Positions 1 to 64,000 of a stretch of 64,000 bases of DNA are shown piece by piece (position 1 is the first letter of the stretch; each line of letters opens with the position of its first letter). The notes beneath the pieces were generated by a model. It was given only the letters and a program-made list of their open reading frames with translations, ran no database searches and had not been told where the DNA came from. A program made the position numbers and the translations under genes. The DNA is taken from NCBI GenBank assembly GCA_034780895.1, contig JAUZTB010000057.1:21114443-21178442 (forward strand), written 5' to 3'. Origin of the DNA: Rhynchobatus australiae. Lineage: Eukaryota.

Positions 1-3000
1 CGACTGTAATCAGGATTGGTGCTCTGTTAACTCTGTGGATTTTGTTCAAGGGTTAATTACAAAATAAATAAATGATAAACAAGGGTTATTTCTCAAATCA
101 CAGCTTAACTATAATACTGTTGCACAACTGTACACATGCAGCAATAAATATTTAGTGATTTGAACAATTAGGTCATTCTTACTGTATTGTGTCCAATTTG
201 AAAACTTGTTTAATATTTATGAAGTGAAGTATTATTCAATCCAGAGCAACTCAGTGTGTTGGAATAAATTTGTCATTTACTAAAGATTATTAAGATGCTT
301 CAATATTACTATTTGGTATCGGCAGCAACTTTTCCCTGCCAACCCCCTCCATCTCCCCTTTGTGCCTGTAATGGTGCCAGGAAATCATTTGCAAGCTTGT
401 AAATCTTTAGCTACAAGTCCCAACTCGACTACCATGCAGCATGAGTGAAAGTGACCATATTCTTGCCGTGTCTCTGAGCATTTATTCCAATATCCAGTTC
501 CACTGCTGGACAACAGATCTGGTTAAATCTCATTCAGTCCTTCACTAACTAGACAGTTACAACTTAATTTTACCAGCCCTGCTGTTGGTCCATTCAAGGT
601 TTGCCATCCAGGTAGAATGAATGAGTTTAATTCACGAGCTTCTATCCATCTCGAACAGTGACACTCCAGAAAAGACCTTTTTGTATCACCCTACTTATAA
701 ACTGTTCTCAATCATGTTTAAATGTTTGCTCAGCCTTCAGCAAAATCCTATATTTTGCCAAGTCAAAATCACTTTCATCAACGTTAAGTCTGTCTGTTTA
801 TCTAAAATGTTGGAATTAGACAATAAGAACAATGCGGTAATTTAACTTGTGTTCACAATGAATACAGCAGAAAATGTCTGCAACTGTAACTGTACCCATG
901 CCAGTATGGGGAAAAAATGTTTATTGAGATTTACAACATGGAGCCTCAAAGCTGAGGATGGCTTTGCTGTTTAACACTATTGTTGCTCCTCTGGCTTGGC
1001 TGGTTACAGCACTTAATAGCTGAAGTATACAGACAGAAAGGTGCCAGATTCACTCCCTTATCTCAGCCAGTTCCACTTGGTCTCTCAATTCAGTTTTGTT
1101 TCTGTGGTGATGAAGCAACACTGGGTAGAGTCCAATGCTGATGGCAAATACCCAGCATTGCTGGCATTGTACCCTCTGTCAACATTGAATGAAGTGGCAA
1201 CTGCTTAATCTAAATTCTTTTCTCTTTACCTTTTAATGTTCTTTGTTTACATTTTCTGATTTTGTTTCTAGATTTCCTGTCTGAGTAACTTTCCATTTTC
1301 TTTCTTATGCAGTCTTGTCCAAGAACTGGCAAACATTTCCGGCTCTGCTCCCCCACCCCCCTAACAGCACTCCCAAGTAGTCTTTGCTTCCCTATTGAAA
1401 TGGATGATTTAATGATCTGTGATTTACCTATACACAGTGTGGGTATTCTTTCTCTGAGTCTGTATTTATACTCGTACACACTCTCTGTGTCTCCCTCATC
1501 CCACTTTCATTTTTGCAGTGATTTTCCATGTGGGCCAAAGTTTAATGAGTCCTCGTCTTCCTCTAGGCATTGTTGAGCTCTTTAATGGGCCTTTTCCTGA
1601 TTGCTCTTCCTGTTGATACAACTTTCTGCATTGTTCTGTTATAAAGTTCCAGAACAGCACTTTGCAGACTTTTTTAAAATGCAGTTTAGGGGAGAGAATC
1701 TTTTGAACTTAATGCTTGACTTTTCTTTGTCACAGGCAGAGCTTTGTCTAGTCTGAGGAGAACGTGACTAGTTGGTGTGATTTCACACATCTCTTTTAAC
1801 TAAGCATGGAAATACACAAATATAAATTATTAACAGAAATCGGAAATTACAATCAAATGGAGCTTCTATTGCTTCCAGTCTTTATTCCTCAGTTTAATGT
1901 TGTCATTAAGTATCCAGGTGGGGCTTCTAGCTGTATGTCAGGTCCCTATCTTAACCACTTCATGCCAACTTCTGTTTTTATGATAAATCCATAAAAAAAC
2001 ATGTGGAAACTTTGTACTGTTTCAAACAAAAGAATTGGAAAAATTGGAATGATTATTGATTTTAGTTTTGTGTTTGTAATATTCATGGGAACCAGGAAAT
2101 GCCGAGGCTGGTGCAACTTGAAAACTGGCTCAGAGCACTCCTTATTTCAACTAAGTTCTCAGAAAACCAGCAGATTATTTATGTTCATCTCTTAAGGACA
2201 ATGTCTGTGGTCAGTTACCCATATATTATTCATTACCAGGCTGTACAATTTATGTAGCCAAGTGAAATAATGAATTTTGTTTATTTTGTGTCTTTCACAA
2301 CTTCAGGATATTGCAAAGCACTGAACAGGCCCATGAAGTACTTTTGACGTGTAGTCACTATAGTGTGGGATGATGTGATGCAAAGGCCAGTTGAAAGCTT
2401 GGCAAAATTTGGTGACCTGGTAGAGAAGGGATTGAAGTGGTCTGTCTCTCTGAGCATTGTTGCTCAAAAGATCTGTAGAGACAACATTGGCACTGCACAG
2501 TCCATAACCATTTAAACTAAACCTCCAGCCAGTGTAACAAGGCCCAAGCAGAGCACAGGTAATTAGAAATGAAACACCGACACAGATAATAATAGTTACA
2601 AAATCATTTTGTGCAAGTATTACAGTCATTAGCAGCCCTGAGGGCCTCATTATTACCATAGCCAAGTACCGCAGTGCTGCTGTTGCCCATAATGTCCTTC
2701 AAAACAATTTTATTGAAGTGTTAGGAACCCAACCTTTACATCAGGTTTGTTGTGTTTTCCATTTCAGTTTGGCAATTAACTTTGTGTTGTATTCGAGAAA
2801 CAATGAAGCTATGTCAAGTGTTAAGTCTTTCTAGCTTTTGTATCGGACCTGTAAATATCTCCATTTCATTAGAGATATTATTCATATATTAATGNNNNNN
2901 NNNNGCTGTGTATTTTAATTCTGATGAGGTATTTCTATGCATAGTGTTGACAGATTGGTTATCTTGTAGTTTATTGTCCTTTCAGTTGAAAATCCTTAAA

Positions 3001-3799
3001 TAACATACAACCCAATGCGAGGCATCAGCTAAAGCCTTAAAATGTAGTCATGTAAATTAATTTGCTCGTGTTGTATGATGGTAGCACAGCTGGTCTCATT
3101 AGCATGCACATAACAAATAATTAGAGCTGAATTTTTCGCTGGCCTGCCTCCTGGGCTCACTGGGTTAATTATGTCAAAGCATAATTACACTGCCCCTAGG
3201 AGACATAATGGCATACCCTGCTGAGCAGGGCCCTGCTAATGATGGCGTAAAACTGACAGCGAAAAGACTTGCAGCTCTGCATGCAGCTGCTTACCTCTAT
3301 TATCCATACATCTATCTGCATTTAAATAAACAAATATTATCAGTTGCACTCTGCATTAAAAAGCAAACTGCTTAAAATAACTGCAAATTGATTAGTTAGC
3401 AACGTATGTTGGCTTGTGTTTCTGTGAGCTTTCCTCTTTAGTGTCTAGCTTTGACATGGCAATTTCCTTTGTCAGATTTCTATTATGTGACATTCTCTGC
3501 GGCCTCTTTCCAGCTTAATGCCCACTTTTCTCTCGCTGAGCTGGTCGTGTGGGCTTTGAGTTGCCTCCTGGTAGCCACTGTCTTGCCTAGGGAAGGATTG
3601 CGGGGTCGGAAGGGGGATGGGTGCACAGCCCCAAGAACCAATTTGCTTCTGCAAGCAGAAACTCAACAACTGCGGGGATCACTCCATCAACAGGCTGGAG
3701 GGAGCTTGTAGATGAGTGTAGTTTGATTTGAATGCTGCCCCTGTGATCAGGAGTGTGTTTTCCTACAATGAGAATAATTAGTGTAAACCTCCTTCAACT

Positions 3800-5390
3800 T
3801 GCACAGTAAAGACAATGAGTGGTAACTAGCATTTCAGGACTTGGACACGGATTCTGCTGTGTAAGAGATTACCATTGGATTCCAATGTGATTGGAGGAAA
3901 TTGGTAATGCAAGTCAGTGTTGTGCCCCAATGAACTGAGCTGACCAACAATGCACCGATTAATGAGCCTGAGGTGCTGGTATCTGTTGTTCGAGCGGAGT
4001 GACTAAGTGGCAAATTCTGCCATCTGCACAAGTGCAACATTGACTCTAGACTCCATGATGCCTCAAGATAATAGATTCAATATGACAAAGGAAGCCTCCT
4101 GCTGACTGCTGCTTACTGCCCTCATTGGTCTGATACATCCATATTTCCTTTAAAACACAACTTAGTAAAAGCAATGATATTAGCAACGGGAAAAATTGTA
4201 ATCTGGATGGGGCACCTTAATGTCCATCGACAAGAGTGGCATGGAAACACCATTGCTGGCGAAGCTGGCTGGGAACTGAATGATATAGTTACCAGAATGG
4301 GCCTCAGTAGAAAGAGTAAGTGCGAGCACAGATTGCAGTGAGAACTTTGGTTCTGATGACATTGTGATCACATGCACAAAAACTATCTGTGCCTCTCAGC
4401 AGTCTGTTTCATTATAGCTACAATACCGGCATTTCCCTGACAAAGTGGAAGATTGCTCAGGTGTACCCTGTGCACAAAGACCAAGATGTGCCTCTGCAAT
4501 TTTCAGCTACAGGTTAAACTCTCTGGTCTGGCATCCTTGGGACCTGACTGGTGCCAGACCACAGAAACTGAACCCCAATCGTCTTCCTCTGAGCAAGAGA
4601 ACTGTTCTTTCTAAGTATAGACTTAACGGGTCACGTAAGATTTCCGGGAACTGTCGGTAACCTGAAGTTTCCGTAAGTCAAAATGGCTGTTGGCTGAGAT
4701 CACTAAAGTTGCACTGGCAGGTTAATTAGCTGCAGGTTGATGCAGATCTTGGTAATCTTGGATCTTAGCATTAGTTAATTAGAACAAATCTGTACAACAG
4801 ATTCAAAACCTGCCAGACCACATAATGCTGGACCAGAGAGATTCAACCTGAATTCACTGTATCATCAATCTTCTCTCGGCAGTGAGTCACTCACCTCTGA
4901 CACCACAATACCTTCCTACAAGGCACAAGTCTGGACTGTGATGAAGTAGCCTTCACTTGCCTCTCAATACTCCAGAAACTTTATCACACAAGGCAAAACA
5001 ACTTGATTAGTAGCTCATCCTCCACCTTGAAGCTTTCACTTTGTTGACTACTGATGGCTGTTGTGTTTACAGCAACAAGGTGTATTATCAAGTTGCCAAA
5101 ATCAACATGCTTCTTCAGCTGCACCTCCCAACTCATGACCTTGTCCACCTAGAAGAACAAGGATAGTGGGTGTATGTTAGTGTCACCAATCCCAAGTTTC
5201 ACTGCATGTAACACAGTGCTGATTTGGATATTTGTCACTATTGTGTTCACTATAGCTGGATCTCGTCACCCGTTATTAACACTATGAGATCCTATTTACC
5301 ATGAGAACTGCAATAGTTCAATACATCATTGTCACTACCTGCTAGGGCATTTGGGGAGATCAATAAATACTGGTCCTGCAAGTGTTTGAA
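3800..5390 (+). mobile_element. Heavily decayed CR1/L2-class LINE, interrupted by a MITE
   Basis: An endonuclease-like remnant (cctgctgactgctgcttactgccctc) and a 3' UTR (…gggcatttggggagatcaataaatactggtcc) related to the LINE 3' ends at 8240-8410, 30507-30680 and 59530-59790. Confidence 0.55.
4510..4850. mobile_element. Tigger/pogo-like (Tc1-mariner superfamily) MITE
   Basis: Terminal inverted repeats caggttaaactctctggtctggcat (4510) and atgctggaccagagagattcaacctg (ending 4850); TA immediately 5'; 341 bp; no ORF. Confidence 0.7.
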
Positions 5391-8239
5391 TGAGAGAGAA
5401 GAGGCTTCAGAGTCACCTGAGTAATCTTGCAACATGTTGTGAAGCTCCCTTAGTGTGTAATAAGACAATGAAAACGTTAAATATATTAATACATGACAAC
5501 TCATTTATTAAAAATCTGATTTTAGAATTTGCCTATAGTGGTTAGCATTAAAATAGTATGTTCAAACACAGTTTATTTGAAAATAAATTTCACATTCAGA
5601 ACAACACAAACTTAATTTTGGTTTTACTTTTGGCATTGTAATGGTTATTTGAAAAGAGTTTAATAAAATGCTTCATGGTTTGGATGACTGGAGCATGAGT
5701 TTGCATGTCTTTGCTGTCTTGGTCCCTGACTGTCCAGATTTGATTGGAATTTTCCATCTTTGATTAAGGTTTGTCATATCCAATTAGGCATCTTTCTGTC
5801 TGGTAATTAAGACAAGTAGGTGGAGTACAAATTTGTGTAACTAACAATGAACCAATCAGTACCACAGTCCAGTTTCTTCACAGCAACAGGACTTCTAAAG
5901 GCAAACCCAATTAACCATTAACTCCGAGACTGAAAAATAATGCAGAAAATGTGTACAGTCTAAAAAAAAATGTAAAATGAGCTTTTTAATCACTTCACAC
6001 CTGGTTTACAGTACATAACATTTGCTTCATTTGCAAGTGAAGAATTGACTATATATGTACTTTTTTAAAACTGCTTTATAATCCTCCTGTATAAGGTTTG
6101 ACTAAAGTATAGCTTAAGCTTCATTTGGCTTTCTACTGCACTCTGCCTTCTTGTACAGTCTCTAACCTTCTGATCTGTGTGGCATTCTGTCAATCAAGAC
6201 TATAATTTAACAGAGACTTTGATTAGAAAATCTATTCGACGGCACAGAGGTCCACAGATAGTAAATTTCACCAGATATAGTATAATAGTTTTTCATTCTG
6301 TCTCTGGANNNNNNNNNNNNNNNNNNNNNNNNNNNNNNNTCAGATTTGAAGCCTCAGTGCAATTTTTATTCTCTCTGTTCCCAGGGGAACATATGTAGAT
6401 GTGCAAATAGACACCAAAGTGTGCTTGTGCATAGATTCTCTGCTCTGGGCTCTAGCACCTCATTAAATATGCAGTTTAAAAACAACCATAGCTGTTGATG
6501 TGGTTTGGGTGCAGTTTAATAAAGATAACAATTAAGATCTCTTCAATCAAGTTTAAGTCCTCTTTAATGAAAATATTTTTAATTAATTTATTTCTCATCC
6601 AAAAACTAAACTCAAACGACATTTTTAGTGACACCTATTTCAAATGGATGGTTGCCCATTCACCCCCTAAAAAATCTTATAAAAGGAGAGTTCTTGTCAG
6701 AGCTAAGCTGGTCATATGGCAGCCTGTCACATGCAGGAAGATGTTGATGTATCCCACTTTCTGTTGATGTGATTTTTTGCTTTTTCTCCGTGGGTTGGTT
6801 CAACGTCAATTAGAAATTGAGTTTGATCAATATGGTGCAAAGTTAGAGTGAAAGTTAGACTTGCTGGTGGTCAGACAGTTGAAGTTTTTATTTGTTTACT
6901 CATTCATAGAATATGGATCTTGCTGGAAATGCTGATGTTTATTGTCCATCCCTTATTGTCCCTGCACTAAAAATCCATCAAGAGTCTGCCACTGTGAGTG
7001 CGTCTGGAGTTGTGTATGGGCCAGACCAGTTAAGAACGATAGATTTCCTGCCCAAAGTACCGCAGTCGGTAATTCCATGGTTACCACTGCCGAGGCGGGT
7101 GTTTTTTTTTAAATTCCAGGATTACTTATTTCTTTGACTTCAAATTCCACAGCTGCCTTGATGGGATTTGATTTCATGTTTCTGGATCTATGATCCAGAA
7201 CAGTGGCTAATCCAGTAACTTAACCACTACCCCACTGTACCCCCATGTTCTGCAAACATGTTGACATGTTGAGCACAGTTTTTTTTCCAGATCATTATAT
7301 CATACAGCTAAGGTACTGCCAAAATTACAATATTGCTGATTTCACATAATCTACCATAAAGGATTGGATCATCTGATCCACTCCTGCTTCTGAGATTTCT
7401 GACTAGTCCCAGGATCTCTGGCCAACATCTCAGCCTCTCTTGGGGTTTTGTTTTTGCCCACCCAAGGCCAGACTCCAGGCTTGCCTCTTTCTGCAGCAAA
7501 CAAAGCCAATCTTGTCCCTGGAATAGAGCAAAGAATTACTGTGTATCAAGGGATTGGAGGGGGAGAACTAAGATGAAACAGTCATTGACTCAATTTAATA
7601 CCATGATTTAAATTGTTTTTAAAGATGTATTAAAAGTGTTTATGTAAATAGGCTATTTGCCCCTAGGAATGGATATGCCTACTAACTTTTGCAAATTACT
7701 GCAAAGAATAAAAAGTAAATTTACTTTTCTGCAGTTTTATGTATCTTGTCTGCAATTCAGAGCAGTTTCTTTTAAATTATCCCACAACTTAGATAGGGCC
7801 TTAATTATAGTTTAGCTTTATTTGCTTGAAACCTGATCTCCAGGAAGTAACTGGAAACAAACAGCCCCAATAGTTTAACATGCTGTTTCACATGTTTAAC
7901 AGCATGACCTACTAGCCTTGTCACAGGAAAGAGAAGATGCTTGAAGTGACTACAGAGGACATGAATCAACTCTAAAATTGCTTTTAGTTTTGGTGTGACT
8001 TCTGGAGGGTAACTCCAGAGTCACATTCTCACCTGTTATGCACCTATCTGCATGCACAAGCTGTCCTTAACAATGTGGCCACAGCCATGCATGTACCAGG
8101 TTCAGTAAGATAAGTAGCCACCATAATTTCCCAGGGGAAAAACTGGTTGTCCTAATTGCCAGTCTTTCTATAACTGTCAGCTGATTTTTCATTTAAACCT
8201 CATTTGCCGGAAAAAAAAACTATTGCTATTTCTTTATCA

Positions 8240-8415
8240 TCACTGAATCTAAATCTGGGAACTCCCCACCCAACATGATTGCAGAAGTACTTTCACCAAA
8301 TAGACTGCGGCAGTTCAAGAAGGCACCCTGCTGCCACTGCCACAGCCTTGTAGAAATGTAGAGCTTTATAATGAATGCTCACCTTGCCACTGACACCCAC
8401 TTCCCACAAATGAAG
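8240..8415 (+). mobile_element. CR1/L2-class LINE 3' end
   Basis: gactgcggcagttcaagaaggc...aatgctcaccttgccactgacacccac is shared with copies at 30507-30680 and 59530-59790. Confidence 0.6.
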
Positions 8416-8856
8416 TTGTGCCAAAAACAACTTCAATTACTGCTGTAACTTCATCAAATTTTATTTTTGAGGCATGTTTTGTCAGCATCTGCATCTAAGA
8501 GGATCGAAAGGGTGTCTTGTGATTTGAATAATTATTTGAAAGCTATTTGCTCTACTCTAAAGATGCATTCGGGTACGCAGATAGGTAGAGTATTGAAACT
8601 TTCATTCCAGGGAGATGGATGAAATAGAAAACATCTTTTATGGGAAGGGACTAGTTATTAAAGTAACAGTTGAAAAGCTGGCTGGCATTTATGAAATAAG
8701 GATTCTTTCAAAAGCCAACCATTTTGCCTCATTCTTACTGAAGATTGACAACCTGTATTTCTCTTTTGAAATCTCTCTTTGAAACTATCTAAATATTGGT
8801 ATAATTATAATTGTCAGCTTACTCCATAAAGACCTTTTTGTAATAACTCTTTCCAG

Positions 8857-8994
8857 ACCCTGCCCCTTCTCTTGAAGTAGCTCGAAATCTGGAGGAGAAG
8901 CTGCTCCAACTCCAGCACAATGAAGCAGAGACTCAAATAGAGAAGGAGATCTTCAAGCACTGTAAGAAGCAATCTGAGCTGCTCAGCTGCGAAG
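8857..8994 (+). CDS. CUX2: CUX2 exon (~exon 5)
   Basis: ctctttccag|ac...gaag|gtaaat; 138 nt, phase 1-1. Reads (D)PAPSLEVARNLEEKLLQLQ...KKQSELLSCE, aligning with CUX2 DPVPVFEAARSLDDRLQ...ELLS. Confidence 0.88.
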
Positions 8995-9959
8995 GTAAAT
9001 GGTAAACTCCAGATGAATAGTAAATAAAATGGGTACGTGATTCTCAATGAACTGTCTGCAGGATCTGCACTTTTAAAAGTTGTGTATGGTTAAATGGTTT
9101 CTGTATTGTGAAAAGATTCTGGAGACTGATGTGCAAGTATCAGTTCATAATTTTTTTTCAATGTATTGATCATTTTCTACCGTTACTTAAATTATCAAAT
9201 GAGGCACGCCATCGTGAAAGGTCAAGTAGCTGTTTACGTGGACGGGCCTCTTCACAGCCTCGAGTGAGAGTTCAGACTAAGTGTTATAATGGATGTTCTT
9301 CTGCACTGATTACAGTGAAATCTTCTGAAGCCAGCAACTTTTCCAGGGCTCTTATATTGCCATGGGTTCAAAGGATACCATATACCATTTTCATCCAACT
9401 GTATGCCGCTGTGCCCCCAACATTGGTAGGTCAAACTTAGAGGCAAGACCGGATTCACACAAACATTGGTAGAGAATATTGGCTGACAGTCATGTTCACA
9501 CCGTCATTTCCTGGTTGGGATGTGAGAACATGTAACAGCTTGGGACCAATGAGAAGGAGTATGTAGGCTTAACCAAGCCTTGATTACCTTCATCTTATTC
9601 AGATACATTGTCAAAGTTGCAGGTGAGAGCCTGTTCAGGTTATTTACAAATTGGTGGTATACTGGGCACGTTTGGGTCTGGAAAGGGGCAACGTGACATT
9701 AGTCAACTCGTTGGATTTTTTAGAAGTTATAGAGATTTTTTATAATTTTCTGGTATTGGCCCAAATGTTACCAGAATTAAATATGACAACTTGCTTGTGG
9801 GCTTTGAATTGCAGCTCCTGGGTTGCTGGCCCAATGCTATAATGACGCATGAAACCAAGATCTTTGTCTTTCACCAAAGGCTAAAGTTCTGTTCTTTGAG
9901 GTGTAGATATTTGTTCAGTGATGCACCAGCCCATGAGCATTAAATGTCACTTTCTAAAT

Positions 9960-10530
9960 TGAAGCCCATGTCTTAAACACTTGGGTAAACTTACATTTAT
10001 TTCTTCACCACAAACCAACACAAATATTAATATCATTCTCAAACCTGCAGATCATTCCAATCAGCACCTTTGTCCAGCTCATTGATGCAGATGGTAAAGA
10101 TTAATGACTCCATAACTCTGATTCCCAAACAGACTCTCAACGAGTGCTAATGTCTTTTGACCTTCAGCCAATTCTATACCAATTGGAATAGCTTCCTACT
10201 AATTAAATGAACTACTGTGAGGTACCTTACCAAATGCTTTATGAAAATCCAAGTGGACTTAAGTTATTTACTCATTAACAGGGAACCTTCTTCAAAATAA
10301 TCAAATTAGTAAGACACGGCCCTCCTTTTATAGAAGCTGTATCAAGTGCCCATTTGATAACTTCTTCATTATTAGGGTGATGTTGTATAATATTAATGAT
10401 CCATTCAAACCTCTTTTCTGAAATTTAAGTTGTGTTAATAGGCCACAGTTCTGTGGTTCTGCCTTGTCCCTGTCTTCGCAAACCAGAAGCACATCCTTTC
10501 AGACTGAGGACAGGTCCTTAATTGAGCAAA
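9960..10530 (-). mobile_element. Decayed CR1 LINE reverse transcriptase fragment
   Basis: gtgaggtaccttaccaaatgctttatgaaaatccaagt is the reverse complement of the LDFxKAFDKVPH motif region. Confidence 0.6.
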
Positions 10531-11367
10531 CAGAGATATGGGTGAGATATTTCAAAAACAAATATTCCACAAGGGTATCCTTGGCATCCATATCCTGCTA
10601 GTCATCATTATAAAAGTTCGTCATCCCCAATGGACTGCCTAGGAAGATGATGATTGGAAGGTGCTATCTTTTTAACATGATGGCCTTGATCTCCTTATTA
10701 TGACCAATCTGCTCAATGACAAATGATCTATGGAGTTTGCTTTAATGCTGAGCAGAAACGTACTTGCTCTGCGGCTCCTCTCTGCATGGAAGTTAATTCC
10801 TGTGAAGCTAGCTCTTTAGTGGTTTTCATTTTAATTAGTAATCATATTTATATGTCAATTCAAGGTAATTACTGTATCAATAAATTTATTATCATAAATG
10901 TGCTGAGCTATTAAAGCACTGATTGAACACGGATTCTACAGCTAATCAGTTATGCAGCACATAAATATTTTTAGTACAATGGAAAGATTGCATTACCTCA
11001 TTGGGATATGAACACACTAAACCAACATAACAGCCAAGTTTGTTCCCCCATGTCACCAAATGAACTGGGGTTCAAAAGCCTCTCTATTTGTAATAATATT
11101 CACAGGGGGCAGGTGTTTTGGGATAAACATAAGTTTAAATCTATTAGGGTATTGTTGCTATCTGAGGGCTATGTGTGCAATAATAATAGTGCAAAACCTT
11201 AGTCCAGCAAAAAATACCCTGATCTCCACTGGTTTCCATCTCATCAGGATTGCTAGCCTTGACTAAGTATCAAGGTATTGGATAAAACGGGCTATAGATT
11301 TGAGAATGACACCAAGCAAGATTTGTGTAGGTGTGAAGTTTAAAATACCATCCATGATCTGGTCACA

Positions 11368-11618
11368 GCAACAAACAAACTTTTGAAGGAACTCAGCAGG
11401 TAGAGCAGCATCTGTTGTGGGGGGAAGGTGGAGAGGCAGGGGAGTTTGGGGGGGGAAGGGGAGGGAATTGTCTGCATCAGAACCTGATGAGAACAATTTG
11501 ACCAAAAACATTGACAATTCCTTCCCCACCCCCCACCAGATGCTGCCCACCCTCTGAGTTTGTCCAGCAGATTGATTGTTGCTTCACATTTCAGCATCTG
11601 CAGTCTCTTGTGTTTCTG
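11368..11618. repeat. Head-to-head palindromic PLE terminal-repeat derivative
   Basis: ggaactcagcaggtagagcagcatctg ... cagatgctgcccaccctctgagttt inverted arms; tail cagcatctgcagtctcttgtgt; tgcatcag/ctgatga in the centre. Confidence 0.75.
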
Positions 11619-13439
11619 GTCATAGGATGAGTTTCAATCTTGGGATAGAATTGAGGGAATTTTCCTGCATATCTGTGCCCAAACTGGGAGTGAAATTGGT
11701 TGAGTGAAATTGCATTTGTTCTATTCTTAAAAATAAATGTTTGTTAGTAGTTTGGGACATTGGCAAGGATGGAAGTTCACTCATCTCTAGTTATTCCTGA
11801 GAAGATGTGGTGGTTGGCCTTCTACTTTTAACCGCTTTCAACTTTAGACCTCAGGAAATCTTATGGCGTCGAGACCCTCCCATCTCTTTGTGTCCTTCTG
11901 CCTCTGGTGGATGTGTCTTGCCGGTGGGACAGGACCTGGGATGTTAGCTGAAGTACGTGATATTGTAAAAGCTGCCAACAACAAGCAATTGCTTAGCTGG
12001 TTTATTTAATCTGTCAATATTGGGCTCCCTCTCCAAGGTGGNNNNNNNNNNACCACAGGCAAGCTAAACAATTGAGGCAAATATCATCTTAGCAGCTTTT
12101 CTAAGAATGCTATTATCTTGACACAGTGTATGATCAGGCACTAAAAGATTTGTAGATTTTCTGGCATGTGCTTGAAACTGAATTAGTTGATTATTTCATG
12201 GGCTATTATAATTCATTGCATGGTGTGAAACTAGTCATGGATAATCATGATCAGTGGTGCACAGCTTTTTCTCTTTGAGAATCAGATTGATAGTCCAAAT
12301 ATTTTGGAAGAACACACAAGTGAAATATGTTTTANNNNNNNNNNNNNNNNNNNNNNNNNNNNNNNNNNNNNNNNNNNNNNNNNNNNNNNNNNNNNNNNNN
12401 NNNNNNNNNNNNNNNNNNNNNNNNNNNNNNNNNNTAATTCTGCTTTGATTACAATTATAATGAACGCATGGATTTGAGAGTAATAAGTGTAGTTTATTAG
12501 GTAACCTAGGGTTTTGAATTTTTGTTTAAAATGCCATTTTCAGGACTAAAATATTAAAAAAGTGAATATTGAGAAATGTAGGCTCTCAGCTTCATATTTA
12601 TGATCAAAAAATGTATAACAACATAAAATTTTATCCCCAATGCTTTTCAGATTTGAAAAATGAATATTTACCGTGAATCATCACAGGACATGGTCCTTCC
12701 AAAAGTTAGTGGGTCGAGTGTCTTTGATTCATCTGCATCCAGTCCAGAAAGGAAAGGCAAAGTTCGTAGAAGCACAGTTGGAATGCTGGCCTTGCAGGAG
12801 ACAATTAAAGAAAAGCAGGTATTTCCTGATTTAGCAATAAGCATTCATAGCATTTTCGCAGGAAACAGTTTAGGTACTTTTTTTAGTCATAAAAGACACT
12901 TCTGAAAAAGTTTTAATGAAAAAAAATTAGTTTGTTATGTGCATTAGGAAAGTGCAAATATTAAATTTACTAACAATCTAGTTTCTAGCCATATTATTCT
13001 CAGATGGCATCAGACCAATACTGGTGGTCTTATTTAAATGGAATTATGACTTGTAGTTTTATGTATTTGACAGCCTAAGCTGCTTGTAATCATTTTTAGT
13101 TTTTATCAGTGTTGGAGACTTGAGGGCATTTTGTGTCAGTTTCCAGAAAGTCTCTCAAATCTCCCTTGCTTTGTACATTAAACATTAGTCATTTAAACAA
13201 TGCAAAATTGACCTTATTTTATCAGTCCTTTATATGCATCAACACCTATTTTTTTGTTTGGCCAAATGACTCTCTGACCACAAGAAGCACCGTCATCTTT
13301 AAATATCTCAAATCATGCCATTGGAAAGTCTGGACTTTGAGAATCTCTACTTGCCCAATATATGAGGGCTCCCTCTGCAATCACCCCTATGCTCACTCCC
13401 CAATACATGCAGACACGCACATGTACTCACTAGGCAGTT

Positions 13440-24839: not shown

Positions 24840-26989
24840 GTAAGTAATCGCAACTCTGCAATCTTTCCTTTCTAAAGTATGCTCACTTTGAGGTGAATTG
24901 AGGAATATTTCACCTAATTGTAGCTTCAGGAGAAGAGTTATTAATTTAATCAGCCATGCACAAAGCTAATGTCGCATTATTAAAAGTCATACAAACCTCC
25001 TCTCCTTCCCATATAAATCAACCTCCAGAAATGTTAAGTAGTTCATGTAATTGTACAAAAATACAGTCATTGGTTTAGCTCCCTTTCATGAGGAGGAAAG
25101 GGTCAAGATAGTTCGAAGACTAACAACTTTATACTTGTCAGACTTTGATAAATGGGTTAACATTCTTTGACACAAGTTATGCTATCGGAATGTAAATTAC
25201 ATTGATATACCAGGTCTTCACTCTGGAGGGAGGGAAAAGCTACCCAGGTATTGCTTCAGGGCATTGTGCTATTTTGGTCCAAAATCACATGAGCAAAGAT
25301 GATGACTGCTCTTCGCGGTATTTTTGGTGTTTGCTTGCTTAAGTTCACACTTCCCTTCCTCTTGCCCCATTATACCTGCAGGGAATCTGCTATGTTTGGC
25401 CGTCTGAGTGGCATCAGTAATTTTCCTTTGTTGATTCCTTGCAGGTTATGTTGGGTGTTGTGGGAAAGGATCTCTTCCCAGACACTGACATAGAGGAGTT
25501 CAGCTCCGATCTGGGATTCAAACTCTTGCTGGTGATTAGTTAGTTTCATAAAACAGATATACCATTCACACTGGAAGCAGCTGCCTGTAGGTTCTTTTAC
25601 TGTGCTTTGAGATGGTAGCCGTCATGAATTATGATTTACGTCCCTGGTGTCACGCTCAGCAGGATGTTGCTCGGAATAGGGAGACCTGCTTTCTGCATCT
25701 ATATGCAGTGACATCAGTATGGATCTTTACTTTATCTTAATGTCTGATAGTGTAGTCTTTTATTGTATTAATGTAATTATGTCTGACAGATTATATGGAC
25801 AACTTTGTGTTTGGTGGGTGTCAGTTTGATAATGGTCTGTCTTGCAATGCAAGGTGTCCTCGGGATTGTATTTGATTATTAAATGACCCTGCTTCGTAAC
25901 GTCAGATGCTCACATGCTGTAAAAATACATTTTGGCATTCAGTCAACATTTTTTTCTGTATGTTTATTTTTAAACATGGAGCCAGTGAAACTTGTCCCAA
26001 GTAACAACTTTCTTTATTAAACCTGTTATTATTTAGGTTACATCTGACTGGTGCCATGAAATAGCATTGTTGCTGAGTTTGAGCATTCTGTTATTCCAGT
26101 GCTGTTGGGTTGCTTGTGCCGCAGTATGTGTTCGGACCAGTGTGAAGGGTAAGAGAAGCCTGTGGAGATTAGAGAAGACCCAAATAAGGCAGTAGTTCAT
26201 TCAGTCAGAAAATTGTGTCCGCTTTTTAATTCAACTGATGTTATTATTTCACAATCTCTTCTTCCTCAATTTACATTGAAAGCTCAACTTTTTTGTTCCC
26301 AGTGACATTTTGTAAGCAGCCTCTGCTTGCCAAAGATATCCAGCTGCTTTAAATAACCACTGGCAGACCGACACAGAACGTTTACATAGACTAGAGAAAG
26401 GAAGTGGGATGAACCTTCTTAATTGCAAAAGCCAGGAACACATGTTTCTGTAATCACATAAGTTTTTCCATAGCGAGCCTGCTGTCTTTAAACAGAGAAC
26501 TTCATACTTCACCATGAGGCATAACACCGGAGCCAAATCCCACCCCTTCCCTCATAAAGCCATGATGGTGCTCTGCATTGAATCAGCATCAATTGAAGGC
26601 TAGTTTTCATTTTCCCCTCGTCTGGAAGCATGTCCTGCTGGCTAAAACCTTATAGTGCTTAAAATGTTGCTACTCTAGCTCCAGTTAGTGAGCCCTGTGA
26701 CTACAACCTTCTGCCTAGGTGTTCAGAATCACTCCTGTATAAGGGGGGTTTATTTCCCCAATGTGTACTGTTGAGTGATGTATTTATTAGCAAAGTAAGA
26801 AAATACTAAAAGCAATCTATTTGAAAATCATCAAAAATCGCAATTTCATAAAACGGTCCAAACCCAACTTTTGGGTGTTTCTCTGAGACTTCATGATACA
26901 TAATAGAACACAATGGTATTCATGAGGGTTAGCTACAACTGAAATGGCCACTTAGAACCTGATGTGAAATTAGTGTGCCGTGCTGTGCT

Positions 26990-27460
26990 GTACTGTGTTC
27001 AGTGTTGGTATCCTTCCTCAGGTAGACATTTGTCTGTGGTTAAAAAGGTTCACCTGGTTGATTCTTCATTGTTCACTGGGTTGATTCCTGGCAAGAATTG
27101 GGTGTCCTGTGATTGAATGAAATAGGTGGATTTCATTGAATCATATAAATTCTCGACAGCATGTTAAGGTAGGGCTTGAGGGACTGTTTTTCCCAACTGG
27201 AGACCCAGTAGCCAGGGATCATTAGTCTCAGGATGGTTTAGGACTATGGTGAGTAGGGTTCTGAATCCTTTGGAATTTGAACCCTAGAGTCCTGTGCATG
27301 CTCTGTCATTGACTATGTTTAAGATTGCGATTGATGGATATTTGGATGTAGATGGAATCCACTGATATGGGCTTAAAGTGGGAAAGTAAAGCAGAAAGTT
27401 TATGGTAATCATTTATGAGAGGTAGCTTAGGGATGAGGGACTGCAAGGCCTACTCTTATT
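26990..27460 (+). mobile_element. Decayed CR1 LINE 3' fragment
   Basis: tactgtgttcagtgttggtatcc, aggttcac, ggttctgaatcctttggaatt and a ggcctactct tail. Confidence 0.6.
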
Positions 27461-29946
27461 CACATAATTGAAAGGGTAACTAGGAATGCTTCATGATTGA
27501 ATGAATGCTGGCAATAGATGTGACACATATTCGTGATTTATTGCAGCATAATTTCATGTGACAAATCCTCTAACCATCTCAGTGGCTTGCTACATTTTTC
27601 CCCCAGTGGAAGCTAATAGTTAGTGAATCATATTTCAAATAACAAAGTAAAAACAAAAGTTGGCAAAGCATTCAGTTCAACAAGGACCTGATTAACTTCA
27701 GTGTGCTTAAAGTATTGCAGCTTTATCTACAGTCAGTGAGCTGTGAATCTGTGCTTTTGCTTCCCCCATCCCCAGCCCACCCATCAGCGTCCTTCAGAGT
27801 TAGAATGGGGGCTGGGGGGTGGCAGGGAAGGCTGGTGTGGAGTCTGAGGAGAGGCCAAGGCTCCGTGACAGTGAAGCAATGTACAAAACTACTTAGGCAG
27901 TTTTCAGCTTTTTTTTGCCCTCAGCAAATTACCTGCTCTAATTAAGGTGCTGATTGGAAATTAGTAACCAACTTTAGGATGAAATATTCTGTGTGTTATA
28001 ATTAAATGTCACTTTTTTTTAAAATAAAAGTCTACTGGGATATCTGATATAACAGAGGCCACAGGTCAGTGTTTCCTTCAGTAATCAGAAGTTAATACCA
28101 CAGTATTGCAACCCAAAACATGAATTACAGGACTGGCCAACATATTAAAAATATTTAACTGATATCATAGTCAATTAATATGGGTACGTGACAAATGTAT
28201 GAAGCCCCCACTGGTTGATGCTGTGGCCAGGCTTGACTGGAATCCTCTGCTTGTGTAGCACAGTTGGATCAGTAGGAAGGAACACCATGTTTTATAGTCT
28301 TTGTGTTTTGACTGCTGCAATATTTAGATCAGAACAAGGAGGAAAGGCGTGTAATATGTTGACCCCGCATGCCTACAAGTCATCACACTCAGGAGCATGT
28401 TTTATTTCTTGTTGCATAAGGAATCTCGTTTTTGCAGAAAGAAATTAATTGGACAGAAAACTGCAGGTGCTGGAAGCATTGCCTTAACCAGAAATACTGC
28501 CAGCGGGTGAGGCTAGTGTTGTAGGAGGACAGGGGTGGGAAGACTAGCATGGGATGAAGATGAGATCATGCATAAAATGGGAGGATTGCTTTGTAGCATA
28601 AGAAAACTGATGCAAGAACAAGAAATGGTGCATGGCAGAAAAAGAAGCAGATATTGGGGTAGATGGGGAAACTGCAAAATATGCCAGGGCATATGAACTC
28701 CATTGAAACATGACTGGATTAAAACACAGGAGTGAGAATATTTCTGTTCTTTGCTAGATTTCCATTACTGAAAATGGCTGCACTTTCACAAGGTATTAAT
28801 TTTCTCCTGCTAATGCATTTGGCAATTACTGAACAATAGAAACTGTCCAAACTTCCTGAACTAGTTTGGGTGTGGAGATTGTTCTCCTAATCCCTGAGTG
28901 ACTGGATGAGTGGAGAGATTTAATGAGCATCTATTAGCAAATGGGGCTGCAAATGCTAATGTGTGAAATTGGGCTGTAAAATAAAATATTTTAATTAACA
29001 GTTGCAGGACAACTATAAATAATACATGCATAACTGGAGTTTCCTGTTTGCAGATATTATTACAATGTTTAATTTTTAACTGTTAAAATGACCAGGAATG
29101 AGCTCTAGCTTATTGAAGTTCAGGGCACATGGATCAGACCTTCCATTGCAGAATTAACACTCCCCTCAGAATGGATAAGCAGGGTTGGTGACAGTTTCTT
29201 TCCTTAAATTCAGGCCTGTTCAAATATTTATGCTGAGTTCCCTGTCCGAAGCTTTCACAGATAGTTGTGGGTGGGAATTTTATGTCAGTAGCTCCTTAAA
29301 AATGCAAAACTGGGTAAAGTCTGAAGGATGTAAAGTCACGGGGGTAAAACTGACATGAATTTTATTACCATTGAATTTTCAGCCTTTACCATGGCATTGT
29401 GGGGATGGGAGAGGGGGTGATGAGTTCAAAGTTTCCATCAAAATCAATGTTGTTCAGTATAAAAGTGGAGGCAAAATAAATGGGCAAGTGATGGAGCATA
29501 TGTCTAGTTTGGGGCCGGCCAAATGGAGGGGTTGCTGTACGTGGTGAGTGAAGGAAAAATTGCCCAAGACACAGCTCCAGAGAGTAGGATGTCTGACAGG
29601 AGGTGCTGTCAGGTGAAGTGCTCTGTGTAATCAAAGCTTAGGGATAGAGTCAAGAGATGATGGCACTCCTGAAGGATGCTGCCAAATTCAGATTATCCAA
29701 TGGCAACATTTACTTGTAAGGTAGCACATGCCATGAAGAAAGCACTTGTTGCCAGTTTGCTATTTTCACGTAGGCTTAGATCTTTCATTGGTTGGATGTG
29801 CACCCAAAGTTCAACATGCATATTCAGTTTTGATTGGCACACCATAAACCACAGTTAAGGTTCATTCCTTCCCCCACCAGCGTGCAGTGGCTGCTCTGTA
29901 TACTGTCTACAAAATCCACTGCAGATCCTCTCTCAGGCTATTTTGA

Positions 29947-30059
29947 AAGCAACAAACACAAAATGGTGGAGGAACTCAGCAGGTCAGACAGCATGAGTTC
30001 CTCCAGCATTTTGTTTTTGTTGCTCCAGATTTCCAGCATTTGCAGTCTCTCTTGTGTCT
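29947..30059. repeat. Palindromic PLE terminal-repeat derivative
   Basis: agcaacaaacacaaaatggtggaggaactca / tgagttcctccagcattttgtttttgttgct inverted arms around a 15-nt loop. Confidence 0.8.
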
Positions 30060-30911
30060 NNNNNNNNNNNNNNNNNNNNNNNNNNNNNNNNNNNNNNNNN
30101 NNNNNNNNNNNNNNNNNNNNNNNNNNNNNNNNNNNNNNNNNNNNNNNNNNNNNNNNNNNNNNNNNNNNNNNNNNNNNNNNNNNNNNNNNNNNNNNNNNNN
30201 NNNNNNNNNNNNNNNNNNNNNNNNNNNNNNNNNNNNNNNNNNNNNNNNNNNNNNNNNNNNNNNNNNNNNNNNNNNNNNNNNNNNNNNNNNNNNNNNNNNN
30301 NNNNNNNNNNNNNNNNNNNNNNNNNNNNNNNNNNNNNNNNNNNNNNNNNNNNNNNNNNNNNNNNNNNNNNNNNNNNNNNNNNNNNNNNNNNNNNNNNNNN
30401 NNNNNNNNNNNNNNNNNNNNNNNNNNNNNNNNNNNNNNNNNNNNNNNNNNNNNNNNNNNNNNNNNNNNNNNNNNNNNNNNNNNNNNNNNNNNNNNNNNNN
30501 NNNNNNNGTCCATTACCACTGCAGGAGCACTTTACCAGAAGGAGTGCAGAGGTTCAAGAAGACAGTTCACCACCACCACCTCAAAGGTCATTCAGAAGAC
30601 AACATCTTTGAGGGACCAATAGCACCAGGTTTAAGTGCTGGCTTTGCCAGTGGTTCCTGGATCCCTAGAAAAATGAATTTTAAAAAAAGGTCAATTTTGT
30701 AACTTTGAGTTTCAGAGAGCCTCACACAAAAACAGCCCAATTTCAAACTGGTCGTTGTTCAGGAATGGGATGAGCATATCGTGAAAATAACTGCACATTC
30801 CTCTCCAGGTTATGTACCAGCCACACTACTTGCTGGCATTGTAACTGTGCAGTTTTCAGAGGTACCCACCAGAGGGCAGTGGGGCCTTGATGAGCATATG
30901 TGATTCAGGGT

Positions 30912-32820
30912 TAGAACAGAACATTACAGCACAGTACAGGCCCTTCGGCCCACAATGTTGTGCCGATTCCTTAACCTACTCTAAAATCAATCTAACCATT
31001 CCCTCCCACGTACCCCACTATTTTTCTATCATCCATGTGCCTATCTAAGAATCTCTTAAAAGTCTCTAACGTATCTGCCTCTACCAGTACCTCTGGCAGT
31101 GGGTTCCACACACCCACCACTCTGTGTCAAGTAAAATTTGCCTCTGATATCAACCACCCCCCCCGCCCCGTACTTTTCTCCAATCACCTTAAAATTATGC
31201 CCCCTCGTGTTAGCCGTTTCTGCTCTGGGGAAAAAGTCTCTGACTGTCCACTTGATCTATGCCTCTTATCATCTTATACACCTCTATCGGGTCACCTCTC
31301 ATCCTCCTTTGCTCCAAAGAGAAAAGCCCTAGCTCGCTCAACCTGTCCTTATAAGACATGCTCTCCTATTCAGGCAGCATCCTGGTAAATCTCCTCTGTA
31401 CCTTTTCGAAAGCTTCCACTTCCTTCCTGTAATGAGGCGACCAGAACTGAACATTTATAAAAATCACAAAGAGCAGGGGTCCCAGAACAGATCCCTGTGA
31501 AACACCACTGGTCACCAACCTCCAGGAAGAATATGCTCCATCTACAACCACCCTCTGCCTTCTAAGGGCAAGCCAATTCCAAATCCACACAACTAAGTTT
31601 CCCTGGGGATCCCATGCCTCTTGACCATCTGAATGAGCCTATCATGGGGAACCTTATCAATCGCTTTACTAAACTCCACATGCACCACATCCACTGCTGT
31701 ACCTTCATCAATGTGCTTCATCACATCCTCAAAGAATTCAGTCAGGCTTGTGAGACGTGACCTGCCCCTCACAAAGCCATGCTGACTATCCCTAATCAGA
31801 CTATGCTTCTCCAAATACTCATAATACTCATCCTGTCCCTAACAATCTTTTCCAATAATTTGCCCTCCACTGAAGTAAGACTCACTGGTCTATAATTCCC
31901 TGGGTTATCCCTAATCCCTTTCTTGAACAAAGGAATAACATTTGTCACCCTCCAATGATCTGGTACTACTGTGGCCAGTGGGCATGCAAAGATCATCGCC
32001 AAGAACTCAGAAATCTCTTCCCTCGTTTCCTGTGGCATCCTGGGATATATCCCGTCTGGTCCTGGGGAATTATCTGTCCTCATGTTTTTCAAAAGTTCCA
32101 GCCCATCCTCCTTAACATCGACATGTTCCAGTTTATCAGCCTGTTTTACGCTGTCCTGACAAAAGTCAAGCTCTCTCTCACAGGTGAATACTGAAGCAAA
32201 GTATTCATCAAGGACCTCCCCTACCTCCTGACTCCAGGCACACGTTTCCTCCTCTTTCCCTAATTGGTCCTACCTTCACTTTAGTCATCCTCCTACTCCT
32301 CACATATGAGCAGAACACCTCGAGGTTTTCCTTAATTCTACTTGCCAATGCCTTCTTATGCCCCTTTCTAGCTCTCCTAAATCCATTCTTAAGCTCCTTC
32401 CTGGCTACCTTGTAACACTCTGGAATCCTATCTGATTGCTTCCTAAATCTTAAGTAAGCTGCTTTCTTCCTCTTCACTAGATATTGCACATCTCTTATCA
32501 GCCAGGGTTCCTTCACCCTACCATCCTTTTTCCTGCCTCAATAGGACAAACCTATCCAGAACCCCATGCAAGTGATCTCTAAACAACCTCCACATTTCCA
32601 CTGTGCATTTCCCTGAGTACATCTACTCCCAATTTACACTCCCAAGTTCCTGCCTAATAGGATCATAATTTACCCCTCCCCCAATTAAATACTTTCCCAT
32701 ACGGTCTGCTCGTATTCCTCTCCAAGGCAAAGGTAAAGATCAGGGAGTTGTGGTCTTTGTCTCTGAGAGATCTGACCCACCCACCGAGAGATCTGACACC
32801 TGATCAGGTTCATTGCTATC
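30912..32820 (-). mobile_element. Relatively young CR1 (HER1-like) LINE, 5'-truncated, frameshifted, internally deleted
   Basis: Minus ORFs contain [57 protein letters not shown] and [10 protein letters not shown]. The 3' end acagcacagtacaggcccttcggcccacaatgttgtgcc is shared with the copy at 52788. Confidence 0.92.
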
Positions 32821-33699
32821 ATTGTTCTGTAATCATTGAATACTAGGACTATATTGTCTTTCATAGAAGTTAAACTGAGTGCCCACCCAGCAATTAAAAC
32901 TTGGTTCCATTGGTCTCTTGGAGGCTTTGTACTTCTAAGCAGATAATCTGTGCTATTTGTGTTGTAAAGGGAGTTCCCAACTTCCAGAGTGCTGCATTGT
33001 CACTTTATTTGCCTTCTTACCATCAATGTGCTTTACAAGGGATACAATATTTGAGTGAAGTACAGGTGGGGGAAGAGGAGGAGCAGTAGCAGCCGTGCAT
33101 TTCAGTGGACAACAGGTAGCACGTGGGAGAGTCTGCTACGAGGACATGCGCTGTCCGAGAACCGTTTCCTTGGACCCACTAAAACTGTGTGTCAGGAGAC
33201 TGCCCCAGACATCGGCAGTATCTTGTGACAGAATCCCTCATCTTCAGGGCCACATTCCTGTACACATCCTCTGGACAGGATGCCAGCCTCATGCCAATGG
33301 AAAACTCCTTGCCATTAGAGTCCAGCCCATGTCTGATCGGAGAAGCAGGTGGATGCAAGGTACCCAAGACTGTTGTTCTCTCAAGTCTTGTCTATAGTAA
33401 ACTCTGAAAAAGAGCAAATGAAAAGGGACAAGTATTAGGACTACATTGAGAAGCTGGATGCTAGCTGTTGGCAGTCTTGCAAGTGCATTTTGAGATGGTG
33501 AAGCTTGCTGAGGATTTGGTGGAGTGAATAAAGGATTCCGTGTCGTACTAGGCTCCTGAATGAGGGCAGCTCAGGGATCTCTCTGCTTCCCTTGCCCACT
33601 GATCTCCAGGACTTAGCGCCCCACCATCTGGAGGCTGTTTCATCCTCCAAGAAGAACTATTCTCTGAGCACCTATCAAAATGAGAAGAGCTGCAGGGCT

Positions 33700-34400
33700 T
33701 GTGTTGAAACCTAGGAAAAGAGTGAGCTGAAGATAAAACAGTGTGCAGAATGTGAAGTGAGTAGGAAGGAATTATTGTCTGTGAGGATGTGGCGAGATGA
33801 CGAGAATAAATGCTTTTGGTGAGCAGTTTGGTGAGGAATGAAAGAAAAGTGTTTGAAATCAGAAGATGGCAGATGCCTCATTGAGACCCACTGCCTTCCA
33901 TATTTGGAGTGCTTCCAGAGTTTCGTTGGGTAGAGAGGTTCAGGATTTTGACCCAGTGATGGCAAAGAATTAGCAATATATTTCCTGGATGGCTTAATGA
34001 ATTGGGGAGTCAGCCTTCCCAAGACTCAGCTGCCCTTGTACTTTAGAGCTCATGTATAAGGGATGCTATCAAAGAACGCTTGGCAAGTTGCTGTTGTGCA
34101 GTTTGTCCGCGGGGGGGGTGGGGAAGAGGTACACATGGCAGTCACAGTGCAGCGGTGAAGGTGGGAAATGAATACTTAGGGTGTGACTATGCAGAAATCA
34201 AATGGGCTTTTTTGTCCCGGACAGTGTCAAGCCTCTTGGGTGTCATTGGAGTTGAACTCATCAAAGTAAGTTTCCACCAGATTTCTCTGATATCCCTCAT
34301 AGATGCTGCAAAGCCTATGTGGTTGGAGAGAAGGTCTAAGAGTGCCTGATGCACTTGAGGGTAACGAAGAGCTGGACTTGCCCAGCTCTCTAAGAGGCAG
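33700..34400 (-). mobile_element. Decayed CR1/L2-class LINE fragment
   Basis: Reverse complement of the same 3' end family (gagttcaggattttgacccagtgatgg-like; ccggacagtgtcaagcctcttgggtgtcattggagttgaactcatc). Confidence 0.55.
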
Positions 34401-34699
34401 CCTTCAGTTTAATTTCTGGTAACAACTGTTTCTAGTGCTGTTACAACATTTCAAAGAGAATGCAAGCTTGCTTTTGGCAGTACTCCACTGCAGGCAGTAC
34501 TCCAGCTGAGGTCCAAACACAGTTTGCTGGCACTCTGGTGATTTGTACACACCGTGGCCACATGCAGCACTGTATCCTTCTTTGCTGTTGTTGCCCAGCA
34601 TCAGCTTGGCTACATGTGCTTAGAGGAATCAGTTAGTAAATCACTGCCCGGGTAATCTACAAGCCAATGGCATGATTATTGAGTTTTCCAATTTTAGAT

Positions 34700-35125
34700 G
34701 AATCCAGGTCTGGTCGTGCTTTGTTCCTGCTCATCTCCCTCCAGCATCGGTCTCCTACCTTCACACTCTCCTCCCCTCAGCTTGGTCCATCTGTTTCTAT
34801 TTCCTCACTCTCTTAGCCTCCAACTATCATTTACCTGCCACTGTCTTTCAACTCTACCCCTGCTCACCTCCCCTACCTGGCACTACCTGCCTGTCACCTC
34901 ACACCCCTCCGCCCCTCCGCAGTCCAGCAATCACATTGGTATCCCTTCTCGCCACTCCCCTTCTCTCTTTATGCTGGCCATCTCGCCTCTCAGTCCCGAT
35001 GCAGGGTCCGACCCGAAACGTTGACAGTTTCTTTCCCCCCACAGATGCTGCTCGACCTGCTGAGTTCCTCCAGCAGATTGTTTGTTGCTCCCGATTTCAG
35101 CATCTGCAGCCTCTTGTGTCTCCAG
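34700..35125 (+). mobile_element. Penelope-like element 3' UTR / terminal repeat
   Basis: Pyrimidine-rich tract, then cagtcccgatgcagggtccgacccgaaacgttgac and acagatgctgctcgacctgctgagttcctccagc...gcatctgcagcctcttgtgtctcc; homologous to 42660-43100 in reverse. Confidence 0.8.
34991..35027 (+). ncRNA. Minimal type I hammerhead-ribozyme-like motif (mutated core)
   Basis: cagtc CCGAUGC AGGGUC-C-GACCC GAAAC GUU gacag; U4 is changed to C. Confidence 0.55.
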
Positions 35126-37657
35126 TGAATTAAGTACTGTCAAATTGGTCACAATCTTCAGCTGAGGAAGGGGGAGTACAGTAGCCAATGCAACCCCTTC
35201 ATCAGTATTTGCTACCTTAGAAAAGTAATGCAAGCCAGTGACGTTGAGCAAGTCCGTCGTGCTTCAGTTGCAGTTCAGTACAAAAGGAATTGAAATGCTG
35301 ACTGTACTAATCCATGGATGAGTTACTTGCCTGGTAAACCCATGGCCAGATTGTTGGCTGATGGTTTCAATGGTTCCTCTGGTTGTCTAGAAAGAAGCAA
35401 GACTAGAAAAATTCCAGCGGTGCCCATGGAAACCTGCCTCAGCTAAAAATGCCATCTCCTTCCTGGAAGTTGCTACAGGCTCTTGCAGCTGACAGGCACC
35501 ATTCTGTGACAGGTCGGATGTAGACTTGGCTCAGTCATTTCTAGGTAGCTGGTGTGGTTGGTGCTGTAGTAAAGTTTGCGTGCAGACTGTCACTGCTTCC
35601 AAATAATCTCCCTGTGGTGTCATATTTCAGCCATGAACCACTTCAACCATGAACTCATGCAGTTAGAGGCCTGGTAAAACGTCTCTGGAACTGATGCCAA
35701 TGGACGTGGGACTTGAGCAGGTCACTCCCTGCGCTGGTTAATATTTGCACTATAACTGCTCTTTGCTCATTGGCAGCTCTTTCATCACTTTCCTGTTCTG
35801 CTGTAGTAAATTAGTGGGCTACTTGGGAATTATTAAAAAAGAATCAACATAGCCCCAAGTCAAAAACAATAAAAGCAGAATAAAATAACTTCTTAAAAGA
35901 CTAGTAAAAAGCCTGTTATTTAAAAAAGCAGGAATGTTTCTATTGGTTTTACCATGTGTTCTTCTGGCATTTGTCATTTAACAAACGCAGGTGGGTTTAT
36001 CATGTATGACACTGGCACACTCAAACTGATGTGAAACATCTAATGTAATTGGCATATTTATTTAAATAAAATACCCTTTTCTTACATATGATGAATTATA
36101 GGTAGAAATGGCCACAACAAGTTACCAAAGGTTGTAGAAGTTTTAAGCATAAGCAGAAAGTACACAGCAGGTAAGGTGGCAGTTGTGAAAGGGACAGACA
36201 AAATTGTAAGGTGTAATCCTTCAATATAACACTGGCTTCTTGTGATGAATCCACGTCCAAAATATCAACTTGCCTGTTCACAGCAAAGATAATGCTGGCT
36301 TTTCAGTGATTGCTTTCTTTGTTCCAGGAATCCAATATTGGCAGTTTTTGTTTTTCTGTTTAATTTTTAGTCATCAATAACAGTACTTACAATTCCCAGG
36401 GGTCATGAGTGTAGTGAACAGAGAGAATAGACTAAGAAGGAAAAAGTCCTCACCTTTTTGACTCTTTAAATTAGTGCTGTTTTTGTTTATTGATGGTGCT
36501 NNNNNNNNNNNNNNNNNNNNNNNNNNNNNNNNNNNNNNNNNNNNNNNNNNNNNNNNNNNNNNNNNNNNNNNNNNNNNNNNNNNNNNNNNNNNNNNNNNNN
36601 NNNNNNNNNNNNNNNNNNNNNNNNNNNNNNNNNNNNNNNNNNNNNNNNNNNNNNNNNNNNNNNNNNNNNNNNNNNNNNNNNNNNNNNNNNNNNNNNNNNN
36701 NNNNNNNNNNNNNNNNNNNNNNNNNNNNNNNNNNNNNNNNNNNNNNNNNNNNNNNNNNNNNNNNNNNNNNNNNNNNNNNNNNNNNNNNNNNNNNNNNNNN
36801 NNNNNNNNNNNNNNNNNNNNNNNNNNNNNNNNNNNNNNNNNNNNNNNNNNNNNNNNNNNNNNNNNNNNNNNNNNNNNNNNNNNNNNNNNNNNNNNNNNNN
36901 NNNNNNNNNNNNNNNNNNNNNNNNNNNNNNNNNNNNNNNNNNNNNNNNNNNNNNNNNNNNNNNNNNNGGAGTGGGTTTTCATATATAATTCAACTTGACT
37001 ATCAGATAGGCAGAAGATGAAAATTGGTCTGGGAGCCATTTTCCTTTTTGAAGTTGCTACCTCTGCTAGACTTCCTGTTTGTTGTACAAACACCAGGCAT
37101 TTTATGTGCATTTTTTTTGTACATCTTTCAAAGATCTATTGTAGTAATGGTGATTTGAATATCAGTGTTTTCATTTTTGTTATGACGTACAGTTTGTCAA
37201 GTGTCATATGTAGCTGCTTAATTATCTACAACCTCATTTAACGTTTGGGCAGAGTGTCATCTGAGGTAGAATACAAGTGAAACCATTGCTTTCCTCTATT
37301 ACCAATCTAACTGTGCTAATACACACAGTAATATGATTCCAGGTCTTTGGAGCGTAATATTGATAGAATTGAAATTCCCTTTGGTGCATAGCACATTACA
37401 GTTTTAACTTGCAATTCTGATGAAATGTACAATAACATGCATATCGAGATTTGTCCCCAGAAACTAAACTACAGTTCCTAAAAATTCTGGTACATCAGGT
37501 AGCCATAGCAGAAATGTTTTCCTGGCTAGCACTATAGCAAAGTCTAGCATCCTAGGTGTTGAATCAACTGCAGCAGTAATGAATTGCTATTTTTCAGTCT
37601 ATTCACATGATTGTAGGTTATTTCCTGTCAAACTGTGATGTTTTGCATCTATTTTAG

Positions 37658-37706
37658 GGCAGATGAAGTGGGGATGATCATGACCAACTTAGAGAAAGCT
37701 AATCAG
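37658..37706 (+). CDS. CUX2: CUX2 exon (~exon 9)
   Basis: attttag|g...aatcag|gtaaga; 49 nt; reads ADEVGMIMTNLEKANQ. Confidence 0.95.
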
Positions 37707-40048
37707 GTAAGAAGCAGAGTTGAGTCTATAAAAGTATCAAGCATGTAAGATTCTATTTTAAAAGGAATGTGTACAATAGTGATATAATGTATTGATTAAA
37801 TCTCCTGAGCATTTGTAGAATGCAGCTTTCTGCATCTGTTTTGCATGTTTACAGTTGCTAACTGGTGTTATAAATATCAGGGGATGCAATTTTGTGTACT
37901 ACGGATCTTGAAGAGCTACAGTATTTCTGTACTCATTGGAAGTGGGCCTAATGAAATCGGTGATTCTCAATTAACTTGACATGAAGTTATGTTGCTGTTA
38001 TGAAATTACATCCAGCTTGTACTGAAAACCTGAGTTCACCAACTCTCCAGCCAAGAAAGAGCAGTGGGATCCATCTGAAAATTAGTCCATCTGATGGTAA
38101 AATAACACATCGCAACTGATGGAATGCCTGGAAACTACCTAAGACTGAACCAGACAGTTTTTAGCCCTGGGGAATTTTGGACCACATCCCTGGCATCACC
38201 ATGACTGCCTAACATTTCCCAACCCTCTGGACTGAATACTCTGAGCTGGCCAACCTGGCCGCTTCATGACTCTCACCAATCCACTTCAACCAATGTCCCT
38301 GTGCCCCTTTGACTGACATTGCTCAGGTACCTCCGTGACTTTATCCATCCCTTTCTGGAACCTCCTCCAGCCCTTGGAGCCACAGATTTTCCTCCAATTC
38401 AGGCTTTTTGATCCACCCCAACTTTAAGCACACAATCAATGGCGACCTTGCCTTTAATTGTTAAGGCCCTAACTCTGGAATTCCTCGATGAACCCCTCCA
38501 CCTCTCTTCTTTTAAGATGCTCCTCAAAATCAATCCCTTTGTATTATGGTGATATTTGTGGCTGTAGAGCTTTTTTTACTGTTGAAGTTGGTTTTTATCG
38601 CTCCTAATCAGACCCCACCACCAGTTTTATCAACCACCTGTGATATGTTATGGATGTCACAGCCTGCAGTGTGTCATATGTGGGTCTAGATCGTGAGCTT
38701 CAGGAAGCTCTTCAGTCTGAGTCATAGGGCTGCAGATTGTTTATACAAATTCCTGGAGTCTTCATCAAATGATCTCTCATCAGCAAACCTGCCTTTCCAT
38801 CTCCCCCATTCGTTTATCTGCCTGCCCTCGTGATGTAGTCTTCCCAAACCGGCTTTTCAGCCTTCAGCAGATTTTTCATATCTGGAATGTTTCTTTACAA
38901 CCAACAGACAGAAATATTTGAAGAAACAGTCTTCCCAGCCCTGGAAATCGACCTTGGGTNNNNNNNNNNNNNNNNNNNNNNNNNNNNNNNNNNNNNNNNN
39001 NNNNNNNNNNNNNNNNNNNNNNNNNNNNNNNNNNNNNNNNNNNNNNNNNNNNNNNNNNNNNNNNNNNNNNNNNNNNNNNNNNNNNNNNNNNNNNNNNNNN
39101 NNNNNNNNNNNNNNNNNNNNNNNNNNNNNNNNNNNNNNNNNNNNNNNNNNNNNNNNNNNNNNNNNNNNNNNNNNNNNNNNNNNNNNNNNNNNNNNNNNNN
39201 NNNNNNNNNNNNNNNNNNNNNNNNNNNNNNNNNNNNNNNNNNNNNNNNNNNNNNNNNNNNNNNNNNNNNNNNNNNNNNNNNNNNNNNNNNNNNNNNNNNN
39301 NNNNNNNNNNNNNNNNNNNNNNNNNNNNNNNNNNNNNNNNNNNNNNNNNNNNNNNNNNNNNNNNNNNNNNNNNNNNNNNNNNNNNNNNNNNNNNNGCTTG
39401 GTTTTTCTACTGGGAGCTGATTTGTTAAATGTAAACTGCATTAGCAGTATTTAGAAATAATCTAGTTTTATAACTTTTTTCTTTTAGATGTAACATTTAT
39501 TTGTTCCCAATTAATATGTGAAAGCACATTGGTATCATACTTTTGCTGAATTCTTTATTTCTGCGTTGAACCAAATTGAATATCCTTGCTCATTTACATT
39601 TGTCATGATATTACACATTGGTACTTTCCATTTGATAGATTGGTCATGTGAAATTTTTATCTAAGTGTCATTTATTAAAAGATAAATGTTTGCAATACAA
39701 TATACAATGGTATAAGTTTGTGCTTTTGCTGTGTTAAATTGCCTTTAGTTTGGTTTTGAACTTTCAATTACCTTGAACCCTCAGCTGGTTCTCTACTTTA
39801 ATATGTATAACTAGTATATTAAGAGAGGCATTTGAGTTTGTGTTTGAACTTTTAAAAAGTATGAAATGTATTAGTTCAAAGCCCAGTGCAAATTGTGCAC
39901 TAGCTGTGTTTGTTATCAGTATTAGTCCAGAATGAATTTATAACTGAGACCACTAAATATACAGAAAAAATGGGAAATAAAGAATCTCAGATGGTTTTGG
40001 TGAATCATGATGTTGGAATTGAGTTTTTAATATTTTTGTGTGTTTTAG

Positions 40049-40147
40049 AGGGCTGAAGCTGCTCAGAGGGAAGTGGAGAGTCTTCGGGAACAGTCTGTAA
40101 ATTGCTCCATTCATCTGGCCTGTCGTTCTCCACGGATTGGTGGAGTG
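40049..40147 (+). CDS. CUX2: CUX2 exon (~exon 10)
   Basis: tgttttag|agg...gtg|gtaagg; 99 nt; reads RAEAAQREVESLREQSVNCSIHLACRSPRIGGV. Confidence 0.93.
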
Positions 40148-40379
40148 GTAAGGAATTATGAGTGAAGGAGGATTATTGGTGTGCCAACCTGGTGAATAGC
40201 AGCCTGCATGAATTCAGAGCACACAAAAGTGCTGCCTGACTTATCAACTTGAGGAAATAATTTTTAAAAAAAGCACAAAGTATCTTGAGGCAGAACGGAT
40301 AATTAAACTCAACGCAGTGGAGACTCAGGGTAAATACAGAATGAAAGCAACTTTTAACTCACTGAAAGAGACAGGTACT

Positions 40380-40720
40380 TGTTAGAATGTCAGGTGAGGT
40401 CATGAGTGGTTGGAGTAGGTGTACTCCAGAGCTCAGCTTGGGGCCAATTATTTTTGTAGTATCCATCGAAAGTTTAGATTTAGAAAATGCGATCCAAATC
40501 AAAGTGAGTGAAGAATCTATACACAGATGGCTGAGGAAGGTGAAAGTAAAACAAAACATGAATGGGTAACTGCAGATTGAATGTATTGAGGACAAGTGTA
40601 TAGTACTGCACGCAAGAATTAAAAGGGGTGAGGATTACAGCATACACAACAAGTCAACCTGCTGCAGAAAGTCTTCAAACTCTACAAGCAGGTAAATGGC
40701 AGATTTAGAGCTAAAGATGT
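40380..40720 (+). mobile_element. Decayed CR1 reverse transcriptase fragment
   Basis: gagtaggtgtactccagagctcagcttggggccaattattttt resembles the [12 protein letters not shown] motif; gacaagtgtatagtactgcac resembles KC.VLH. Confidence 0.5.
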
Positions 40721-41995
40721 AAAGTTCGGTTGTTGAGAATGGTCAATGCATGAAATAAATGTAGGGAATCAGCAGTAAAAGATGGAAATCCAGGAATCGT
40801 TTAAGAAACAATTAGATGCCAAAATGAGGGGCAACTGTAGGAAGCATGGATAAAATCGATTGACCTTGGTCATGTTGTTTCGGGCATAATCTTGTGGTCC
40901 AATACTGTTCTTCCATATCATCTGTTTGATGATAGATGTCAGTAGCTGGAACATGTTATCTGATATCTGTTTTTAGTTAAGTAATGTGATTTGAAACACA
41001 ATAGTAGCTTTTTCTTTAGTTGGTCTTTGAACTTTCCATGTGCTTAAGGACCTACAGCTGGTGTTCTACCTCGTATCATTGCCTTTTGTGGTGCTTGCAA
41101 GATGTTGTTCTAAAATTAAATGCTTGGTATTTTTGGACATTTTAGCCCTTTGTATCGGCACCATTGCTTTTTCAAAACATTTCCAGATTAATAAAAAACT
41201 GGCATGATCCAACTCCTCTTCTAAAAAGCAAATGCACGCAGTAGTGGCCAAGCACTTGATTGTCACAGATCCACAAAGAAATTTTAATTAGTGGCCTGTN
41301 NNNNNNNNNNNNNNNNNNNNNNNNNNNNNNNNNNNNNNNNNNNNNNNNNNNNNNNNNNNNNNNNNNNNNNNNNNNNNNNNNNNNNNNNNNNNNNNNNNNN
41401 NNNNNNNNNNNNNNNNNNNNNNNNNNNNNNNNNNNNNNNNNNNNNNNNNNNNNNNNNNNNNNNNNNNNCTAGTAACATGTTATAATTCCAGTTGGCATAG
41501 CCCTGATAACTAAAATGATTTTATTTCCAGTAAAACCACCAAAAAGTCATGCTTGCAACAATAGACTATCCTTGGGATCAATGACTGCATTTCATTCACA
41601 TCAAAGCAGCCAGTGGAATGAATGCCAAAACTGGCTTTCAATAAAGAAAGCCTTTTTCTCTGGTGCTGAATTACCTAACACAATACATGTCTGTTTGCTT
41701 TAATGATTAAATGCCTTGACTGGTGTCTCTAAACTTAACCCTGACATTCAATAAACCCACTACATTGTTTCTTTATTAATTTCACTTGTTTAAATAACAA
41801 CATTTTTCTATAAACTTGTGCATTATTAAAACAAGGCAATTATTCACCTTCACAGTAGTGAAATTAAACCTTGAAAAGCAAAGTTAGTTTAAGTTTGGAT
41901 CTGTAATTATTCCACAGTTTTCCAATGAATTCTGAAGAAGACCTTGCATAAGGTGCTGGAAAACAACGTAAAGGATTCTTTCCTTTCCTATCCAG

Positions 41996-42187
41996 GATCA
42001 AACAAATGTTTTGATGTGCACTGGTTCGAGACTGGAGGCTGCATTGGTTGCTAAAGACAGAGAGATTATCCGCCTGCTGAAAGAGATTCAACACCTGCAG
42101 ACTGCGTTCCATGATCTCCAGGAGAGTTCAGCAAATCAGATTGCAGAGTTGGAGCAGCAGCTAGCACTGAAAACTGAAGCTGTGGAG
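41996..42187 (+). CDS. CUX2: CUX2 exon (~exon 11)
   Basis: cctatccag|gat...gag|gtgatt; 192 nt; reads DQTNVLMCTGSRLEAALVAKDREIIRLLKEIQHLQ...ANQIAELEQQLALKTEAVE (coiled coil). Confidence 0.94.
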
Positions 42188-42659
42188 GTGATTGAGGAGT
42201 GGCAACCTTCATATATTCTGACACAGTTTTGCAACGTAAATGAAGTTCTTAATGGCTGGAAAATATCTGTTCTGGTGAACAGCATCACTTGCTGCTGTGA
42301 ATGATTCAGCTGATATTTTTGGTTTAAATGATTATCACCAATGTACTGTCAGGACATGCAAGTAGTTGTTAAATGTGATGGACCACTTCCTTTTAGTTCC
42401 CTCAGTGCCATTATACTGTCTCATTTGAGTCCATGAAACATACTTTGCAGTTTTTATTGTTTGTATTTTTAATACTTGAATTAATTACAAGAAAAACTTA
42501 ATCTCATGTGGTTTAATCTCGTGAGCAATTGGGATGGACTTGCTTGGCTTTCAGTCTCACATCACTGGAGGGCAAGGAGGAATATTGTGAAATTGTAGTT
42601 TTTGCTGTAAAATTGCTGCTCCTATTAAACCTATCAAAACATGGAAGTGTTTGCGATTG

Positions 42660-43300
42660 GAGACACAAGAAATTCTGCAGATGCTAGAATTTGGAGCAAT
42701 ACACAATAAGTGCTGGCGGAACTCAGCAGGTCGGGCAGCATCAATGGAGGGAAATAAACTGTCGATGTTTCAGGCCGAGACCCTTCACCAGGACTGGAAA
42801 GTAAGAGGGCAGAAGCCAGAATAAGGGTTGAGGGACATACACAGGCAGGGGATAGGCGAGTCCAGGTGAAATGGGAACGGTCGGTAGGTGGGTGGGGGCG
42901 GGGGAGAAGATGTAATAAGCTGAGAGGTGATAGGTAGAAGAGGCAAAGGGTTGAAGAAGAAGGAATCCAGTAGGAGAGGGCATTGGACCATGGAATAAAG
43001 GATAGAGGAGGGGAGGGGAGGAGATGGGCAGGTCATCAAGGCAGGGAAAGGGAGCCACAGGAATAAGGGAAGACAAAGGTGTGGGGAGGGGGTGAAAAAG
43101 AAGGGGTGGGGTTACCGGAAGTTGGAGAAATTAATGTTGAGGCCATCAGGTTGGAGACTCATGGATAGACATGTCAGTATGGGAATGGGATGTGGAATTG
43201 AAGTGGGTGGCCACCGGGAGGTCCTTGCTGTTGTGGCGGACGGAGCAAAGGTGCTAGGTGAAGCAGTCCCCCGATCTGCGTTGGGTCTCACCAATGTATG
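42660..43300 (-). mobile_element. Penelope-like element 3' end (GIY-YIG endonuclease C-terminus plus terminal repeat)
   Basis: Minus strand 43296-43112 reads IGETQRRSGDCF*HLCSVRHNSKDLPVATHFNSTSHSHTDMSIH//SLQPDGLNINFSNFR*, matching the PLE GIY-YIG C-terminus. A hammerhead-like motif lies downstream at 42759-42796. Confidence 0.88.
42759..42796 (-). ncRNA. Minimal type I hammerhead-ribozyme-like motif (mutated core)
   Basis: Reverse complement reads cagtc CUGGUGA AGGGUC-UC-GGCCU GAAAC AUC gacag: stem I, core, stem II, GAAA and NUH are present, but A6 is changed to G. Confidence 0.6.
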
Positions 43301-44209
43301 ATCATTTGTGGTAGAAATAAACCAACGTAGTAGATAGCTAGTAAGGTGGCATAGCACTGTGTCATGGGCTCATCCAGACATGGAGCACACTCTTGTAAGA
43401 GATGCTGAGAACAGACCTACTACTTCTGGGAAAGAAACCATGAAGGGCATAAAGTCAGTATAATGGAGTTCAGTACAAGACATGGATGACCTTTGTGAAA
43501 AGGGTTGATTGGTTGCATGCTGAGAGGCTATTTCCTCAGACTAGAAAGTCTGGAAGTGGTGACACATAGTTGCAGGGCAAGGACCTGGCCAGTTAGGACA
43601 TTTCTCAAAAGTTTATGAACCTTTGGAACTCTTCTCTTCCTAGAAGGCTTGTGGATGCTCTGATGTGAAGTATTTTCAAAACTAAGATTAATTTGGGTTT
43701 GTGTTGAGGCAACAAAGGAAATAGGCAAGAAAATGGAATTGCTGGGGGGCAAGGAGAGGGGGAGTATGAGTTAGTGGAAGGATGCATGTCGTTGGTGGGA
43801 TTTGCTGTCATTTCACTTTGCAGTTTGGCCAAGGGCAAGGAAGCTTAAAAACTTAATTATTTTTCTCCTCTTCTAAACCAAGGTGTCATGATTTCACAGA
43901 ATGGGAGGGAAGGCTCAGTGTCTTGTATTTATTATTTTTTCCACCCATCCACTCACCCACCCACTAACCTGCGACTCACTGAAGGGCTTAGAAAATGTTC
44001 TTTTCCCATTTCTATCGATATCATTTTTATATCCCTTTTTCTTATGTCTTGTTCAGTTGATAGTTGTAGTCAAGAGGTCACTTTACCATATTGGCCTTTC
44101 TTCCCACATTGACGCCTTTTCTTTCCTTAAACTTACAGATGTTTGCAATGTGTGTTGAATGTTAACTACTGTATAACTTGCTAACTGCTAATTCTCTCCC
44201 TTTCTTCAG

Positions 44210-44268
44210 AAGTTAGAAAAGAAATTGTGTGCACAATTAGACCACGAAGAACATAAAACCGAATCAAG
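44210..44268 (+). CDS. CUX2: CUX2 exon (~exon 12)
   Basis: tttcttcag|aag...caag|gtaagt; 59 nt; KLEKKLCAQLDHEEHKTES resembles KLEEKLQAQSDYEEIKTEL. Confidence 0.92.
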
Positions 44269-45014
44269 GTAAGTGTGTTAACATCTGTATGGTGTCCACA
44301 AAAAAACAAGAACTAAAACTGTTAAGGTTTCAAATGTCCCAAGAGAATAATATTCCATAACCTGGCCTCTAATTCAGAATGTGTGCTGTGCATTTCTCCT
44401 GAACTTTCTTCATTCCTCTCTTGTCCTTCAGTTTTATGCTATATCTCACAGCTTTCCTGACCTTTTGGATTGTGGTGGTTCAGTTTGCAAATGTTTCATT
44501 TTACTCAGCCTCTTTTGCATGCTATTACCCTGGAATNNNNNNNNNNNNNNNNNNNNNNNNNNNNNNNNNNNNNNNNNNNNNNNNNNNNNNNNNNNNNNNN
44601 NNNNNNNNNNNNNNNNNNNNNNNNNNNNNNNNNNNNNNNNNNNNNNNNNNNNNNNNNNNNNNNNNNNNNNNNNNNNNNNNNNNNNNNNNNNNNNNNNNNN
44701 NNNNNNNNNNNNNNNNNNNNNNNNNNNNNNNNNNNNNNNNNNNNNNNNNNNNNNNNNNNNNNNNNNNNNNNNNNNNTTAAAATTGGGTGAAGCGGCAGCT
44801 TTTCTGGTTGGACCAATGAACAGAAATGAAGTGAGTACCAGCTTCCTGCTGAGAGGCTGGAGGCCACCTCATTGTCCCATACATATTAAATAAGCAAACA
44901 TGCCTGATGTGACTTCTTACTGGCTTTTATCATTGCTGAGGTAACTCAGTATCTTGCAACTGGTTGTTGATATAAGTTACTATTATGTTGTGAATCCAAT
45001 TTAGTTAATAGAGG

Positions 45015-45110
45015 CAAAACCAGAAAATACCAAAAATACTCAGCAGGTCAGGTAGCATCCATGAAGAGAGAAAGAGAGTCAACGTTTTAGGTCAATGACC
45101 CTTCATCAGC
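45015..45110 (-). repeat. PLE terminal-repeat fragment with hammerhead-like motif
   Basis: Reverse complement of 45077-45109 reads CUGAUGA AGGGUC-AUU-GACCU AAAAC GUU gac (G12 changed to A). Confidence 0.65.
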
Positions 45111-45766
45111 ATTTGCAGCTTTTTGTTGCATTTGTTTAACAAAGGAGCCATTTTCCTGCTGATAGTAAATGACAAAGTTTAACTTAACACTAAAATCAAC
45201 TTGAACTGAATCATTATACCATTGGGGTTAGATAACTGGAGAAAGACTGCAGATTCTTAAGTATAGATAAACCCAATATTCTCTTCAATTTGATTTTATT
45301 TGATCCTTGTAGTTTGTGCCAATCCAATAGTCTAGAAGGTTTGGATTGGCTGGATACATTACTACAGACACCACCTGCCTTCCTGTGACTTCTGTGAACC
45401 TTGATAATAACTGTTAACCTACTCAGGGTAACGGTTAATAATCAGCAATGGCATGCTGTCTGTTGATGGATCCTCATCCTCCTAAAGGACACTGGTCCTG
45501 AAATCCAAATAGATGATGCTGTCGTCTCAAGCTTAAGCTTCTAAATTACCAACATCACTGCTAACCGTCGTGAAATAGGTTACGGAACTCGTTTGCAATA
45601 AGTTACAGATATTTGTAATGGTAAATTAATGTTGCTCATCCAATATTTAGTTTTGAACTTTGAGATGCTGCTTGAGAAAAGCTAAAAATGACCGTAAAAT
45701 TAATTGCAAAAGGTGTAGGCTCAGAACTGCAAGGACCTTGAACTTCATTGTATATTCTCTTTACAG

Positions 45767-45815
45767 TGTTTTCAAATCTGTGAACCCAGTATCTGCTGAT
45801 GGCTGGACATCCCAG
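45767..45815 (+). CDS. CUX2: CUX2 exon (~exon 13)
   Basis: ctctttacag|t...cccag|gtaact; 49 nt, phase 2-0; reads (S)VFKSVNPVSADGWTSQ. Confidence 0.85.
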
Positions 45816-46045
45816 GTAACTATTCTCTTTTCTTATGGTTTATATCCTTCTGCTTCATTAAACATAGCTTCAATATTAATGTTGAATCACATGTCACCAT
45901 TTCACGATAATTAGCCACTCAGTAAGAGGTGCCAGAATGCATTTCCCAAAGGAACTTTGTAATGGCATTCCATTGAAATCATCTAAGCTCATTTGATGTG
46001 CAGAGTGATGACCAGATTGAAGAATAATTATTTCCTGCTGCCCAG

Positions 46046-46148
46046 GATAGGAAAAAAGATAACAAGGATTATCTGCCAGAGAAAGAGATGACCCTTCCAC
46101 CCGAGAAGAGATGTTTACAAGAGAAACCAAATGCATATGCAGAGATGG
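46046..46148 (+). CDS. CUX2: CUX2 exon (~exon 14)
   Basis: cctgctgcccag|gat...atgg|gtaaga; 103 nt, phase 0-1. DRKKDNKDYLPEKEMTLPPEKRCLQEKPNAYAEM aligns with [33 protein letters not shown] (shared KE, P, K, LxEKP). Confidence 0.82.
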
Positions 46149-47659
46149 GTAAGATTGCAGTTCTGTTCTCCAGTCTAATCTGTTCCATGTCAAATCGGAT
46201 AAGCATGCACAGAAATCCAAACGTACTAAATATTTTGCTCTTCTCCTGAATCAAGTGGGACTAGGACAAGGTGGGATATTTTATTTCTTATTCCAGATAT
46301 AATTATCAAGGAACCCTCTCCACCGCTAAACATTTGGATACATTGAGATAATGAGTCATACAGCATAGAAATGGGTCCTTTGGCCCACTATTGATCAGCA
46401 AGCACCTATTTATGCTAATCCAATTATATTCTCTCCACACTGCCTTCAACTCTTCCTATCTTTTACCACACATCTGCATATGCAGGGTAAATTAGAGGAG
46501 CCAATTAATATACCAGTTGTTTGGGTGGTTTTGAATGATGAGGAATGTTAGTCAGGACAAGGCCAACTCCTTAACTTTTTGATGCTCACATGGACATCTG
46601 TGCCACCAGAGGTATAACACTTGTGAAGGTGCAGTACTCCCTCATTAGCACTCTAGGTCTTGGATTTTGCACCAAATTAGATGTAAGAGTTAAAACAAAA
46701 TTTGTTTCAATATATTCAGTCATTATTTTACCTAAACTGTGTGGGCTACCAGAATGCTTTATGCCTGTCAAAGTGGGCTTCCAGTGTGAAATATTACATT
46801 AAAAATGTTAATATTAAACCTGTAATGTTGCTCTGTTTAAAGTGAAATGTTATACATTCCTGATTGAAGGACTCGTATTTTAGTTGATGGAAGTTGCATT
46901 TTGAGGTAGGAATTAAGAATATTATGGGAGAAGCCAAATGTGCTTAACAACTCCAATAAAAAAAGATGAGAACTTGATATGGGTGTGTAAAACATCATGC
47001 AGCAAGGAACAGTGGTTGCTCTAACACTTTAGAGTCTATAGCTGATGTCAATAGGGCAAAAGGGTAACTAGCTGCTCCAGTTACACTGGCTATAGCTGTA
47101 TAAGGTAAGATTCTGACAAGTGCGCTTATAATGTGAAAATTTGGAGTTTTATGATGTGCATATCTTCCCCTATTCTGTCTGACCTTTTTTCCACAATCTA
47201 GGCCTTCCACTATTTTCTTTGTTTCGGCATTATTTTGTTTCTGCTGAACTTCATTGTTTTATTTCCATGTTAAAATGCTTTCCATCACCTGCCCCTCAAG
47301 ATCAATCCATAAAACTTTCAGACAAATATTGAGTAACATCATGTGATTTTCATCTAGAATGAGAACCCCTTTTCGATATTGTCAAGTGAAAGAACATCTA
47401 AACACTGTGGAGTGAGGGACTCTATGAACTAAACATACAAACATATCGACACGCAAATGTACAAACATGTAAATGCATGAATCAGCAGCAGGAGGAGTGG
47501 GTTGCTTGGTCCCTCAAACCTGCTCCACCATTTGACAAGATTATGGCTAATCTGATTGCAACTTTAACTCTGCGTTTTCTGCATCAAAAGTTCACTGCCT
47601 TTCTTATCAATTATCTATCTATCTCAACCTGAAGAATGACTGANNNNNNNNNNNNNNNN

Positions 47660-48365
47660 NAAGCATTGCAAGAAGTTAGGCTTTAAATTCAATTACCTTG
47701 GAAAAGCTAATAAATAGGAATTGTTTCTAGTACTTGAAACTCAAAAAGATACAGCAGGTAAGAAGGAAAACGAATGAAATTTTGGGTTTATTAGCTATGG
47801 AGTATAAAAGTGGAGAAGTCTTGATGCAAATTTACATGGCCTAGTGAGACTGCACCTGTAGTACTGTGTGTAGTTTTGGTTTTTGTATTTAATGAAAGAT
47901 GTACTGGCATTGGAGGCTGTGCAGAAAGGGTTCACTGAGGGGTTAATTCATGGGATGAAGGGGTTGATGTATGTAGGGAGGTTGAGCAGGTTAGCCTGTA
48001 TTTATTGGACTACTGAAGAAAGAGAGAATCTTATGGAAACGCAAGCTTTTGAGGTGGATTGAAAGGGTGAATACTGAGAGACCATGTTCCCTGGTGGGCT
48101 ATTCCAGAAATAGGAGCAAGGGGTCATCTGTTTAAGATGGAGATGAGGAGGACTTTCTGAGGGTTGTGAATGTCTGAAATTCTCTACCCCAAAAAGCTGT
48201 GGAGGGAGAGCTATTGAATATATTCAGGGCAAAAACCGACAGACACCTACAGCACAAGGGTGTTGGGAGGTATGTGGAAAGTGGTGCTGAGGCCAGGATT
48301 GGATCAGCCTTGATCTTATTGAATGATGGGACAGTGGTTTGAGGGGCCGAATGGCCTACTCCTGT
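47660..48365 (+). mobile_element. Decayed CR1 LINE 3' fragment
   Basis: LVRLHL.YCV.FW, LEAVQKGFT remnants and a ggggccgaatggcctactcctg tail. Confidence 0.8.
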
Positions 48366-49689
48366 TTATGATGTTATTTCCCATTTTTTTCATTGTTGAT
48401 ATTGGGCAATTGCTTCATCCTCTGAAGTGGCAATTGCCCATTTTTAATATTGTTTGTAACATTAATATTTTCAGCCAGTATATTTAACAATCTTTCTGCA
48501 CAACAGGCATTTGCAGTATATCAGTTCTAGGGGAAAGTCTTTTTAAATCAAAATAATCTACAAATGTAAAATAAATCAAAACCTAATTAATATAACATGT
48601 AATTCATTATTTCTAACAGCATGATTAATGTACAGAAACAGCTGTTGAGTGTATCCAGCATCGAACACTCCCATTTAAACACATTAACCAGTTGGTTATT
48701 TTTCGAGAGAGACATTTATGCAGTGGGAGTTTTACCATGAGCCATAAAGAAAATAAACAAATTAAGATAGTGAGGTTTAAAAGTACAACAGTAATAACTT
48801 CCTTTCTAGGCTGATTATTTTTCAAGTCTGACTTGTGTAGCAAGTAACTTGGCAGAGAGAAAGAGTAGTGTGTGTCCATGGCGGTAGATGTATGCTAGTT
48901 TGGAATACAATTAATGTTTCAATGATGTGAAGGAATTTTTGATGTAATGGCATTCCTCTGGGAAGTTGCTTAATCATTTACATCCCGAACTATGTTTCTT
49001 CTTTTGTTGGTCTTTTGTCTTTCCCCTCCACTCAAAAAGCAAAGGATACTTTAAAATGCTGGTGATAGAAGACCACTTAGATTCACAAAATTGGCCATCT
49101 AAAGTTTCACATAAATATGATATGAAGATTTTATATTTTGAAATTAGATTAAGTTCTGCTTCCACCACATTCCTGGCAAGCTTCATAAAGACTGGAATTG
49201 TGCTTGGGTTTGTAATGAAAGTAAATTTCTGCTGAGGTCTTTGTCTTTATTCTCCATATTGAGCTTTGAAAATAGCTGTTCTCACATTGGTACTGGAATA
49301 TTTGAAAACATTTTGGAAGCTAAGTTGTTAAAGAAACTGTTTGTTGTGCAACTGGAAATACCTAAATAAATTTGCATTGATTAACATATTAATCAGTGTT
49401 CATTTTAGTTCAATTTGCAGTTATTTTGATGATCCGTGGATCAAATTTCATAGGTGCACTCTTCTGTGCTATTTATTGCAGGGTAGGCAGTACCTTACGG
49501 TCATGCTGTCTGCTCTTGCAGCTGATTTCTGCCTGCAGCCAACACTTAGCCACATTTTCATATGTGAGCATATTGTTGGGAGAGCCAATATGATGAGAGT
49601 CTCTTGCTGCTTAAAGGCACCCCTGGATCTCATAGATGAGAGATGCCTCTTGGTTCCAAAAAGTGTTGGGAGTTGTTTTTAAAACTGAA

Positions 49690-50250
49690 TCATGGCTGAG
49701 ATTCTTTGAGCAGTTGCTAAATGCTCAAGAGAGCGAGAAACGAGGATTGCAAGTGCACTGGGAGTTTTGATGGACCCAGTGAACAGCAGAGATGCCCTCT
49801 ACCTGTGGGGGCACAGATTGCCTTCTGATCTTGTGTCTGGAGGGCATCAATTCAAAAGCAATTGTCCAACAAATGTGGGTACAGTGCCAGAAGCAATATA
49901 AAAGTTGTCAAGGTTAGTAACTGCTACCTTAAATGTCTTATTCTATAACCCGCACGAGTAGCCTCAACCATTGCTTGATTTACGATTGCTAACTTCAGTC
50001 ACTTAACCAGTAATCATCATTACCCAGCTCTATATACTGATGTTACTTCAACCTTCTGCATGCAGCACAATTGCAAACCTCAAACCCCAGCTATAACAGC
50101 CGTCTCACACACAGCGATCATTGATACTGTCCCTTTTCCTTGCAGGAGATAATGGTGCATCACAGTAGGCTGCACAAGAATTGGAGGCAATTCTTAACCA
50201 CTATCCCACTGGGGCATCGCCGAGGCTTTGGCCACAGGCTGCAGTTGACA
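49690..50250 (+). mobile_element. PIF/Harbinger Myb/SANT-like gene relic with residual intron
   Basis: Frameshifted remnants ERETRIASALGVLMDPVNSRDALY, INSKAIVQQMWVQCQKQY, then a donor (caag|gttagt, 49913) and acceptor (ccttgcag|gag, 50145) followed by EIMVHHS..RIGG. Resembles the recalled R.PRFSD.ALE.L...V..RRD.LY / VN..S...RTW.QCRKK / K.AHN...RTGGG pattern. Confidence 0.55.
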
Positions 50251-50611
50251 TTTAAGAATCTGTGGGTCTAAACTTCCTGCCTTCTTGCTTGTGCCCTGGT
50301 CTCTTGGTGAGGGGGTTCCAGTTTGTCTAAGGATGCTCTTGTTCCTCTCCTCTCAGCACAACCGAGCCCTCATCACTTTTTCACATCAGATATCCAAGAT
50401 CTGGAAGCTGTCCAGAAGAGGAGAGAGAAGATGCTGAGCCACCAGTTAGATTACTGACGTATATGTGAGAGGTTGCTAGAGGGGAGCCATTCTCACATGG
50501 TGGCATGAGAACAAGACCCAGGACAAGGAAGAAGATAACACAAGTGCCAGCTCACTGAAAGTTGCACATTCCTCCTGAGGACTTTGAAATCAGGCAACAG
50601 AGAAGGTTGAA

Positions 50612-50820
50612 AATCAAAAAACTGCAGATGCTGGAAATTTGAAATAGAAACAGAAAATACTGGAAACATTCAGCAGTCAGGCAGCATCTTGGGAGGAGGA
50701 ACAATTATTAATTCATGTCAAAGAGTCTTCATCAGAATTTGCCGTAAGCTGATGCAGGGTTTTTGATTTGAAACATTAACCCAGTTTCCACACTGAGTGC
50801 TTCCACCATTTTCTGCTTGT
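50612..50820. repeat. Palindromic PLE terminal-repeat derivative
   Basis: aactgcagatgctgg...cttcatcag then ctgatgcagggtttttgatttgaaacatt...ttttctgcttg. Confidence 0.7.
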
Positions 50821-52784
50821 ATTAGCAGATTGGTATGTGTACACAACCAAACGCTGCTGCCCCAGGAAGCCTTGGAGAAAAGTTGTGTTCAGTGTTGAAG
50901 CGCACAGGGCCTTCTGAAAACTTTCTCACGTGCCTTCTCCTCCTATTACCTCTTCCTCCAGAGCATGCGTATTGGTCTGGGGGGGCGTTGCACCTTGGTC
51001 GTGCTCAGATCTGTGCCCAGCCTGGCCACATCCCTCAATGGATCTTCCACTATATATGTGCAAATGCAGGGGAAGCAGATCAGAGAAGAAGCACCAGGAG
51101 AGCCAAAGATTAAGACAAAGCACAGGAAAATTAGGTTATCTTTGTATGTATAATAACAGTTAATATATAATTTTGCATTAAACTGTGCATTTGCTGATGG
51201 CACTTTGTGTTATCAGAAAAAGAACAATGTGGTAACGAGATGATTAGTGGAAGGTAAGGAGGGTGGGAGTGTTGGTGAACTTTGGACGAGGTCACCGATA
51301 CCACTACTTGAATTATTTGATTCTGTTGGGAGCAGGGAGGAAGGAGTCGTCAGTGTTGCATTCTCTCCTTTTCCCTTTTCCTCTGCTTCCTGATGTCCTT
51401 GCTGCTCATCCTTCATTGTCTCCTCTTCCTTTCATCACTTCACCCTGAATTTCTGTGATCGGAGAGCAGTAGTGAGCTCCCTTAAGCAACGATGCACCGC
51501 AGACTCTGAAATGTTGCACCTTCATCAGCTGCTTAGGTGGAGCCAGGAATCTGAAAGCTTCGCCACAGGTATCTTGACAGCCACCGGCGATGCAGACCTC
51601 GCCCGGGTTTGAGGTTGCGGTTGAGGGTATGGAGGTTGGCAGATTTCAGAGACGACATCGTCGGTGAAGCAAAGTTCAAGCAATGGCCCTTGAAAATTGA
51701 GTACAGCACAGGAACAGGCCCTTCAACCCACAATGTCTCTGCCGGCCATGATGCCAATCAAAACTAATCCCATCTGCCTGCACATGGACAATAACTCTCC
51801 ATTCCCTGTCCGTTCATGTGTTGGGGGAATTGCTCGTCAGTGATTCATTCCAGAAATGACTGCATGCTGGGAGCCTTTTCACCCCCTCCTCCTCATCCCT
51901 CCTCCAGTAGCCCCTTATTTAATCTTGTTCGATTCCAAGGCCTGCTGTATCTGGACAAGCCTTTAAACCAACAAAAAAAGTACTCTGGTATAAGTTAGAT
52001 AAGTCTGACCATTAAAAGTTGAGACACACCAAGGAAAGCTACAGAATTGCACCAGCAGCTGGGGAGAAATGATCCAGTGATCGACCAGTTAGTAGGTCAT
52101 GATCCCTTTAAATGATGCTGATATTGTGGAAAGGTAAGAAAATTTGAAGTTCAAAGGTGGCTGTATATTGTTAGACCTGCACTGGACACTGATGCAGTAA
52201 CCTCGTATTTCATTGTGACATGGAAGATGGCTGTTTAGCCTGTCACAACTAGGCTGGCTCTCAGTGCATTCTCCTGTATCCTATTTACCCACTGCCTGCT
52301 TTGCATCCTGCCTGCAGTTGTTGGGTGTATGAACGCAAACAACTGCACCAAAGTGACAGCATGCGACTGTTCCATTGGAAATGTTTGTTAGCAACTTGGA
52401 CAAAATTCTTTAACCTTTCCGGGACATACAAGTGTCTAAAAAGACGGATGCCACAAAGCGCAATTTATACTCTGACTCTAAAGATAACTATTTTCAATGT
52501 TCGTATGTCTGTTTATTTACTGTTAGTTAGGTTCTCCATTTTATATTTTCCCCCACGCAATTTTTAGCCACCACTTGGGAGAAAAGCAGAGCTCCTCTTG
52601 CCGGAACTTTCAAGGGGACCCCAATTTTTCACGTCAGGTAGACAAGTGTCCTCAGTTGGAATCAGGGTGGCTCAGTCTCAGAATACTTGTACTGGTGGAG
52701 CAGAGGTTTTAGTTGGTGAATTTTGGGTTCCTATTCACTTTGTAATTAGGCAACCAGTTAGTATCATAGAACAGTGACATAGAA

Positions 52785-53122
52785 CACTACAGCACAGTAC
52801 AGGCCCTTCGGCCCACAATGTTGTGCCAACATTTTATCCTGCTCCAAGATCTANNNNNNNNNNNNNNNNNNNNNNNNNNNNNNNNNNNNNNNNNNNNNNN
52901 NNNNNNNNNNNNNNNNNNNNNNNNNNNNNNNNNNNNNNNNNNNNNNNNNNNNNNNNNNNNNNNNNNNNNNNNNNCCACTCTCTGTGTTTAAAAAAAACTT
53001 ACCGCTGACAGCCCCCTTATACCTTCCTCCAATCACCTTAAAATTATGTCCATTTGTGTTAGCCATTGTCGCACTGGGAAAAAGTCTCTGACTGTCCACT
53101 CAATCTATGCCTTTTATCATTT
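52785..53122 (-). mobile_element. CR1 (HER1-like) LINE 3' end
   Basis: Closely similar to 30920-31275, with an N gap inside. Confidence 0.85.
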
Positions 53123-53533
53123 AGGATTTTCAAAGCTCTACATAAAAGGGCCAATATAATTTGAGTTTACACTTCCAGCAGGAAGCCCTGCCCATCATCA
53201 GCAGCATATTTCAGAAACTTAATCATGCACAGATCACTATTTCCTGGAGTTAAACAAGTAGAACGTTATGCACGGCATGTGCCCAGGTACCTAACCTGCT
53301 GCTGATGGACAAGGTTCTTCATCTGCAGTGTCAATACATGAAGTTGCCCCACCAAGAGAACTTTCAATTGGAAATGTTCCCCGCACCTGCAGTCTTGACC
53401 CGTCAGATATGTTCTGAATCCAGCAGATTATTCCGTCTCTATCGCTGTCACTCGATTGGGTGATGTATGTGTGTGAGTGAAATTGTGCCTGTGAATGGAG
53501 AAATTGACTTAAACCACTCCTTGTATCCTGCAG

Positions 53534-54202
53534 ATGAGGTGCAACCTGAAGAAGATGCCATGAAAGATCCTCTGAATGCTGTGAAGGATACCTCAAGCAT
53601 TGAGCATTCTTCACCATCTCCTCAGCCAGTTCCACATTGGTCCAGAGATGAACAAGCCTCTCCAAAGGCCATACCAGCACATGTTTCAACCCAAGGACCT
53701 GACACATCAGGAACATTTCCCCTCTCTCCAATCCCCTTAGTTAAAACAAGTGAGAAACCCTCTGCAGAGCCTCTGCACCATAGGCCAATGATGTCTCCCT
53801 TGTACTCAAAAGAAGCTGTAAATACAGTTGTTTATCCAACTGCACTCTACTCTGCCAAGGGAGCCCTAATCGTAGGGAACAGTTCCAGCAACAGTGAAGC
53901 TGTTCCACCAAGTGACCAGTCAGAAGGCAGCAGTTCAAGTGCTGGTGATGAGGAATATCTAGAGACAGCTGACATTGCTTTTCAGGTTAAAGACCAGCTG
54001 CTAAAGCACAACATTGGACAACGTGTCTTTGGACACTATGTCCTGGGATTATCACAAGGATCTGTCAGTGAGATTCTTGCCAGACCCAAACCATGGCATA
54101 AGCTTACTGTTAAAGGGAAGGAGCCTTTTATTAAGATGAAGCAGTTTTTATCTGACGAGCAAAATATCCTTGCCCTTCGAACTATTCAAGTGCGACAGAG
54201 AG
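53534..54202 (+). CDS. CUX2: CUX2 exon (~exon 15), CUT1 domain
   Basis: tcctgcag|at...agag|gtatgt; 669 nt; contains the full CUT1 repeat through KEPFIKMKQFLSDEQNILALRTIQVRQR. Confidence 0.96.
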
Positions 54203-55222
54203 GTATGTACGCAGGCTAACGTCAGCTTTCTGTTGGAATGAAACTTGGAATAATAAAGTTTGAGTGCTGCTGTGTATCAGAGCACATTGTTAAAACAGAC
54301 ATTGAGTGGTACAGCTTCACATAACAAAGTATGTCGAGGAGCTGAATACAAAAGAGATAAATAACTTAAACTAGGATGCAATTAGACCCAAAATAAAAAG
54401 AAGTGCTTGAAACACTCAGCAGGCTGGGCAGCATCTGTGGAAAGAGAGGTAACATTTCAATTTGAGACCCTTCCGTAGCAGTTATTGAGCTTGTAGATCT
54501 TAAGGAAGCTTTCAAATTAATTTATGTTGTGACATAAGGATTTAAAACTCATCTAATTTTGTGGGAGAGCTTTGAACTCTTAAAGCTGAATTCAGAACTA
54601 AGCTGGTTCCACATCAGAGCCTGCAGACATTCTGTTTTACACACACTAAGCTACAGCGACATGGACAAGTCTTGGTGGCCACATCCAATCTCAAGCAGCG
54701 TCCAGTGGACAGCTTTAGTTTAAAGACTTGAACAGATTTTTCTCCACTATGCCAATGTCCTTTAATTTCTAATATTCAATTATTATAAGTTGCATCCAGC
54801 TGCTGATCAATAACCCTCTTGTACACATGGAGTACATTACATGTCTTCTTGCATATGCATCTTGTAGTGATCCTTCACAATGACTATTCATCTGGGCACA
54901 GTTTCCAGAGCAAGTTATGTCACCAGATTATGTTTTACCAAATCATCTAAAGCATCCCAGCACCAAACAGTGGGGGGGGGGGCAGAAATAAAACAAATGA
55001 AATATTTTGAAAGTACACTTTACAAAATCATCCAGAAGCTGAAATCTTTTAAAGACATTGTTGAGTTTTAAAAAAACTAAACTTTTGAGAGACCTAATTC
55101 CAGTGCAGTGAAGGTGGTAATGAAATCAAGCCCTTGGTTCTTTTTTTTGTCTTCTAAATTACATGGATAAAGTGCAGGAAGTAGTTTTCACGCATCATGT
55201 TTGTGATTTTTCTTTTTTGCAG

Positions 55223-55324
55223 GGAGTATAACTCCCAGGATTCGGACACCAGAGACTGGATCAGATGATGCCATTAAAAATATCCTGGAGCAGGCAAAGA
55301 AAGAGCTTCAGACTCAAAAATCTG
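55223..55324 (+). CDS. CUX2: CUX2 exon (~exon 16)
   Basis: ttttttgcag|gg...tctg|gtgagt; 102 nt; reads [34 protein letters not shown]. Confidence 0.96.
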
Positions 55325-55844
55325 GTGAGTAATTGGGGAAAGTAAACTAATCCAAATGTACTTAAATTAATAAGATTGTTCCTTAGAGCTCTGACATGCA
55401 GGTCATTAAAACTTAACCATGTGAAAGCAAATGAGATGTTCATGGAGAAGTTTATCAGTTGACAGGCTTTTAAATCATAACTATCAATGTTCTGAGTATC
55501 TAATTTGAGAAATCTAATCCAATGTCTAAATGCGTGTGGACAAAGCTGTTACTGAGTTTTGTGTTAAGGATGTATCCGTGGGAATAAGTTGGAATAAGGC
55601 AGCAGTTTGGAAGTAGTGAAGTCCCCTCGCAATGTATTTTTGGAGAGCTTTGAATTTCTGTACTCACTTCATGTCCACAATTCCTTTGCATCTTTGAAAA
55701 CTTTTTTTTCTGCATTTTGTGCACTGTACTTTGGGTTTGGCTAAGGCACAACTTCCACTCATATTTGGAAAGAAAATAGTTATTATTACTTGAGCAAAAG
55801 AATGCTTTTAAAAAAGCACTGACTTTCTTTTTTTTCCTTTTTAG

Positions 55845-56605
55845 TTGAATCTAAAAGCTCTCCCTTGCCTGTGTGCAGTACAAGTTCCAGCAGTAGTGCT
55901 GGTTCTGATGAAGCAATTCGTTCTATCCTGGAGCAGGCCCGTCGAGAGATGCAGGCCCAGCAGCAAGTTCTGCTGGAGATGGAGACCAGTAGCAGCAACA
56001 GCAATGCAGTGACAACTCCACATGTAGAAACTTTACCAGCCACGAACAAAGTTCCTCTTTCCTCTTCCATTAAACAAGAGGAAGGTATTGCAACTAAAAG
56101 TTCACAGACTCCTCTCAGTGTAGTATCACCTGCAGCCTTTGTACAGAGCATAATACGAAAGGTGAAGTCAGAAATTGGTGATGCTGGATCATACTTTGAC
56201 CAGCACTGGGCCACTGACAGGAATGTGGCTCACAGGTTGTATGCTTCAGTATCGCCCTCACCGTCATCCTCTTCCTGCGGCTCGTCTGGGACGGGAACCG
56301 TTCGACAGTGGCGAGCTGAAGCCAGTGAGAACAGCAAAAATGGTGAGGAGCAGCCAGCCAGCTTTGAAGGTACAAACAAACTTGCAGACATAAAATCTGA
56401 AGGCAGCCCGGACTCTCAAAGTATGGGACAACTTTCTGTATTCCCCACTTACGTTCCACGTTCGCTGAAACCAACAGTACCTCCACTGACTCCAGAGCAG
56501 TACGAAATGTACATGTACCGGGAGGTGGACACTCTGGAATTGACCAGACAAGTTAAAGAAAAGCTGGCCAAAAATGGGATCTGCCAGAGAATCTTTGGTG
56601 AAAAG
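55845..56605 (+). CDS. CUX2: CUX2 exon (~exon 17), first half of CUT2
   Basis: cctttttag|tt...aag|gtaaga; 761 nt; reads [14 protein letters not shown]...[29 protein letters not shown]. Confidence 0.96.
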
Positions 56606-56849
56606 GTAAGAGACGATATGAATTAATTTAAAGTGTATCTCCTGCTTTACCAAGCTGAAAAGAGCATGTGTGATGTTCATTGAAGAGGAGCAGTTAGAGT
56701 TCATAATTATTCTTAGGAGAACAGAGCTGCAGAAGAGACTTTTTTTTAGATCAACAGTCTCTGCTGTCATGTTTCAGGTTCAGTTACTATGAGGGGAATA
56801 CAGTGAGCTTTGTGCGAGGACAGGTACCATCCAGTGCCATACAGTTACC

Positions 56850-57620
56850 ACACAAGCATAAGAAGCAGTAGCAGGCCTGCAGCCTCTGGTGCCTGCTCTG
56901 CCAGTCAGTAAAATCCTGGCTGAACTTCTCAGCCAAGCTACATTTTCTTGCACTAACCCCATGACCCTTGATTCAATCAATATCCAAATATTTGTTGATC
57001 TCTGACTTGAATATACCCAGTGACTGGTCCTCCACAGCTACCTTAAGTAAAGAATTTCAAAGGTTATTCTTTTCTTCTCAGTGCTGAATAACGGACTCAT
57101 TATTCTGAGACAGGCTGTTGACACCCCACCCAGGGGAAGAGGAATTCCTGCATCTGCACTGTCAAGCCTTCAGTTTCTCCTGAATTTGAGGGTATCAGCC
57201 CAGTTTGCTTTAATTTCTCCCCGAGGATAAAGCCCACCACTAGCCACCATCCCAGGAATCAATCAGGTGAATATTTGCTGCACTCCCACTGTCACATTTA
57301 TCCTTTGGTCGGGAGACCAGAGGTACACACAATTCCATGTGCAGTCACATGCCCTTTATACCACAGTGAGGCTCTTTACTCTTGTACTCTCTTCCATTTG
57401 CAATAACCTACTGTTTGCATCTCTAATTGCTTGAGGTCCTGGGCAGTAACTACCAGTGATTTGTGTCCAAGAACACCTAGCTCCCTCTGAATATTAGCGG
57501 CTTTCCATCTCTGCCTATCTATTTTTTTCTACCAAACTGGATGACCTCACACTTTTCCACTTTATATTTCATCTGCCATGTCCTCCCTGTGGCCTGTCTA
57601 TCACTTTGTAGCCCCTCTGC
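56850..57620 (-). mobile_element. Decayed CR1 LINE 3' fragment
   Basis: cataagaagcagtagcaggcc tail; catcccaggaatcaatcaggtgaat; ggagaccagaggtacacacaattcca; cctcacacttttccactttatatttcatctgcca. Confidence 0.75.
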
Positions 57621-59196
57621 ATTTTCCTCACAAACCATCCAGCAATCCAGCTGAGGTAACATCACTGAAGGGATGAGCCAGTGAGATTTGGAAGAGGGGT
57701 AGGTGCCAGCCAGCAGTGTACAGTGGTTACCTTTTGACTGTTACTGCAAACAACAATGCAGGAGTGATGGGGTTATGAACAAAAGCCTGCTTTTGCAAGT
57801 GCTGGGATCACCATGTCTCTTAAGCTATTGGTATTATTGCTTCCATCCAGGGAACATAAATCATAGTTGTCTGCTTGCCTTCTTGTTTCCAACATTAATT
57901 TTGATCCAAATGCGTCTGTAGTTCCACTGCTGCCATTGGAGATTCATGGCTTAACCGAGGGAGCAACACAAGATATTCAATTTACTTCGTGTTGCTATCT
58001 ATTTTAGCTGAAGTCTCATCCTGGTCGGTTGATACTGGCACATGAGCCTTTAATTCAGGTTTCAGCTTCTATGGGACCAGTACTTGTCTAGGGGAAGAGA
58101 AATGAACTGGGGCTAGGAGTAGCCATGTGTGTTGAGAGGTCACAAAAGGAGTTGTATCAATGCCTTTGTGGAAATGCTGTGGGTCCAGATTACATAACTT
58201 TCTCACCTCGGGAACATTTGGCAGGAAGAATGGGGAAAAATAAATTGTGCTGCTTATTTAGAATCTGCCGCAGATCCTTGAAACCATCAAGGATGTTGGG
58301 TTGGTTGGGTCTTTTTGTTTAATTGGTTGTCTTGTGAGGAAGTCAGGACAGCAGTTTAACGGTGTGATTTGAAAATTAGATGTTACTTAATAGCAATTGA
58401 TTACACTGGCTTTCAATAATTCNNNNNNNNNNTAATTCTTTGATATTCACTCACTCAGTGCTTCTGTCTAGGTGCTCTTGGTTCCTAAATGTACACAATT
58501 TTGATTACAATTGTGGAATTACACTGCACCTCCTGATATCTGAAATATTTAAACATATGTTACCTTGCATGTGTAAGCAGAGACCTACAGTGGCAGCAAT
58601 CCGTGCTCACTGCTGATTGTATGTTTGCCCCATCACATTGGGCAGCCTGTATACAGTTAGTACACAGCTGGTATGAGAGACTCCTGTTAATATCTTCTGT
58701 TTTCCAGCACTATTCTTTTTTTTAAAGCAGTGTTTGTAATCTAATTATGAGACTTTAGCTGAAGAGAAATGATTATTCTAGTGCTATATCAGTTTGAAAC
58801 CTACTGAGCTATAAAGCAATTTTTTTATGCTTCTGTTTCTCACTGGTCTCCTCAAAACAGCAACTAATAAACTTGTCCAAACCCATCGCTTTTAGTAATC
58901 TATCTTCACTGCAATGAAAAGCATGCTCACCTGATGCAAAACTGTGAAGAATATTCATTTGTCAGAAGCTAAACATCTATAAGTGGATTTCCTATAATGC
59001 AGGAGTAATATGATGGATAAGACTAAAAATCTATTTAAATGCTGCAATAAAATCCACAGAGCGATGGGATCGTCACTCTCCTGTAAAATAATCTGTCCCT
59101 TATAACATATTCCCATTTCAGTAAAGCTATTAACAGGACAGGATTGAAGGTTGGAAAATAATTTGTTTCCCTTCCTTCATCTTTCCTCTGTGTCAG

Positions 59197-59356
59197 GTTC
59201 TGGGCCTGTCCCAGGGTAGCGTGAGTGATATGCTGTCTAGACCCAAGCCATGGAGTAAGCTAACCCAGAAAGGCCGCGAGCCATTCATCCGCATGCAGCT
59301 GTGGCTTATTGATAAGTTAGGCCAGAACGCTACACACCCTGCACAACCCGTACAAG
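59197..59356 (+). CDS. CUX2: CUX2 exon (~exon 18), second half of CUT2
   Basis: ctgtgtcag|gtt...caag|gtaaga; 160 nt; reads [37 protein letters not shown]. Confidence 0.96.
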
Positions 59357-59529
59357 GTAAGAGATTTTATTTTTCTGTTATGAATTCTGAAACCATTATG
59401 GTAACTTGATCATTAATCAAGTAAGGTAGGTACATAACACGGTCTCTTCCTGAATCCAAAATGACTTAGAATTTTCATGAAGCATCAGATACCTTTCAAT
59501 TGTTTATGCGAGTCTTCCTTGGAGTATCA

Positions 59530-59790
59530 GGCACAGGGGAACACCACCACCTGCAGGTTCCCTCCGAGTCTCTCACAATCCTAATGTGGAAATGTATCAC
59601 TGGTCCTTCACTATCACTGCATCTACTCTCTGGAACTTTCTACCCTTGAGTACTCTGGGAGCATCTTCCCCAGGACGACTGCAGTGGTTCAAGAAGACAG
59701 CTCACCCACCCACTCCTCAAGAGCCATTGGGGATGAACAATAAATGCTGGCATTGCCAGTGATATCCACATCCTGTAAAATGAATTTGCT
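59530..59790 (+). mobile_element. CR1/L2-class LINE 3' end
   Basis: ggaacaccaccacctgcaggttccc...gactgcagtggttcaagaag...caataaatgctggcattgccagtgatatccacatcc. Confidence 0.75.
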
Positions 59791-60217
59791 TAAAAATCCC
59801 CATGGGACATGGTACAAGCAAATATCCTTTGCCTATATCTCAAACTTCCACAATACAAATAAGGGCTTGATGTCTGAGAATTTTAAAAACAAAACAGATT
59901 CTAGAAATACTCAGCAAGTTGGGCAGCATCTGTGGAGAGAGAGAGACTAAATATTTCAGGCCGATGACTCCTCTTCCAGAAGTTAATGCATGTACGACAG
60001 ACTTTAATGACTGTTTGAAACCTCCAGTTTAAGACTAGATAATCCTGAGGCAATCACCATCCAGTGCTGACTGCATTCAGGGGAATCGGGACCTGCATTG
60101 GCTGTTACCCAAGAGGTACGTGTCTTTCCATCACAAACTGAATTAGAGAGCAGGAAGCTTACTTACACATCTCCCTAATACCATTATACCCAAACTAACC
60201 TCTCTGGTTAAAATCTA

Positions 60218-60480
60218 AACAGAAAATGCTGGAAACACTCAGTTCAAGTAGCTTGTGGAAGAAGAAATAGTTAACATTTCAGATCGAAAATCTTTCTTCT
60301 CTAACCTGAAAAGTTAACTTTATTTCTTTCCACAGCTGCCCAACCTGCTGAGTATTTCCAGCATTTCAGCATTTTCAACTTTAGAACATAGAATAGTACA
60401 GCACTGGAGGCCACTTGACCCACGATGTTGTGCCGATACTGATATTTCAACATTCCAGCATCTGCAGTTCTTTGATTTTT
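60218..60480. repeat. Palindromic PLE terminal-repeat derivative with a short CR1/SINE tail inserted at ~60383-60440
   Basis: aaatgctggaaacactcag...gttaacatttcag / ctgaaaagttaac...ctgagtatttccagcatt inverted arms. Confidence 0.7.
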
Positions 60481-60869
60481 GACTCTGTGTTTCCTGCACC
60501 ATCCTGTGCTTCCCCTCCAGATGCCCGACTGCCTGATCCATTTATCTTCTGGGCACCAGCACCTCTCTGATCTTGCATTGCTCGTCCGGTTGTGATGCTC
60601 TACCAGCCTGAGGCCCAAGGTCAGGGGTCCTTTGGACCTCAGCATTTAAATGGAAGGGATGTAGACTGGGCACATCCAAATTTGCCCCCCCCTTCACCAA
60701 GTGCCCACACGCTGGTGTCCCTGAAATCCTGGGAGGACAACTTTTGAAGTGGGAGGTTCAGTGCCAAAGTGAGGTTTTTTATTGATGCATTCATCTTGCA
60801 AAAAGACTTATTTTATGATGCTTTTACAAAATTTATTTATTTTTTCTCTCTGTGACTTGATTGAAACAG

Positions 60870-61145
60870 CAAATAATGCCATTCAGGCCAGGTATTCACC
60901 GTCGCCTCCGCCCAGCCCCGCTGACTGTGAGAAGAGCCAACAGGAACCAGTCAGTGCAGCTCTGGAAAGCACAAAAGAGAACCAGCAACCTGAGAGCCAA
61001 TCAACTTCTCACTCACTGCGTGGTAAGAGCCTGTCCAATGGCCAATCACCTACAGGCATTCAAGAAATGGTGGCCATGTCCTCTGAGTTGGACACTTACG
61101 CCATCACCAAAAAGGTTAAGGAAGTGCTAACAGACAACAATTTAG
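60870..61145 (+). CDS. CUX2: CUX2 exon (~exon 19), start of CUT3
   Basis: gaaacag|ca...ttag|gtattg; 276 nt; reads SPSPPPSP...[10 protein letters not shown]...[30 protein letters not shown]. Confidence 0.94.
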
Positions 61146-61659
61146 GTATTGTACATTTTCCAATAACTTTCAGTGTAGCTTGTCCATAAAATTGCATTTT
61201 TGTAATATATTGCTATCAAAGTTTATGTACCTTGGGTCATTTTATTTAGAAATGCAGCTTTCATATTCTGAAATCCAGAAATGACACTGGTTTAGAGTAA
61301 ATGGATTTTCTATCTCTTTCCCTGACCCCCTGGGCTTTTTTGAAAAAGTAATATACCAATTGCACTGGAAACCCTATCACACTGTAAACCATAAAGCATT
61401 TGAAGCTCCCAAGAAGGTTTGCTGGTTAACCATAAAGCATTGAAGATTTGAAAGGGAAGAATTCAGGAAGCAATAAGGAATTGGTCAGTGTCAGGAAAAA
61501 CAGAATGGGTGCCTTGCCAGTCCTCTTTATGTCCAAATTATGTTCCTAAATTGGATCTGGAAATTCAGTACAAAAATGATCAAATTCACAGGTGTAATTT
61601 TGTCAAGGCAGGAAAGCATTAAGGTAAACATCTGAGGATAAATTTTGGTATTGGAGCCT

Positions 61660-62560
61660 TATGTCAGCCGTAGCACAATGACAACATCCTGACCTCAATC
61701 AGGAAATCACAGCAACAAATCCCCCTCCTAAAGTTTGAACTTCTCATGGAGGCTGCTCGGTTTGACAGAGCAGGTGCTTCACTGTTGGACTGACACCTTC
61801 CAGATCTCCTCAAAGGGGAGTGATGCACACATCCCTTTAATAAGGATATGAATGCTTTGAAGGCATAAGAGGTTTACTAGAATCCTTCCAGGATAGGGAT
61901 AAACTACATTATTCCCATTTTGAAGAAAGAAGACTTGGTAGATAACAAATACAGATTCTGCAGACCTGAAATACTTGGTATATTAGGTATCATTTGTAGA
62001 TGGAGAAACAGAGTTAACATTTCAATGCAACGATCTTGCATCATTAACCTGAACCATTAACACTGTTTCTTTTTCCACAAATGCTGCCTGACCTGCTGAG
62101 TTTTTCAAAATTTTCTGTATTATTAAAGATTTGGTGGAGGTGTTTAAAGTTGCGAAGGGTTTATATTAACTGTTGATAGAGAAGCTAGTATTAAATTGCT
62201 GAAGGGTCAACAACCAGAGGGCTCAGAGTTAACATATTCAGCAAAAGAAGCAGAGGCAGTGGAAAGTCTATTTTATGCAGCAGTTAGTTGGAATTTGAAA
62301 TGCACGGCCTGAGTGCTCTGTGGAAATAGATTCGGTAGGCTTCAAAATGGAATCTGGTATGTCCCGAAGGAGAAAACTTGTAAAGGTATGGGGAGTGGGC
62401 AAGGGAATGGGATTAACTTCAGGCTCTGAAAGGCCAAGAAAAATCACCTTCTGTACTAAACTGTTCCAGGAAGCTTCATCTGCCATCTCAAGTGGATGCA
62501 TGTGATCACACTACACTATTTAGGAAGAGTAAAGGGATTCTCAGTGTCCTGGCGAGCTTG
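61660..62560 (+). mobile_element. Decayed DeuSINE-like element split by CR1 and PLE fragments
   Basis: tRNA-like head gtcagccgtagcacaatg at 61663. A Deu-domain-like cactattttaggaagagtaaagggattctcagtgtcctggc lies at ~62515. A PLE palindrome (61950-62120) and a CR1 piece (62120-62400) lie between. Confidence 0.4.
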
Positions 62561-63297
62561 CTGCCATCCTGTAAAGTGAGCTGGTGGATCTCTGCCAGAT
62601 CCTCATGTCTTTTCCCAAGAGAGAACAGAGCTCCCTGATAATCAGAGACATTTAAATTAACTAATCTACCAGAAATTAACTTAAAACAAAAACAAAATAA
62701 ATCACTTGCCTGCAGTCACCATCAGCTGATGGTGACCTCATTCAAATGAATGGGATCCAGACACATAATCAGCTGTTGCTGGCATAAAGCCGAGGGGCCA
62801 GATGCAAAGTGCATCTGGCCACTAAGTTTCTTATGGTTGTGCTCTGCACTGGACTTGGTGTTGACAACTGGCCTCTAGCCTGATGTGAAGAGGACGTCAC
62901 CAGCAAGTCTCTGCAGAACCATCACCAGCGGGTTGTGACTAATGTGTAATGTGTGTAAACTCGTGTATTCTACAGTGTTAGTGCTGGAATATAATCCTGC
63001 ACCCCTCACCTTGCGCCTCAGATTATGGGACATCAGAGCCAGCCTGCAAAGAACAGTGCAACATTGGAGATGGTAGAATCCCGAGGTAAATGAGTCTGGC
63101 GGTCTCAGTTCTGGACAGAATATGTGGGATAGAATAGGAAGCTGCATAGGTTGGGCTGGTCAAGTTGGGATTGGAAAGATTTGGAAGGTATCTAATTCAG
63201 GTGTCTGTTCCTCATTCAGGTTTGTTGTGGAAAAAACTTGTACCTTTTTGTTATCAGTCAATCCCAGGGCCTGCTCTCCTGAATCAGTCCAACAATG

Positions 63298-63450
63298 ATA
63301 AATGGAAGAACTCGGTGGGTCAAGCAGCATCCGTGGAGGCAAGAGGTGTACGTCAACGTTCCCTCTCAAGACCTTGCATCGATGCTGCTTCACCCGCTGA
63401 GCTCCTCCAGCGTTCTGTTTCTTCCCCCCTAGATTCCAGCATCTGCATTC
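63298..63450. repeat. Palindromic PLE terminal-repeat derivative
   Basis: ggaagaactcggtgggtcaagcagcatc...gatgctgcttcacccgctgagctcctcc inverted arms; tail agattccagcatctgca. Confidence 0.75.
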
Positions 63451-64000
63451 TCTTCTTCAACAATGATAAATGTTGTTTGCCTTTTGTACAGCTAAATGTT
63501 TAACTTTTGCACTTTGACCTTCATTTTTAAATAGTTTTGAGCAATGAGGGATCTTGTTGTTGTATTGGTGTGGGTAATTTGACAGATAACCTTATCATCA
63601 TTTAATAAATAATTTTTCAGTTGCCAAGAGATTTAATGAGCTGTTGCCTGCATCTGTGTGTGCATGTACACGGGTCTCATGCCATTGCTCTGTGCCTGAA
63701 CACACCAATCAGCAAAAGGCAAAAGATAACCAATCGCGAACATGGAAAAAGATCAGTCTGCTGCTTTCAATGCAAAGCAATGAACAAACATTCAAAATGC
63801 TCATCAATAATTAAATAGCAATTCATATCCCCCATTATACTCAGCACTTGCAGTTGCTAATATGTTTTTCAATAAAGTGAACTATAGGAAGTTACTGTGT
63901 AAGGGACTAAGTGTGTGGGGTAATCTCTTGGAGGCCCATCCAGTTCTGGGAAATGTTTATGATGAGCAGCAAGCGTGGACGTTGCAGAGCACACTGGAGT

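Follow-up and report, generated by a model that had tools for sequence, protein, structure and literature searches.

The 64,000-nt stretch of the Rhynchobatus australiae genome analyzed here (contig JAUZTB010000057.1:21,114,443-21,178,442; genome size 2.23 Gb), hereafter the window, contains many short repeats that resemble a hammerhead ribozyme. The original prediction, centered on one Penelope-like element (PLE), proposed that these repeats are minimal, dimer-dependent hammerheads in introns of CUX2 and that their sense-strand copies are damaged, either by decay or by selection against cleavage of the host pre-mRNA. The question raised by this locus is what the element is, whether its motif is a ribozyme, and what became of the copies inserted into the host gene. 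Very probably, the element is the dead, truncated 3′ end of a Neptune-type PLE whose terminal-repeat minimal type I hammerhead was intact only in past master elements, the inserted copies decaying like their flanks on either strand and deriving mostly from uncut templates.

Genomic setting

The window lies entirely within CUX2, which is encoded on the plus strand. A CUT exon is identical to human CUX2 in the Protein Data Bank (PDB) at 66 of 68 residues, and a second exon exhibits 100% identity to the CUX2 protein of Pristis pectinata and 87–92% identity to those of other rays and sharks. The exon map extends from ~158 kb upstream of the window to past its end. The element at 42656..43298 (minus strand) is located in the intron flanked by exons 41996-42199 and 44204-44266, antisense to CUX2. 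The proposed placement in CUX2 introns is thus borne out by the protein matches to human and P. pectinata and by the exon map.

Several other features of the window were recorded. The region 41972-42304 (plus strand) contains the CUX2 exon 41996-42199, which together with the exons that follow encodes the coiled-coil region. The P. pectinata CUX2 isoform X2 starts only at exon 40049; ray orthologues reach 158 kb further upstream. A weak U6 snRNA match at 14033-14130 (plus strand; 26 bits, below the gathering score) is probably a decayed U6 retrocopy. The fragments at 23513-24119 and 31366-32537 resemble a LINE reverse transcriptase and 3′ ends, which we take to be of the CR1/L2 type.

Organization of the element

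The ends of the element, 42656..43298, were set by blastn alignment to longer copies, and its identity to other genomic copies is 83–85%. It is the 5′-truncated and internally deleted 3′ end of a PLE; the reverse transcriptase (RT) is missing and no target-site duplication is evident around it. Read along the minus strand, it starts with the broken C-terminal part of a GIY-YIG endonuclease (43112..43298), which begins at the YIG half of the motif, is interrupted by a single in-frame stop, lacks ~67 nt at 43160, and terminates with the stop codon at 43114-43112. This fragment matches a better-preserved copy, L046, at 79% and 73% on the amino acid level. A pyrimidine-rich 3′ UTR or pseudo-LTR (pLTR) part (42797..43111), assigned from the sequence and the family model, connects the stop codon to the ribozyme motif; in the family model 334 nt separate the stop region from C3. 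The decayed minimal type I hammerhead motif, of subfamily A, occupies 42759..42796, with C3 at 42791 and the cut nucleotide at 42764. The tail (42656..42758) comprises a pyrimidine tract and an ATG at 42741 and finishes at a 3′ end that is fixed family-wide. The anticipated order of a GIY-YIG C-terminus followed by a terminal repeat is therefore confirmed by the match to L046 and by the mapped motif and tail. The motif carries the changes A6>G and G16.2>A, the latter replacing ACGU with ACAU so that the palindrome is gone, as well as one stem I mismatch; neither the core nor the palindrome is intact.

By comparison with PMC11167929, in the part of that paper available, the ATG at 42741 may be the start of an open reading frame (ORF). 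All three subfamily consensuses possess a pyrimidine tract, AG and ATG 23 nt past the cut site (42741, minus strand, in the window). This arrangement looks like a splice acceptor adjoining a start codon; no copy joined it to the N-terminus of the ORF.

Protein, clade and longer copies

The better-preserved copy L046 comprises the RT thumb region, the linker CNRTKCYTC and the endonuclease. Its 10 best named matches in the Atlas all belong to the GIY-YIG family or clan. It has eight longer homologues, all ray or whale-shark proteins, and the six inspected carry PLE-type RT and endonuclease sequence; PF26215 and RT motifs occur in these ray and shark relatives. Longer genomic copies align with the RT-endonuclease frame of the ray protein P0003 at 60–79% over up to 400 residues, with a PLE-type RT upstream of the endonuclease. 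A Pfam scan of six decayed translations yielded neither a GIY-YIG nor an RT match in any of the six. The CX2-5CxxC linker between RT and endonuclease that characterizes Neptune elements is present in L046 as CNRTKCYTC, and its spacing, together with the vertebrate host, points, by the criterion of Craig et al. 2021, to the Neptune rather than the Nematis clade. Three ray gene models, P0003, P0006 and P0008, consist largely of the RT-endonuclease frame of this family, and are named as isoforms of divergent protein kinase domain 1C, mucin-2 and chitinase domain protein 1; they are either annotation errors or exonized copies.

At least 150 protein matches are listed in the genome, all except the query 55–79% identical and many with stops, and because of this the family looks old. 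A strong inverted terminal repeat lies upstream in 6 of 30 long copies, a known PLE pattern, and the pLTR organization with a tail and an inverted, 5′-truncated repeat is seen in the shared 3′ end, the upstream repeats and the inverted pairs of the window. Neither a full-length nor a tandem element was found among 20 long and 30 N-terminal loci, and none of the 30 copies bearing an N-terminus reaches a same-strand ribozyme within 1.5 kb. At one locus, L061, the same strand carries two exact family A motifs (G000:C42:42405490 and 42407724) separated by 2,234 bp that include N; this pair may represent a tandem or an artefact of assembly. Head-to-tail hammerhead units, which define non-LTR retrozymes, do not occur in the window, where the copies are dispersed or inverted, and short duplications are only occasional in the loci (L004, L122). 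The locus L122 (G000:C1:50249311-50252341) is a subfamily B copy that contains the motif in two to three head-to-tail repeats spaced ~35 nt apart, a possible retrozyme-like tandem seed.

Hammerhead architecture and abundance

The majority sequence of subfamily A is CAGUC CUGAUGA A GGGU (CUCG) RCCC GAAAC GUC, followed by the cut and GACUG. It forms a 5-bp stem I, a canonical core, one extra base, a 4-bp stem II and a loop-less ACGU. The core boxes CUGANGA and GAAA...UH appear in type I order, and are canonical in the consensus of subfamilies A and C; subfamily B has C at position 9. The extra A between positions 9 and 10.1 is found in 68/69, 26/28 and 52/66 copies of the three subfamilies. ACGU is the majority or the CpG-decaying state in all three, and gives a palindromic 15.2-16.2 with no loop. 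The consensus drawn up in the original prediction fits, the family A form having 499 exact genome matches against none for the control, and the proposal of a minimal type I hammerhead with a loop-less palindromic ACGU in a PLE holds, as it matches the published minimal hammerhead (min-HHR) consensus.

A search of the window with one model detected 18 remnants, compared with none in 10 reversed or shuffled windows, and a search with three models detected 21 (10 sense and 11 antisense). A sample of 827,910 bases contained 169 remnants and its reversed counterpart none. Extrapolation genome-wide gives ~450,000–455,000 remnants when scaled from this intronic sample only, in line with the very high copy number that had been suspected. 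Intact copies are far fewer: the scan for them, using a looser intact-core pattern, returned 4,158 genome matches against 115 for the control, so that only ~1% of the remnants genome-wide match the intact-core pattern.

A chance likeness to a hammerhead in a short decayed repeat would agree with the Rfam scan of the window, in which no hammerhead match appeared at E ≤ 1, and with the best predicted folds, which are unlike the hammerhead fold. However, all the core boxes are present in order and at the place expected in a PLE terminal repeat, the 4,158 matches exceed the 115 of the control, the stems exhibit compensatory changes, and the published min-HHR consensus is matched down to the palindromic 15.2-16.2 and the additional base preceding stem II. 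Coincidence is already refuted by the counts and the covariation, and retains practically no probability.

Subfamilies and stem covariation

Covariation was assessed with 367 copies that were not chosen by the ribozyme pattern, including 29 chosen by DNA likeness to the element at 42656..43298 as well as copies beside protein matches. Of these, 163 span the motif and could be classed by the tail alone; subfamily was set from the tail only, with the test positions scored neutral. The pair 2.1-1.1 is C-G in subfamilies A and B and U-A in C. Position 2.1 is C in 81 and T in 8 copies of A and B versus 6 and 43 copies of C, and position 1.1 is G in 63 and A in 27 copies of A and B versus 12 and 43 of C. 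The change at 2.1 does not lie in a CpG and is therefore not decay, and 30 subfamily C loci chosen without the stem I letters still have AGUU...AACU as their majority. At 10.1-11.1, A and B have G-C and C has A-U or G-U, and the cut triplet differs between subfamilies, GUC versus GUU. The core is the same in the A and C consensuses, and C3, U4, G5, A6, G8, GAAA, U16.1 and ACGU are constant across all three consensuses while the tails differ at many positions. The covariation that had been looked for in stems I and II thus exists at the level of master elements, within the limit of one lineage split (A/B versus C) and two pairs. Stem I has lost its outermost (fifth) pair in C and its outer two pairs in most B copies, leaving B with three firm pairs.

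Clustering with a mixture model resolved no further clear subfamilies within C. The same clustering failed to set apart a candidate U4>A subfamily, and U4>C, considered as a trait of B, was found in only a minority of the matches listed and in 5/46 of a second set; both were rejected.

Position 9 is C in 16 of 28 B copies versus 4 of 135 A and C copies. The exact C9 pattern has 156 genome matches, compared with 9 for U at the same place, and C9 was therefore amplified from a master; a looser C9 pattern has 719 matches. A9 is near-invariant in hammerheads and pairs with G12. Nothing specific on a C9 core variant was found in the literature, the accessible part of Perreault et al. listing other core variants and not C9; C9 and the shark or ray sequences may already be in print.

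This subfamily bears on whether the motif was a working ribozyme even in the masters, or was instead kept as a fold, a promoter or a protein-binding site at the start of the RNA, cutting being dispensable as C9 would show. The status of C9 as a master trait, the three firm stem I pairs of B and the copies that begin at the front edge of the motif (see below) are all compatible with such a role, as is the report that anole catalytic mutants insert normally in vitro (PMC11167929, in the part available). Against it, the core letters and ACGU have stayed constant in three consensuses while the tails diverged, CUGAUGC-A may alternatively represent insertion of a C after G8 and before A9, an arrangement that might leave the ribozyme active, and PLE hammerheads of anole, schistosome and fungi cleave in vitro according to the accessible portions of PMC4209133 and PMC11167929. 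We regard a motif that no longer cut even in the masters as rather doubtful.

Copies in the window and decay by strand

The five copies first named all exist, with C3 at 42791 (minus), 34996 (plus), 45109 (minus), 14499 (plus) and 50749 (plus). The copy at 34974..35116 (plus) is a subfamily B member in sense orientation to CUX2 and carries U4>C together with C9 in its core. An old copy with a subfamily C tail at 14482..14592 (plus), also sense, has C at position 9 and ACAU, and an old subfamily C copy at 45011..45125 (minus), antisense, has G12>A. The region 50617..50824 holds an inverted pair of old copies, both decayed, with C3 at 50735 (minus) and 50749 (plus). Further inverted pairs consist of subfamily B remnants (11363..11610, both strands, and 63303..63453), decayed subfamily C remnants (61944..62124), tail-only remnants without a ribozyme part (29941..30050), and subfamily A remnants (15451..15613), the plus-strand member of which begins at the stem I 5′ arm. 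The remaining copies are a decayed remnant at 20315..20393 (plus), a decayed subfamily C remnant at 54392..54481 (minus), and three decayed subfamily C remnants within 59872..60366 (59979 minus, 60301 minus and 60285 plus), the one at 59979 scoring zero mismatches only because the alignment hides an insertion.

That every sense-strand copy deviates from the canonical core is correct in that none of the 10 sense remnants in the window combines a canonical core with ACGU; none of the 11 antisense remnants does so either, and the copy at 42759-42796 is itself antisense. The three named sense copies (14499, 34996 and 50749) read CUGAUGC or CCGAUGC and appear deviant because C9 is a subfamily trait; the C9 form also occurs on the antisense strand, at 11480, 62044 and 63380. 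The lack of intact sense copies among 10 is the neutral expectation, because only ~1% are intact genome-wide.

The effect of strand was examined in five gene bodies, namely CUX2, a CUX1-like gene and three same-strand clusters of LamG exons, which are unannotated and presumed to be genes. One of these, C76 (G000:C76:100.9-101.96 Mb, loci L213-L232), is the poorest in remnants, at 11 per 100 kb, and the sole gene body with a strand skew. In total, 78 remnants are sense and 91 antisense (p = 0.36), and among copies covering the motif 45 are sense and 38 antisense. Core positions are retained in 280/352 cases on the sense and 265/341 on the antisense strand (p = 0.58), and cores fully matching their own subfamily consensus number 4/32 and 3/31, respectively. 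Within subfamilies, retention of the core is 78–80%, compared with 81–82% for the non-CpG tail, and is lowest at CpG sites. Only 3 of the 169 remnants have an exact intact core, two sense and one antisense.

If intact sense copies cut the host pre-mRNA and were purged by selection, introns would be left with damaged sense cores. The absence of intact cores from the 10 sense remnants of the window fits this proposal, and one gene of the five (C76) is skewed toward antisense, 4 versus 15 (~p = 0.02, uncorrected). Xenopus retrozymes are also described, in the accessible part of bioRxiv 10.64898/2026.07.22.740005, as somewhat depleted from introns, the strand being unstated. Nonetheless, the 11 antisense remnants of the window are just as devoid of intact cores, the sampled totals (78 versus 91 overall, 45 versus 38 covering the motif) display no strand bias, core retention is equal, and the sense-strand depletion of intact cores that this proposal calls for is not seen in the sample (two sense, one antisense). 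In addition, lone minimal motifs do not cleave in vitro according to the available text of PMC4209133. Selection against pre-mRNA cleavage is therefore improbable as the cause of the damaged sense cores, and at the depth sampled the selection question is answered in the negative; with 3 of 169 intact, the copies are too few to exclude selection acting solely on the rare intact ones.

Start points of the copies and nature of the template

Family A copies have a common 3′ end ~100 nt past the cut site. Start points were determined for 50 A copies, taken without selection, whose flanks could be read; another 12 were discarded because of N or a locus edge. Of the 50, 22 start at −7 to +5 from C3 and two, each adjacent to an inverted partner, at the cut site; further upstream the start rate is 0.02–0.03 per base. 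Among 132 pooled short copies, a class that is loose for subfamily C, agreement with the consensus is near background at −8 and −7 and reaches 55–69% at −4 to −2. The sharp pile-up of starts at the front edge of the motif, at the stem I 5′ arm, and the run of ~100 nt past the cut site point to templates that were likely uncut.

The stem I 5′ arm resembles an initiator, and may be a transcription start site. An internal promoter with an initiator in the pLTR is described for the Drosophila virilis Penelope element in the part of PMC2377424 available. A splicing origin of the start point modeled on D. virilis, joining CG/GTAA at the stop codon to CAG/UC in stem I, was unsupported and was dropped. 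A splice junction is argued against because the short copies share no upstream exon. In an alignment of three contig runs to an intact copy, no GT..AG joint occurred among the 15 of 36 listed; contigs are unable to show RNA ends and are uninformative on cleavage or splicing. We tentatively propose that the hammerhead could be the first ~40 nt of the element RNA, with the stem I 5′ arm (CCAGUC, UCAGUC or CCAGUU, according to subfamily) doubling as an initiator-like start. The stumps, which number in the hundreds of thousands, would then be complete cDNAs of uncut RNA, reaching from this start to the tail, and the C9 lineage might have been amplified to tens of thousands of copies, either by means of a core variant not yet described or by spreading with no cleavage. 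This proposal is possible but less than even in likelihood.

Dimer folding and cleavage

The dependence on a dimer suggested for this motif would follow from its architecture and from papers on other species. The ACGU palindrome would permit a 4-bp helix III between two copies. In nearest-neighbor folding of an intact A copy, the double hammerhead has a predicted energy of −21.9 kcal/mol versus −35.7 kcal/mol for the best dimer, in which core G5-G8 is paired with CGUC; for the copy at 42759-42796 the double-hammerhead energy is −0.2 kcal/mol. The active dimer is thus not favored in the energy models, which fits the low activity reported for minimal motifs and the protein-assisted cleavage in anole. 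Single copies of minimal motifs exhibit no cleavage and dimers low cleavage in the accessible text of PMC4209133. In the part of PMC11167929 available, the anole PLE hammerhead is protein-assisted, its catalytic mutants insert normally in vitro, and no RNA-seq read ends at the cut site.

In the preferred account of a dead PLE 3′ end, an intact motif was likely maintained only in past master elements, where it likely folded stems I and II. Cutting after GUH would have occurred only rarely in these masters, through a two-copy ACGU helix or with the help of the element protein. Most insertions likely arose from uncut RNA, with copying initiated ~100 nt beyond the cut site and in many cases terminating at the stem I 5′ arm, and the inserted copies, 42759-42796 included, would decay at the rate of their flanks on either strand. 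This copy would not cut CUX2 pre-mRNA, because it is antisense and has lost two key letters. The family offers a cheap test set, comprising three natural masters of which one has an altered core.

Comparison with known systems

Minimal hammerheads are known in the pLTRs of metazoan PLEs, including the Neptune PLEs of fishes (Cervera and De la Pena 2014, PMC4209133), and the ray genome joins the animals whose PLEs carry them. The accessible text of that paper describes the same features that are found here: a stem I of 4–5 bp, an extra base between 9 and 10.1, a palindromic 15.2-16.2 with the helix III loop absent, location in pLTRs, mostly lone copies from truncated elements, and the presence within a genome of several consensus families, with compensatory changes. 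Unlike that description, stem II here is 4–5 bp, subfamily C has A-U or G-U for G10.1-C11.1, and subfamily B has C9. Copy numbers of 4,000–9,000 are given there for coelacanth and Xenopus; the number here is far higher only when decayed remnants are included, the 4,158 matches to the intact pattern being of the same order. The accessible text and two of the three supplementary files of PMC4209133 mention neither sharks nor rays.

The RT, the Cys linker and the C-terminal GIY-YIG domain, as well as the 5′ truncation, 5′ inverted terminal repeat, tail and pLTR hammerhead, are shared with Neptune PLEs as presented in the available part of Craig et al. 2021 (bioRxiv 10.1101/2021.04.23.441226), although here the tail measures ~90 nt from the ATG-like site. 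As in the Poseidon PLE of Anolis carolinensis (Frangieh et al. 2024, PMC11167929, in the part available), the hammerhead adjoins a likely ORF start and copies appear to derive from uncut RNA, reverse transcription beginning inside the RNA and giving rise to the tail. In contrast, the Poseidon ORF starts inside stem II and protein-assisted activity was measured, whereas here the ATG is 23 nt past the cut site and the evidence is from sequence. The diminished stem III, the PLE association and the dimer model also resemble the dimer-cleaving PLE hammerhead variants of Lunse et al. 2016/2017, as cited in the accessible text of PMC6765202. The ray copy is of an already known kind, the minimal, dimer-shaped PLE hammerheads published in 2014.
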